This document shows, one piece after another, positions 1-64,000 of a DNA stretch of 64,000 bases; within the stretch, counting starts at the first letter, position 1, and each line of letters begins with the position of its first letter. The position numbers were made by a program, and so were the translations under genes. Below the pieces are notes generated by a model that saw only the letters and a program-made list of their open reading frames with translations, searched no databases and was not told the DNA's origin. The stretch comes from a virus (lineage: Duplodnaviria > Heunggongvirae > Uroviricota > Caudoviricetes). Location of the stretch: IMG/VR virus record IMGVR_UViG_2565956719_000002; one strand, written 5' to 3'.

Positions 1-2
1 CA

Positions 3-368
3 TTTTCTTCTGAAAAGTACCCAAATCTGGCAAAGGTTTACCCAACGTTAAAATTACCTGATTTACGCGGTGAGTTTATCCGTGGTTGGGATGATGGGCG
101 AGGTGTGGATGCGGGAAGGGTCATCTTAAGCATACAGGGGTGGTTAACAGGAAGTCATTATCATAATATTCGGTCATGGGACGCGTGGGATAACACGGTA
201 TTGGTGCCAAATGACAGAGGGGGGGATAGCCTGTTGTCGACAGATAACGCCGTCCAAGAAGGAGCGATTAATGGTAAATTTACCAGTCAATACAGAACGG
301 AGTTATCTGGGGGGAATGAAACCCGCCCACGTAACATTGCCTTCAATTATATTGTGAGAGCAGCATAA
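3..368 (+). CDS. Tail fibre protein, C-terminal variable part (5-prime end lies left of the window)
   Basis: Open frame from window edge; tail-collar motif KLPDLRGEFIRGWDDGRG; ends ETRPRNIAFNYIVRAA; stop overlaps next start (TAATG). Confidence 0.8.
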   Translation, partial: FSSEKYPNLAKVYPTLKLPDLRGEFIRGWDDGRGVDAGRVILSIQGWLTGSHYHNIRSWDAWDNTVLVPNDRGGDSLLSTDNAVQEGAINGKFTSQYRTELSGGNETRPRNIAFNYIVRAA

Positions 369-979
369 TGGATAATGCGATATTAAATAGCGAACTTATA
401 GCCATACAGGCAGGAAACATTATCGTTTATAACTATGATGGTGGTAATCGGGAATATATTTCTGCATCAACTGAATATCTTGCTGTTGGCGTTGGTATTC
501 CGGCACATTCTTGTTTGGATGCTCCAGGCTCACATAAAGCAGGTTATGCGATTCTCCGTTCAGAGGATTTAAGTTCATGGGAGTATGTGCCAGATCATCG
601 TGGCGAAACTGTCTATAGCATTGACACAGGGAATCCCGAAGAAATCACGGTGTTGGGTGACTATCCGGAAAATACAACCACTATCGCCCCGCTAACACCA
701 TACGACAAATGGGATGGAGAGAAATGGGTGGTTGATACTGAGGCTCAACATAGTGCAGCTGTAGAGGCAGCAGAAACAAAACGTCAGTCATTGATTGATA
801 CTGCGATGGATTCCATTAGTCTGATTCAGTTGAAATTACGGGCTGGACGGAAGTTGACGCAGGCAGAAACCACGCAGCTTAACTCCGTGCTAGATTATAT
901 AGACGAGCTGAACGCGATGGATTTAACCACGGCACCAGATCTCAACTGGCCTGAAAAACAACTTTCTACAGCCAGTTGA
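368..979 (+). CDS. Tail fibre assembly protein (Tfa/U-like)
   Basis: 203-aa ORF coupled to the fibre gene; size and position typical of Mu U / P2 G-type chaperones. Confidence 0.7.
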   Translation: MDNAILNSELIAIQAGNIIVYNYDGGNREYISASTEYLAVGVGIPAHSCLDAPGSHKAGYAILRSEDLSSWEYVPDHRGETVYSIDTGNPEEITVLGDYPENTTTIAPLTPYDKWDGEKWVVDTEAQHSAAVEAAETKRQSLIDTAMDSISLIQLKLRAGRKLTQAETTQLNSVLDYIDELNAMDLTTAPDLNWPEKQLSTAS

Positions 980-984
980 TATAA

Positions 985-1482
985 TTAATCCGCCCTCACA
1001 ATATAATTAAATGCAATATTACGAGGGCGGGTTTCTAAGCCAGCAGTACCTAAATTAGCTACGGACTGTTTATATGTTTTAAAAGTTCCATAATTAGGGG
1101 CTGGCAATCCTGCATCGCTTGTGTTCCCCCATCTGATAACTCCCGTATTACCACTAGTAGCCCATGCCTCGTCAAAGTAGAAATTAATTGAGCTGTCAGT
1201 TGCTACGGTTGATTTTGACGGTAATCCGTGAGCATGATCCTCCGTTGCATATCCTTGCTCGCTTAAAATAGAGCGACCTGGATCAATCCCGCGCCCGTCA
1301 TCCCAGCCACGAATGAACTCACCACGTAAATCAGGCAATTTATTTGTCGGGTAAGCCTTTGCCAGTTCCGGGTATTCTTCAGCAGAAAAAGCCGCACCGT
1401 TGCATTTCAGCCAGCCTGTTGGCGGAGTGGCTGAAGGCCACGGAACAGGGACACCAACAGGTAATGCAGAGCCTTCTCCCAA
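985..1482 (-). CDS. Alternative tail-fibre C-terminal segment (Sv-prime-like), silent in this orientation
   Basis: Minus-strand ORF with the same tail-collar motif and same C-terminal ETRPRNIAFNYIVRAD; track start is TTG; frame closes with a stop just beyond the crossover-like site. Confidence 0.7.
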   Translation of the reverse strand: MGEGSALPVGVPVPWPSATPPTGWLKCNGAAFSAEEYPELAKAYPTNKLPDLRGEFIRGWDDGRGIDPGRSILSEQGYATEDHAHGLPSKSTVATDSSINFYFDEAWATSGNTGVIRWGNTSDAGLPAPNYGTFKTYKQSVANLGTAGLETRPRNIAFNYIVRAD

Positions 1483-1500
1483 ACCAACGTTTTAGTCTTA
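1474..1500. other. Putative invertase crossover site (hix/gix/cix-like)
   Basis: TTCTCCCAAACCAACGTTTTAGTCTTA resembles hixL TTCTTGAAAACCAAGGTTTTTGATAA (recalled); sits at the 5-prime edge of the silent fibre segment, about 55 bp before the invertase gene. Confidence 0.45.
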
Positions 1501-1553
1501 ATCCCTACCTATACCAACGATGTATTTTTAACTAAACAAAGAGGTTGTTTTTC

Positions 1554-2126
1554 ATGCAAATTGGCTACATTCGTGTGTCAACAAATGACCAAAACACAGA
1601 TTTACAAAGAAATGCACTGAACTGCGCAGGATGTGAACTGATTTTTGAAGATAAAATAAGCGGAACAAAGTCAGCCAGACCAGGCTTGAAAAAGCTGCTC
1701 AGAACGTTATCAGAAGGAGATACGCTGGTTGTCTGGAAGCTGGATAGGCTTGGCAGAAGTATGAAACACCTTATCACGCTTATAGAGGAGTTGCGGGAAA
1801 AAGGTGTTAATTTCCGTAGTCTGACAGACAGTATTGACACATCAACACCCATGGGGCGTTTCTTTTTTCACGTCATGGGGGCTTTAGCAGAAATGGAACG
1901 TGAATTAATTGTTGAGAGAACACTGGCCGGACTGGCAGCTGCACGCGAACAGGGACGCATTGGCGGACGTCGCCCGAAGTTGACAAAAGAACAACATGAG
2001 CAAATAGCGAGGTTGATCGAAAATGGCTACAGCAGGAAACAGTTGGCAATTATTTACGATATCGGTGTATCGACGATTTATCGTTATCATCCTGTAGAGA
2101 AGCGCCAAACTCAATCTGAGCTGTAA
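1554..2126 (+). CDS. cin: Serine DNA invertase (Cin/Gin/Pin/Hin family)
   Basis: MQIGYIRVSTNDQNTDLQRNAL...VVWKLDRLGRSMKHL...GRFFFHVMGALAEMERELIVERT; close to Pin/Hin as recalled; ATG at 1554 with GAGG upstream. Confidence 0.9.
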   Translation: MQIGYIRVSTNDQNTDLQRNALNCAGCELIFEDKISGTKSARPGLKKLLRTLSEGDTLVVWKLDRLGRSMKHLITLIEELREKGVNFRSLTDSIDTSTPMGRFFFHVMGALAEMERELIVERTLAGLAAAREQGRIGGRRPKLTKEQHEQIARLIENGYSRKQLAIIYDIGVSTIYRYHPVEKRQTQSEL

Positions 2127-2561
2127 TTCTAATGCCGCGTCGGTGTAATTTATCTTGATAGAATAGGTACATTTATCGCGCGGCACATCAATTCGATGTA
2201 TCTAGCGCCTGCTGACCGCTAATGAAAACTGTCCTCGAAATGTTGTCCCTAGCCCGAGACTAGGGTATCACCTCTGGAAAGCATACGCAGAACCTTTTTT
2301 AACCCAGGGTGCCCAGCCTTTTTGCTGCTCGCCTTATTCGCAAAAATTAGCTCACATCCTGCGCTTTCAAGTGCTTTTCACTGCATAGCTGTGTTTTGTT
2401 CATTTGTCTATATGCGTACATAGCCTATTAGCATATTTTCTGCCCACTATCGTTATTTATTGCAAGCTACAGGTTTTAATTAACAAAACCAGTGTGTGTG
2501 GAAATCACAAAGTGCATACCGTTCTCAGATGTTGTTCAACTTACTGTTGTATAGGTAAAAA

Positions 2562-2825
2562 ATGACATTTTATGTACATATCGTGATGTTATCCCTTCTT
2601 GGTGGGGTGTATTCGTATTTGAGTGGGCTATGTGAAAACCGTTACGAGTCTTCATGCAAGAAATTGCTGGCCGAATGTATTTCCGCCGTACTTGCTGGCT
2701 TTATTGGCATGTATCTCGCGGAATATAAGGATATGAATGAAAGCCTTCAGAGCTGCATGGTTCTTATTTTCAGCGCCAATAGCAGGCTTATTATTGAAGG
2801 TTCCAAAAGTCGGTTGAATAGGTAA
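2562..2825 (+). CDS. Small membrane protein, holin-like
   Basis: 87 aa with two hydrophobic stretches, just upstream of the holin/antiholin pair. Confidence 0.4.
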   Translation: MTFYVHIVMLSLLGGVYSYLSGLCENRYESSCKKLLAECISAVLAGFIGMYLAEYKDMNESLQSCMVLIFSANSRLIIEGSKSRLNR

Positions 2826-2849
2826 GTCTCTTATGCAACATAACCGGTT

Positions 2850-2871
2850 GAGAAGTTACTTTGCATACCAT
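2850..2871 (+). promoter_or_regulatory. Late-promoter-like element (weak variant)
   Basis: GAGAAGTTACTTTGCATACCAT aligns with the motif shared upstream of lysozyme, portal, pacA and the baseplate block. Confidence 0.3.
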
Positions 2872-2899
2872 TACCTCCTGACAACGTAGGAGGGAACTT

Positions 2900-3229
2900 G
2901 TGCTTGACACACAGGAATTAGCTCCAGTTGCTATTGCGCTCCTGCTTTCAGTAATTGGTGGGATAGGCACGTTCCTGATGGATGTCCGAGACGGTCGCCA
3001 GTCTGGCAATTTGTTGGGATTGGTTACGGAGATCTTTGTTGCAGTGACAGCTGGCGCGGTGGCGTACCTATTGGGGCAACACGAGGGCTGGGAGTTATCA
3101 ATTACGTACTTAATGGTAACGATAGCCAGCAATAACGGTCATGAGGTGATTTCAGGGATGAAACGAGTGAATATCGATAGCATTCTGAATGTTCTTACAA
3201 GTTTGGTGAAAAAGGGAGGCGGGAAATGA
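2900..3229 (+). CDS. lydA: Holin (LydA-like)
   Basis: 109 aa, hydrophobic segments, GTG start; position relative to lydB/darA-like genes. Confidence 0.55.
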   Translation: MLDTQELAPVAIALLLSVIGGIGTFLMDVRDGRQSGNLLGLVTEIFVAVTAGAVAYLLGQHEGWELSITYLMVTIASNNGHEVISGMKRVNIDSILNVLTSLVKKGGGK

Positions 3230-3669
3230 TTGGCTGGGGTGTATGCGTTCTTGCGTTAGCCTTAGCCGATCGCTATTTGCTAAAACGCAAGGACATCACG
3301 CATTTAGAACTTGGTGATGTGGAAATTAAACCGGGTTTCATCCGGGTGCCGTTCAAATACCGGTCTAAATTCCCGTTTTTGCGCGGCGCAACGGTCAGAT
3401 ATTGGATCCGCGATGTTCAGAAGCCGACGACAGTGATTGAAGGCGAACAACGTTGTTTGACGTCGGCTGAACAGGGCGAAAACAGTGAATGGTTGTACAT
3501 ACCCACTGAATATATGGGTAAAGGAGAGCGACTGTGGCATTTCAACGTCATGGTTACGCATGGCGACTCGTTCATTAACCCGTTGTATCGGATTTTCCCT
3601 GTTACTCAGCAAATCCGCAGAAGTTACGTAATAAATCTCGCACAGGATGTGTCAGATGACGAAAAATAA
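3226..3669 (+). CDS. lydB: Antiholin-like protein (LydB-like)
   Basis: 147 aa, N-terminal hydrophobic segment, start overlaps holin stop. Confidence 0.5.
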   Translation: MIGWGVCVLALALADRYLLKRKDITHLELGDVEIKPGFIRVPFKYRSKFPFLRGATVRYWIRDVQKPTTVIEGEQRCLTSAEQGENSEWLYIPTEYMGKGERLWHFNVMVTHGDSFINPLYRIFPVTQQIRRSYVINLAQDVSDDEK

Positions 3670-4258
3670 GTATGCAACGGTCGATTTTGACCAGGTTAAT
3701 GAAAAGGGGCTGAAATCCCTTATCGCGGCGATCAATAAAACCGGTGTTACGGTAATTGAGGTTGACTCCAGCAACCGCGCAACAACGAAAGATGGCGTTA
3801 AAGTTAAAACCGCAAAGCTGGTTCTTAACGACGGACAAATTCTTGCCATACAGGTAAACGATACTGGCGATATATCGTCTGTGAGGCTGAATGGAAAAGC
3901 TATTCCTAACGCTCAATCGCCGGATATCAAGACGCTTGGTACCGTCATGGGGCAAGCGGCCCGCAAAAACTCCGCAAAATTCCAGAAATCACTGATCGCC
4001 AAAGCGAAACGTGTTGCCAATCCGGTAGACAAGAAACCGGCAGTAAAATCCAATTTTCAGCGCCTGCAAGAGGCAAAACAGCGGAATGCTCAGGTGGTTG
4101 CCGCTTATAAATCAGCGCAGAACTCGGTGTCTTTCAATCAACAGCAGATCACTGATTTGCGGGCGAAGCTGGATAAGGAGACAGGCCGACTCAATAACGA
4201 AAAGGCCCGAAATGGCGAACTCAAACGCCGTCTTAAGCAACTGAAAGCAGGAAATTAA
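3647..4258 (+). CDS. hdf: Hdf-like protein (paralog of a DarA segment)
   Basis: 203 aa; shares a KNSAKFQ-containing coiled-coil segment with the downstream 639-aa protein. Confidence 0.55.
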   Translation: MCQMTKNKYATVDFDQVNEKGLKSLIAAINKTGVTVIEVDSSNRATTKDGVKVKTAKLVLNDGQILAIQVNDTGDISSVRLNGKAIPNAQSPDIKTLGTVMGQAARKNSAKFQKSLIAKAKRVANPVDKKPAVKSNFQRLQEAKQRNAQVVAAYKSAQNSVSFNQQQITDLRAKLDKETGRLNNEKARNGELKRRLKQLKAGN

Positions 4259-4259
4259 C

Positions 4260-6179
4260 ATGGAACAGTTCAATATCAATAAAGGGGTGACGATCAAGCC
4301 TGGGCTTGACGTGCTTCCCCCGCCAGTGACTGATGATGAATATCGCGCATTAATGGCCGGTGAGGACCGCTATCTGATGACGGAATCCAACACCCTGGAG
4401 GAAATCGAGGCTACGTTCTTCTATGACACGCCGATCCACTGGTGTGCTACGGATTTACTGGAGGCGATTAGTTCTACTCGTTTGCAGTTACACCGGACCA
4501 TGCAGGCATTTGTCCGGGCATTGAACCAGAAGCTGAATGGTACCGGAATCTCTGCGGGGAGTGATAAAACGGGGGATGTGGCCCAGAGCGGCGCGCGCGC
4601 GATCGGCGGCGCTGAAATTGGCCGGGCACGTAACGTTAACGGGCTGCCGGTCTTGCCAGCCATTATTCCGCTCAGTGATGGTCAGACTATCAGCATTCTG
4701 TTTCATAGCCCGACAGCGGAAAACCGGATCACCAATAGCGATACGCTGGTTGCTTTCCAGTTCTTACTGAATAAAAAAGACGTTACTCACACCGTTGCTC
4801 CGATGAGTGGACGTGATATGACGCTGGCGCAGGTCACCATGAAACTTGCCAACCTTGCAGAGAAAAACTCGGCAAAATTCCAGCGTGCGCAGAAGAAGAA
4901 AAAAGCCCTTGTTGATGAAATAACCCAACTACAGGCTGACAGTGACCAGAAAGAGGATGCCATGAGCGACCTCGCGGATCAGGTGGCAGCGGTAGAAGGG
5001 CAGAAGGCAGATCTGGAGCAGAAAATTAACGCTGTTGCATCGGAAGCGGATTCTCTTTATGAAGAGAATGAGCGTTTGCAGACGGAGATTGATCAGCTCA
5101 ATCGCACTGGTGGGCGCGATACCATTGCTCCAGCGGGGATGACTGGTGGGCACTCTCGCGCGCTGACGGATCGCCTTGCCAGTATCAAAAATCGTATGCA
5201 TATGGACGGGGAAGTGACGCTCAGTAATGGTGCATCAATGAAGCAATTCATTGGGGGCGGCGAAGGGTATATCCAGTTAACCGATCAGGATGGCAGCGTA
5301 TACATGATCAAGGCTAAATCCATACAGGGTGTGGACATGGCAGATGCGATCGGCAAGCTGTTTAAAGCCTATAAAGCGGGTAATGTATCGGAATACCTGG
5401 TCCAACCAGAAGAACATAAACCGGAAAACGTCGAACCTGAACCAGCGGAGGATACCGGTAGCTCTTCGCCTGAACCAGAAGTCTCTGTAGGTGCATATCG
5501 ATATGCCCTGCAAATGCGTCCGGCGGCCCCTGGCGCAATACCTGAAGGTAACAAAGCAATTCTGCCGCGCCCTGATGAAGGTGACCCGTATTATGAATAT
5601 GCACGCTACGGCATTGCTACTTACGATACCCCGCTTTCTGATCAGCAAATGAGTGAGTACGACCTGAAGTTATTGCCTCGCGAGGATTCTTTCGACTTCC
5701 TGGCGAAGACACTTACTAATGGTCCGTTTGGCAAATATGCACAAAAAACTCTGGATCTGGCCACCAGCTCACCAGACGAGTTCCGCGTAATGCTGAAAAC
5801 TCAGTTTCAAAAAACTTTCCCCAATATTGCGTTTCCGGGGGGCGCTGGCACCGAGAAAATGGTGCAGAGCATGATCAATACATTGCAGGCCGAAGTCGGT
5901 GAGATTACTCAGCCAGAACCGGCCCCGGCACAGCCTGATGAAACGGTTAGCGAAGCAGATGCAGAGGCTAATAAAGCCATTGAATATCTCAATAACGTGA
6001 TGGATATGCAAAGCACTGACATGGCGGAGATCCGTAACGCTCGGGGCAATGTCCGGGAAGCGATTGCAGCCCTTCAGGCTGCCGGACGTTTTGAGGAAAA
6101 CGAAGAGCTGGTTAACGGCGCAGCTCGCCACCTGGCTGATCTGTTGGTAGCAATCCAGAAAGCGGGGGTAGCGGCATGA
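4260..6179 (+). CDS. darA: DarA-like head-internal anti-restriction protein
   Basis: 639 aa, coiled-coil middle, acidic stretches; operon context hdf-darA-ddrA-ddrB. Confidence 0.65.
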   Translation: MEQFNINKGVTIKPGLDVLPPPVTDDEYRALMAGEDRYLMTESNTLEEIEATFFYDTPIHWCATDLLEAISSTRLQLHRTMQAFVRALNQKLNGTGISAGSDKTGDVAQSGARAIGGAEIGRARNVNGLPVLPAIIPLSDGQTISILFHSPTAENRITNSDTLVAFQFLLNKKDVTHTVAPMSGRDMTLAQVTMKLANLAEKNSAKFQRAQKKKKALVDEITQLQADSDQKEDAMSDLADQVAAVEGQKADLEQKINAVASEADSLYEENERLQTEIDQLNRTGGRDTIAPAGMTGGHSRALTDRLASIKNRMHMDGEVTLSNGASMKQFIGGGEGYIQLTDQDGSVYMIKAKSIQGVDMADAIGKLFKAYKAGNVSEYLVQPEEHKPENVEPEPAEDTGSSSPEPEVSVGAYRYALQMRPAAPGAIPEGNKAILPRPDEGDPYYEYARYGIATYDTPLSDQQMSEYDLKLLPREDSFDFLAKTLTNGPFGKYAQKTLDLATSSPDEFRVMLKTQFQKTFPNIAFPGGAGTEKMVQSMINTLQAEVGEITQPEPAPAQPDETVSEADAEANKAIEYLNNVMDMQSTDMAEIRNARGNVREAIAALQAAGRFEENEELVNGAARHLADLLVAIQKAGVAA

Positions 6180-6541
6180 CACTATCAGCTATTGAGTTAA
6201 TGGATCTCAGCGATAAGTTGGATGCTCTGATGTCCAAAGCGGCTACCGCGAGTGGCATGGAGTTGCTGGATATCAGCGATGAAATTGACCAGATCATGCA
6301 ACAGATGGGGTACGGTGTGTCCGGCGGCAGTAGTGGCGAGGAAAAACAACCTTCGGTACATGATGGTGTGCCAAAACTGGTTGCTGATTTCCTGGCTGAT
6401 AAATTCGTCGATCAGAGCACCGATGCATTTATCGGTACCTTGCAGGATTTGAGTCAATATGTTGGCACATACATCGACCTGGACCAGGTTAAACAGCACA
6501 CGGCGGCATGGATAGCCGCCAACATTAAAGAGGCAGCATAA
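6176..6541 (+). CDS. DdrA-like small acidic protein
   Basis: 121 aa, start overlaps darA stop. Confidence 0.45.
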   Translation: MTLSAIELMDLSDKLDALMSKAATASGMELLDISDEIDQIMQQMGYGVSGGSSGEEKQPSVHDGVPKLVADFLADKFVDQSTDAFIGTLQDLSQYVGTYIDLDQVKQHTAAWIAANIKEAA

Positions 6542-6553
6542 GGCGTAACAGGG

Positions 6554-9541
6554 ATGAGCTTAAGCGATCAGGTGGTGATGGCCACCAGCATAGAAACGCT
6601 GATCGAGCTGCTAAAAAACCTGCCCGATTACGGGCGGGTTTCGTATGTGGTGACAGCGAAGGGAGACGAGGTAAAAACAGCGTTTGATATCGTCGATGCC
6701 TCAGCTCTTTTGGTATCCAATACTCTGGATGGGAAAATTAATCCAGACTATCCCCAGGAACTTCAGCCGCGCGACCGGACCCGCGCATCCAGCCTTCTTC
6801 AGGTCAACCAGATATCCAAGGATTTGCGTCCTGCCCAGCTTACCGACTCCGGTTTATCCAGCCATGGCGCGCCGATAATTGGTGAGGACAATGCCATTGA
6901 GTCAGGTAATGGACGGACCATGGGGATCATCAAAGCCTATCAGGACGGCAATGCGGATCGGTATCGTGAGTACCTGATTAAACATGCGACCGAATTCGGA
7001 ATACGACCTGAAAAGGTTGAATCAATGACGGCTCCGGTACTGGTGCGCCGCCGGTTAACGAAGGTTGACCGTGTTCAGTTTGCCAAGGACTCAAATATTT
7101 CTGATCTCCAGGAAATGGCAGCCAGTGAAAAGGCTTTTGTTGATGCCGACAGCATAACTCCGGCGATGATGGCGCTGTTTAACCCATCAGAAAGCGGAGA
7201 TCTGCTTAGCCGCAGTAATGACGCGTTTATTCGCGGATTCATGACGCAAGTTGGTGCCACACAGGCTGCTGGCCTTGTAACGGAAGATGGGCGACCAACA
7301 CGGCAACTTGTTGACCGTATACAAAACGCGATCTTTGCCAAGGCATATAAGGATGCGCGCCTGGTAAGGATGGTTGCAGAAGAACCTGATCCGGATATGC
7401 GTAATGTTCTGACGGCGCTTAATGCGGCAGCCAATGATTTTGTCCAGATGCAGGCTTTATCAGGAGAAGCGCACAAGCAGGCTGTGACAACTATTGTTGA
7501 TGGCATTGAGACAGCGGATAGCCTCGATAAAAAGGCGCTGGAGGCATTGAAAGATGCGGTAGACCTGGTAAGGCAATCGAAGGAGTCAGGCCAGCATATT
7601 ACCGATGTTATTGCTCAGGGGGATATGTTCAGCGAAACGGCCCCGGAAGTGAAAGCACTCGCGTTGTTCATCGTCGCGAATAACCGTAGCGCGAAGCGTA
7701 TGGCCACCGCCTTTAAGTTGATGGCTCAACGTATCAATGATGAGTTACAGCACCAGGGCCAGGCGCTGGGGGATATGTTTGGCGGCGGCGATGTGTCGTT
7801 ACAGGATATCCTTCGCCAGGTGTCTCAGGAACTGGAAAACGAAGGCATGCAAGGGATATCCGGCGGTCTTTTCGAGTCCGTTTCCGGCGGTAGTTACAAC
7901 GGTGTTGCTCCATATACCAGCTTGCTATTACATCGGGCATCCGGCATCAAAGATATTATTCATCTGATCAGGCTGCTTTCCCGTGCAGATCCCCAGGATG
8001 AACAGCTTGTTCAAGTGCTTGCGCATTTTGTTCGAATGCCTGTTGCCGACGTGAAAAAATGGTGCCGATTATTCGGTATCAGCAATTCGTTACTTCGCGG
8101 CTTGTTAAATCACGCATCCTCCCTTGGGCGCGATGGCTTTGACGAGATAGCGCAGGCGATAAAAAACGGAGATATGCCACCAGCTATTGACTGGTTTTCC
8201 ATTCGCCCAACCAGGGTGAAAGCATTCCTTAGCGCGGCGCATTCGGCATCACCATTGGCAGAAATGGTTCAGAGGTTGTCGCTCATATTCACAGACCATA
8301 CCGCGTTGGGTGATCTGACTCTGGACGAGATGAAAGACGCCTCCATTCAGTGGGCCGATCAACAAAATGAGGTTAACTCAGACTTCTTGCCAGCATTCAG
8401 GAAGGCCGTTAGTAAAGCGGATGATGCCCGTGGAATTCTGAAGGCATTTAAGGCATTGCAAAGTCGTGTTAATAAACATGTCGGTGATATCGATGGGGTA
8501 ACGGCGGAAGGCCGGGATATCCTTAAAGAGCACGGCATAACGCCAGAGTTTATTGATGAGATCAGGACTGATATGCAGCGTGAGGTCGTATCGTCCCTGC
8601 AAATCGTAGCCAGAGCGTTGGCGGATGCTAATCCGAAGAGTGCGGCCATTGTTAACCGGGTTATTGGTGATATTGAAGCATCGGAGGGCATGGGGGCGCT
8701 GAAACTCTTCCTTTCGCGAGCGTTTAATCCTAACGGCAATATTCTCCCTGGCATTATTGGTGAGGCTAAAAAGTATGTCAGTGAAGAAGAACTTGAGCAG
8801 CTTGACCAACTACTTAAGCGATTCTCATATAATCCGCAGACACGCTGGCAAATGAATCAGCGAAGTATGGGTTCGGTCCACGAGAAAGTGTTATCTGCCA
8901 TGAACAGTGCGATCGCCAACTCATCCGTATCTGAAGAAAAAGCTCTTGAGTGGGCCGACTCTTTTATCACGGAAGAAGTGGAAGAAGCCCGCGCTGGACA
9001 GAATGGTGGGATAGACCTGCGCAAGGAACTTGCTGATATTTATCGCCTGACCGGCGGTAAAATTTCGACCTTATCAAAGGTGGTTCACCACCAGGGAAGG
9101 GCATATGCAAATCTTAATGGTGTTGTTGCTGTCGATTTGCACGATGAAAATGCAAATGCACTGTGGCACGAGCTGGGTCATCATCTTGAGTACAGTAACC
9201 CGGGTTTGTTAGAGAAAGCCAGGTCATTCCTGAAGGCCAATGTTGAAGGGGATAAGCCATCTTTCGTTAATATTGGTGGGCGTGGCAAGCCTGAATGGTG
9301 CTTCAGATCTCGATTGAGTGATATTTATATGGCGAAGGTATACCCGCCAGCCTCAGTAAGTAACACCGGGAAAATTCGGCAGAAATCACCGACTATTTCC
9401 AAAACGTCAGCAACGGAAGTATTCTCTATGGCTCTTCAGTTGTATCATGACAAAGAGGCCGCTGCCGCATCACTGATGAATGGTGACGGATTGCTGGAAC
9501 TGTTATTAGGTGTGGCAAAGGAGCTAAATAATGCAGATTAA
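6554..9541 (+). CDS. DdrB-like large head-associated protein
   Basis: 995-aa ORF continuing the darA operon; position only. Confidence 0.5.
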   Translation: MSLSDQVVMATSIETLIELLKNLPDYGRVSYVVTAKGDEVKTAFDIVDASALLVSNTLDGKINPDYPQELQPRDRTRASSLLQVNQISKDLRPAQLTDSGLSSHGAPIIGEDNAIESGNGRTMGIIKAYQDGNADRYREYLIKHATEFGIRPEKVESMTAPVLVRRRLTKVDRVQFAKDSNISDLQEMAASEKAFVDADSITPAMMALFNPSESGDLLSRSNDAFIRGFMTQVGATQAAGLVTEDGRPTRQLVDRIQNAIFAKAYKDARLVRMVAEEPDPDMRNVLTALNAAANDFVQMQALSGEAHKQAVTTIVDGIETADSLDKKALEALKDAVDLVRQSKESGQHITDVIAQGDMFSETAPEVKALALFIVANNRSAKRMATAFKLMAQRINDELQHQGQALGDMFGGGDVSLQDILRQVSQELENEGMQGISGGLFESVSGGSYNGVAPYTSLLLHRASGIKDIIHLIRLLSRADPQDEQLVQVLAHFVRMPVADVKKWCRLFGISNSLLRGLLNHASSLGRDGFDEIAQAIKNGDMPPAIDWFSIRPTRVKAFLSAAHSASPLAEMVQRLSLIFTDHTALGDLTLDEMKDASIQWADQQNEVNSDFLPAFRKAVSKADDARGILKAFKALQSRVNKHVGDIDGVTAEGRDILKEHGITPEFIDEIRTDMQREVVSSLQIVARALADANPKSAAIVNRVIGDIEASEGMGALKLFLSRAFNPNGNILPGIIGEAKKYVSEEELEQLDQLLKRFSYNPQTRWQMNQRSMGSVHEKVLSAMNSAIANSSVSEEKALEWADSFITEEVEEARAGQNGGIDLRKELADIYRLTGGKISTLSKVVHHQGRAYANLNGVVAVDLHDENANALWHELGHHLEYSNPGLLEKARSFLKANVEGDKPSFVNIGGRGKPEWCFRSRLSDIYMAKVYPPASVSNTGKIRQKSPTISKTSATEVFSMALQLYHDKEAAAASLMNGDGLLELLLGVAKELNNAD

Positions 9542-9842
9542 AATCGCAGCGCCATTAGGCGGAGATGCCATTATCGAATTTGATGATAATGAAGAAGTTT
9601 CCGGGCGTTTAAGCATTATCTCCGGTGACATTACCGAGGACATGATCGCTGAAGCCATAGCTGGGGCAAATCCCAATAGCTATATGGGATTCGTTAACAC
9701 CCTTGATGCTCCCGCAAGTGATGTTCTCCGAACGCTGCATCTTTACGCTGGCTGGTTTGTTGATTGGCCAGCAGTAGATGGTGGCGATGAGGACGACGAC
9801 GACGATGATTTTGGTGATCATGTAGACCAGATCGTATATTGA
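9531..9842 (+). CDS. Small acidic protein with poly-Asp tract
   Basis: 103 aa, AAGGAG upstream, start overlaps ddrB-like stop; C-terminal GGDEDDDDDDFGDH. Confidence 0.4.
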   Translation: MQIKIAAPLGGDAIIEFDDNEEVSGRLSIISGDITEDMIAEAIAGANPNSYMGFVNTLDAPASDVLRTLHLYAGWFVDWPAVDGGDEDDDDDDFGDHVDQIVY

Positions 9843-9845
9843 AGA

Positions 9846-9870
9846 AATCCCGCCAATTGGCGGGATTTTT
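9846..9870. terminator. Rho-independent terminator between convergent operons
   Basis: AATCCCGCCAATTGGCGGGATT hairpin followed by TTTTT. Confidence 0.7.
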
Positions 9871-9873
9871 ACC

Positions 9874-10968
9874 TCACGAGAAACTCTTTTCTGATGTCAG
9901 CCAACAGTGCTCGTGCATATCTCTTGGTGGTTTTTCGACAAATGCCTCTTCAGCCACATCCTGCCAGGGGATTTGTTTAGCCCATTCAGTTATAGCGTTA
10001 TGGTTTGCCGAGAATAACGGTATTGTATAGGCCTTCAGCCAGTCTAATGTGCTGGAGTTGTGTTTTTGAGCGTGATGTTTCGCATGGTGTTTGGCGATCA
10101 CGATCGTAGGCACTACCCATTTACTACCGTCAGTCATTGTGAAGTGCATATTACGGGGAACAGATGACTTTTCCATCAACTCCCGAATCCCTGGGAATTT
10201 CCCCAAGATCAATCGGCGATATTCATCGCTATTGCGCCCACCAAACTCTTTGGCTTTGAATTCAAGATATGCTTCAGAAACGAGAGGTGAATCCTCTGTG
10301 TTTAGAGTTATCGCCGTGAAAAAACCAGCAGGATTGTTTTTACTATGGGCCAACCGGTGATGCGAATCATAAAAGTACCCTTTCTCGCGTTCCGATGGTT
10401 TCGACAGCAACAGCAGGCGCGAGTCATAATTGGTTAAATTGCCAGTTATCACTGCATGAGCGCGATCGCTGATTTCCGCCGAGTTAATAACGATGAAAAG
10501 ATCGTGCGGTCCAGTAAAACCAGCCAGAGACTCTTCGTTATTCAGACAATAGGTTATATAGACGCATCCCCATGTTTCACTGATATGCACCAACCCTTTG
10601 TCAGGGTGTATTCTGAAATAATTGCCAAGAAAAGTGTGTTTTTGGGTAACTCGCTCCCAATAACGGAACATATAGTCAATTATTGTTTTTCGACAATCGT
10701 TAATCGCAGGAGAAACAACCACTGTACGGGAACACGAATACAGTATTGTTTGCAGGATGCTAATCACTGCCACAATAGAGGTTTCCCCAATACCATGTGG
10801 TGTGGTGGCAGTGATTTTGGCTCCGGTGTTCTTTATCGCGTTAATAATTTTTGCTTGATGAGGTGTTAACTCAATATCAAGCAACTCTTTTGCTGCCAGT
10901 TCCCAATTGTCTTTATACCGTTCTATCAGTGCTAACCAGGCAGATTCATTCTGTATACGATTAATCAC
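9874..10968 (-). CDS. Terminase large subunit (PacB) ATPase-domain paralog lacking the nuclease domain
   Basis: 364 aa; GYFYDSHHRLAHSKNNPAGFFTAITLNTEDSPLV matches [34 protein letters not shown] of the 494-aa PacB in this window; Walker-like TTPHGIGETS and DLFIVINSAE; C-terminus unrelated. Confidence 0.6.
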   Translation of the reverse strand: MINRIQNESAWLALIERYKDNWELAAKELLDIELTPHQAKIINAIKNTGAKITATTPHGIGETSIVAVISILQTILYSCSRTVVVSPAINDCRKTIIDYMFRYWERVTQKHTFLGNYFRIHPDKGLVHISETWGCVYITYCLNNEESLAGFTGPHDLFIVINSAEISDRAHAVITGNLTNYDSRLLLLSKPSEREKGYFYDSHHRLAHSKNNPAGFFTAITLNTEDSPLVSEAYLEFKAKEFGGRNSDEYRRLILGKFPGIRELMEKSSVPRNMHFTMTDGSKWVVPTIVIAKHHAKHHAQKHNSSTLDWLKAYTIPLFSANHNAITEWAKQIPWQDVAEEAFVEKPPRDMHEHCWLTSEKSFS

Positions 10969-11869
10969 TTTCCACCTCTTCCGTGGTGTTTTCTTGCAGT
11001 TCTGTTAATGCAGCACGACATAGGTTCCGGGCATTGGCTATAGCCACACTTTTGACTTCATCCGTCATCGTGCAGGTAATGTACTGATCGAGTTCTTCAG
11101 CGCGGATGATGCTTTTGCCAATCAGAAACTGTATTTGCCATAGCAGATCGGCATCCATGATCAGAATTTCTGCCGGGCCTTCAGGGCCAGCCGGGAAGGA
11201 AACATAAGACTGTTTGCCCAGGCCGACAACTCGACAACTTGCTTCAAGAATTGCGCGCTTGAGGTCTGACTTTATAACGGAAACAGGTTGATTTTCACCA
11301 GTGATTACGCCGTTGACATGGAAAGGCATGTAGCTTGAAATACGCTCTACTTTCCACACGCCAGCAAGCGATCCTTCATGCAGCACAATGGGGGTAACCG
11401 CGAGTTTCATCTCACCATATAACTGCTGGCAGATAGCTGGATTGCTGAATACATCTAAAGGCTCACATTCAAACAGCGGCGCAATCTGCATGAGGTCCAT
11501 CATGGTCATCCCTGGGGTACGAGCAGTAATGAATTTGCGCATACCAGTATCCATTGCGCTCCAGATTGCTACACCATGCTTTTTGCTCACTTCTTCAGTA
11601 AAGCCAAGGTGGCACATGATGGTTTTTTCGATAGCCAGATCAGAGATAGAAACCTTTTCGCCAGGTACTCCATCATTATTGATGGTCACTTCGACACTCT
11701 GGCCATTACGTAGGCGGTATTGAATGGTTTTAGTATTTTGTGCTGTCATAGTCTTTTCTCTGCTTAAAAACTGATGTATTGCGTCTTCAGGTGGGTTAGG
11801 AATGTTTTCCCACCAGCGAAAGCAATATCTCGTGGTGTTCTGTTCGTTAAAAACGCGTGCCATTGCCAA
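10961..11869 (-). CDS. Hypothetical protein (alternative start near 11752)
   Basis: 302-aa ORF upstream of and overlapping the PacB-like paralog; internal ATG (MTAQ) would give about 261 aa. Confidence 0.45.
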   Translation of the reverse strand: MAMARVFNEQNTTRYCFRWWENIPNPPEDAIHQFLSREKTMTAQNTKTIQYRLRNGQSVEVTINNDGVPGEKVSISDLAIEKTIMCHLGFTEEVSKKHGVAIWSAMDTGMRKFITARTPGMTMMDLMQIAPLFECEPLDVFSNPAICQQLYGEMKLAVTPIVLHEGSLAGVWKVERISSYMPFHVNGVITGENQPVSVIKSDLKRAILEASCRVVGLGKQSYVSFPAGPEGPAEILIMDADLLWQIQFLIGKSIIRAEELDQYITCTMTDEVKSVAIANARNLCRAALTELQENTTEEVESD

Positions 11870-11946
11870 CTTTGGCGTTTTTTAGCGAGTTCGTGCTTTT
11901 GTTGGCGTTTGGACCACCGCTTTTCTTTCAGTCGTTTTTTACTCAT
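11764..11946 (-). CDS. Small highly basic protein (uncertain)
   Basis: 60-aa K/R-rich ORF starting 5 nt after ssb stop; overlaps the longest form of the next ORF. Confidence 0.25.
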   Translation of the reverse strand: MSKKRLKEKRWSKRQQKHELAKKRQSWQWHAFLTNRTPRDIAFAGGKTFLTHLKTQYISF

Positions 11947-11951
11947 AAACT

Positions 11952-12440
11952 CTAAAACGGAATATCGTCTTCAAAGTCCATTGGAGGTTCGTTATTGGCG
12001 CTGCTCTGAGGTTTGCCGCCACCGCTGTATTGCTGGTGGTTTTGAGGTTGGTTTGACTGCCCCCAGCCATTTGAGGACTGTGAATCGTCGCGGCGAGTGC
12101 CGATCATTTGCATGGTGCCGCCCTGGCTGACGATAATTTCCGTCGTGTAACGTTCTACACCGGCGTCATCAGTCCACTTACGGGTTTTAAGTTTCCCTTC
12201 GATGTAGACCTGAGAACCTTTTCGTAAATACTCACTCGCAATTTCAGCAAGTTTTCCGAACAAAACGACTTTATGCCATTCTGTTTGCTCTTTCTGTTGG
12301 CCCGTTTGCTTATCGCGCCATGATTCATTCGTTGCGATGCTGAGTCTTCCGACTGCGCCGCCATTTGGTATATACCTGATCTCCGGGTCTTGCCCCAGGG
12401 TACCAATCAGGATGACTTTGTTTACACCGCGTTGTGCCAC
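11952..12440 (-). CDS. ssb: Single-stranded DNA-binding protein
   Basis: OB-fold N-terminus [16 protein letters not shown], Gly/Gln-rich tail, C-terminal DFEDDIPF; GTG start with AGGTAAG upstream. Confidence 0.9.
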
Positions 12441-12459
12441 TTTTCTTACCTAATAAAAT

Positions 12460-12476
12460 AAATTAATTAGAGCAAA
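12460..12476 (-). promoter_or_regulatory. C1-operator-like 17-mer upstream of ssb
   Basis: TTTGCTCTAATTAATTT on minus strand, 15/17 to ATTGCTCTAATAAATTT. Confidence 0.45.
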
Positions 12477-12500
12477 AATGTATATCTTTGAAACGTGGCT

Positions 12501-12519
12501 AACAAGTGATTTGCATTAT
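12501..12519 (+). promoter_or_regulatory. Late-promoter-like element upstream of lysozyme
   Basis: AACAAGTGATTTGCATTATCCT; shared motif AACAAG-TGA-(7 nt)-TAnnnT. Confidence 0.35.
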
Positions 12520-12609
12520 CCTGTGCCTTCTAAAGGGATCGAGTCAGTCGGTATTGGCTGTGAATGAGTGTTTGTCCTGGAGCGTAAAAAATTCGCTTAT
12601 GAGGTCTTT

Positions 12610-13167
12610 ATGAAGGGAAAAACAGCCGCAGGAGGCGGTGCAATTTGCGCTATCGCGGTGATGATTACCATCGTGATGGGTAATGGCAATGTGCGAACCA
12701 ACCAGGCGGGGCTTGAGCTGATTGGTAACGCTGAAGGTTGCCGACGTGATCCATACATGTGCCCGGCGGGGGTATGGACTGACGGGATCGGTAATACACA
12801 CGGGGTAACGCCGGGTGTGCGAAAAACCGACCAGCAAATCGCCGCTGATTGGGAAAAGAATATCCTGATCGCTGAACGCTGTATTAATCAGCACTTCCGG
12901 GGCAAAGACATGCCCGATAATGCCTTCAGTGCAATGACAAGCGCGGCATTCAATATGGGATGCAATAGCTTACGGACCTACTACAGCAAAGCGCGAGGCA
13001 TGCGAGTAGAAACGTCCATCCACAAGTGGGCGCAGAAAGGGGAATGGGTGAATATGTGTAACCATCTCCCTGATTTCGTGAACAGTAACGGCGTGCCCCT
13101 GCGAGGTTTAAAGATTCGCCGTGAAAAAGAACGCCAGCTTTGCCTGACGGGGCTTGTCAATGAATAA
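12610..13167 (+). CDS. lyz: Endolysin (lysozyme with N-terminal signal-anchor segment)
   Basis: 186 aa from ATG 12610 (GAGG upstream); hydrophobic N-terminus then lysozyme-like GNAEGCRRDPYMCPAGVWTDGIGNTHG. Confidence 0.8.
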   Translation: MKGKTAAGGGAICAIAVMITIVMGNGNVRTNQAGLELIGNAEGCRRDPYMCPAGVWTDGIGNTHGVTPGVRKTDQQIAADWEKNILIAERCINQHFRGKDMPDNAFSAMTSAAFNMGCNSLRTYYSKARGMRVETSIHKWAQKGEWVNMCNHLPDFVNSNGVPLRGLKIRREKERQLCLTGLVNE

Positions 13168-13195
13168 ACTCCGGCAGCTCCGCCGACTTTCGACA

Positions 13196-13414
13196 ATGAA
13201 GTTATCGCTGGCGGCGATAGTTTTTGACTCGATTTTCATGGCGGTATATGTGCTCAATGAGACGTGGCCACTGGAACCGCTATTGTATGCCGGGCTTCGG
13301 CTGTGCCTGACATTTTTGAGCATGGCTGCGAGATTGATGCAGCAGAAAGAAACCGCTTCAGATTGTCCACGCCGCGCGGTGCGCAAATATATGGCACGCA
13401 GGCGAAGGCGATAA
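13196..13414 (+). CDS. Small membrane protein (start uncertain, 13154-13196)
   Basis: Hydrophobic segment, Arg-rich C-terminus, directly after lysozyme. Confidence 0.3.
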   Translation: MKLSLAAIVFDSIFMAVYVLNETWPLEPLLYAGLRLCLTFLSMAARLMQQKETASDCPRRAVRKYMARRRRR

Positions 13415-13425
13415 TAGTTAACGAG

Positions 13426-13453
13426 AACCCCGGCAGCTGCCGGGGTTATTTTT
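13426..13453. terminator. Rho-independent terminator (bidirectional position)
   Basis: AACCCCGGCAGCTGCCGGGGTT hairpin plus T-run, between lysis genes and convergent protease gene. Confidence 0.7.
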
Positions 13454-13458
13454 GGTGG

Positions 13459-16189
<2,731 letters not shown>

Positions 16190-16222
16190 TTAATTAGAAT
16201 AATTCGCATCGTGTTTGAACGG

Positions 16223-16245
16223 AAATTTAACACTAGTCACTTGTT
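16223..16245 (-). promoter_or_regulatory. Late-promoter-like element upstream of portal gene
   Basis: Minus strand AACAAGTGACTAGTGTTAAATT in the 76-bp divergent region. Confidence 0.35.
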
Positions 16246-16256
16246 AAGGATTACCA

Positions 16257-19200
16257 ATGAACAAGCTATCTATGGGGGTGTTTCGCTGTTCAAGTGTCAG
16301 CGAAATATTGAAATACATTAGGGCAATAACATCTCACCGAGCGCCGATTAAATACGGCGTGGAAAAGGTGGAAGGCAAAAGCTATGACCGACTGCGCCGT
16401 GAGGCGAATCAGAAGGCGATAGATTTGCTTAATTCGCTGGTGGACGGCGCGACACTGACAGATGAACAGCGCCAGATCCTGGCTGGGTACACCGGTGAAG
16501 GCGGCATTGGCGGGTCCGTCTCCGAATATTACACACCAAAGCCGATCGCTGAAGGTGTCTGGGAGATCATGAAGCTCTACGGCGCGGACGTAGGTAACAC
16601 TCTGGAACCATCGGCGGGAACCGGCGTTTTTAATGAGACAAAACCGGTTGGTACGGTGATGACCGCGACTGAGATCAGCAGTGTTTCCGGTCGTATAAAC
16701 CAGCTGTTGCACCCGGAAGACAGCGTACAGATTTCTCCGTTCGAACAACTGGCTGTAAGCACGCCTAACGATTCATTCGACCATGTTGTGGGTAACGTTC
16801 CGTTCGGTGGTCGTGATAACACACGCAACATCGATAAGCCTTACGCAGAAGAAACGGACATGGGGTCTTACTTCATGCTCCGCATGCTGGACAAGATAAA
16901 ACCTGGCGGATTCATGTGTGTGATTGTGCCGCCGTCCATTGTTTCAGGTTCAAACATGAAACGGTTACGCCTGCGCCTATCACGGAAAGCTGAATTTCTT
17001 GGTGCCCACCGCTTGCCTACCGGTACTTTTGACGCAAACGGGACCAGTACAGTTGTTGATGTGGTGCTGATGCGCAAACATCCGGCAGAGATGGCTGAGA
17101 AAATCCCCCTGGTGGATGAAAGCACTCTCGAATCGGCAAATGTGCTTTGGCCAACGTTTATTTCTGGCAAGTGGTTTGAAAAGGACGGCCGCCGGTTTGT
17201 TCATGGCACCCAGGAAAAGGGCTTCCAGGGGCGTATTGAGGTTCGTGCCGACGGTCAGATTGATAACCAGGCTCTTAAAGCGAAGCTGATTCATCGTTTC
17301 GAAAGCCGTATCGACTGGTCTTTGCTCGATATGGCTGAACCGTCACCGACCGCAGACGTTGTTGGTGAAGGGGAAATGCGCCTGATTAATGGCGTATGGC
17401 AAAAATATGCTGGTGGTCGCTGGATTGAAGCTGATGCAGGGAAGGAACTTAAGATCGATGCTGCCAGTTATGGCGCGGATAGCTGGGAGGCTCTTCAGCG
17501 TAACCTGACTACAACAGAAGGCCGTCTCGGCATGACATTTACCCAGATGGCAAATGTCCGCGATAAGTACACCACATCAATCAGCGACGATATGGTGCAG
17601 CTGGTGGACTGGATTAACAGCCAGCCTGAAAAATACCGTGAACGCTTGTATCGCGGGGCGATGATTGGCCGGATGTTAATTGAATATCAGGACATGAAGG
17701 CCGCCGGGCATAGTGCTGAACAAATCGAACAGCAGCGCCTTTCTCTGGTATCCCGTTTGCAGGCAGAGATTGACCGTTTTGGTAACCCCGGTCGCGGTCC
17801 GATAGCGAAATTATCGGGGAGCGGTGCGCGCGCCTGGTTTGCTTTCCGTGGTGCAATTAAGCTGGATGGCACTATTTCTGACGAGCTGACAGGAAAACTG
17901 GTTACGCATGATTCCAGCGCCAGTTATGACTCCACCAGCTATCAGGACACCCTGCGTTATCTCTACAGTGATCTCACTCGCGATCCAATCCAGCTCGATG
18001 ATTTCCGCCTTGCGTTTACCGGCGAACTGCCAGCCAGTGATGACGAGTTGCTTAATTTATTGGCCAGCACCCCTGGCATTGCGGTTTCACCGTATGGCGG
18101 GATTGTTCCGTTCGCCCGCGCCACCAGCGGCGACATTAACGAGATAGTGGCTCCAAAACAGGAATTCCTCGCCACGCTCCCCGACGGTCCAGTAAAGAAC
18201 AACGTCCTTAATCAGCTGGCAGCGATCGAAGAGAAGCGCATCAAGACGCCAGCAGAGAATATCCGCTTTAAGCTCAATAGCCGTTGGTTCGACCGTTCCG
18301 TCATTCTGGAGTTTTTGCAGGAAAACGGCTATCCGGATCTGCGCTATGTGCAGTCAGTGCAGCTGGAAGGCGACGAAATGGTTTCTGACACCTATCACGG
18401 TGGTGATGGCCTGTTCGTCGGGCACCGATACGGTGTCGTCCAGCGTAAGGATAAAGAAACAGGCGAGATCCGCTACGAGTGGGACCGTAAATCAGGTGAA
18501 AACGCGACCGGGTTCCCGGCACAGCTGGAAAAGTATCTCAATGGTGCGCGTATCGGTGGCAAAGATAGCGCGACGGCGAACGGCTACCGCGAGCAGATGG
18601 CACTGCTTGAGGACCAGTTCAATAAGTGGATCAAGACGCACGATCGCTACGATGAGCTGGTTGCTAAATACAACGATGTGTTCAATAGCAATATCCCGTA
18701 TGAACACTCTGGCGATCCGCTTGGGTTGAAGGGATTAAGCGGTAAGCGCCAGCCATTTGATTACCAGAATAGCGAGGTGCGCCGACTGTCCGAAGATGGG
18801 CGCGGCATCCTGGGCTTCGGCACCGGGCTGGGTAAAACCACGACCGCGCTGGCGCTTGAGGCGTTCAACTATGAGAACGGTCGCTCCACCCGTACTGCGT
18901 ATGTAGTGCCTAAATCAGTGCTGGAAAACTGGTATTACGAAGCAAAAGAATTCCTGAGTGAAGAGGCATTCAGTAACTACCTGTTCGTCGGTCTTGATGT
19001 GCTGATGGATGGCGATCAGATTCGCCAGGTGCAGGTGCTCGATGAGAACGGTAAACCTGTTCTTGGTACTGATGGCACTCCAGTTATGCGCGATGCTCTT
19101 AAGCTGGCAGATGAAGCCACTATCACGGCGCGGATGAACGCGATCCCGCACTCAAATTACCGTGCAGTCGTGTTTACCAAAGAACAATACGCCCGCATTC

Positions 19201-22200
19201 CGCTACGTGATGACACCGTAGATGAGCATGCACAGGATATGCTTTATGACTTCGTTGCCGCCGGACGCGTAGCCAGCGCAATGGACTCCGACTCCCACCG
19301 CAAAGAGGCCGCGCGTCGCCGGGTATTGTCGGAGTATTCAGATACCGGCACCGAAAAAGCAGAGAAGTATCCGTACTTTGAGGATATGGGCTTCGATAGT
19401 GTGATCGCTGACGAAGGTCACAACTACCGCAATAGCTATAAAAATGGTCGCGAAGCGTCACAACTGGCCTATCTGCCCACCAGCGCGGTGGCGCAATCGG
19501 CGCGAGATATGGCAATTAAAAACGCGTACCTGATGAAAAAGAATGGTGGGCGCGGGCCGGTTCTCCTGACTGCAACGCCAGTCGTTAACACCCCGATCGA
19601 TGCATACAACATGCTTTCTCATGTTCTGCCGAAGGAATACTGGCAGAACATGGGGATCTACGGTCCTGATGACTTCGTTAAATTCTTCGGCAAGACCAGG
19701 CTGGAAACGGTACAGAAAATTAGCGGTGAAGTTGAAGAAAAAATGGCGCTGGTGGGCTTTGAAAACCTTGATGCGCTGCGCGGTATATTCCATCGCTGGG
19801 TAACGCTTAAAACGGCGGAAGACGTTAAGGATACCGTGGAGATCCCGGAGCTGGACGAACACCAGCAGGATGCACCACTTACTGAAGAACAACTGGCGGC
19901 GTATGAAGAATTGCGTCAGCAGGCGGAAGCGGCGGCCAAAGCCAACAATGGCGTAACGACCTCGGTCAATGAAGACGGCGTGATTGAGCACGAGAAAGCC
20001 CGTCCGATCTTCTCAATAATCAGGGATATGGACCGCGTATGTACTGACATGGACCTGTACTATCGCCGGATCACCTATCGTTTCCTGCCGGAGTACGCCG
20101 ATGCGGTGCAGCAGCTGGCGGACAGTTTGCCTAAACAAGCCACCAGCGAAGACGACGACAGTGATGATTTAATCACGCAGCAATCGCAATACTCCCTGAT
20201 AGATAAGGGCGAGTTTATTCAGTTGCAGGTTCCGGAAGCGTTCGAGCAGGAAGTGAATAAGCGCCTGGCCAGGTTTGGCATTGACGAACAGACCGTAACT
20301 CACCCCGTTACGCCCAAATACGCGAAGCTGATTGCCACGCTGAAGGAGTTTTTCCCGGAAGGTAAGCAAATCATCTTCACCGATGAAAAAACGCAGCACC
20401 AGAAGCTCAAGCGCATTATCTGCAATGCTCTTAACCTTGAACCTTCAAAGGTGGGGATACTGAATGCTCAGACGGTTGCCGAGGCAGGTAAAACCGGTAA
20501 GAAACTGAAAGCGGTTAAACCGCCGAAAGAGTTACCGGATGAACCAACAGATGCACAGATAGCGAAATACAACGAGCAAATGGCTCTGTATGACGCCTAT
20601 ATCGCGCAGCAAAATGAAATGTCGTTGGGCGGTCTGGAAAAGATTGCAGCCGACTTCCAGGAGGGCCGGACTCCGATCATCATCTGCAACAAAAAGGCAG
20701 AGGTGGGTATCAACCTGCATCGAGGAACGACTGACATCCATCATCTGACGTTGCCATGGACTCCAGCCAGTATTGCGCAACGAAACGGTCGCGGTGCCCG
20801 AGTTGGCTCCAACCGTGCAAGCGTTCGCGTTCACTACTACTGCGGCAAGGGGTCTTTCGATGAATACCGACTGAAGACGCTGAAGCGTAAAGCAGGCTGG
20901 ATCTCCGATATCCTCCGTTCAGATAAGTCAGAAATGGAGAACGCCGACGCCAACGATATGATCGAAATGCAGATGTATACCGCGAAGGATGACGGCGAAC
21001 GTCTGGCAATGATGCAGGTTCAAATGGATAAGGCGAAAGCTGCGAAACGCGCTCGCCAGAAAGAACAGGCTACTATCGACCTTCAGAACTACATCAAGGC
21101 GCAGCACGCAGCTGGTGAGGATGTGGAGGTACTTACCGCTGAATTGGAGCGAAGCAAAGCGGAACTTGAAAAGACCACCGCCGACGTCGCCAAATTCAAA
21201 CAGGCGGTAATGGCCAAAGCAGCTGATAACGCAGACTGGAAAGCCCGCTGGGGTAGCGTCCATCACACAGACCGTATGTTGTTATCACAGTATCGCGCGT
21301 CGTTGAAAAGCGCCATTCAGCGCAAGGCTAATATCTCTCAGGCCATCTCCCGCTATGAGAAATTATTGAACCGTACTCAGAAGGCCGCGACGGATATCAA
21401 ACGCCTGCGCCCGCTGGTGGAGGATGCAATAAATAAAGGCATTCTGGATGTTGATCCTGACCTGGTTAACCATGCGAGTGAGTTCCTTGTTATCGGCGAT
21501 CGCTCATGGCGTGTAGGCCAATACTACGATTGTGCCGGTGATATCGTTCGCATTAAGTCGCTGGACTTCGACAGCCAGCGCGCAGACGTGGAGATCATCT
21601 TTACCTTCAAAGGCACCAAATCGGGTAACTGGGATGTGAAGACGCTGGATAAACAGGTGGATGTAACTCCCGATGAAGATGCTGTTATGCAGAAAATCAG
21701 TGGTGGCGTCTCCATCGCCGGGATTAACGACATCATTTCCTGTGACGATTTCTACCGTTTCCAGCAGCGCGGCATGATCAAAATAACTGACTCGTACGGC
21801 GTTCAGACTACAGAGTCAGGCTATAGCATTGATTTTGTTGGTACCTATACGGACCCACTGAAGCATGCGGTTTACCCGGATCGCCGTGACGGCGCGCTGA
21901 AGTCGTCAATTGCAAAATGGGTGCTTGGTATGATGTCGGAAGGGAATAACCGCCAGATCCGTTCGGCAGAAACATTCCTGGTTGAATTGTTTGGCTCCAA
22001 TTATGGCGATGTAATCGCGTCATACGGAGATACGCTATCCCCTGAAGCAATTCAGGAGAAAATAGCGGATGCGATCGCCAGAATGCCGGAAAAAACAAGC
22101 CAGGGGGCTACTCGTAACGGGGATTCTGAACTTGAAGTCACCAATGCCATTTTCGGTACCAATGAGTTCCGGGGGTCAGATTATGAGATCACCACAGCAC

Positions 22201-23024
22201 AGTTTGGCACCATTGGCATTTACAGCAATAAAGCCGAGATCAAGCAGGCAATGGACGCAGCAAGCGCGCGCATCGCAGCAGAACGGGAAGCCAATCTGAA
22301 TCATGCAGTCGCCGCGCTGACTCAATCGTGGGTAACAGCAATCAGGGAGGCCGCCACCACAGGGAAAATCACACCTGCAATAGCGGATGTCGTAAACGAC
22401 GGCTCTAAATTTATGGATGCCTATCAAATGGATGCGGTGAAGTTGCCATCAGCCTATGGTCAACTCAGCTATCGCATGACCTACAACCTGGTATCAATGT
22501 TTTCCGACCTTGCCATCCTTGGGCTGGTGGATCTTAACGAGGTTACGCCGGAATTGCTCAGCATGCGCAAGAATCATGTGGAGATATTGCAGAGAATTAA
22601 CACGGTTCTTGCCGGGCGCACCGATGAAGAGAAACAGGCCGACGCTGATCGGATAAACCTAGCCCTTGGCAACATCACGGAGGAAGAGATTGCCGCCAGA
22701 AACGAGAAACAAGAAGAGTTATCATCAATACAGGGTGATGCCACCAGCATAGCTCAGTCTCTTGGTCTGAATTATCGCGTATCCACCGCCGACCTGAAGA
22801 TGATGTACGCACCAAAATTCGCCGCTGGCGAGGTATTTGGGCTTCAGGAAGCCTCAGGCATGAAAGGCGTTCTTTTCCGTGCGAAAGACGCAATCAAGGC
22901 GAAATTCGGCGCTCGCTGGCTGCCAGCGAAGGCGAAGAACAGCGATTTCCCGGGTAACTGGTGGATTATCGAGACAAAACACAACGTGGCGGACGTTCTG
23001 GCCGTCATCCAACAATACGCATAA
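16257..23024 (+). CDS. darB: DarB-like giant anti-restriction protein: N-terminal N6-adenine methyltransferase-like domain plus helicase domain
   Basis: 2255-aa ORF; LEPSAGTGVF and GNVPFGG methyltransferase-like motifs; helicase Walker A GFGTGLGKTT and DEGH box; size matches P1 DarB as recalled. Confidence 0.8.
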   Translation: MNKLSMGVFRCSSVSEILKYIRAITSHRAPIKYGVEKVEGKSYDRLRREANQKAIDLLNSLVDGATLTDEQRQILAGYTGEGGIGGSVSEYYTPKPIAEGVWEIMKLYGADVGNTLEPSAGTGVFNETKPVGTVMTATEISSVSGRINQLLHPEDSVQISPFEQLAVSTPNDSFDHVVGNVPFGGRDNTRNIDKPYAEETDMGSYFMLRMLDKIKPGGFMCVIVPPSIVSGSNMKRLRLRLSRKAEFLGAHRLPTGTFDANGTSTVVDVVLMRKHPAEMAEKIPLVDESTLESANVLWPTFISGKWFEKDGRRFVHGTQEKGFQGRIEVRADGQIDNQALKAKLIHRFESRIDWSLLDMAEPSPTADVVGEGEMRLINGVWQKYAGGRWIEADAGKELKIDAASYGADSWEALQRNLTTTEGRLGMTFTQMANVRDKYTTSISDDMVQLVDWINSQPEKYRERLYRGAMIGRMLIEYQDMKAAGHSAEQIEQQRLSLVSRLQAEIDRFGNPGRGPIAKLSGSGARAWFAFRGAIKLDGTISDELTGKLVTHDSSASYDSTSYQDTLRYLYSDLTRDPIQLDDFRLAFTGELPASDDELLNLLASTPGIAVSPYGGIVPFARATSGDINEIVAPKQEFLATLPDGPVKNNVLNQLAAIEEKRIKTPAENIRFKLNSRWFDRSVILEFLQENGYPDLRYVQSVQLEGDEMVSDTYHGGDGLFVGHRYGVVQRKDKETGEIRYEWDRKSGENATGFPAQLEKYLNGARIGGKDSATANGYREQMALLEDQFNKWIKTHDRYDELVAKYNDVFNSNIPYEHSGDPLGLKGLSGKRQPFDYQNSEVRRLSEDGRGILGFGTGLGKTTTALALEAFNYENGRSTRTAYVVPKSVLENWYYEAKEFLSEEAFSNYLFVGLDVLMDGDQIRQVQVLDENGKPVLGTDGTPVMRDALKLADEATITARMNAIPHSNYRAVVFTKEQYARIPLRDDTVDEHAQDMLYDFVAAGRVASAMDSDSHRKEAARRRVLSEYSDTGTEKAEKYPYFEDMGFDSVIADEGHNYRNSYKNGREASQLAYLPTSAVAQSARDMAIKNAYLMKKNGGRGPVLLTATPVVNTPIDAYNMLSHVLPKEYWQNMGIYGPDDFVKFFGKTRLETVQKISGEVEEKMALVGFENLDALRGIFHRWVTLKTAEDVKDTVEIPELDEHQQDAPLTEEQLAAYEELRQQAEAAAKANNGVTTSVNEDGVIEHEKARPIFSIIRDMDRVCTDMDLYYRRITYRFLPEYADAVQQLADSLPKQATSEDDDSDDLITQQSQYSLIDKGEFIQLQVPEAFEQEVNKRLARFGIDEQTVTHPVTPKYAKLIATLKEFFPEGKQIIFTDEKTQHQKLKRIICNALNLEPSKVGILNAQTVAEAGKTGKKLKAVKPPKELPDEPTDAQIAKYNEQMALYDAYIAQQNEMSLGGLEKIAADFQEGRTPIIICNKKAEVGINLHRGTTDIHHLTLPWTPASIAQRNGRGARVGSNRASVRVHYYCGKGSFDEYRLKTLKRKAGWISDILRSDKSEMENADANDMIEMQMYTAKDDGERLAMMQVQMDKAKAAKRARQKEQATIDLQNYIKAQHAAGEDVEVLTAELERSKAELEKTTADVAKFKQAVMAKAADNADWKARWGSVHHTDRMLLSQYRASLKSAIQRKANISQAISRYEKLLNRTQKAATDIKRLRPLVEDAINKGILDVDPDLVNHASEFLVIGDRSWRVGQYYDCAGDIVRIKSLDFDSQRADVEIIFTFKGTKSGNWDVKTLDKQVDVTPDEDAVMQKISGGVSIAGINDIISCDDFYRFQQRGMIKITDSYGVQTTESGYSIDFVGTYTDPLKHAVYPDRRDGALKSSIAKWVLGMMSEGNNRQIRSAETFLVELFGSNYGDVIASYGDTLSPEAIQEKIADAIARMPEKTSQGATRNGDSELEVTNAIFGTNEFRGSDYEITTAQFGTIGIYSNKAEIKQAMDAASARIAAEREANLNHAVAALTQSWVTAIREAATTGKITPAIADVVNDGSKFMDAYQMDAVKLPSAYGQLSYRMTYNLVSMFSDLAILGLVDLNEVTPELLSMRKNHVEILQRINTVLAGRTDEEKQADADRINLALGNITEEEIAARNEKQEELSSIQGDATSIAQSLGLNYRVSTADLKMMYAPKFAAGEVFGLQEASGMKGVLFRAKDAIKAKFGARWLPAKAKNSDFPGNWWIIETKHNVADVLAVIQQYA

Positions 23025-23057
23025 CAGGAGCGCCCGGTTCGCCGGGCGTCGCATAAT

Positions 23058-23498
23058 ATGGCCACACTATCTGATACAATAAAACCGAATAAAACATATC
23101 TTGAGGCGGTACTCCGTACAGCGTTGTTAGGAAAGACAGAAGACGAATACGTTGATTTCTTCCTGTCAGGGCTACGCGGGCGATTACTGAAAAATCCCCG
23201 CCTGTACCGCAGCTATGGCCCATACTGGCCGGAAATTAAAAAATTATTACTGGAGCGCGGTTATGGTAATTTCGGTCGTCTCGTTGACCGTGACGTTCGC
23301 AAATTTTACCGTTATGACCGCCCGGCGCTAACACTCATAGCCGCGACGCTCTACAGCCAGGAGCGTTTTGATAATGGTCAGATATACTCAGCCTGGCATT
23401 TACTGCCAGTGCCTGAAGAAGTTGACGACCAGGACTATGAGTTTGAGTCTTACGATTTGGAAGTTGAAGCCTTGGCACAGGCTGGAGAGAAAACTTGA
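23058..23498 (+). CDS. Hypothetical protein (position of P1 ulx)
   Basis: 146-aa ORF directly after darB. Confidence 0.4.
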   Translation: MATLSDTIKPNKTYLEAVLRTALLGKTEDEYVDFFLSGLRGRLLKNPRLYRSYGPYWPEIKKLLLERGYGNFGRLVDRDVRKFYRYDRPALTLIAATLYSQERFDNGQIYSAWHLLPVPEEVDDQDYEFESYDLEVEALAQAGEKT

Positions 23499-23743
23499 AA
23501 AAGCGATACTACACAGTAAAGCATGGGACGCTACGAGCATTACAAGAGTTTGCTGACAAGCATAACGTTGAGGTGCGCAGGGAAGGGGGAAGTAAAGCTC
23601 TGCGCATGTACCGTCCGGACGGGAAATGGCGTACAGTCGTCGATTTCAAAACAAACAGTGTTCCCCAGGGCGTCCGCGACCGGGCATTCGAAGAATGGGA
23701 GCAGATCATCATAGATAACGCATTGCTCCTGAATGCTGATTAA
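23495..23743 (+). CDS. Small protein (position of P1 lxc, C1 co-repressor)
   Basis: 82-aa ORF overlapping previous stop; assignment by position only. Confidence 0.35.
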   Translation: MKKRYYTVKHGTLRALQEFADKHNVEVRREGGSKALRMYRPDGKWRTVVDFKTNSVPQGVRDRAFEEWEQIIIDNALLLNAD

Positions 23744-23756
23744 ACTTTCCGCCCTT

Positions 23757-23777
23757 TTGCCCGGTCTATCGCCGGGC
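23757..23777. terminator. Hairpin after the darB operon
   Basis: GCCCGG-TCTATCG-CCGGGC stem-loop with weak T-run. Confidence 0.35.
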
Positions 23778-23782
23778 ATCTT

Positions 23783-24424
23783 TCAGAGATAATTACCTTT
23801 ACCCGTCAATTCCCCTTGTGGTACTTGTTTTTGCGCCAGTGTTTGGGTTCCGCGAATTATGTTAATCAGAGGGCTTAGTAACGATGGTTCCTGGCGTGCC
23901 TCAACTTCTCCAGCCATTGCCCTGATGTAGTCGGCGCTGGCAACGTTGTTGTATTCCGTTGCGAAGCAGCATAACAACGTCAGAACATGCTCTGTCGTTA
24001 TTTCGCTCCAGTTGATGTTGAAAAATTCATCGCCTTTTTTATCGTGTTCGGAATCGAAGATGCTTTGGTGGAGGATGTATTTGCCGGATTCCTTGCGCGG
24101 TAACTTGATCGCTTTCTGGCGTTCCAGCTCCTTGTAAATCTGCATTGCTTCAATCAGTACCGGCCTGCCGTTCATGAAGGGATCGCGCAACCTTACACGC
24201 TGGCCAACTCGACCAGTAATAAAGCTGTTTTCCTCTTCCACCAGCACGATAAAACCCTTTTCCTCTTTTTCTCGCAATTCGCGCAGCAGCTGGAGTTCCA
24301 TATCGCGGCGGCGTTCAGGGTAGCTGGTCCGCTCAGCCATTATTAGCTCATTGTTGATCCATGCGGCAGTCATTGACGCCGGTTTGCCGACGCTCATCGA
24401 AACAACGCATATTTTCTTATCCAT
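23783..24424 (-). CDS. Hypothetical protein (accessory region)
   Basis: About 213 aa from ATG (MDKKICV) with AGGGG upstream; no recognisable motif. Confidence 0.5.
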   Translation of the reverse strand: MDKKICVVSMSVGKPASMTAAWINNELIMAERTSYPERRRDMELQLLRELREKEEKGFIVLVEEENSFITGRVGQRVRLRDPFMNGRPVLIEAMQIYKELERQKAIKLPRKESGKYILHQSIFDSEHDKKGDEFFNINWSEITTEHVLTLLCCFATEYNNVASADYIRAMAGEVEARQEPSLLSPLINIIRGTQTLAQKQVPQGELTGKGNYL

Positions 24425-24683
24425 AGCGCCCCTACAAAAAAGAAAAGCCACCAGCGGCGGCTTAGCAATACAACTGAAGGTAGCGCCCGGTACTCAGACT
24501 GTGCCGTCCATGGAATATTTGAAAAGGGATCCATCCGTACCGGGCGTGTGATGATTCTGACTCAAGTCACTTGTCAGTTGTCAATCATTTATCATTAAAA
24601 ATAATATATTTATTAGTGCATACAAATAAGACACTAAGTGTGCACATTGCAACCTCAGAGAGGAAACATTCAACCAGCCTGTA

Positions 24684-24700
24684 ATTGCTCTAATGAATTT
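24684..24700 (+). promoter_or_regulatory. C1-operator-like 17-mer upstream of antirepressor module A
   Basis: ATTGCTCTAATGAATTT, 16/17 to consensus; about 320 bp upstream of the coupled leader ORF. Confidence 0.5.
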
Positions 24701-24860
24701 GATTTTTTGGGGCGGAAATACTACCATTGTACGCCAGACTATTGATCTTCCTGTTGTTCAGGCTTATAGTTCCTACGTCGTAGCAAATTCTGCGACCGGG
24801 TTTGACAGCCTGAATGTACATGCGGACAACCGCAGATATCCGCATATTGCGGTATTTTTG
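24701..24860 (+). ncRNA. Candidate c4-like antisense RNA region of module A
   Basis: Elements 24724-24745 and 24925-24958 are roughly complementary to repeats at 24805-24838 and 24969-25009, the latter overlapping the leader-ORF ribosome-binding site; hairpin CCGCA-TAT-TGCGG plus T-run near 24839-24858. Confidence 0.3.
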
Positions 24861-25018
24861 TGTCCGTAAAACCACGTTACGCCCGAATTATGGTGGGGCG
24901 TGATGGGGAGGCTTCGGCCTGCTGGTTTCATGTACGCCAGTCTGTCAACCCCGTCACGTCCTGCCACCTGTTTGACAGCGGGTAGCAGGTTGTTAAACCT
25001 GTACATGAGGCCGTAACT

Positions 25019-25240
25019 ATGGTTAATGCCAATCCTTGCGCACGCCCTGAATTCATCTGGCGCTTTTACTCCTGCCAGAAACGTCACTATCACTTCGTTA
25101 TCGCACCAACAGAAGATGAGGCACGTTCTCAGCTTCCGGATGCTCCCTGTATTTTCTCTGCCCGCTTTTCTACCGATTTGCGCAATTCTCTCAGTTACTG
25201 GTGCCTCCCTGTTAACGCTTCTGCTCAGGAGGGGCTATGA
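25019..25240 (+). CDS. Leader protein coupled to antirepressor A (icd-like position)
   Basis: 73 codons, GAGG upstream, stop overlaps ant start (ATGA); inverted copy at 31086-31312 differs by 14 synonymous codon changes and one amino acid. Confidence 0.55.
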   Translation: MVNANPCARPEFIWRFYSCQKRHYHFVIAPTEDEARSQLPDAPCIFSARFSTDLRNSLSYWCLPVNASAQEGL

Positions 25241-26295
25241 GAACGTCATTAGTCACCCGTGAAGAGATGATCGAGGCAATTGAACAGCACACTGCCTGTA
25301 TCAGTACCAGGGATATACCTGGCGTTATTGCCAACTACTTCATGATCACCAAACAACTTTACCGGAGAAAGGACAAAAACGCGGTTCACCGCATTCTGCT
25401 GTCTGATATCCGTGAATACCTGCTCGAACAGGGGCATCTGAATTACGCAACCGTCGCAGCCGAAACACGCAAGGAGGCACACAGAATGAAAGCAAGCAAA
25501 CCAGATGTTGTCGTTACAAAGCCTTTGACAGCAACCACACCAGCAACGGCCATGGATGCTATCCCCAACACCGGAGACACAATCGACAGCCAGACGCTGT
25601 TAAAGATGGTCAATGAAGCGCGGAAATTATGTAGCGAAAAACCAGTTCGCAATAATGATTTTATTGCCAGAGTTAAGGATGAACTGGATGGTGAGTACTA
25701 CGAAATTTTCGTAGTGCAAAAATTAAACAACACAACATCTGAAACTATCTCCATGACCTACAAACAAGCCCTGCGAGTTGCCGCGCGCGAGTCAAAAGCG
25801 GTCCGCCGTTCGCTGATCGACAAACTGGAGGAATTGCAGCAGGCTAGCACTGCTTCTCCAGTGATTCCCCAAACACTCCCCGAAGCTCTGCGCCTGGCTG
25901 CCGAGCTGGCTGAACAAAAGCAACTTCTGGAACAGAAAGCCCACCAGCTAAATCAGCAGCTGGTGGCCGCCGCTCCTAAAGTCGATTTTGCCGACCGGGT
26001 ATCAGTAGCTAAAGGGATCCTGATTGGGAATTTTGCAAAGGTTGTTGGACTTAAGCAAAACGCGCTGTTTGCCTGGTTACGGGAGAACGGCATCCTGATA
26101 GCGTCCGGTGGACGTAAAAATGTGCCGTTCCAGCAATACATCAACGCTGGGTATTTTTCTGTGAAAGAAGTGGTGCTGGATGATGAAGATGGCTATCAGA
26201 TACGACTGACGCCCCAGTTAACGGGGAAAGGCCAGCAGTGGTTGACGCGTAAACTGCTCGATGCTGGCTTGTTAAAACCGGTGGCGGCTGAATGA
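25237..26295 (+). CDS. Antirepressor-like protein A (KilA-C-type C-terminus)
   Basis: 352 aa; C-terminal NFAKVVGLKQNALFAWLRENGIL...PFQQYINAGYF typical of phage antirepressor C-domains; N- and C-termini near-identical to copy B, middle unrelated. Confidence 0.7.
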   Translation: MRTSLVTREEMIEAIEQHTACISTRDIPGVIANYFMITKQLYRRKDKNAVHRILLSDIREYLLEQGHLNYATVAAETRKEAHRMKASKPDVVVTKPLTATTPATAMDAIPNTGDTIDSQTLLKMVNEARKLCSEKPVRNNDFIARVKDELDGEYYEIFVVQKLNNTTSETISMTYKQALRVAARESKAVRRSLIDKLEELQQASTASPVIPQTLPEALRLAAELAEQKQLLEQKAHQLNQQLVAAAPKVDFADRVSVAKGILIGNFAKVVGLKQNALFAWLRENGILIASGGRKNVPFQQYINAGYFSVKEVVLDDEDGYQIRLTPQLTGKGQQWLTRKLLDAGLLKPVAAE

Positions 26296-26321
26296 TTAAA
26301 AAAGGCGGCCTTGCGGCCGCC
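26296..26321. terminator. Hairpin terminator (A-run plus GGCGGCC-TTGC-GGCCGCC)
   Basis: Perfect 7-bp stem; read on minus strand it is followed by a T-run. Confidence 0.5.
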
Positions 26322-26542
26322 AATGATGTCACGGAGTCTATAATGGCAATGTGAATGTCTTCGTAGTTGACTAAAGCCACAACTCAATTATAACAATTAA
26401 TTATAGCAATGGTGGCTATTTTATTTATCGCGAATCACATTTTTTCTCTTCAGTACCTGTGTGCTATACTCCTTCTTGATTGATTGGATGCGGAATACAA
26501 ACCCGCTCTTTTGTGCAGCCTGGCTCCTTGCCAGGCTTTTTT

Positions 26543-26854
26543 TTATTTCATCATGGAAGCTGTTAACGCTTTGGACCTTGCTGAACTGATTGAAAGGGCA
26601 TTGTTTACCTTACCCAGGAGTTCGCCAAATTCCCCCATCACTCTAGTAAGCCCGCGCCGCGCTTCCTCCTCCGTTGCATTCATCACAAAATGTTCAGCAC
26701 TCCGCATGCTTTTAACGGGGAACGCAACAGATATCGAGTCGATATCAGGCATCCTATCGCTCAACTTTACGGTGACAATGACAGATGGTGACAGAATATT
26801 AGTGCTTACAGACAGCACTACATATTTTCCGTCGATGTTGAAATCCTTTCTCAT
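26543..26854 (-). CDS. Hypothetical protein downstream of cre
   Basis: 103-aa ORF preceded on minus strand by an operator-like box. Confidence 0.45.
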   Translation of the reverse strand: MRKDFNIDGKYVVLSVSTNILSPSVIVTVKLSDRMPDIDSISVAFPVKSMRSAEHFVMNATEEEARRGLTRVMGEFGELLGKVNNALSISSARSKALTASMMK

Positions 26855-26870
26855 ATGTCACCATAAATAT

Positions 26871-26887
26871 CAAAGAATTAGAGCAAT
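26871..26887 (-). promoter_or_regulatory. C1-operator-like box
   Basis: Core TTAGAGCAAT exact, 13/17 overall. Confidence 0.4.
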
Positions 26888-26904
26888 CATTTGCGCGTTA
26901 ATGG

Positions 26905-27936
26905 CTAATCGCCATCTTCCAGCAGGCGCACCATTGCCCCTGTTTCACTATCCAGGTTACGGATATAGTTCATGACAATATTTACGTTGGTCCAGCCACC
27001 AGCTTGCATGATCTCCGGTATTGAAACTCCGGCGCGGGCCATATCTCGCGCGGCTCCGACACGGGCACTGTGTCCAGACCAGGCCAGGTATCTCTGCCCA
27101 GAGTCATCCTTAGCGCCGTAAATCAATCGATGAGTTGCTTCAAAAATCCCTTCCAGAGCGCGAGTTGATAGCTGGCTGGTGGCAGATGGCGCGGCAACAC
27201 CATTTTTTCTGACACGGCAAAACAGGTAGTTATTCGGATCATCAGCCACACCAGAGACAGAAATCCATCGCTCGACCAGTTTAGTTACCCCCAGGCTAAG
27301 TGCCTTCTCTACACCTGCGGTGCTAACCAGCGTTTTCGTTCTGCCAATATGGATTAACATTCTCCCACCGTCAGTACGTGAGATATCTTTAACCCTGATC
27401 CTGGCAATTTCGGCTATACGTAACAGGGTGTTATAAGCAATCCCCAGAAATGCCAGATTACGTATATCCTGGCAGCGATCGCTATTTCCCATGAGTGAAC
27501 GAACCTGGTCGAAATCAGTGCGTTCGAACGCTAGAGCCTGTTTTGCACGTTCACCGGCATCAACGTTTTCTTTTCGGATCCGCCGCATAACCAGTGAAAC
27601 AGCATTGCTGTCACTTGGTCGTGGCAGCCCGGACCGACGATGAAGCATGTTTAGCTGGCCCAAATGTTGCTGGATAGTTTTTACTGCCAGACCGCGCGCC
27701 TGAAGATATAGAAGATAATCGCGAACATCTTCAGGTTCTGCGGGAAACCATTTCCGGTTATTCAACTTGCACCATGCCGCCCACGACCGGCAAACGGACA
27801 GAAGCATTTTCCAGGTATGCTCAGAAAACGCCTGGCGATCCCTGAACATGTCCATCAGGTTCTTGCGAACCTCATCACTCGTTGCATCGACCGGTAATGC
27901 AGGCAAATTTTGGTGTACGGTCAGTAAATTGGACAT
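26905..27936 (-). CDS. cre: Cre tyrosine recombinase
   Basis: 343 aa, MSNLLTVHQNLPALPVDATSDEVRKNLMDMFRDRQAF...RLLEDGD; matches P1 Cre as recalled except Gly at position 150. Confidence 0.97.
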   Translation of the reverse strand: MSNLLTVHQNLPALPVDATSDEVRKNLMDMFRDRQAFSEHTWKMLLSVCRSWAAWCKLNNRKWFPAEPEDVRDYLLYLQARGLAVKTIQQHLGQLNMLHRRSGLPRPSDSNAVSLVMRRIRKENVDAGERAKQALAFERTDFDQVRSLMGNSDRCQDIRNLAFLGIAYNTLLRIAEIARIRVKDISRTDGGRMLIHIGRTKTLVSTAGVEKALSLGVTKLVERWISVSGVADDPNNYLFCRVRKNGVAAPSATSQLSTRALEGIFEATHRLIYGAKDDSGQRYLAWSGHSARVGAARDMARAGVSIPEIMQAGGWTNVNIVMNYIRNLDSETGAMVRLLEDGD

Positions 27937-27943
27937 TTAACAC

Positions 27944-28165
27944 TCAGATAATAGTTTTAAGTAAAGTGTACAGGATTGGCTCTGCCTTTACCTGTTTATG
28001 GTTCTCGTCATAGAAACGCCAGCGACCGCGCGTGCGTTCTATTTTCTCTTCACCGCGCGATAATGACAGTTGGCAACTATCACGATCAAACCCTTTTGCC
28101 CGCCAGTAACCACGGTTTTTCTCAAGCTCAATATGAGTGGACACTTTAGCAGCTGAATATCCCAT
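27944..28165 (-). CDS. Small protein between loxP and cre (Cra-like position)
   Basis: 73-aa ORF ending 8 nt before cre start. Confidence 0.4.
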   Translation of the reverse strand: MGYSAAKVSTHIELEKNRGYWRAKGFDRDSCQLSLSRGEEKIERTRGRWRFYDENHKQVKAEPILYTLLKTII

Positions 28166-28354
28166 TTTTCACCTCTGATTGATTGGTGGTGCTAAGTGCG
28201 CTACGCGAAATCTGGAGCACTAACACTGCCAACATTTCGCAGATTTTACGTAGCGCAACCTTGATCAAATGATCAAGTGATCACTATTTAACCTGATAAG
28301 GTATTGAACTGTATGGATTTACAGGTAAATTGATCATGTTCAATAACCCTTAAG

Positions 28355-28388
28355 ATAACTTCGTATAATGTATGCTATACGAAGTTAT
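28355..28388. other. loxP recombination site
   Basis: Exact ATAACTTCGTATA-ATGTATGC-TATACGAAGTTAT. Confidence 0.97.
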
Positions 28389-28431
28389 TAGGTCCGAAGA
28401 GGAGTTTACGTCCAGCTGCGCATAAAAATCA

Positions 28432-28448
28432 AGAATTATTAGAGCAAT
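28432..28448 (-). promoter_or_regulatory. C1-operator-like 17-mer facing cre
   Basis: Minus strand ATTGCTCTAATAATTCT, 15/17. Confidence 0.5.
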
Positions 28449-28505
28449 AAATTTTGAGAGAAAAATCCCACTCCACCAGCCAAAAACTGGATTGTTTTTC
28501 ATAGT

Positions 28506-28535
28506 TGTTTGACAATTGCTCTAATAAATTATAGT
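28506..28535 (+). promoter_or_regulatory. Sigma70-type promoter with operator in the spacer, facing the coi-like and c1 genes
   Basis: TTGACA - 18 nt containing ATTGCTCTAATAAATTA (28514-28530) - TATAGT. Confidence 0.55.
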
Positions 28536-28769
28536 TTTGCCGCCGTTTCGTAATACGACTTTGGATTCACTATTTAATGTGTCTTCAGCGTTGTAGAGCG
28601 GCTCAGAAGGAAATGAGCAAACAGGGAAACCTTATACAACGGCATTACAGCTATGCATTGCTCATCTTACACACAGCGCAATGTTGTTAGATTACCCCAG
28701 CATGGATCATGGGTGAAACAGTAGGTCAGAGCTTCAGGCTCTGTGTTGTCAATACAGTGAGGCATAATT

Positions 28770-28979
28770 ATGGCTTTCATTCCACCAACCATCGACGACG
28801 TTAGACATTGCTCTAACGCTTTATCTGTAGACCCCGCCGAAACCGACGCTGCCCGCGCCATTGCTGAACACTACTCAAAGATATCCAATCAGGAGTACCG
28901 CATCACCCAAGACGACCTGGATGATCTCACTGACACAATCGAATATCTCATGGCCACTAACCAACCAGACTCACAATAA
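28770..28979 (+). CDS. coi: Coi-like protein (C1 inactivator position)
   Basis: 69-aa acidic ORF immediately upstream of c1; size matches P1 Coi as recalled. Confidence 0.55.
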   Translation: MAFIPPTIDDVRHCSNALSVDPAETDAARAIAEHYSKISNQEYRITQDDLDDLTDTIEYLMATNQPDSQ

Positions 28980-28995
28980 ATGCACTAATAAATCT
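28979..28995 (+). promoter_or_regulatory. Weak C1-operator-like box between coi and c1
   Basis: AATGCACTAATAAATCT, 14/17. Confidence 0.3.
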
Positions 28996-29089
28996 ATTAT
29001 TTTCGTTGGATCCTTCTATAATGGTGGCCAACAACTCCCAGTGTAATCCGCTGTGAGTTGTTGGCCATGTCAATTCTGGAGGAGGATCA

Positions 29090-29941
29090 ATGATAAATTA
29101 TGTCTACGGCGAACAACTGTACCAGGAGTTCGTCAGCTTCAGGGATCTCTTTCTAAAAAAAGCTGTTGCACGCGCCCAACACGTTGATACAGCCAGCGAC
29201 GGTCGTCCTGTACGCCCGGTTGTCGTTCTACCGTTCAAAGAAACTGACAGCATTCAGGCTGAAATTGATAAATGGACTTTAATGGCGCGGGAACTGGAAC
29301 AGTACCCAGACCTCAATATCCCAAAGACTATTTTATATCCAGTGCCTAACATCCTTCGCGGTGTGCGTAAGGTTACAACTTATCAGACAGAAGCTGTGAA
29401 CAGCGTCAACATGACCGCTGGCCGCATTATTCATCTGATTGATAAGGACATTCGCATCCAAAAAAGCGCGGGGATCAATGAGCACAGTGCGAAATACATA
29501 GAGAACCTGGAAGCAACAAAAGAGCTAATGAAGCAGTACCCGGAGGATGAAAAATTCCGTATGCGTGTACACGGCTTTAGCGAAACAATGTTGCGCGTCC
29601 ATTACATTTCCAGTAGCCCTAACTACAATGATGGTAAATCAGTTAGTTACCATGTGCCGCTGTGTGGTGTGTTTATCTGCGATGAAACTCTCCGTGATGG
29701 AATCATCATCAACGGTGAATTCGAGAAAGCAAAATTTAGCCTTTATGACTCCATAGAACCGATCATCTGCGACCGCTGGCCGCAAGCAAAAATATATCGC
29801 CTGGCAGATATTGAAAATGTAAAAAAACAAATTGCCATCACTCGCGAAGAGAAAAAGGTTAAGTCAGCCGCATCAGTTACGCGCAGCCGTAAAACCAAGA
29901 AGGGGCAGCCAGTAAACGACAACCCCGAAAGCGCGCAATAA
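29090..29941 (+). CDS. c1: C1 repressor of lysis
   Basis: 283 aa beginning MINYVYGEQLYQEF; size, start and context match P1 C1 as recalled; GGAGG upstream. Confidence 0.75.
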   Translation: MINYVYGEQLYQEFVSFRDLFLKKAVARAQHVDTASDGRPVRPVVVLPFKETDSIQAEIDKWTLMARELEQYPDLNIPKTILYPVPNILRGVRKVTTYQTEAVNSVNMTAGRIIHLIDKDIRIQKSAGINEHSAKYIENLEATKELMKQYPEDEKFRMRVHGFSETMLRVHYISSSPNYNDGKSVSYHVPLCGVFICDETLRDGIIINGEFEKAKFSLYDSIEPIICDRWPQAKIYRLADIENVKKQIAITREEKKVKSAASVTRSRKTKKGQPVNDNPESAQ

Positions 29942-29944
29942 ATT

Positions 29945-29970
29945 ATGCCCGGCATCAACCGGGCATTCTT
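29945..29970. terminator. Bidirectional terminator between convergent c1 and antirepressor B
   Basis: GCCCGG-CATCAA-CCGGGC hairpin with flanking T-rich runs on both strands. Confidence 0.6.
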
Positions 29971-29973
29971 CCA

Positions 29974-31089
29974 TTATTCAGCCGCCACCGGTTTTAACAA
30001 GCCAGCATCGAGCAGTTTACGCGTCAACCACTGCTGGCCTTTACCCGTTAATTGAGGCGTCAACCGTATCTGGTAGCCATCTTCATCATCCAGCACCACT
30101 TCTTTCACCGTGAAATACCCCGCGTTGATGTACTGCTGGAACGGCACATTTTTACGTCCACCGGACGCTATCAGGATGCCGTTCTCCCGTAACCAGGCAA
30201 ACAGCGCATTTTGTTTAAGTCCAACGACCTTTGCAAAATTCCCAATCAGGATCCCTTTAGCTACTGATACCCGGTCGGCAAAATCGACTTTAGGAGCGGC
30301 GGCCACCAGCTGCTGATTTAGCTGGTGGGCTTTCTGTTCCAGAAGCTGCTTTTGTTCAGCCAGTTCGGCAGCCAGGCGCAGAGCTTCTGGAAGCGTCTGG
30401 GGGATTGCAACCGGTTGCTGTTCTTTTTGCCGGAAGTAGCTGTCTTCCAGTTTTTCAAAGAATGCCCATGCCTGATCGGTTTCGAGCATTTTAGCGTGGC
30501 GGGCTGCGCCGCGTTCCGTCCAGAGGATGAGTGAGCGGGCTTTAGGAGAGATAGGATTTTGTGAGTTACTTAAAGTCACCCGCAAATTGTTCAAATCATC
30601 TCCAATAACTTTATAGAAATGCTTACCTTCACAAAAACGTTCAGCATTACGGGAAAAGTTCTTCTTGATGTTATCCGCATCTGTCCCATACCCCTTAGCA
30701 AGGATCTTAGTTGTCACTACACGCACTCCCTGCCACTCTAGAACGGGAATTTCATCCGGCTGACTTTGAACAACCACCAGTTCTGATTCCTGAACTAAAG
30801 GTGTATTAATTTTTTCAGATTTAACGTTAGTAGCTTTCATTCTGTGTGCCTCCTTGCGTGTTTCGGCTGCGACGGTTGCGTAATTCAGATGCCCCTGTTC
30901 GAGCAGGTATTCACGGATATCAGACAGCAGGATACGGTGAACAGCGTTCTTGTCCTTTCTCCGGTAAAGTTGTTTGGTGATCATGAAGTAGTTGGCAATA
31001 ACGCCTGGTATATCCCTGGTACTGATACAGGCAGTGTGCTGTTCAATTGCCTCGATCATCTCTTCACGGGTAACTAACGATGTTCTCAT
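29974..31089 (-). CDS. Antirepressor-like protein B (Bro-N-type central domain plus KilA-C-type C-terminus)
   Basis: 371 aa; central VLEWQGVRVVTTKILAKGYGTDADNIKKNFSRNAERFCEGKHFYKV Bro-N-like; first 86 and last about 143 residues near-identical to copy A. Confidence 0.75.
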   Translation of the reverse strand: MRTSLVTREEMIEAIEQHTACISTRDIPGVIANYFMITKQLYRRKDKNAVHRILLSDIREYLLEQGHLNYATVAAETRKEAHRMKATNVKSEKINTPLVQESELVVVQSQPDEIPVLEWQGVRVVTTKILAKGYGTDADNIKKNFSRNAERFCEGKHFYKVIGDDLNNLRVTLSNSQNPISPKARSLILWTERGAARHAKMLETDQAWAFFEKLEDSYFRQKEQQPVAIPQTLPEALRLAAELAEQKQLLEQKAHQLNQQLVAAAPKVDFADRVSVAKGILIGNFAKVVGLKQNALFAWLRENGILIASGGRKNVPFQQYINAGYFTVKEVVLDDEDGYQIRLTPQLTGKGQQWLTRKLLDAGLLKPVAAE

Positions 31090-31312
31090 AGTCCCTCCTG
31101 AGCAGAAGCGTTAACAGGGAGGCACCAGTAACTGAGAGAATTGCGTGAATCAGTGGAAAAACGGGCAGAGAAAATACATGGGGCGTCAGGAAGCTGAGAG
31201 CGGGCCTCATCTTCTGTCGGTGCAATAACGAAGTGATAGTGACGTTTTTGGCAGGAGTAAAAGCGCCAGATAAATACAGGATGAGTTGGGGTAGGGATAG
31301 TAGCCATATTGG
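31086..31312 (-). CDS. Leader protein coupled to antirepressor B (icd-like position)
   Basis: ATG with GGAGG upstream; 62 C-terminal codons conserved with copy A; stop overlaps ant start. Confidence 0.5.
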
Positions 31313-31472
31313 CAGCCTCCTTAGACGTTGGTATGTAACCACCGCAGAAGAGACCAATCTTGCTGGCGGTGGACTGTACGGAGTTGGCCTTACTGGCGTC
31401 CAAGGTAACCAGCCTACCCGAAGGTAGCCCCATACAGCCCACCATTGTAGAGGTGTGCGTGTACGCCGATAC

Positions 31473-31495
31473 AAAAAAAAGACGCGAGCGGCGTC
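31473..31495 (-). terminator. Hairpin plus T8 on minus strand (pacB terminator and/or 3-prime end of a c4-like RNA)
   Basis: GACGCCGCTCGCGTC followed by TTTTTTTT on minus strand. Confidence 0.6.
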
Positions 31496-31626
31496 TGTAT
31501 CGCCTTAGACTTAAGCGGGAGGCCAATCCCGGCACCCGTTTTAATGAGGTGCCTGATAAGCATAAACCGAAAATGCCTCAAGGCGCAAGAGGTCAGGTTC
31601 AATGTAACATCGGCAGTCAAAAAACA
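31496..31626 (-). ncRNA. Candidate c4-like antisense RNA region of module B
   Basis: Contains ATTGGCCTCCC, complementary with a 2-nt bulge to the GGAGGCTGCCAAT ribosome-binding region of the leader ORF; lies between operator-like box and hairpin. Confidence 0.3.
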
Positions 31627-31643
31627 CAATTTATTAGAGCAAG
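31627..31643 (-). promoter_or_regulatory. C1-operator-like 17-mer upstream of antirepressor module B
   Basis: Minus strand CTTGCTCTAATAAATTG, 15/17; about 315 bp upstream of leader ORF B. Confidence 0.45.
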
Positions 31644-31646
31644 ATT

Positions 31647-33131
31647 TTACTCATTAAGCCATGCCAGAGCTTCATCAACCTGCGCTTCGTCTTCGACGCT
31701 AAGCACTTCATCCTGGGGAACATAATCCGCCAGCATAGCGAAACAATATGTATCCCAATGGTCTGGTGAATGCAGGTTGAGTTTTTTCTTCATATCCTCC
31801 TTACTCATCACCTTCCATTGACCTGCGGAGTTAATCCCTACAGGGATTTTCGACGCTTCCTCAATAGTTTCATTACCCTTATCCAGTCTCATACGACCAG
31901 ATTTTACGGCCTCTGCGGCTTGAACGTTGGCATAAGCACGTTTATCAAAGTACAGGCTCTTATCTTCACGGCTATGCATCTTTTTACCCCAGCGTATACG
32001 CTGTACGGTAATACCATAATACTCGTACATCAGATCCGCCGTTGCTTTACCCAGGCCATCGCCGTCTATCGCTATGGTAATATTTGGGAATCGCTCAGGA
32101 TTACATTCTGCGAAAATTTTGGCGGCAAGCTGCGTTTCTGTAACGTCTGTGTATTCCAGCATTCGATAGTTGATTACACGGCGTTTATTTCTCTGGCCGG
32201 ACACCATCATGATATTGATAACGGACTTATCCCGTCCCGTACCACCAGCAACGTCCACACATGCAAGCCAGCCCCATCCTTTGGCAATCTTGACTTTCCG
32301 CCGCGTCGCACGTTCAACCTCATCACGTCCAAGAAGGAAGCCATCCTGTGATTTAGGGAATAGTCCGCGTACCTTAATCATGTACATAGGGTTATCACGC
32401 CCGCCGTACTCCGCCAGCTTCATTTTGATAAATGCTGGCGTTACCAGCGGTGATTCCTCACTGTTAAGCGTGATCGCCGTATAAACGCCATCAGGGTTAC
32501 CAGGACGCTTGGCCAGTTTATGGTGAGTATCGTAGAAATAGCCGCTTGGGCGTGTAGGCTGTGACAGTAATAAGATGCGGTTATCCTGTCCGGTAAGAGC
32601 ACCGGTGATGATACCGAAAGCTCTATCACTGACACCGGAGGCTTCATCGATAATATACAGAAGATGATCTGCGTGTTCACCGGCGAGAGCTTCTTCACTT
32701 CCCAGACGAAAGCCCTTCGGTACTACAGTCCATACACCTTTACCAGTAACCTCATAGAAAGCGGTTTCTGTCAGAACAAAATAATCAGCAAGCCATGGAA
32801 AACGGCTGGTGGCAGTAGCCCAGTTTATCTTGATGTACTTGAATATACCGGTCATTACCTGCTGAATTTTGTTCGCAACGATAATGGCGCGGGCACCGGG
32901 ATACATGATTATGAACAACATGATCATGATAGAAGTCATGTCTGATTTCCCGGTACCGTGACCAGACGAAACAGATGTCTTGCTACCCTGTTCCTGCACA
33001 GACTCAATAATCAGATCCTGCTGCCAGGTAGGTGTTTTGCCGAACAAAACATCAGCGGCAGCAATCCAGTCATAACGATATAGCGCCACCAGCTCGCGCC
33101 AACGTGGATCCGTTACGCAACTTCTGGCCAT
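31647..33131 (-). CDS. pacB: Terminase large subunit PacB
   Basis: 494 aa; ATPase motifs ([18 protein letters not shown]) and RNaseH-like nuclease motifs ([21 protein letters not shown]); follows pacA. Confidence 0.85.
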
Positions 33132-34324
33132 TAATCATCATCCCCGTATAGCTTGCGGGTAACTTCTTCGTCTTCCTCCTCGTCTTCGTCCAGGTCTTGT
33201 TCCAGCCATGGGTCGTTTGATACACCTTCAGTATCAACATCTCCATAACCGCCTGTATCAACGATATCGGCGATTTCTTCCCTACGCTGCTCAATCCACA
33301 ATGCGGCATCGGCGCGGCGGTTGGCGGCCCGTTCTCGCGCAACTTTGTCCAGATCTTCAAGAGAAGGGCCACCGACGGCTGTTTGCCTTTCCTCATCATC
33401 GGTATTGGTCTTAGGAGCACGCAGATCGGCTTTGATTTGCTCCAGCATCAGGGGCGGTACTTTCCCTCCATGCGCCTCGATGAATTCAGCTGCCTCCAGC
33501 ACTGACCAGTTGTTTTCACGCTTTCGTTCGTATGCCAGCTTAACAATGCCAGCTTGCCCCATAGACAAAGCGTGCTTTTCCGCCTCCCGGCTTTCTTTTC
33601 GATAGTTATTCCGGATGCTGTAAATGGTGTTGATCAGGCTGCTTATCTGCGCGGAACAGCTGTTTAGCATGCTCGCGATACGGTATTCAGGCGGAGTTCC
33701 TTCATCATCGTCTTTTTGTTGATCGCGCATTTCCTGAACCAAGCGAATACACGTATCCCTGGCGTTCTCCAGCATAAGGAGATGAGAGAGAGACTTTTCC
33801 AGAAGAGTGGTTTCCAGAACATCAGCCCCGGACCGACGCAACATAGCGCGCGCGGCCTTCCGCGCTTCAACGTTATCTATCAGGTAATCGCCAGCTTCGA
33901 ATTCAAAGCGTTCACCATCATCATCCAGGGTGTCGCGTTCCAGGCGATCACGTAAGGTCCGGTGGGCGCGGGTGATCACGTCATGATCATCAGAACGATC
34001 ATTTATGCGCTTATTCTGGCGCTTCGCGTTCTCGACTGCGGCACTGACAACAGCATTAACTCTTTGTTTTTCAGCCAGTTCAGCCACAATGTGATCACCT
34101 GCACGTTGATCATTAGCGTGATCAATGATCATGCTTTTTAGTGGTTTTCTGACAGGCTTATTTGGCTTACGGCTGTCCGCTGTTCCGGTGTCTTCTTTGA
34201 ATGCACGGAGATAACGACGTGCGGTGTTTGGGTTGAGATTAAACTCGGCGGCATATTGTGCGATGGTGTAACCACCATCTCGCGCCAGGCGAGCAAAATT
34301 CTTCTTGTGATCGTCCCAGGTCAC
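33131..34324 (-). CDS. pacA: Terminase small/pac-recognition subunit PacA
   Basis: 397 aa, GTG start with AGGAAG upstream; pac hexamer clusters lie in its 5-prime part. Confidence 0.85.
33973..34131. other. pac packaging site (two clusters of TGATCA/G hexamers with GATC Dam sites)
   Basis: Three hexamers at 33973-34001 and four at 34092-34131, inside pacA, about 90 bp apart; matches the P1 pac layout as recalled. Confidence 0.75.
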
Positions 34325-34358
34325 TTATGCTTCCTTTCGTATAAAACTCTTTTTGACG

Positions 34359-34383
34359 CGAGGGTAACGAAAGTCACATGTCA
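34359..34383 (-). promoter_or_regulatory. Late-promoter-like element upstream of pacA
   Basis: Minus strand GACATGTGACTTTCGTTACCCT. Confidence 0.35.
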
Positions 34384-34410
34384 AAAGGCCCGGAACGGGC
34401 AAGCAATCAA

Positions 34411-34863
34411 TCAGATACGTGCGGATGTGGCATTACCGTAATGACGGTGCTGACGGACCACCTTATTGAAAAGTTGACGCGCCATCACCCAAGGCTGGTG
34501 CTCCCGGCGTTCCTTTTCGTCCTGCGTCATATAGAGTTCGTTCTGGAGTTTTTCATCAAACCGGCGCGGAGCGCGGCTGCGGCGAAAGAATTCAGGATTC
34601 AGAGAGTGGATCTGAAATCTACGTGGGCGTGTACTGTCATCAATCAAAACAGACGAATACTTAGACACAGCGATAGCCTTTAAGCGCAGATAAACATCGC
34701 GCTTATCGACATCCAGATGCGGGTATTCCTTTTCAAGAATTGCTGCGAGTTCTTTCGCTGATAGAAGAGATTTAGTGCGGATCATGTAATCCGCAATCTC
34801 GTACGATGTTATTCGTGAGTGATTTATTTCCATGAAGTGGCGTCCCTGCCAGTTAAGTAACAT
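34411..34863 (-). CDS. lpa: Late promoter activator (Lpa-like)
   Basis: 150-aa ORF immediately upstream of pacA, preceded by an operator-like box; assignment by position and size. Confidence 0.55.
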   Translation of the reverse strand: MLLNWQGRHFMEINHSRITSYEIADYMIRTKSLLSAKELAAILEKEYPHLDVDKRDVYLRLKAIAVSKYSSVLIDDSTRPRRFQIHSLNPEFFRRSRAPRRFDEKLQNELYMTQDEKERREHQPWVMARQLFNKVVRQHRHYGNATSARI

Positions 34864-34933
34864 CCTGTCACCTACTGATTAGCCCATGTCAACTAATCAA
34901 CGTCGAATATAATACCCTCGATTAAAGAAATAG

Positions 34934-34950
34934 CAATACATTAGAGCAAT
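34934..34950 (-). promoter_or_regulatory. C1-operator-like box upstream of lpa
   Basis: Minus strand ATTGCTCTAATGTATTG, 14/17. Confidence 0.45.
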
Positions 34951-34951
34951 T

Positions 34952-35995
34952 TTATCTAACACTCGACGAATGACTTGTGATAGCGCCGACTCCAAGCGCG
35001 TAATCAAAGAACAATCGTTGATGCATCGCCAGCCTACCGTGCGTCTTCTCCCAATTATCGCGGTCACGCTCAATATCACGCTGGCATGACTGGCACAGAG
35101 GAATAGCATAAATGTCATGCGCGCATAATCGACTATGACGAACGATATAAGGCGTAATGTGAGCGCCAGCTCCCGCAGCTCCACAGCCACAGCATGGACG
35201 GGAAGCCACAAAGTCCATGTACTCGGGCAATTTTAGCGATTGAAGTTTTGGTATCTTGAAATGCGCCATACCTGGGTCGGAGTCAACATCCACAGGGCAT
35301 ACTTTTGCACGCATCGGCGCGGCGCGTTCTTCCATCATCTGAACATATGCTGTAGCGCGATCGTCATACGGGCGAATATCCGCCTCTTTCAGAGGTCCGC
35401 TATCCTGCGTTGCGGCTTTCATCTTATTTATTGATATACGGCAAACTTCTTCCGGCATCAGGTGCATCATGTTGCGCATGAAAGCCCACCAGCACAGTTC
35501 CTGAATACTTAAATCATGGCCATCTGAAAGCCCCATTTCCTGACGGGCGACATCCAGTATCCAGTTAACGCGATTATTATGCAGCGTTTCTTTCAGCTCA
35601 TTAAAACCACGCATCCGGTAATGGTTATCGTGATGCCAGCACAACAACACCGCGCTATTGTCTCGTTCTGCGTGGACAATATGGTTGTCACACCAGCTAC
35701 GATCTGCGGCCTGGCATTGCCCCTCTTTCCTGCGCAACCACGCCACCAGCGCGTCAATTCCACCAATACGGCGAAACAGTTCATCGCTGTTAAAAAACGG
35801 CTGCAACGCCTCATTTGTTGCCATAGTTTGCTCGGAAACAACGAGGCCGTCGTCCATGTGCTCGATTAACTCACGCGGCACCGGCTCCATAATAAATTTA
35901 CGGCCAGCCTCCACCAGCTTTCTGACTTCCTGATCCACTTTGAATGTGGCGACGCCAAGCTCTTTTTGTACAAAGGGAGTAATTACGGCTTTCAC
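34952..35995 (-). CDS. Cys-rich protein (position of P1 pdcB)
   Basis: 347 aa; C-terminal CCGCG...H...CQSCQ cluster suggesting a zinc-binding nuclease-like domain. Confidence 0.5.
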
Positions 35996-36022
35996 ATCAC
36001 ACCTTTCATCACTGATTGGGCT

Positions 36023-36223
36023 TTATCTGCTGCCCGGCATTCTCTGTTTAAGCACAACCATTTCCTGACGGCATAACACAGCAATAGCTGTCCTGGCACC
36101 AATTTGCTTACCAACCAGGTATTGCTTTACCTTGCGGCGACTCACGCCATCAAGAAGCATCTTTAACGCTTCACGGGACAACTTGTTGTATTTGCGTGCC
36201 ATTAATCTACTCCGCAGAACCAT
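36023..36223 (-). CDS. Small basic protein (position of P1 pdcA)
   Basis: 66-aa ORF downstream of doc. Confidence 0.4.
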
Positions 36224-36587
36224 ACAATCTACGTAACGTGTCGGCGACAGAAGATACAGATATCTCGCCAGTCGCAGCGCCTACGGTAAGGTCTGCCAGT
36301 TCAGGTGAATCAAATACCTGCACCCCGTTACGGCGTAGAAATAGCAGCGCACTGTTTAGCGCGGTACGCTTATTGGCATCATTGAATATATGCCCTCTCG
36401 CTGTAGCCACCAGGTAGGTGGCAGAGACTTCGAAAAGGTCGGTGATCTCTTCGTAGGCAACTCTGGCCTGAACTCTCCCGATAATGGCCTCTGCCCTACC
36501 CGGATCAGACATTCCCGGCAGGCCGCCGTAGCGGCTTATATTCGCATCATGAAGCGCAATAAGTTCTTCCGGTGATATATGCCTCAT
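36207..36587 (-). CDS. doc: Doc toxin (Fic-fold kinase)
   Basis: 126 aa [39 protein letters not shown]...; matches P1 Doc as recalled. Confidence 0.95.
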
Positions 36588-36808
36588 TATCGGTTAACCA
36601 GTTCCTTGTTGGTGGAGTCCAGGGTGTCAAACAGGGATGCAAATTCAGCATCCAGCGCCGCTTTTTTGTAGGCTTCGAAAGTAGCCTTGCTGACAATTAC
36701 TGCTGGCTCACGGCCTCTGCGGGTGATTTCAACCTCTTCCCCGGCTTCAACATTGTTGAGCACTTCAGAAAGGTTGCCACGCGCGGTACGGAAGTTAATG
36801 GATTGCAT
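36587..36808 (-). CDS. phd: Phd antitoxin
   Basis: 73 aa [40 protein letters not shown]...; overlaps doc start. Confidence 0.95.
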
Positions 36809-36880
36809 AAACACCTCGTGTACTCGTTATGTGTACACAATTATAAACTTCACAGGCATAAAGCACCAGCCCTTTGCAGC

Positions 36881-37270
36881 TTAAATAACCGGACAATCAT
36901 CAAACTCCCCACTTCTGGCATCATTGATGACATGAGTGATCACACCAAAAACAGCATTACTGCCCGTGTATCCATCGTCATCTACTGGTAACGCCTCTTT
37001 CTTCCCGGTGCTTAAGTCCTCCAGGTGCTGGCGCGGATACTTCCTGTATCTCTTTATGCGATATTCACCCTCCATAGCGCACACAAGCAGAGAACCATCA
37101 ACCGGAGTAAGCGAGGAATCAACCACCAGCAAAGCACCCTGCAATATTCCCTCACGGTGATGGCTATCAGCTGCCCGCATGAAGTAGGTCGCTGAAGGAT
37201 GTCTAATTATCTGCTGATCAAGAGAAATTCGGCTTTCAACATAATCCGCCGCAGGAGAAGGGAAGCCCAT
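36881..37270 (-). CDS. humD: UmuD-prime-like protein (HumD-like)
   Basis: 129-aa ORF with a LexA box just upstream; position between phd and hot. Confidence 0.55.
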   Translation of the reverse strand: MGFPSPAADYVESRISLDQQIIRHPSATYFMRAADSHHREGILQGALLVVDSSLTPVDGSLLVCAMEGEYRIKRYRKYPRQHLEDLSTGKKEALPVDDDGYTGSNAVFGVITHVINDARSGEFDDCPVI

Positions 37271-37278
37271 AGCGTTTT

Positions 37279-37298
37279 ACCTCAATGATACTGTTTAT
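37279..37298. promoter_or_regulatory. LexA (SOS) box
   Basis: TACTGTTTATTCATACAGTA fits CTGT-N8-ACAG. Confidence 0.6.
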
Positions 37299-37393
37299 TC
37301 ATACAGTATACATTGAAAAGGCATAGTTTGTGAAAGCGGGGTTTGTAGGCGCGCCACGCTGGGGGCTAATCACATTTCTCCCCCATCTTGCCG

Positions 37394-37645
37394 TTATTTT
37401 TTTGGTGCATCCTCGTTCTGATACACCGGATCGCTCCCTTTTGGCAACTGGAGGCTTAACTGCCGGTAGTGCCGTAGCCGTTCCATGAAATAGGCGCGCA
37501 GGTTTTCCGGTTGCTCACGGGCCACCTGCTCTGCAATCACAGGTATATTCAGCCGTTCTTTGTAAGCAACGCCGCTGGCGGCAAGGTCTACGTTCACCTT
37601 GTCTCGCTCTTCCTGGCTTTTAGCTGCTATATTTCGATCTGACAC
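37394..37645 (-). CDS. hot: DNA polymerase III theta-subunit homolog (Hot-like)
   Basis: 83 aa; [43 protein letters not shown] parallels E. coli HolE as recalled. Confidence 0.75.
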
Positions 37646-37677
37646 AAGAAACCTCCAGGAGTTAGTGGATCAGGCAC

Positions 37678-38028
37678 ATGCACAATAACGTTCTCAATGT
37701 TAGCCGTTCAATTCAGACAATCAGAGACTGCACCAGTGTGGTGGCATCAATCCCATTGCGGAACAGCATAGACGAACTGCAAATTCGTGTATTGAATCCG
37801 AATCAGGCTAATAAGCAATTGCGCTTTATTTTGACGCTGAAAAGTGAAACAGAGGGGATAAAGCACAGCGTAAAAGTGTTTTCTGAGGCCATTCTGCTTA
37901 ATGGGAAGCTCCGGCATCTGGTAAGGCCAGAACGTCAATATCCTGACGTCCTGGCGCGTGAAAAAGACCTTCTTTCTGAAGTTCAGGATAGGGTGATCGA
38001 TTTCGTCAAATGCTATCCCCTGCATTGA
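37678..38028 (+). CDS. Hypothetical protein
   Basis: 116-aa plus-strand ORF in divergent orientation. Confidence 0.4.
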   Translation: MHNNVLNVSRSIQTIRDCTSVVASIPLRNSIDELQIRVLNPNQANKQLRFILTLKSETEGIKHSVKVFSEAILLNGKLRHLVRPERQYPDVLAREKDLLSEVQDRVIDFVKCYPLH

Positions 38029-38297
38029 GGGCAGGTGTTCCCTTCCGCAAAGTAGGGAAAATTGCTATCAAGTTCATCACACCATCTGCGATGGTCGTAG
38101 CACCAAAACGCCTCCCACGGTGCACGGAAATACTTCATCCACCAGGACACTCGATCAGGTATATCTGCTGGTGGCAGTTCTTCTGGCAATAATTTGCCTG
38201 ATAATTCCCTTTCCGCCCGCGACAGCATTTTTTTGAGGCTCGCGTTCTCTTTTTCAAGCTCATCTACGCGCACCTGTAATTCAGCTTTCGTTGGCAT
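38013..38297 (-). CDS. Hypothetical coiled-coil protein with C-terminal Cys pair
   Basis: ATG (MPTKAEL) to stop; CPQC near C-terminus. Confidence 0.35.
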   Translation of the reverse strand: MPTKAELQVRVDELEKENASLKKMLSRAERELSGKLLPEELPPADIPDRVSWWMKYFRAPWEAFWCYDHRRWCDELDSNFPYFAEGNTCPQCRG

Positions 38298-38931
38298 GGT
38301 CCACCTCATGCTTTTCAGCCACCAGCGGCAATAAAGCCCTGGCCATCTTATGAACCAATAGTGCATCAATAATGCCAAGCGTATGCCCCGGCTTAATGTT
38401 TAATGCCGCCTCAAGGTGACACCTTTCCAGGTCACTTTTCTCGGCTTGTTTATGATGATCTGGTGTAATAACGTCGCCCAAAACACGGCTAATTCTTTCT
38501 CGTAATTGCTGGGTGCCAGCACACTTGATCGCTGTATCGTGGAGACGGTTAACCAGTTCGCGATAAACATGCGGCTTAATGCGGATACGTTCACCGGTGA
38601 CGCCCTTTCCTGGCGCTGGCACCGAACTATCCGGAATATCCGGATAGTTGCCAGCCTCGTAAGCTACCCACAGCCAGTGCATGAATGTTTCAGTGGACAC
38701 ACAACCACAGTCCACATCGATTTTTCCGCGTTGCTGTTCCAGCCAATGCTCAAAATTCAATCTACACGTATTACTTTCATGTTGCTCTTTTTGTCTCAAG
38801 GCCAGCATCTGCTGGGCTATTTCCAATACTTCATCTGCCGTATATCCAGCACCGTGACCATACATTTCGATACGGGAAATAATCTCTGATATGCGCTCTT
38901 CAGTGATTCTGGTCATTTCTTTTTGCGCCAT
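38281..38931 (-). CDS. Hypothetical protein
   Basis: 216-aa ORF with purine-rich ribosome-binding site. Confidence 0.5.
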   Translation of the reverse strand: MAQKEMTRITEERISEIISRIEMYGHGAGYTADEVLEIAQQMLALRQKEQHESNTCRLNFEHWLEQQRGKIDVDCGCVSTETFMHWLWVAYEAGNYPDIPDSSVPAPGKGVTGERIRIKPHVYRELVNRLHDTAIKCAGTQQLRERISRVLGDVITPDHHKQAEKSDLERCHLEAALNIKPGHTLGIIDALLVHKMARALLPLVAEKHEVDHANES

Positions 38932-39287
38932 TTCTTTTCACATTCCTTAGTCCATTTTTCAATGTTCATTTTGGCAATATCAGTCATTCCATCACCTAAG
39001 AAATACTTTTTCCGGTACGTCTTGCACTTAAACCACACTACAACAGCCACCAGCCAGAAAATAAAAGGCCATACGGCAATACCAACTCCAGCCGCGATAA
39101 AGCCCAATATCCATAAATGAAGCTCTCCAACTTCTGTTTCCGGCAATATTCTTAAAGAATTAAACAGCAGGCTGAACGAATGGTCGTATGCATTGGCAGT
39201 ATAAGACATGCAATCCATATAATTAAAGTCATAGCCTGCGGCTGCCGCCCATAATGGGCGGTCAAGAAAATGTTTTAGTGTCATCAT
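38913..39287 (-). CDS. Membrane protein
   Basis: 124 aa, hydrophobic core, Lys-rich C-terminus. Confidence 0.45.
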   Translation of the reverse strand: MMTLKHFLDRPLWAAAAGYDFNYMDCMSYTANAYDHSFSLLFNSLRILPETEVGELHLWILGFIAAGVGIAVWPFIFWLVAVVVWFKCKTYRKKYFLGDGMTDIAKMNIEKWTKECEKKWRKKK

Positions 39288-39293
39288 ATTAAT

Positions 39294-39587
39294 TTAAGGT
39301 TCAGACCAGTTATCTTCAATAGCAATGCTTAATCTTTGTAGCCATTCTGCTAATTTCAGCATTGCTTCTCTTTCGCTTAAACCACACGGAAAATCATCAA
39401 GCGATATTGTTGGCTTGAAGTTTCCCAAATTATCCATTTCAACGGTCAGATTTTGCTCCAGAACGGTATTTCTTACGCGGCTATTGTGCCGAAGCAAATA
39501 TACTGAACGTGATTTATTGGTTTTGTGGTCGAACGTATATTCGGTAAGTATCATCTGACTTCCGCCATGATTATTACCGCGCCACAT
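39294..39587 (-). CDS. Hypothetical protein
   Basis: 97-aa ORF in the tightly packed leftward array. Confidence 0.4.
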   Translation of the reverse strand: MWRGNNHGGSQMILTEYTFDHKTNKSRSVYLLRHNSRVRNTVLEQNLTVEMDNLGNFKPTISLDDFPCGLSEREAMLKLAEWLQRLSIAIEDNWSEP

Positions 39588-39610
39588 AATTACTCCGTGT
39601 TAATTGAAAT

Positions 39611-39913
39611 TTAGCTATTAATCTTCACTTTTATCGCGAACACCTTTACCGGTTTATCACCGAAGTGTGGATGTGTGATTGTTTTTATTTCATATCCGTT
39701 ATACGGGACGTCAATTCTGCGACTGAAGTCTTCGCGCTTCGGATATCCCTTTGTGATAATCAGGCGGTAATACTTACGGTTAACGAGGCGCTTATTCCAG
39801 TAGTCATTACACAGGCGATACTCTTCCGTTTTCTCCCCGCGAATCATGGCATCGAAGTATTCACCTTTAACGGCAAGTTGCAGGTTAGCCATTACCTCAC
39901 CTCCAGTCTCCAT
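39611..39913 (-). CDS. Hypothetical protein, possible ASCH/PUA-like fold
   Basis: 100 aa, MANLQLAVKGEYFDAMIRGEKTEEYR pattern. Confidence 0.4.
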   Translation of the reverse strand: METGGEVMANLQLAVKGEYFDAMIRGEKTEEYRLCNDYWNKRLVNRKYYRLIITKGYPKREDFSRRIDVPYNGYEIKTITHPHFGDKPVKVFAIKVKINS

Positions 39914-40152
39914 ACCGCCTGACCAATCCGGCTGGCATGGGTATCTTTGGATACTGTTCCGTCTTTAGCCAGCTCCATAAGAATTTTGCGCAAATCTGCC
40001 GAACGCCATTCTTCATCAGGAAATTCCTTCTCCATTGCCAACCGCAGATTCCAGGTTGCCATCCTGAATGGATATTCCCCGCCGAGAGCTTTATCTTGCA
40101 GGGCAGCCCGGGAACGCATCACCTGCAAAACCTTCTCTTTTACATCCATCAT
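39892..40152 (-). CDS. Hypothetical protein
   Basis: About 87 aa from ATG overlapping upstream stop; longer track ORF rejected (Arg-rich leader overlaps upstream gene). Confidence 0.4.
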   Translation of the reverse strand: MMDVKEKVLQVMRSRAALQDKALGGEYPFRMATWNLRLAMEKEFPDEEWRSADLRKILMELAKDGTVSKDTHASRIGQAVWRLEVR

Positions 40153-40688
40153 TTCGCCTCCTGCGGCGGTTCTGGTAGCGGCATCCAGAACAAGGCGTTC
40201 CCTAACCACGATAAAGTGCCGTCGCTCAACTCCACGTATTCCCCTTGTACCTGTCCTGCCATATACTCGCCGTGCTTTGAATAAATTAAAATCCAATCAT
40301 CTTGAGGGGGCATTCGCTCACTACAGCTTATCCAGCCATCCGGAGTTACCGGAGAGTTGCCATTTACATCGAAGTTTGGCTCTGCGTCCTGAACCAGGAG
40401 GATGTAACCATTCTTGGCTGTATCAAGTTCTAACGCCTCGGTGACGGTGCCGAAATAGCGATTACCTAAATCAGCATCACAAGTGCTTACATCAATGGAA
40501 ACTTCCATGCCTTCGATTAATTCTGGTAAGTTGTAAGTTTGGTTTACAGGCTCTGCTTCCAGCGATGCCAGAGCAATTCGTGCCAGTTCTTCCGCTTCTT
40601 CTGCTGGCAGTACAACGTTGCTACCCGGTCCGTATGTTTCGCGCCACTGCTTGATTGTCAGCAGTCGCTCTTTGGTAATAGTGATCAT
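40149..40688 (-). CDS. DUF551-like protein with conserved N-terminal module
   Basis: 179 aa; N-terminus ELARIALASLEAEPV shared with 41563-41925; C-terminal W/P-rich pattern. Confidence 0.5.
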   Translation of the reverse strand: MITITKERLLTIKQWRETYGPGSNVVLPAEEAEELARIALASLEAEPVNQTYNLPELIEGMEVSIDVSTCDADLGNRYFGTVTEALELDTAKNGYILLVQDAEPNFDVNGNSPVTPDGWISCSERMPPQDDWILIYSKHGEYMAGQVQGEYVELSDGTLSWLGNALFWMPLPEPPQEAK

Positions 40689-41200
40689 GCCGCGTTTCCT
40701 TCTTTCTTATTAACAATTACACCGTCATATATTTCATTAAGGTGCCCTCTCAACTCCATGCGCCTTAATGCAGATAACATGTAATCGCATTCAACCTGCT
40801 TATTTCCAGTAAATGGCTTATCGTCAGGATTACCCCAACAGCAATTACCCTTGGGCCACCCATGTACTTTCCGTACTCTTCCGTTAACAACGTGAAGTAA
40901 TCCCCAGCCAGGTGGTAAATCCTCAACTGAAATAATTCCCGGCTCACTAATAAAGAATCGCCAGTCGCCCATTCCAAGAGATGGATTTTTACGAAAACGC
41001 TTTTTTCTATCTGCCAACAAGTCAGCACGAGAACACTTCGCCTCTATCAGGCATGATGCTGAATTTCTGAATCCCATAGCATCTGGCTGTTCTCCGGTAC
41101 TGGTTACAGCTATAAAGCGGTCATGAAAACAAACCTTGAACCCGTTACGCTTAAGGAACTTATACGCAATCTGACAGAGTTCGCGGTGTGTTAACGCCAT
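40685..41200 (-). CDS. Putative PD-(D/E)xK-type nuclease
   Basis: About 172 aa from ATG (MALTHRE); D...IEAKCSRAD motif. Confidence 0.45.
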   Translation of the reverse strand: MALTHRELCQIAYKFLKRNGFKVCFHDRFIAVTSTGEQPDAMGFRNSASCLIEAKCSRADLLADRKKRFRKNPSLGMGDWRFFISEPGIISVEDLPPGWGLLHVVNGRVRKVHGWPKGNCCWGNPDDKPFTGNKQVECDYMLSALRRMELRGHLNEIYDGVIVNKKEGNAA

Positions 41201-41562
41201 ATCACTCTCCTTTAGTGCGCAAGTGGTTTTTCCAGCGGTTTTGCGCCGCGCTGGGCTTTTTGCAAAAACCACAATCCATCATCCCGTAATATTTCATCAA
41301 CCCCATCCGTCGGTTGCTGAGTCTCACCCACTGCCAGACGCCAGGAGCGTTTCTACGAACTAACAGAATCTTTGCTTTACGGTTTTTCATCGCTTTGCTC
41401 TCCTGCGTCTCTTTGCTGCTCGTCGTGCCGCTGCAATACCGGTATGGCGGCGCTTTGGTGCCGGGATGATGTTGTCAGCCATCAGGACATGTGGCTTTGC
41501 AATTAGCGCAGAAGCCCAAAAACGAGTCGGGTACGGTAACAAGCCGAAAAATGCCACACGCA

Positions 41563-41925
41563 TTACTCACCTCCCTTACCCTGAAGCATGGCAGCGCGGC
41601 AGGCGTTCCAGCCATCAACATAATCAAACGTATTGCTATCGTCTGGCTCGATTTCATCCGGCACTACCGGCTCTGGTTGGATAGTGACGTTGGCAAAGGC
41701 AGCACGCAAACCGGCCTTAATTTCCTCTACTTCATCAGCGCCTAGCGATGAATCTGACAATGCGTGATGGAATGCGTAAGCCATGTCGTCGTTTACTGCA
41801 ACCGGTTCGGCTTCCAGTGATGCCAGCGCAATTCGTGCCAGTTCCATTTGTTCGCCACGGGTAAGCCCGTTATCAAGCGGATTTTTAATGAATAATTCGA
41901 TACGTTCTTTGGTAATAGTGGTCAT
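41563..41925 (-). CDS. Hypothetical protein (paralog of the N-terminus of 40149-40688)
   Basis: 120 aa, MTTITKERIELFI...ELARIALASLEAEPV. Confidence 0.5.
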   Translation of the reverse strand: MTTITKERIELFIKNPLDNGLTRGEQMELARIALASLEAEPVAVNDDMAYAFHHALSDSSLGADEVEEIKAGLRAAFANVTIQPEPVVPDEIEPDDSNTFDYVDGWNACRAAMLQGKGGE

Positions 41926-42131
41926 TTGTTAATCCTCAAAACTTTATGCCCGGGCGCAAAAGCACGTGTTTTGTCTTTACTTATTCGCCACCCGTCTTTA
42001 CGGGCCTCTTTTGCACAACCAGACCATGACGTACCGATATACTCACCGAAGTCTGGCACTGGATATACACCTTCCGTACACTGGCGGCAGTCACAATAGA
42101 GATGCATGGTGTAACTTGCAGCGATAGCCAT
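41922..42131 (-). CDS. Small Cys-containing protein
   Basis: About 70 aa from internal ATG; CDCRQC motif. Confidence 0.3.
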   Translation of the reverse strand: MAIAASYTMHLYCDCRQCTEGVYPVPDFGEYIGTSWSGCAKEARKDGWRISKDKTRAFAPGHKVLRINK

Positions 42132-42132
42132 A

Positions 42133-42576
42133 TCACTCTCCTTTGATGCGAATGCCTGTTGCAATGCTGTTTATGATGCTGTCAGTGCATGGGGTAGAAA
42201 GCTGGGCATCTCCAGCAATTTTCATGACATCAACATCTGCATATCGAATACCGAGGTGTATCAGACCGGCTATACCTGACTTAAGCCGAGCATTTTCCAT
42301 AAACAGATCCTTTGCCCGCTGTTTTTCTGCCTCAAGCTCAACGCGCAACTTCCCTACCGTTAGCGCAATATCCTCGTTCTCCTGGTCGCGGGATTTGATG
42401 TATTGCTGGTTTCTTTCCCGTTCATCCAACAATACCAGCGCGATATCTGGCGAAAAGTGCTTCATAAAATCGTTAAGCGCATTAATTCGCTGATCGAAAG
42501 GCATTACAGGTGCTTCACCAGCAATTTTTGTTTTTTCAGCGATTTCACGAAGCTTTTGATAATCAATCTTGCTCAC
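42133..42576 (-). CDS. Ea22/Ead-like protein
   Basis: 147 aa beginning MSKIDYQKLREIAEK, the N-terminal signature of lambdoid Ea22-type proteins as recalled. Confidence 0.5.
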   Translation of the reverse strand: MSKIDYQKLREIAEKTKIAGEAPVMPFDQRINALNDFMKHFSPDIALVLLDERERNQQYIKSRDQENEDIALTVGKLRVELEAEKQRAKDLFMENARLKSGIAGLIHLGIRYADVDVMKIAGDAQLSTPCTDSIINSIATGIRIKGE

Positions 42577-43307
42577 TGGTTGCCTCCTTTGCGAAGCTGG
42601 GCAGCAAAGTCAACTAACCACTCAGTCATTTCAACCTTCCCTACCAAGTCTGAACCAGGGTGCATACAGCAATCACTCTGCGCCGCTTTGAAATCCTTAT
42701 ACTCATATTCTTGGGCCACCAGATTTTTTGCAGCTTCTATAGCAGCATCCACCCCCTGCGCCCGGACTTCAGCCAAGAAAGCGTCGGTGGCTGACATATT
42801 TCCTGTTGCCTTCATGGCCTTCAAAATAACCAGAACGCCATCTCGCCCAACCACCTCAGCGATAACCTCGGTGTTGTCGCCAACAACATCGCAGAATGCC
42901 TGAACTGCCTTACGAGCCAGCTCATTCTCCACTGCCAGCGCCGTGCGATTACCCTCCAGCTCTGCAATGCGCTGTTTTGCGGCATCCAGTTCAATCGACA
43001 ATTTTTCCAACTGCTCTTGATGCTTCTTGTATTCCTGATATGCGTGCCAAGACTGACCTTTGCGCACACTATCAGTGATATCAGTAATCTGTTCTGGTGT
43101 TAGCGTGGTCAGTGGCTGTGATGGGAAAATAAGCACTTTCCCGGAATCCCAATCAAAACCAGCGTGAATTGACTGAACCTCAACTGAAGGTGTTGAACCA
43201 ATGCTGCCAGGCGAATGAACAACGATTGTTACATCCATATCGCGACGATGGCTGTGGTTGTTGGACAAAATACGATTCACCAACTCAGAAAATTTGGAAA
43301 ATTTCAT
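42573..43307 (-). CDS. Ea22/Ead-like coiled-coil protein (paralog)
   Basis: 244 aa; C-terminal TDAFLAEVRAQG...LRKGGNQ shared with 43591-44328. Confidence 0.5.
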   Translation of the reverse strand: MKFSKFSELVNRILSNNHSHRRDMDVTIVVHSPGSIGSTPSVEVQSIHAGFDWDSGKVLIFPSQPLTTLTPEQITDITDSVRKGQSWHAYQEYKKHQEQLEKLSIELDAAKQRIAELEGNRTALAVENELARKAVQAFCDVVGDNTEVIAEVVGRDGVLVILKAMKATGNMSATDAFLAEVRAQGVDAAIEAAKNLVAQEYEYKDFKAAQSDCCMHPGSDLVGKVEMTEWLVDFAAQLRKGGNQ

Positions 43308-43594
43308 GCTGATTCCCCTTTCTCTGCTCTCTCCTGTCGGAACATCACTATCATCAGGTCGCCTTTTGTCGCTATCCTGGCTGTTGTACCTGGTTCAATG
43401 CGGCTAAGCTCAAATGCGTCATAGAACGCTTCTAATGCCTTCTGGCGTAGTTCCTGTTTGCGCCGTTTTTTCCACTGTTTTAGGAAAATGGAACCCAGCC
43501 ATCGCCATGTACGGGACATGATGTAAAGCCAACCGAGAAGTGCCAGACCGGTATTTAGGAGCGTATCGATCGTTATTGTCGTGTCGATATTCAC
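43304..43594 (-). CDS. Small membrane protein (start uncertain)
   Basis: Hydrophobic segment, basic C-terminus. Confidence 0.3.
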   Translation of the reverse strand: MNIDTTITIDTLLNTGLALLGWLYIMSRTWRWLGSIFLKQWKKRRKQELRQKALEAFYDAFELSRIEPGTTARIATKGDLMIVMFRQERAEKGESA

Positions 43595-44328
43595 TGGCTG
43601 CTTCCTTTGCGAATCTGTTCCGCCCATTCTTCAAGGGATTTCTCCGCATATTCACCAGACAGGCCATCAATCGGATGCGCTTCATTAGCCAACTCTTCTT
43701 TCGCTGACAAAATCATGCGTGTAACGTCGAAAACTTCACGCAAAGACTTATTGATAAATCCGTGATTGAACGCAGCAGCAAGACGGCTGGCGGTATAGTT
43801 AATCCCCTCGTTGCGTGCTTCCGCACGAATTTCAGCAAGAAAAGCATCGGTAGCTGGAGTTTCGCTGTGGTGTAGGGCATCGTTGATAATCATTGCAGCA
43901 ACACCAGCCTGCCCTGCATCCGTGACCGACACATGCTCAAGAGTTACGGCCATTGCGTGTTTCAGCCCGGCGTTCTCTGCCACCAGCGCCGCGAGCTTAG
44001 TCTCAAGCGGTGCTATTCGGCACATAGCATCAATATTTGTGTCCTCCAGGCGCTTAATTTCACCAAGTAGCGCCAGTGCAACCTTTGGGTTGAATGCGGC
44101 AACATAACGAGCGTTGTTCTCTGCGTTTTTCAGCCCATCAAAGCCGGTCCATTTGATAACATCTTCACATCGTTTATCACCGGGCGTATGCACCGCATAC
44201 GTACCAGTACCCGGCGAAATAAATGCGACCCATTCGCCCTGTGTTGCCTGTTTTGCTATCTCACGCAGTGCCCGGTAATTAATTTTGCTCACTGGCTGCC
44301 TCCTTTGCGGAGTTGCGCTTCGATGCAC
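43591..44328 (-). CDS. Ea22/Ead-like protein (paralog)
   Basis: 245 aa; INYRALREIAKQATQGEW N-terminus; C-terminal IRKGSSQ. Confidence 0.5.
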   Translation of the reverse strand: MHRSATPQRRQPVSKINYRALREIAKQATQGEWVAFISPGTGTYAVHTPGDKRCEDVIKWTGFDGLKNAENNARYVAAFNPKVALALLGEIKRLEDTNIDAMCRIAPLETKLAALVAENAGLKHAMAVTLEHVSVTDAGQAGVAAMIINDALHHSETPATDAFLAEIRAEARNEGINYTASRLAAAFNHGFINKSLREVFDVTRMILSAKEELANEAHPIDGLSGEYAEKSLEEWAEQIRKGSSQ

Positions 44329-44528
44329 GAAAAAAAAGACTCCCGAGTATGACTGTTAAGAGCTGGTGCGAACGCCGCGTTAAGAACGGCAGCATCACAG
44401 CCGTCATCAATATAGAGCGCAATTTTTTTCTCCAGGCGCGCTTTGGCTTCCTGCAACTGCATACCCCGGCACGCACGCGGGATATAATCAGCAATTTGAG
44501 CGATAGCTTTTTCGTTCTGTTTAAACAT
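44289..44528 (-). CDS. Small protein with Ea22-type C-terminal tail
   Basis: 79 aa ending QLRKGGSQ. Confidence 0.35.
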   Translation of the reverse strand: MFKQNEKAIAQIADYIPRACRGMQLQEAKARLEKKIALYIDDGCDAAVLNAAFAPALNSHTRESFFSCIEAQLRKGGSQ

Positions 44529-44724
44529 GCTTCACCTCGATAGGCTTGATGGTGTCTAACAGCAGTCGACGGCGCGTATTTTCTGCAAAGTGGCGGCGTC
44601 CGGTATCTTTGTGGTAAAACTCATTTTTGCCGACGACCCACATCCGCTCTGTTTGGTGCAGTTTTTTTACCTGCGGACCGTCTTTGGTGATCACGGTGCC
44701 GGTATGGGTTTTTACGATTGTCAT
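44521..44724 (-). CDS. Hypothetical protein
   Basis: 67-aa ORF packed between neighbours. Confidence 0.35.
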   Translation of the reverse strand: MTIVKTHTGTVITKDGPQVKKLHQTERMWVVGKNEFYHKDTGRRHFAENTRRRLLLDTIKPIEVKHV

Positions 44725-44807
44725 GCCACTACCTATTCGAACAGATGAACGAGACAGGCTGATGCTCGTCCACCTGAAAAACTGACGATTTGATGCATAC
44801 TCACGGT

Positions 44808-45536
44808 TTATTCCTGAATGCGCTTAAACTCGATTACCCACACCCAGGGATTAGCGTTCCAGCTTTCTTCACCATAGATGGATTCCCACAGGCGCTGGAA
44901 CGCAACCTTGGCCATTGCGAAATCCCCCTTGGGAGTAAGGAATGTTCCCGGGTGATCAGGAAGCAAACTTCCAGCAGGCGGAACGCCCTCAGCCCTTGCA
45001 TCGCATTCGCTGATATCGTTCAACCGTTCAACGCGCACGTTGGTAATTTCCAACAGAATGCGTGATGCCCATCGCGGCATGTGAATTGATGGACGCCACC
45101 CACCATCAAACTTTTCATTCACAGTGTGAGGTTTCCAGTCGGCATCATCGGGTATCGACCATAAGCCGTAATCACCAGGTTTTTGCTCGCAACTGGCCCG
45201 ATAAATCCTTGCTGCGTTCTTCTCATCGCCACGACAAAGGTTGTCGTTCCAGTCCACACTGCAACCATCCTCATTGCCTAATATCGCCCATGTTTCACGA
45301 ACCCAAATTCGATCGCCGACGATACCAAAGGGGCAATTGAAAACACTGCTTACACCATCAGCCCCGTACCACTGAAAACCTGCACCAATTTCCCTAACCA
45401 TCACTGGTGCTTCTGGACCAACTTCCGCAGGCTGATTTTTCATTATCCGCCGCGTCTGCGTTTTCCTTCCTTCGAGGATGGCTCGGACCATCTCATCGTT
45501 GAAAATCATGCCGCGCTCTTTCACTTCGCCTTTCAT
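44808..45536 (-). CDS. Hypothetical protein
   Basis: 242-aa ORF preceded by an operator-like box. Confidence 0.5.
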   Translation of the reverse strand: MKGEVKERGMIFNDEMVRAILEGRKTQTRRIMKNQPAEVGPEAPVMVREIGAGFQWYGADGVSSVFNCPFGIVGDRIWVRETWAILGNEDGCSVDWNDNLCRGDEKNAARIYRASCEQKPGDYGLWSIPDDADWKPHTVNEKFDGGWRPSIHMPRWASRILLEITNVRVERLNDISECDARAEGVPPAGSLLPDHPGTFLTPKGDFAMAKVAFQRLWESIYGEESWNANPWVWVIEFKRIQE

Positions 45537-45714
45537 GCATCCCCCTTACCCATGCGCGACGATGCCGCCAAAAGTGATAGAGAACAGCCAGAAATAGATC
45601 GCGGCCATAATGATTTTGAATGCCGTGTTCATATTTTCAGCTCCTGTGATTGATTGGATACATGCCGCGCCTTACGGCATGTTTTTATTTTCACTTTCTC
45701 TGTTTTAAAAATCA

Positions 45715-45731
45715 AGATTTATTAGAGCAAT
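45715..45731 (-). promoter_or_regulatory. C1-operator-like 17-mer
   Basis: Minus strand ATTGCTCTAATAAATCT, 16/17. Confidence 0.5.
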
Positions 45732-46237
45732 TATTGTTGATGTAGAAGCGCGTTTTCATACTCCCTGACCATTAACGTAAGTACGCCGTGACTCCTGAAA
45801 ACACGCGCCACTTCAATCTTATCTTCCAGCGCGAACGCAATTTTACTTAGACCAATTTTCTTCAGGAGATCAATCTTTGCTGGACCGTCATTTCTGTCAT
45901 CGGTGGCAGGACGCATAGATAGCAAAGGCTCCGCCCCATTTGTTACGTGCTTACGCAACCAGGCTCGTGTTTTATCCCTGGCTATCTCACAGCGCCCGGT
46001 TACAAACCAGAGGGTGTAAATGCCGGACAACTGGCGCACCATATCAATAACTGGAGTGATGGGAGCATCAGTGTCACAGGCAAGGTTAAACTCGTTCCAG
46101 TGCTCTGTTAATGCACCTTTGCCAGGTGGTGGAAGTAAATGCAGCCTGTCTTCCGTTGCCTCTGATATCGTCCCATCAATATCTACTATGACGATGTACG
46201 GACGTTCCTGGTGTGCGTGTTTATTGAAAATACTCAA
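45731..46237 (-). CDS. HAD-superfamily phosphatase-like protein
   Basis: 168 aa with N-terminal VIVDIDGTI (DxDGT) motif. Confidence 0.5.
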   Translation of the reverse strand: MSIFNKHAHQERPYIVIVDIDGTISEATEDRLHLLPPPGKGALTEHWNEFNLACDTDAPITPVIDMVRQLSGIYTLWFVTGRCEIARDKTRAWLRKHVTNGAEPLLSMRPATDDRNDGPAKIDLLKKIGLSKIAFALEDKIEVARVFRSHGVLTLMVREYENALLHQQ

Positions 46238-46310
46238 ATGCCCTCCTCATTGGACGAAAAAAAATGCTGGTGGGAGCACTCCACCAGCATTAAAAGTGAC
46301 ACTGTAACTA

Positions 46311-47573
46311 TCAGCGAACGTAAATAGTGCCGCCGTTCTCTTTTTCCCATGCATCGCTACGTGCATAGCAAACATCGAGAAGTCTTCTTGCCGCAGTTTC
46401 CTCTAAACCCAATTCGACAACCAACTGCTCATGACGGCGGGTAACCACATCAAACAGGGTATGCAGCCCTTTAGTTGCCAGATCATCAATGAATTCCGGT
46501 TCGAACGGCAGCTCTGCATCTGCCAACATAACCTCTTGCGCCCACTCAACTCGACGGACCAATTCCGGGCGACGGCTTTCCATCTCTTTACAGATCAATT
46601 CATGGAAGAACTCTACCCAACCTTCCGGCTGGAACTCGCGGAAAATTGCCAACGGCTGGAAGTTTGGCATCAACCATTCGTTGATTCGGATATCAATGGC
46701 ATAGCCCATGTCGCAGCAGAACTGATAAGCAAAGTCCAGCTTAGAAACGATATAAGGACGCTCGTTATTGAACTCTTTAGGCGATGAGATCCCATAAGCC
46801 AGGAGGCGCGGGAAGAAGGAGATTTGCCCTAACGTCGGATGAAGTTTGCTTGCAGGGAAACGGCGCTCAGTAATGCCATACATTTCCTTCTTGAGCGTCG
46901 CAAATTTGGCATTCTCATTAACCAGCGCGGTAACCTCTGCTTTTTTATTAGCAAATGCCACGCGCGCCTCGCTTGCATCTTTAATAGTTTTTTTGAGCTG
47001 TTGGTTAAGGTCGGCGACCTGCTTACGCAGTTCCTGTCGCTCGCTTTTAGCTTTGTTATAGCGTTTCTCAAGGTTAAAAGGATCAAGTTTCATGATCTCT
47101 TTATATTGAGATTTTAGCGTTGAAATCTGTGAGTTCCGCAGTTCAACCATCGCAGTCATTTCATTGAGTTTTGTTTCCAGCTCAATGCTTATACGTTCGG
47201 CATTATCAGCACGCTGGTTGGCGTCATGCGTCGCATCGTCGATCGCGTCCTGTTGCTGGCGTTTCAAATGTTCAATTTGCAGCTGAAGCTCTTCAATTTC
47301 TTTACCCTTCAGACCGAGATCCAACTGCATATTTTCAGCTGCATCTACCAGGGAGTTATGGCTATCAGCTTCTGCGTTATAAACATCAATAAGCTGTGCG
47401 TGAAGCATCTCCGCTGACTGAACCGCATTATCAAAAAAACGCGCTGTGAGGTCATCACAACTAACGCGGCGTTGCGCGGCCCGGATGTTCTGGATAATGG
47501 CCGGGATACCGGCATTCAGGACGTCAGGGATAGATACATTTTCGATTGATTGTTTTTGTGCTGAAGTGCTCAT
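46311..47573 (-). CDS. Coiled-coil protein
   Basis: 420 aa, long heptad-rich N-terminal half, globular C-terminus. Confidence 0.5.
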   Translation of the reverse strand: MSTSAQKQSIENVSIPDVLNAGIPAIIQNIRAAQRRVSCDDLTARFFDNAVQSAEMLHAQLIDVYNAEADSHNSLVDAAENMQLDLGLKGKEIEELQLQIEHLKRQQQDAIDDATHDANQRADNAERISIELETKLNEMTAMVELRNSQISTLKSQYKEIMKLDPFNLEKRYNKAKSERQELRKQVADLNQQLKKTIKDASEARVAFANKKAEVTALVNENAKFATLKKEMYGITERRFPASKLHPTLGQISFFPRLLAYGISSPKEFNNERPYIVSKLDFAYQFCCDMGYAIDIRINEWLMPNFQPLAIFREFQPEGWVEFFHELICKEMESRRPELVRRVEWAQEVMLADAELPFEPEFIDDLATKGLHTLFDVVTRRHEQLVVELGLEETAARRLLDVCYARSDAWEKENGGTIYVR

Positions 47574-47574
47574 T

Positions 47575-47793
47575 TCAAAGTTCCGTATTAGCTTGTGCTT
47601 CGGTCATTTTTCCTAAGTATGAAGGAGGAAGGACTACGCAATTTGTATCCAGTCCCTCACCTATGGCAGCCTGTAAAATTCTGGCTAAGGTGAGTCTCTT
47701 GTTGCGATACCTGGTGATGACATGCCTGATACCGCCGGTCGGCGTAACAAAGGCGATCAGCCAGTAGTGATATTTCCGTCGGAATGGCCACAT
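47575..47793 (-). CDS. Hypothetical small protein
   Basis: 72-aa ORF. Confidence 0.3.
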   Translation of the reverse strand: MWPFRRKYHYWLIAFVTPTGGIRHVITRYRNKRLTLARILQAAIGEGLDTNCVVLPPSYLGKMTEAQANTEL

Positions 47794-47807
47794 AGTGCAC
47801 CTTGTAG

Positions 47808-47824
47808 ATTGCTCTAATAAAAAA
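47808..47824 (+). promoter_or_regulatory. C1-operator-like box
   Basis: ATTGCTCTAATAAAAAA, 14/17. Confidence 0.4.
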
Positions 47825-47845
47825 CGTGATGAGTGTACATCACGT
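47824..47845. terminator. Perfect palindrome flanked by A- and T-runs (bidirectional terminator candidate)
   Basis: ACGTGATGAGTGTACATCACGT. Confidence 0.5.
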
Positions 47846-47856
47846 TTTAAAAATAT

Positions 47857-47873
47857 GGAATTATTAGAGCAAT
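47857..47873 (-). promoter_or_regulatory. C1-operator-like box
   Basis: Minus strand ATTGCTCTAATAATTCC, 14/17. Confidence 0.4.
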
Positions 47874-47874
47874 A

Positions 47875-48576
47875 TTATTCTGATTCTCGCTCAAAAAATG
47901 AGCTGATAAGGGGAAGCCAATCCTCTGACACTTCGCGAGGTCGCGGTTTGCCGTGGAAAAAGATTATTCGGCAGTCTTTTGGTAATGCCCCATTCCCCCT
48001 GGAGTAACGCGCGCTCGCATATTTTGAACCAGGTTCCACAACATCGGCCTTGTAACTTACAAACCATCCTGGATACAGATCCTGAAATGCTGGTGTATCA
48101 TCGCCCATAACCTTTCGTAAGAACCCCTGGTCACCCCAGCACTCAGTAGTGACACAACGAGAAATCCAACCTTCCGGATCTTGCCAGAATGAACTCCAGA
48201 TATGCGCTTTAACACTATTTGGTATCCACAGGGCACCGCTGCCACGATATTGTGGATGGTAAAAATCCCTAAGCATGGTGAAGCTGGTTGGTGGATGCTC
48301 TAGGATTGGGCGTATATCACCGGCAATAACCGTGTCCAAATCCAGATAGAACAGATCATCGGTTATATCCGGTCGGAACAACTCGATTTTCGCCCACCAG
48401 CCACGGCACTTTTGCCACTGGTTGATCAATGGGACAACTTTGACGCCAGGTACATGTAAACGCTTCAGGTCTGTCAGGCAAATAATTTCATAGCCTTTTG
48501 GCAGTTGATTAACCAGCCACTGCACATCGGAAGCGTTATAGTCACCACCAGAGCGAAAAACTAAAGCAATCTTCAT
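47875..48576 (-). CDS. Putative glycosyltransferase (GT-A-like, DxD motif)
   Basis: 233 aa; [13 protein letters not shown]-terminus and [11 protein letters not shown] acidic motif. Confidence 0.4.
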
Positions 48577-49265
48577 GCTGCACCATCACCTTTCACTTTC
48601 ATCAATGTCAGGTTTCCGCAAAATACGGCACCAGTGTCGATATACTGCTGATTCCAGAATGTCTTCGGGCTTTTCACCGGAGTGTGGCCAAAGATAAAAC
48701 GATCTGCGCCCGAAATTTCGCCACCAATATCATCCATCGAATCACTGATACGCTCGCGCGCCCAGACAACGTTGAAAAGCGGTACCTCCTTACCGAATTG
48801 GTATTCATTATCCGGATAGTCGGCATGGGCTATAACGATAGTTTCTTGCCCGGTGTTCAACTCAATGATATAGGGCAGACGCTTTACCAGCTCCACCAGC
48901 GCCCAGGCTAATATTTCCTGATCAGTGTCCAGCATGAAGAACCATTGTCCGCCATTCATTAGCCAGTTATTCACGTTGCCATCTGGACTTAACGCATCAA
49001 TCATCAGCCGCTCATGGTTCCCCATCACTGCCCTGAACCAGGGCATCTGCAATAGTTCCAGACATTCGACATTTTCAGTACCGCGATCGATAAGGTCGCC
49101 GACCGATATCAGTAAATCCTGCGCCGGGTCAAAATCCACACGATGGAGTTCGGACATCAGTCTGGTGTAGCAACCATGCAGATCACCAACAACCCAGACA
49201 TTCCTGTATTTGGTACCGTCGATACGGTGATAAATTGAGGGTGCCATCATGTATTCTTCAGCCAT
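48573..49265 (-). CDS. Ser/Thr protein phosphatase (lambda PPase family)
   Basis: 230 aa; VVGDLHG, GDLIDRG, GNHE metallophosphatase motifs. Confidence 0.8.
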
Positions 49266-49873
49266 TCTTTAAGAGTCATCTGCGGAATACCTCCCATTTT
49301 CCCGCATGAAACAACGTCAATCCGTTCACGCGCAGACTGGAATAACAAAGGCAGGTGACTTAGATTTTTTGGCGTGCCGCCGGAGTGAACGCGTGGTTCT
49401 TGTGTAGCGTCAACGCCCACCAGGGCGACATGTTTGAATCCGATATGGAAAGCCAGGTTCAGAGCACCATATGCACTATTGCCGCTGGCAATTTCATTCT
49501 CATCTTCGCAAAGTCCGAAATGTGCGGACCAGCGCCACGCCCACCACTCGGGAGAATTCGTATTTTTTGGCTCCATGCCACGTTCAGCCACACGACGGAA
49601 GCACAGAACGCCGTCTCTGACTTCACGTTCTTTAACATCGGGTAGTGCCATGCAATAACAAACACCACGGCGACGGCGGCCACGACCAACGCGCCGCATA
49701 TTGTCTGGCGATGGATCAAGTGTGAAAAAATAAGAAGCGCGGTTCAGCCAGTCGATGGCCCCATTGACCGCTATAATCGGCACTCCGCGCGGCGCAACAA
49801 AGTTTGCGGCGCTTGGGCCACTGCCGACGATAATAACGCGATCACTGCCTCTAAATTTATTCTTGGGAAACAT
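49247..49873 (-). CDS. Hypothetical protein, paralog of 49771-50433
   Basis: 208 aa; shared VGSGPS...IAVN...NSG..A..LA...G...V.LVG.D motifs; start overlaps upstream gene by about 100 nt. Confidence 0.45.
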
Positions 49874-50433
49874 TGAATTGCACTGCTCCTACTTGCATTC
49901 AAAATATGTAAATCTGCGTGTTTTTTGCGGGTATCCAGGAACTGCTGTTGCCATTTTGAAATAGACACCTGCGTTGGATTCCGTAGGGCTTGAGGGTGCG
50001 CGCCATGCCAATGAAGGCCGTTTTGCAGAGAACAGTCATAGCCGACTAATACCACTACTTCAGCCCCTGATTCAGCAGCCAGACTGATAGCCTGCGCGCC
50101 GCTATTTACCCCTTCCGCCGGTCCACAATATCGCCTGTACTCCAACGAAAATGATTTCGCCGCCGCCAGGTTGGCTGTCACTTTGCGGAATCTCCCTCCC
50201 GGTATGGTGGATCCGTATTGCTTCCACCATGACAAATCACCGGCGTATAAGGCATAAATGTCATCGAACATCTGCCAGGAATTGTTAACCGCGATGATTG
50301 AACAGCCAGTTTTTTCTATAGCAGCACAGTCCTCACGAGTGAGTGACGGACCGCTACCGACACAAAAAACAGTCCTAGTCGCCCTGGGTGGTATGTTCAT
50401 TCTCAGCTGCAAATTCAGCCTCCAGGCGAGCAT
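49771..50433 (-). CDS. Hypothetical protein, paralog of 49247-49873
   Basis: 220-aa ORF (shorter start near 50400 possible). Confidence 0.45.
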   Translation of the reverse strand: MLAWRLNLQLRMNIPPRATRTVFCVGSGPSLTREDCAAIEKTGCSIIAVNNSWQMFDDIYALYAGDLSWWKQYGSTIPGGRFRKVTANLAAAKSFSLEYRRYCGPAEGVNSGAQAISLAAESGAEVVVLVGYDCSLQNGLHWHGAHPQALRNPTQVSISKWQQQFLDTRKKHADLHILNASRSSAIQCFPRINLEAVIALLSSAVAQAPQTLLRRAECRL

Positions 50434-50596
50434 TCATTTCAGCGATTACAGGGTCCACTACAGCATCTGTTTCCTGTTCATTACGCGGCATGACCGATGC
50501 CAGCGACTCATAATTAACCTTGGATGACACGATTATTCTCCCGATGTTAAAGTGCACTACCACAAAGAGCGTACATGCACTAATTAATTTATTATT

Positions 50597-63741: not shown

Positions 63742-63956
63742 TGCTTAGCCTCTCCACCAAGGGCATTTACCAGAGCATCAACCAGGCACGAAATTTCACT
63801 GGTCAACAGGAAGAAATCTGCGTCCAGTCGCTGCGCAACATCTTCACTATCAATATCAGAGTTCTGCTCAAGCAATTCATCCGCAAATTTGACGCTGGTA
63901 AGGCTGAAGTTATGGTCCAGTGTAAATTTAATGCGGTTCTGCCAGTCGAGTGCCAA
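63738..63956 (-). CDS. Hypothetical protein (possibly 3-prime part of a gene running past the window edge)
   Basis: 72-aa ORF whose stop overlaps dmt start. Confidence 0.3.
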
Positions 63957-64000
63957 CTTAGTGACGAGCTTGCCAGCTTCCAGGTGTGTGGAAATTTCAT

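Follow-up and report, generated by a model that had tools for sequence, protein, structure and literature searches.

The window, that is, the whole 64,000-nucleotide stretch of DNA that was analysed, belongs to a P1/P7-type phage-plasmid, with a region identity of 99.5% to P7 and 99.0% to P1. The element studied here, a segment of 66 bp at 47808-47873 (ATTGCTCTAATAAAAAACGTGATGAGTGTACATCACGTTTTAAAAATATGGAATTATTAGAGCAAT), is identical in the window and in the P1 (AF234172) and P7 (AF503408) records; 118 IMG/VR contigs as well as 686 PLSDB plasmids carry it. It sits between pmgQ/hdmD and pmgR/shtA, both on the minus strand, as are all genes across 44808-50433; on its 5' side lies a string of abutting or overlapping genes, the last of which is pmgQ/hdmD, and on its other side pmgR, which was reported to be essential in P1 (PMC10695390). 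The genes and operators concerned are as follows:

47875-48576, minus strand: pmgQ/hdmD, 233 aa, glycosyltransferase-like, last gene of the upstream operon, stop codon at 47875-47877
47857-47873, minus strand: C1 operator OpmgRa (former Op86a; Op(sht[a]) in P7), ATTGCTCTAATAATTCC, recognized by its consensus match and by the protein_bind annotation in AF234172/AF503408
47808-47824, plus strand: C1 operator OpmgRb (former Op86b; Op(sht[b]) in P7), ATTGCTCTAATAAAAAA, recognized by its consensus match and by the GenBank annotation
47575-47793, minus strand: pmgR/shtA, 72 aa, first operator-controlled gene, Shine-Dalgarno AAGGTG at 47803-47798
46311-47573, minus strand: pmgS/shtB, 420 aa, second gene of the pmgR-pmgS unit
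29090-29941, plus strand: c1, an ORF of 283 aa for the C1 repressor, the stretch being annotated in the matching records as repressor protein C1 / c1

A Pfam search with C1, PmgQ, PmgR, and PmgS returned no match. The two oppositely oriented operator-like boxes described in the earlier note are real and correspond to C1 sites annotated in the P1 and P7 GenBank records. They contain perfect inverted copies of a 13-nt sequence, ATTGCTCTAATAA, at 47808-47820 and 47861-47873 and, taken as 17-mers, each agrees with the consensus for P1 C1 operators, ATTGCTCTAATAAATTT, in 14 of 17 positions, the mismatches all falling in the 3' tail (consensus, and the figure of 22 operators for P1, from PMC8546580). 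With up to three mismatches allowed, the window contains 15 copies of this consensus where 0.31 are expected; none of 100 shuffles reached 15, and the cognate repressor gene c1 is present in the window together with its operators. The P1 record AF234172 describes the boxes as monovalent C1-controlled operators and adds 'controls expression of pmgR and pmgS'. The boxes are P1-type C1 operators, an identity that is taken from the GenBank records. OpmgRa begins 1 nt past the pmgQ stop codon and is kept in all relatives compared, and the core of OpmgRb is in relatives either invariant or variable only at operator position 5 (C/T). The operator centers are 49 bp apart and the span from operator to operator is 66 bp in nearly all versions. 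The pair does not form a bivalent operator of the Oc1ab type, as the boxes are 32 bp apart (47825-47856) and do not overlap into an incomplete palindrome of approximately 28 bp.

Other C1 sites of the window show features of their own. Two overlapping and opposed operator matches at 61705-61732, one of them a perfect consensus, are of the bivalent Oc1ab type, unlike the separated OpmgRa/OpmgRb pair. The loxP site (ATAACTTCGTATAGCATACATTATACGAAGTTAT) at 28355-28388 and c1 at 29090-29941, with three operator matches between them, make up the immC region of the prophage. The operators at 28432-28448 (minus strand), 45715-45731 (minus), 47857-47873 (minus), 24684-24700 (plus), and 31627-31643 (minus) have 5-6 T in a row starting 3-4 nt past their end (e.g., ...TGATTTTT), and Op88 (45715) shares with OpmgRa the layout ATTGCTCTAATAA-N10-TTTTTAAAAC; the T-run could be an operator extension, a bend, or a sign of shared module ancestry. 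Downstream of Op88, the leader contains a hairpin at 45660-45682 (ACATGCCG...CGGCATGT) whose T-run is confined to the plus strand, while the genes run the other way. Between Op88/OpmgT and a 242-aa ORF lies an unlisted ORF of 28 codons (45546-45632, minus strand), which encodes the hydrophobic peptide MNTAFKIIMAAIYFWLFSITFGGIVAHG and is preceded by a CAGGAG ribosome-binding site; the P7 stretch viewed carries no annotated feature at this place.

Two hairpins of the locus, one between the operators and one behind pmgS, bear on how the genes are transcribed:

47821-47848, minus strand: hairpin AAAACGTGATG-TACACT-CATCACGTTTT, followed by TTATTAGAG, which completes T6ATT (47824-47816); recognized by inverted repeat, fold, and covariation
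46263-46291, minus strand: hairpin and T-run (AATGCTGGTGG...CCACCAGCATT, -17.6 kcal/mol) directly after the pmgS stop codon; recognized by a custom terminator scan

Between the two boxes, a perfect 22-bp palindrome had been described in the earlier note. The 22-mer, ACGTGATGAGTGTACATCACGT, is indeed present at 47824-47845, but it consists of 8-nt arms around a 6-nt center, AGTGTA, that is not self-complementary; the inverted repeat proper has the 11-nt arms AAAACGTGATG and CATCACGTTTT, at 47821-47831 and 47838-47848, and a nonpalindromic 6-nt loop. The A- and T-runs mentioned with it are found as A6 at 47819-47824 and T4A5 at 47845-47853. The window hairpin folds with -13.4 kcal/mol on either strand (z = -5.9 on the minus strand and -4.8 on the plus strand, relative to shuffled sequences), and 4 of its 11 stem pairs are G-C. 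Its sequence occurs only once in the window, a ground on which a reused protein-binding motif was rejected, and Rfam returned no family for the element, the one hit being a chance miRNA match (19.6 bits vs. a gathering score of 211).

The hairpin has the anatomy of an intrinsic terminator because it lies 27 nt past the stop codon of the co-directional pmgQ and is followed by a U-tract; on the minus strand, the 11-bp stem (-13.4 kcal/mol) runs directly into U6AUU, for which the A6 tail of OpmgRb is the template. A custom terminator scan found the site on the minus strand only, the plus strand failing, and a standard promoter/terminator scan returned nothing at the site because the stem, when extended through A-U pairs, absorbs the T-run. 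Rho-independent terminators are among the mapped features of P1 (PMC8201110), and the P1 RNA-seq literature gives no transcript ends for the pmgQ-pmgR locus. In the approximately 11 kb of AF234172 that were viewed, no terminator feature is annotated, even at strong hairpins, so that the absence of one here says nothing on whether this terminator has already been described.

Which strand makes use of the hairpin was addressed by comparison with relatives. The sources were the 118 IMG/VR contigs, Cronobacter phage JK004 (PmgS 69.5% identical), and contigs with PmgR homologs 72-84% identical, and they gave 24 distinct 66-nt versions that align without gaps. A search of genome contigs with PmgS yielded two near-identical Escherichia coli loci only, and the divergent relatives were obtained through PmgR homologs. 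Two stem pairs show fully compensatory changes, in seven sequences each, one from G-C to A-U and the other from A-U to G-C (CGTGATG/CATCACG to CATGGTG/CACCATG), and many one-sided stem changes also occur among the 24 versions. Over all versions, 96.2% of the stem cells are paired when read as minus strand vs. 88.3% when read as plus strand, with 12 vs. 6 extra pair types, figures for which shuffle controls overstate significance as the relatives share descent. The non-Watson-Crick stem cells on the minus strand comprise 21 G:U vs. 3 A:C, the latter from three singleton variants; counted by hand as independent events, these reduce to about 11 G:U vs. 3 A:C (one-sided binomial p ~0.03). RNA-level pairing is thus kept on the transcribed strand through compensatory and G:U changes, as is expected of an intrinsic terminator. 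The folds differ accordingly: three G:U-bearing relatives give -14.5 to -18.2 kcal/mol on the minus strand vs. -5.8 to -11.0 kcal/mol on the plus strand, where the hairpin loses pairs to A:C mismatches, and a fourth relative with an all-Watson-Crick stem gives near-equal values (-15.1 and -14.0 kcal/mol). After the minus-strand stem comes, without exception, T6ATT or CT5ATT; the plus strand shows no U-tract in relatives, and its tail in the window, UUUUAAAAA, offers only U4A5. In one relative (L138; ENA ERZ27235605 k119_98014), the stem in the 66 nt upstream of its pmgR has been swapped to CGGCATG/CATGCCG in a shifted register, and it still abuts T6, which is retained along with both operators and the loop (TATCAT). 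This natural stem swap supports a function at the RNA level.

These observations bear directly on the possibility that the site works as DNA, either through a dimeric protein bound to the dyad or through a contact between C1 molecules across 49 bp that loops or wraps the promoter, the RNA hairpin being then incidental. The nearly constant 66-bp operator span would suit such a site, and the compensatory changes preserve a dyad symmetry that a dimeric DNA binder would also need. C1-mediated looping is reported for operators of the P1 c1 region. However, a protein bound to the duplex cannot explain why G:T is confined to one strand, the register-shifted L138 stem replaces the dyad with one of a different sequence, and a center-to-center distance of 49 bp is short, which makes a C1 loop less likely; we consider the DNA-level explanation improbable, although a dyad or C1 loop may act in addition to the RNA hairpin, given the constant span. 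Because a double-stranded DNA site cannot give such a strand bias, the hairpin is best read as an RNA hairpin of the minus strand. Taken together, the data indicate that it is an intrinsic terminator of the pmgN-pmgO-pmgP-ppp-pmgQ (hdm) operon, operating on the minus strand only, the termination itself being what we infer from the sequence. With so few G-C pairs in the stem, termination may be partial.

The second hairpin, after pmgS, is stronger than the one between the operators. Of eight relatives checked, five keep it, with covariation; among the remaining three, at least two have another operator directly after pmgS. This hairpin looks like a terminator that would close the pmgR-pmgS unit. 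Flanked in this way by terminators, pmgR and pmgS need a promoter of their own in the region of the two operators, and the operators most likely bracket one such promoter, two C1 monomers on either side of a single promoter being a simpler reading than a loop or two promoters. Two positions come into consideration for it:

47844-47872, minus strand: PpmgR, sigma-70 promoter predicted in GenBank (AF234172), with -35 TTGCTC at 47872-47867, a 17-nt spacer, and -10 TAAAAC at 47849-47844
47832-47837, minus strand: candidate -10, the loop hexamer TACACT, with -35 TTCCAT at 47860-47855 and a start near G 47825

With a simple sigma-70 weight matrix, neither stands out in the window: the annotated PpmgR scores 6.05 and the loop promoter (TTCCAT-17-TACACT) 5.66, both at chance level, as approximately 450-560 positions per strand score as well as these candidates. 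The annotated -10 is not conserved, being replaced by TGAAGC, TGAGGC, or TGCGGC in relatives, and some P1-type variants have TGAAAC or TAAAGC at this position, both compatible with G:U pairs in the stem. In the loop, T1, A2, and T6 are invariant in all 24 distinct versions and positions 3-5 vary (TACACT, TACGCT, TATCAT, TATTAT). The top-scoring site of the transcribed strand uses the loop as its -10 in each of the nine divergent relatives, with values of 8.1-9.9 (scores of 9.35 or more are reached at only 24-28 positions per 64-kb strand), and the -35 paired with it, TTTACT, TTTCAA, TTTTAA, or TTCATT, lies just inside the tail of OpmgRa. We therefore put forward, tentatively, that the true -10 is the hexamer of the terminator loop and that the annotated -10 is misplaced. 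The annotated promoter stays viable for P1-type phages because the Op88 region of P1 repeats its TTGCTC-17-TAAAAC layout. An Lpa-dependent late promoter was also considered and rejected, the -22 box of LP26 (AAATGACTA) being unlike the hairpin and no late promoter being annotated at the locus.

The place of the promoter matters for another explanation, in which transcription would start 5' of the hairpin, so that the hairpin and its U-tract would belong to the pmgR leader and act as an attenuator, stopping the majority of transcripts in the absence of an antitermination or coupling signal, or would serve as a stabilizing 5' stem. The distance to the pmgR start codon, 23 nt from the hairpin and U-tract, is typical of leader terminators, and strand-specific RNA pairing fits a leader hairpin as well as it fits a terminator at an operon end. 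Such an attenuator nevertheless has little chance of being correct: no promoter-like site that would start upstream of 47848 exceeds the chance level in the window or is kept in relatives, the start of the annotated PpmgR would itself fall within the loop, OpmgRa abuts the pmgQ stop codon and leaves no room for a further promoter between pmgQ and the hairpin, and the folds showed no alternative antiterminator pairing.

The earlier suggestion of a bidirectional terminator between two repressor-controlled promoters holds in so far as the hairpin is terminator-like, but its bidirectional part does not, since the genes are all on the minus strand and the U-tract (U6AUU) is on that strand only, and its two-promoter part fails for want of a plus-strand promoter at a conserved position. 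That two opposed C1-controlled promoters, one per operator, should face each other across such a terminator is very unlikely, for although the window hairpin is equally stable on both strands, with an A-run on one flank and a T-run on the other, the TTGCTC in each operator core resembles a -35, and four relatives carry TTG(C/T)TC-16-GATAAT on the plus strand (score 7.3), the best plus-strand site changes position between relatives and scores only 5.7 in the window, the flanking genes are co-directional so that a plus-strand transcript would only be antisense to pmgQ, and the plus-strand hairpin is weakened in the wobble-bearing relatives and followed by no U-tract in any relative.

We consider it likely that the element is the control region of pmgR-pmgS (shtA-shtB in P7), in which inverted C1 operators surround a promoter and an intrinsic terminator; the positions of the features, their conservation, and the strand-specific pairing are observed directly, and the promoter position and the geometry of repression are what we infer from them. 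In this arrangement, the monomer-type operators OpmgRa and OpmgRb, inverted and with their variable tails pointing inward, would enclose a leftward sigma-70 promoter of the minus strand, and the intrinsic terminator would lie within the same 28 bp between them. Transcripts of pmgN-pmgO-pmgP-ppp-pmgQ would form the 11-bp hairpin and end in the U6AUU templated by the A-rich tail of OpmgRb. Transcripts from the internal promoter would start in or after the hairpin, near 47825 with the loop -10 or near 47837 with the annotated one, and would escape the terminator because with either -10 they lack its 5' arm. In the lysogen, C1 at OpmgRa would cover the -35 side, and OpmgRb would span about +2 to +18 with the loop -10 or +14 to +30 with the annotated one, so that the promoter would be shut from both sides while the terminator would stop read-through from upstream. 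Once C1 is inactivated, pmgR-pmgS would be transcribed from their own promoter, and with the second terminator after pmgS they would constitute an insulated and separately repressed unit.

A more compact arrangement is possible, if somewhat on the doubtful side, in which the same few nucleotides would have a dual role: as RNA, the hairpin would terminate the upstream operon; as DNA, it would provide, in its loop, the -10 of the next promoter; and the template of its U-tract would be part of the downstream operator. If so, transcription would start just past the loop, facing the T6 run, and the transcripts would escape termination; C1 at OpmgRb could both prevent promoter clearance and, as a roadblock, strengthen termination; and the GenBank promoter assignment would have to be corrected, the whole forming a very compact terminator-promoter-operator insulator.

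The operator pair is already known, its entries in the P1 and P7 records being two decades old; assigning the hairpin to one strand and possibly moving the -10 are minor refinements, of small importance outside P1 biology. The comparison adds the strand on which the hairpin would act, the view of pmgR-pmgS as a terminator-insulated and separately repressed unit, and the suggestion that the -10 is misplaced. A possible use lies in correct operon boundaries for P1 phagemid engineering and for P1 transcriptomes.

With respect to known systems, OpmgRa/OpmgRb (Op86a/Op86b) of P1 and Op(sht[a])/Op(sht[b]) of P7 are the same element, with the same sequence and position; in the stretches viewed, the P1 and P7 records differ from our reading in having no terminator feature here and in taking TAAAAC, not the loop, as the -10. 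The closest parallel for the promoter is the established c1 promoter-operator Pc1/Oc1a of P1 (P99a/Op99a), in which a monomer-type 17-bp operator likewise overlaps the -35 with its 3' tail, and in which the -35 and the -10 lie at operator columns 15 and 39, close to those of the proposed loop promoter (columns 14/15 and 37, relative to OpmgRa). Oc1a, however, is one half of an overlapping bivalent operator, whereas here the second operator is separate, inverted, and 32 bp away on the transcribed side, with a terminator hairpin in between. With the Rho-independent terminators of enterobacteria and their phages, the hairpin shares a stem-loop followed by a U-tract, a place after a co-directional stop codon, and a stem kept by compensatory and G:U changes. 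It differs from the usual ones in that its stem is A-U-rich and the template of its U-tract doubles as an operator, and in that its loop may double as a -10.

Follow-up and report, generated by a model that had tools for sequence, protein, structure and literature searches.

Two neighbouring genes on the minus strand of the phage DNA analysed here (64,000 nt, IMG/VR record IMGVR_UViG_2565956719_000002, hereafter the window) share about 100 nt that are read in two different frames. This raises the question of whether such a long overlap is a real property of the genome, and, if so, how much of it serves both genes. In a survey that covered 338 prokaryotic genomes, no co-directional overlap longer than 60 nt proved real (PMC2478687), and a preliminary description of the present overlap, based on the letters alone, named a sequencing frameshift, programmed frameshifting and real dual coding as possible explanations. 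Our analysis makes it highly probable that the two genes, pmgO and pmgP, form a genuine co-directional overlap composed of an old core of ~37–40 nt and a lineage-specific run-on, in which pmgP is independently initiated and both genes encode paralogous products with a glycosyltransferase fold. The overlap is real and conserved, and dual constraint is limited to its first ~39 nt.

The locus corresponds to the boundary between pmgO and pmgP in a phage-plasmid of the P1 type. Nucleotide identity in the region surrounding it amounts to 98.9% with phage P1 and 97.0% with P7, while the two products share 100% (PmgO) and 99% (PmgP) identity with their P1 counterparts. Genes are arranged in the order pmgM (VRR-NUC), pmgN, pmgO, pmgP, ppp (phosphatase), pmgQ, pmgR, pmgS. 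Over the pmgO/pmgP stretch the window is 100% identical to the Escherichia coli plasmid pAVS0973-B, and the stretch was found in 579 of 5426 complete E. coli genomes, nearly always on plasmids of ~95 kb. The reference annotations compared were GenBank AF234172, NC_005856 and AF503408. In the P1 GenBank coordinates, pmgO (79592..80254) and pmgP (80152..80778) have an identical 103-nt overlap, and the P7 record annotates hdmB/hdmC with the same overlap; genes, relative coordinates and overlap all match, without material difference. The overlap is an already annotated, known feature of phage P1. The positions of the features in the window are listed in Table 1.

Table 1. Features of the pmgO/pmgP junction, in coordinates of the window.
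Feature	Position	Strand	Remarks
pmgO (hdmB in P7)	49771..50433	minus	220-aa ORF
pmgP (hdmC in P7)	49247..49873	minus	208-aa ORF, paralog of PmgO
Full pmgO/pmgP overlap	49771..49873	minus	103 nt including the pmgO TAG stop
Dual-constrained core	49835..49873	minus	~39 nt, +1..+39 from the pmgP ATG
pmgO run-on tail	49771..49834	minus	PmgO residues ~201–220 plus TAG stop
AGGAG	49886..49890	minus	likely Shine-Dalgarno sequence of pmgP, 12 nt upstream of the ATG
GTG, PmgP codon 31	49781..49783	minus	alternative start of some gene callers; judged not real
A_AAT_TTA heptamer	49852..49858	minus	formal −1 slippery site in the pmgO frame; judged chance
T_TTC_CCA heptamer	49864..49870	minus	second formal slippery site in the pmgO frame; judged chance

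The preliminary description had the geometry right. The overlap is out of frame: pmgP is read at −1 with respect to pmgO, whose own frame ends at a TAG at 49773..49771. The two genes had also been called paralogous, which is borne out by profile-profile comparison (hhalign probability 97.9%, E 3.4e-13). Likewise, the ATG at 49873..49871 is needed for the N-terminal motif of PmgP, as had been argued, since no other ATG, GTG or TTG occurs between the in-frame stop that precedes it by 18 nt and the IIVGSGPS motif; residues 11–20 of PmgP, which include beta-strand 1 (residues 12–16), are modelled with a pLDDT of 97. The length of the shared stretch is less telling. Across the body of pmgP, the pmgO frame contains 6 stops in ~175 codons, or about one per 29 codons, so that a run-on extending ~21 codons beyond the point where conservation of PmgO ends is unremarkable. 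Two properties do exceed chance: the pmgP ATG keeps its place inside pmgO, and the first ~39 nt are under dual constraint.

Both properties become apparent from diverged relatives. A first scan of viral contigs yielded only near-identical P1 copies, which were used for population analysis and not for divergence, and the divergence scan was repeated with a non-P1 query. From gene pairs in annotated phages and in contigs of genomes, viruses and metagenomes we obtained 47 different junction sequences, in which overlap length was counted from the ATG homologous to the P1 pmgP ATG. The overlaps ranged from 4 to 133 nt (4, 13, 37, 40, 43, 49, 67, 70, 94, 100, 103, 109 and 133 nt). For instance, the overlap is 4 nt in Xanthomonas phage Xoo-sp13, where it forms an ATGA junction, 37 nt in coliphage EP_H11, 70 nt in Cronobacter phage JK004 and Salmonella-type P1 relatives, 94 nt in Citrobacter phage phiNP and 103 nt in P1. 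Except for two apparently spurious ORF calls, pmgP was in the −1 phase in all 47 junctions, and overlaps of 37–133 nt were found in many lineages at 41–80% protein identity, with the same phase and the same ATG position.

The orthologous start of pmgP in the relatives is the same ATG as in P1. It lies inside the Cys188-Phe189 codons of PmgO (xxA TGY TTY) in the 13 aligned lineages, in EP_H11 and in one Chimaeribacter contig, as it does in the window (cA ATG TTT = CAA TGT TTC). PmgP therefore begins with M-(F/L)-(P/S), because its ATG sits in the Cys-Phe codons of PmgO. The stop of pmgO, by comparison, is found at +40, +49, +67, +70 or +94 from the pmgP ATG in the relatives, and the earlier stop of JK004 is made by a change of one PmgP residue, A23L (CTGAAC). 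The preliminary description had named a shorter upstream gene or a different downstream start in homologs as findings that would speak against it. The first is indeed seen, since PmgO ends 11 to 21 codons earlier in sister lineages; the second is not, as the downstream start is conserved and an overlap of 37–70 nt persists. In Pseudescherichia, Erwinia, Buttiauxella and other contigs, a PmgP-like gene was found without a recognisable PmgO-like ORF directly upstream at the threshold used, which implies that the pair is not obligatory or that the partner is too diverged for detection.

Which part of the overlap is constrained in both frames can be read from column identity by codon position, obtained for 13 lineages aligned without gaps. 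Upstream of the pmgP ATG, identities at pmgP positions 1/2/3 were 0.37/0.52/0.68, with the least conservation at the third position of pmgO (pmgP position 1), as expected for pmgO coding only. From +1 to +39 the values were 0.60/0.79/0.65, without a wobble position, so that both frames are constrained. From +40 to +103 they changed to 0.78/0.78/0.38, with the minimum at pmgP position 3, which is position 2 of pmgO; this pattern, pmgP coding only, continues past the overlap (0.81/0.88/0.47 at +104 to +150). The suggestion of real dual coding in the preliminary description thus holds for the first ~39 nt, which are constrained in both frames, but not for +40..+103, where constraint is confined to the pmgP frame. 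The core encodes PmgO residues ~187–200, a conserved C-terminal helix of 14 residues in which C188 and F189 are nearly invariant, and at the same time residues 1–13 of PmgP, a variable leader of low model confidence. The run-on tail, in contrast, overlies the stretch of pmgP that encodes beta-strand 1 and the GSGPS loop.

The same division is visible within the P1 population. We compared 85 independent P1-like assemblies, which represent 57 haplotypes over the 1187-nt pmgO/pmgP pair. Both ORF ends and the 103-nt overlap were unchanged in all 85. Among the 57 haplotypes, the first 50 nt of the overlap contained no variable sites vs 4.8 expected (P ~0.007, a Poisson value that overstates independence because lineages share descent). 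All 7 polymorphic sites of the overlap fell in its last 53 nt, and 5 of them are silent in pmgP but change a residue of PmgO. The ratio of nonsynonymous to synonymous sites was 6:1 in the PmgO tail, compared to 10:41 over the remainder of pmgO (Fisher p = 0.0012).

The extent of the two proteins agrees with this picture. Both ORFs are intact, and homologs cover residues encoded in the overlap: homology of PmgO continues to residue ~200–202, which is 12–14 codons into the overlap, and that of PmgP starts at M1. PHROG 4603 matches PmgO residues 25–202 (E 4e-74) and PHROG 2111 matches PmgP residues 1–208 (E 4e-132). In the profile-profile alignment of the two families, PmgO 17–201 aligns with PmgP 9–205, so that PmgP stops at about PmgO residue 201. 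Neither the PHROG profile nor the paralog alignment covers PmgO past residue 202. Most PmgO homologs have 176–205 aa and end at or shortly after the motif CF(P)RxxLExx(I/L), and the residues after ~200 differ in sequence and length among lineages. Because homologs and profiles end near residue ~200, the residues of P1 PmgO beyond that point are best regarded as an addition.

The AlphaFold2 models are consistent with these boundaries. The mean pLDDT is 88 for PmgO and 94 for PmgP. In PmgO, confidence falls from 97 in the conserved C-terminal helix (residues 191–200) to 79 at the start of the tail (201–210) and 67 at its end (211–220), while the leader of PmgP (residues 1–10) has a pLDDT of 60. 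The structured end of PmgO is thus co-encoded with the floppy leader of PmgP, and beta-strand 1 and the loop of PmgP are co-encoded with the less confident tail of PmgO.

Among the alternatives, the one that fares best is that all 103 nt are functional dual coding, such that the P1-specific tail of PmgO (~201–220) has a role of its own, for example as a helix contacting PmgP. We consider this improbable. The model places helices at residues 194–207 and 209–218, with moderate confidence and no obvious disorder, so the tail comprises two helices at a pLDDT of 67–79, and since it is modelled as helix, a P1-specific role is conceivable. The stop position is also fixed in the 85 assemblies. However, P1 phages are ~97–100% identical over this stretch, and the fixed stop therefore needs no selection. 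Furthermore, several observations argue against a role of the tail: the excess of nonsynonymous variation among P1 haplotypes, the low conservation of pmgO codon position 2 across lineages, the tail being 11 to 21 codons shorter in sister lineages, and its absence from both the family profile and the paralog. The tail sequence itself (LSSAVAQAP) is simply the +1 reading of a PmgP segment of 10 residues. We therefore retain the interpretation of a core with a run-on.

How, then, is pmgP translated? The likely Shine-Dalgarno sequence AGGAG is built from the codon of the invariant Arg182 of PmgO (AGG) and the codon that follows it. Of 13 diverged lineages, 11 have a GGAG at this same distance. 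In 12 of the 13, Arg182 is encoded by AGG or CGG, two rare triplets that account for 21% of the Arg codons of these genes (binomial P ~9e-8, which is overstated since the lineages are not independent). In E. coli, the spacing of 12 nt between GGAG and ATG exceeds the optimum for initiation. Termination-reinitiation is unlikely, given the 100 nt that separate the pmgP ATG from the pmgO stop downstream of it. Judged from these sequence features, pmgP is most likely translated by independent initiation at the GGAG inside pmgO.

A different route to PmgP synthesis would be programmed frameshifting, in which a fraction of the ribosomes of the P1 lineage shifts −1 in the overlap, at A_AAT_TTA or T_TTC_CCA, to produce a PmgO-PmgP fusion beside the separate proteins. 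This had been raised in the preliminary description, and it has some appeal: pmgP is in the −1 frame, two formal X_XXY_YYZ heptamers occur in the pmgO frame, and a natural in-frame fusion of the two proteins (P0051, discussed below) indicates that a fused product is viable and might be mimicked in this way. If it were true, the long overlap would govern how many of the glycosyltransferase subunits are made separately and how many in fused form. Yet the heptamers are absent in 5 of 13 lineages (JK004, phiNP-type and three others) and shifted in position elsewhere, and by our own calculation a heptamer of this kind would turn up by chance in 33 codons with a probability of ~13%. The RNA of 49760–49960 (201 nt) showed no frameshift stimulator or RBS-masking hairpin beyond those of shuffled sequences (z = 0.85), and the GGAG, ~27 nt upstream of A_AAT_TTA, is too far upstream for a dnaX-type stimulator. 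Moreover, a shift at either site would remove the conserved C-terminal helix of PmgO, which is kept in the natural fusion, and pmgP has its own ATG and Shine-Dalgarno sequence. Frameshifting is thus very unlikely, and separate initiation of pmgP is the preferred explanation.

Slightly less likely still is that the start of PmgP is mis-set and that its true start is the GTG at 49783, which would leave an overlap of only 13 nt. A 178-aa form with this start (MPIIAVNG..., P0054) is deposited for 373 member sequences, and phiNP is annotated likewise. However, such a start would delete beta-strand 1 and the GSGPS loop (pLDDT 95–97). The residues that it would lose are homologous to the N-terminus of PmgO itself, and residues 11–30 among them are invariant or nearly so across homologs. 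In addition, the codon-position signature of pmgP continues upstream of the GTG, and M1 of PmgP is invariant in the alignments.

Finally, a sequencing or assembly frameshift that artificially extended pmgO, a cause proposed in the preliminary description and in keeping with the finding that long co-directional overlaps in cellular genomes are mostly annotation or sequencing errors (PMC2478687) and with the existence of frameshifted pmgO variants (P0002, with an A7 run replacing A6), can be dismissed for practical purposes, as the ORF ends and overlap are identical in 85 assemblies, the stretch is present in 579 complete E. coli genomes and the overlap is seen in diverged relatives too. The extra length of pmgO at its 3' end compared with its orthologs reflects a real stop position, not an error.

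The A6 run of pmgO lies at 49921–49926 on the minus strand. In the deposited variant P0002 (174 aa, 48 member sequences) the run is A7, and the resulting shift of frame ends PmgO at a TAG that overlaps the Shine-Dalgarno sequence of pmgP (gcaagTAGgag). This variant may represent a true pseudogene allele or else an error in the sequencing of the homopolymer.

A plausible history of the overlap can be proposed from the junctions described above. The ancestor was most likely an ordinary ATGA junction, as still found in Xanthomonas phage Xoo-sp13. From there, the start of pmgP would have shifted upstream and the stop of pmgO would have drifted, with the −1 phase kept throughout. The old core is the part in which the pmgP start codon is embedded in the Cys-Phe codons of the PmgO motif CFPRxxLExxI, with bases that encode both the structured end of PmgO and a variable, probably disordered leader of PmgP. 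Beyond the core, the pmgO frame continues to the next stop, in P1 64 nt further, and this run-on adds ~20 predicted PmgO residues that are dictated by pmgP and that are probably not themselves under purifying selection.

The proposed history resembles known cases. In one model, overlaps arise by 3' elongation of the upstream gene after loss or shift of its stop codon (Fonseca et al., 2013, PMC3887535), which corresponds to category iii of Palleja et al. (2008, PMC2478687). This model fits pmgO, which has a longer 3' end than its orthologs and stops that differ by lineage, and in which single base changes that alter pmgP or are silent in it create or remove pmgO stops. Unlike simple 3' elongation, the extension of pmgO tops an older overlap, with the downstream start inside the C-terminal motif of the upstream protein. 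Among co-directional overlaps, Palleja et al. (2008) accepted as real none longer than that of holD/rimI in Enterobacteria, whose length of 32–56 nt is genus-specific (PMC2478687). Like pmgO/pmgP, holD/rimI is conserved across genera and has a conserved core, a lineage-specific length and conserved protein ends. The pmgO/pmgP overlap is longer (P1, 103 nt; one relative, 133 nt), but its dual-constrained part of ~39 nt is of similar size. In contrast to holD/rimI, pmgO and pmgP are phage paralogs. The pair provides good support for a co-directional overlap beyond 60 nt, a length at which every case in the 338-genome survey turned out to be an error (PMC2478687), and it illustrates how long overlaps form, from a small dual-frame core and a run-on that is free to drift. 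The overlap is ordinary in mechanism and opens no new biological question.

The main value of these results is practical. The pmgO/pmgP locus, present in about 10% of complete E. coli genomes, is an annotation trap that automatic annotators often mishandle, and many records start PmgP at the GTG, by which it loses its first beta-strand and the GSGPS loop. In plasmid pAVS0973-B, RefSeq omits pmgO, and elsewhere it truncates pmgO at the 5' end to 166 aa; NZ_CP124473.1 was among the records compared for the annotation of the pair. Similarly, the record of JK004 is without pmgO, that of EP_H11 without pmgP, and that of phiNP without pmgO and with a truncated pmgP.

What the two proteins do can be approached from their fold. 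PF01973 (MptE-like) scored 23.4 and 21.0 bits with the two proteins, below the gathering score of 34.6, while several homologs of the two proteins carry a precomputed PF01973 match; a weak TIGR04437 match was found in addition. For the PmgO model, Foldseek ranked the Maf glycosyltransferase 5MU5 first (query TM-score 0.56, E 4.4e-4, probability 1.00), with the sialyltransferase ST6GALNAC2 next; the structural similarity is modest. PmgP bears the PGAP name 'motility associated factor glycosyltransferase family protein', and the downstream PmgQ matches a PHROG glycosyltransferase family. Profiles of PmgO and PmgP against solved structures gave only non-significant CstII matches (E of at least 0.28), and NCBIfam gave no match for PmgO, PmgP or PmgQ. 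On the basis of the models and these matches, PmgO and PmgP look like Maf/CstII-like glycosyltransferase-fold proteins. They have the Rossmann-like fold and an N-terminal GSGPS-type loop in common with Maf, CstII and WaaZ (MptE-like/DUF115 fold). In contrast to these proteins, they have only ~200 aa, the minimal domain, and stay below the Pfam gathering cut-off, and their glycosyltransferase role is predicted.

One assembled contig (Logan contig SRR30564046_80989, 4001–5131), the single contig on which this case rests, encodes a 376-aa in-frame fusion of a PmgO-like and a PmgP-like protein (P0051), with NCBIfam giving a weak WaaZ match (20 bits vs a cut-off of 200). This in-frame fusion suggests that PmgO and PmgP act together, and from sequence comparison we consider that they probably do. 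On this phage contig, the fusion gene follows a lysis cassette. The sequence GAAGGA precedes its internal ATG by 5 nt, so that the PmgP half could also be made separately.

Both genes are nonessential for plaque formation of P1, as concluded from CRISPRi (table in PMC10695390) and from the deletions of PMC9024508, as tabulated in PMC10695390. The main text of the virion proteome paper of Gonzales et al. (2022) mentions neither PmgO nor PmgP. Together with the downstream glycosyltransferase PmgQ, PmgO and PmgP form a module that is dispensable for plaque formation. PmgO-like and PmgP-like proteins and a PmgQ-like DXD glycosyltransferase recur together (window 47875–50433, minus strand), and the three-protein set is found in unrelated phages, namely P1, Citrobacter phage phiNP, coliphage EP_H11 and the Xanthomonas jumbo phage Xoo-sp13. 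By its recurrence, the set looks like a portable three-protein glycosylation module. The receptor of P1 is the LPS core. One idea is that the module modifies LPS, in view of the weak similarities to WaaZ (Kdo III transferase) and Maf.

Two further starts near the junction deserve mention. The P1-annotated start of ppp (ATG 49265, minus strand) overlaps pmgP by 19 nt (49247–49265), while an ATG at 49250 (Met6), the start chosen by RefSeq/PGAP, forms a classic ATGA junction with the pmgP stop. Homology to the lambda phosphatase presumably begins after Met7, and the true ppp may be the shorter form from ATG 49250. At the other end of the pair, pmgN is a 62-aa ORF from a GTG (51 aa in the P1 annotation), which overlaps the annotated start of pmgO by 59 nt (50375–50433, minus strand). 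Residues 1–14 of PmgO have a pLDDT below 50 and the N-termini of its relatives are shorter. Possibly, PmgO starts at Met12 (ATG 50400), which would reduce the overlap with pmgN to 26 nt.
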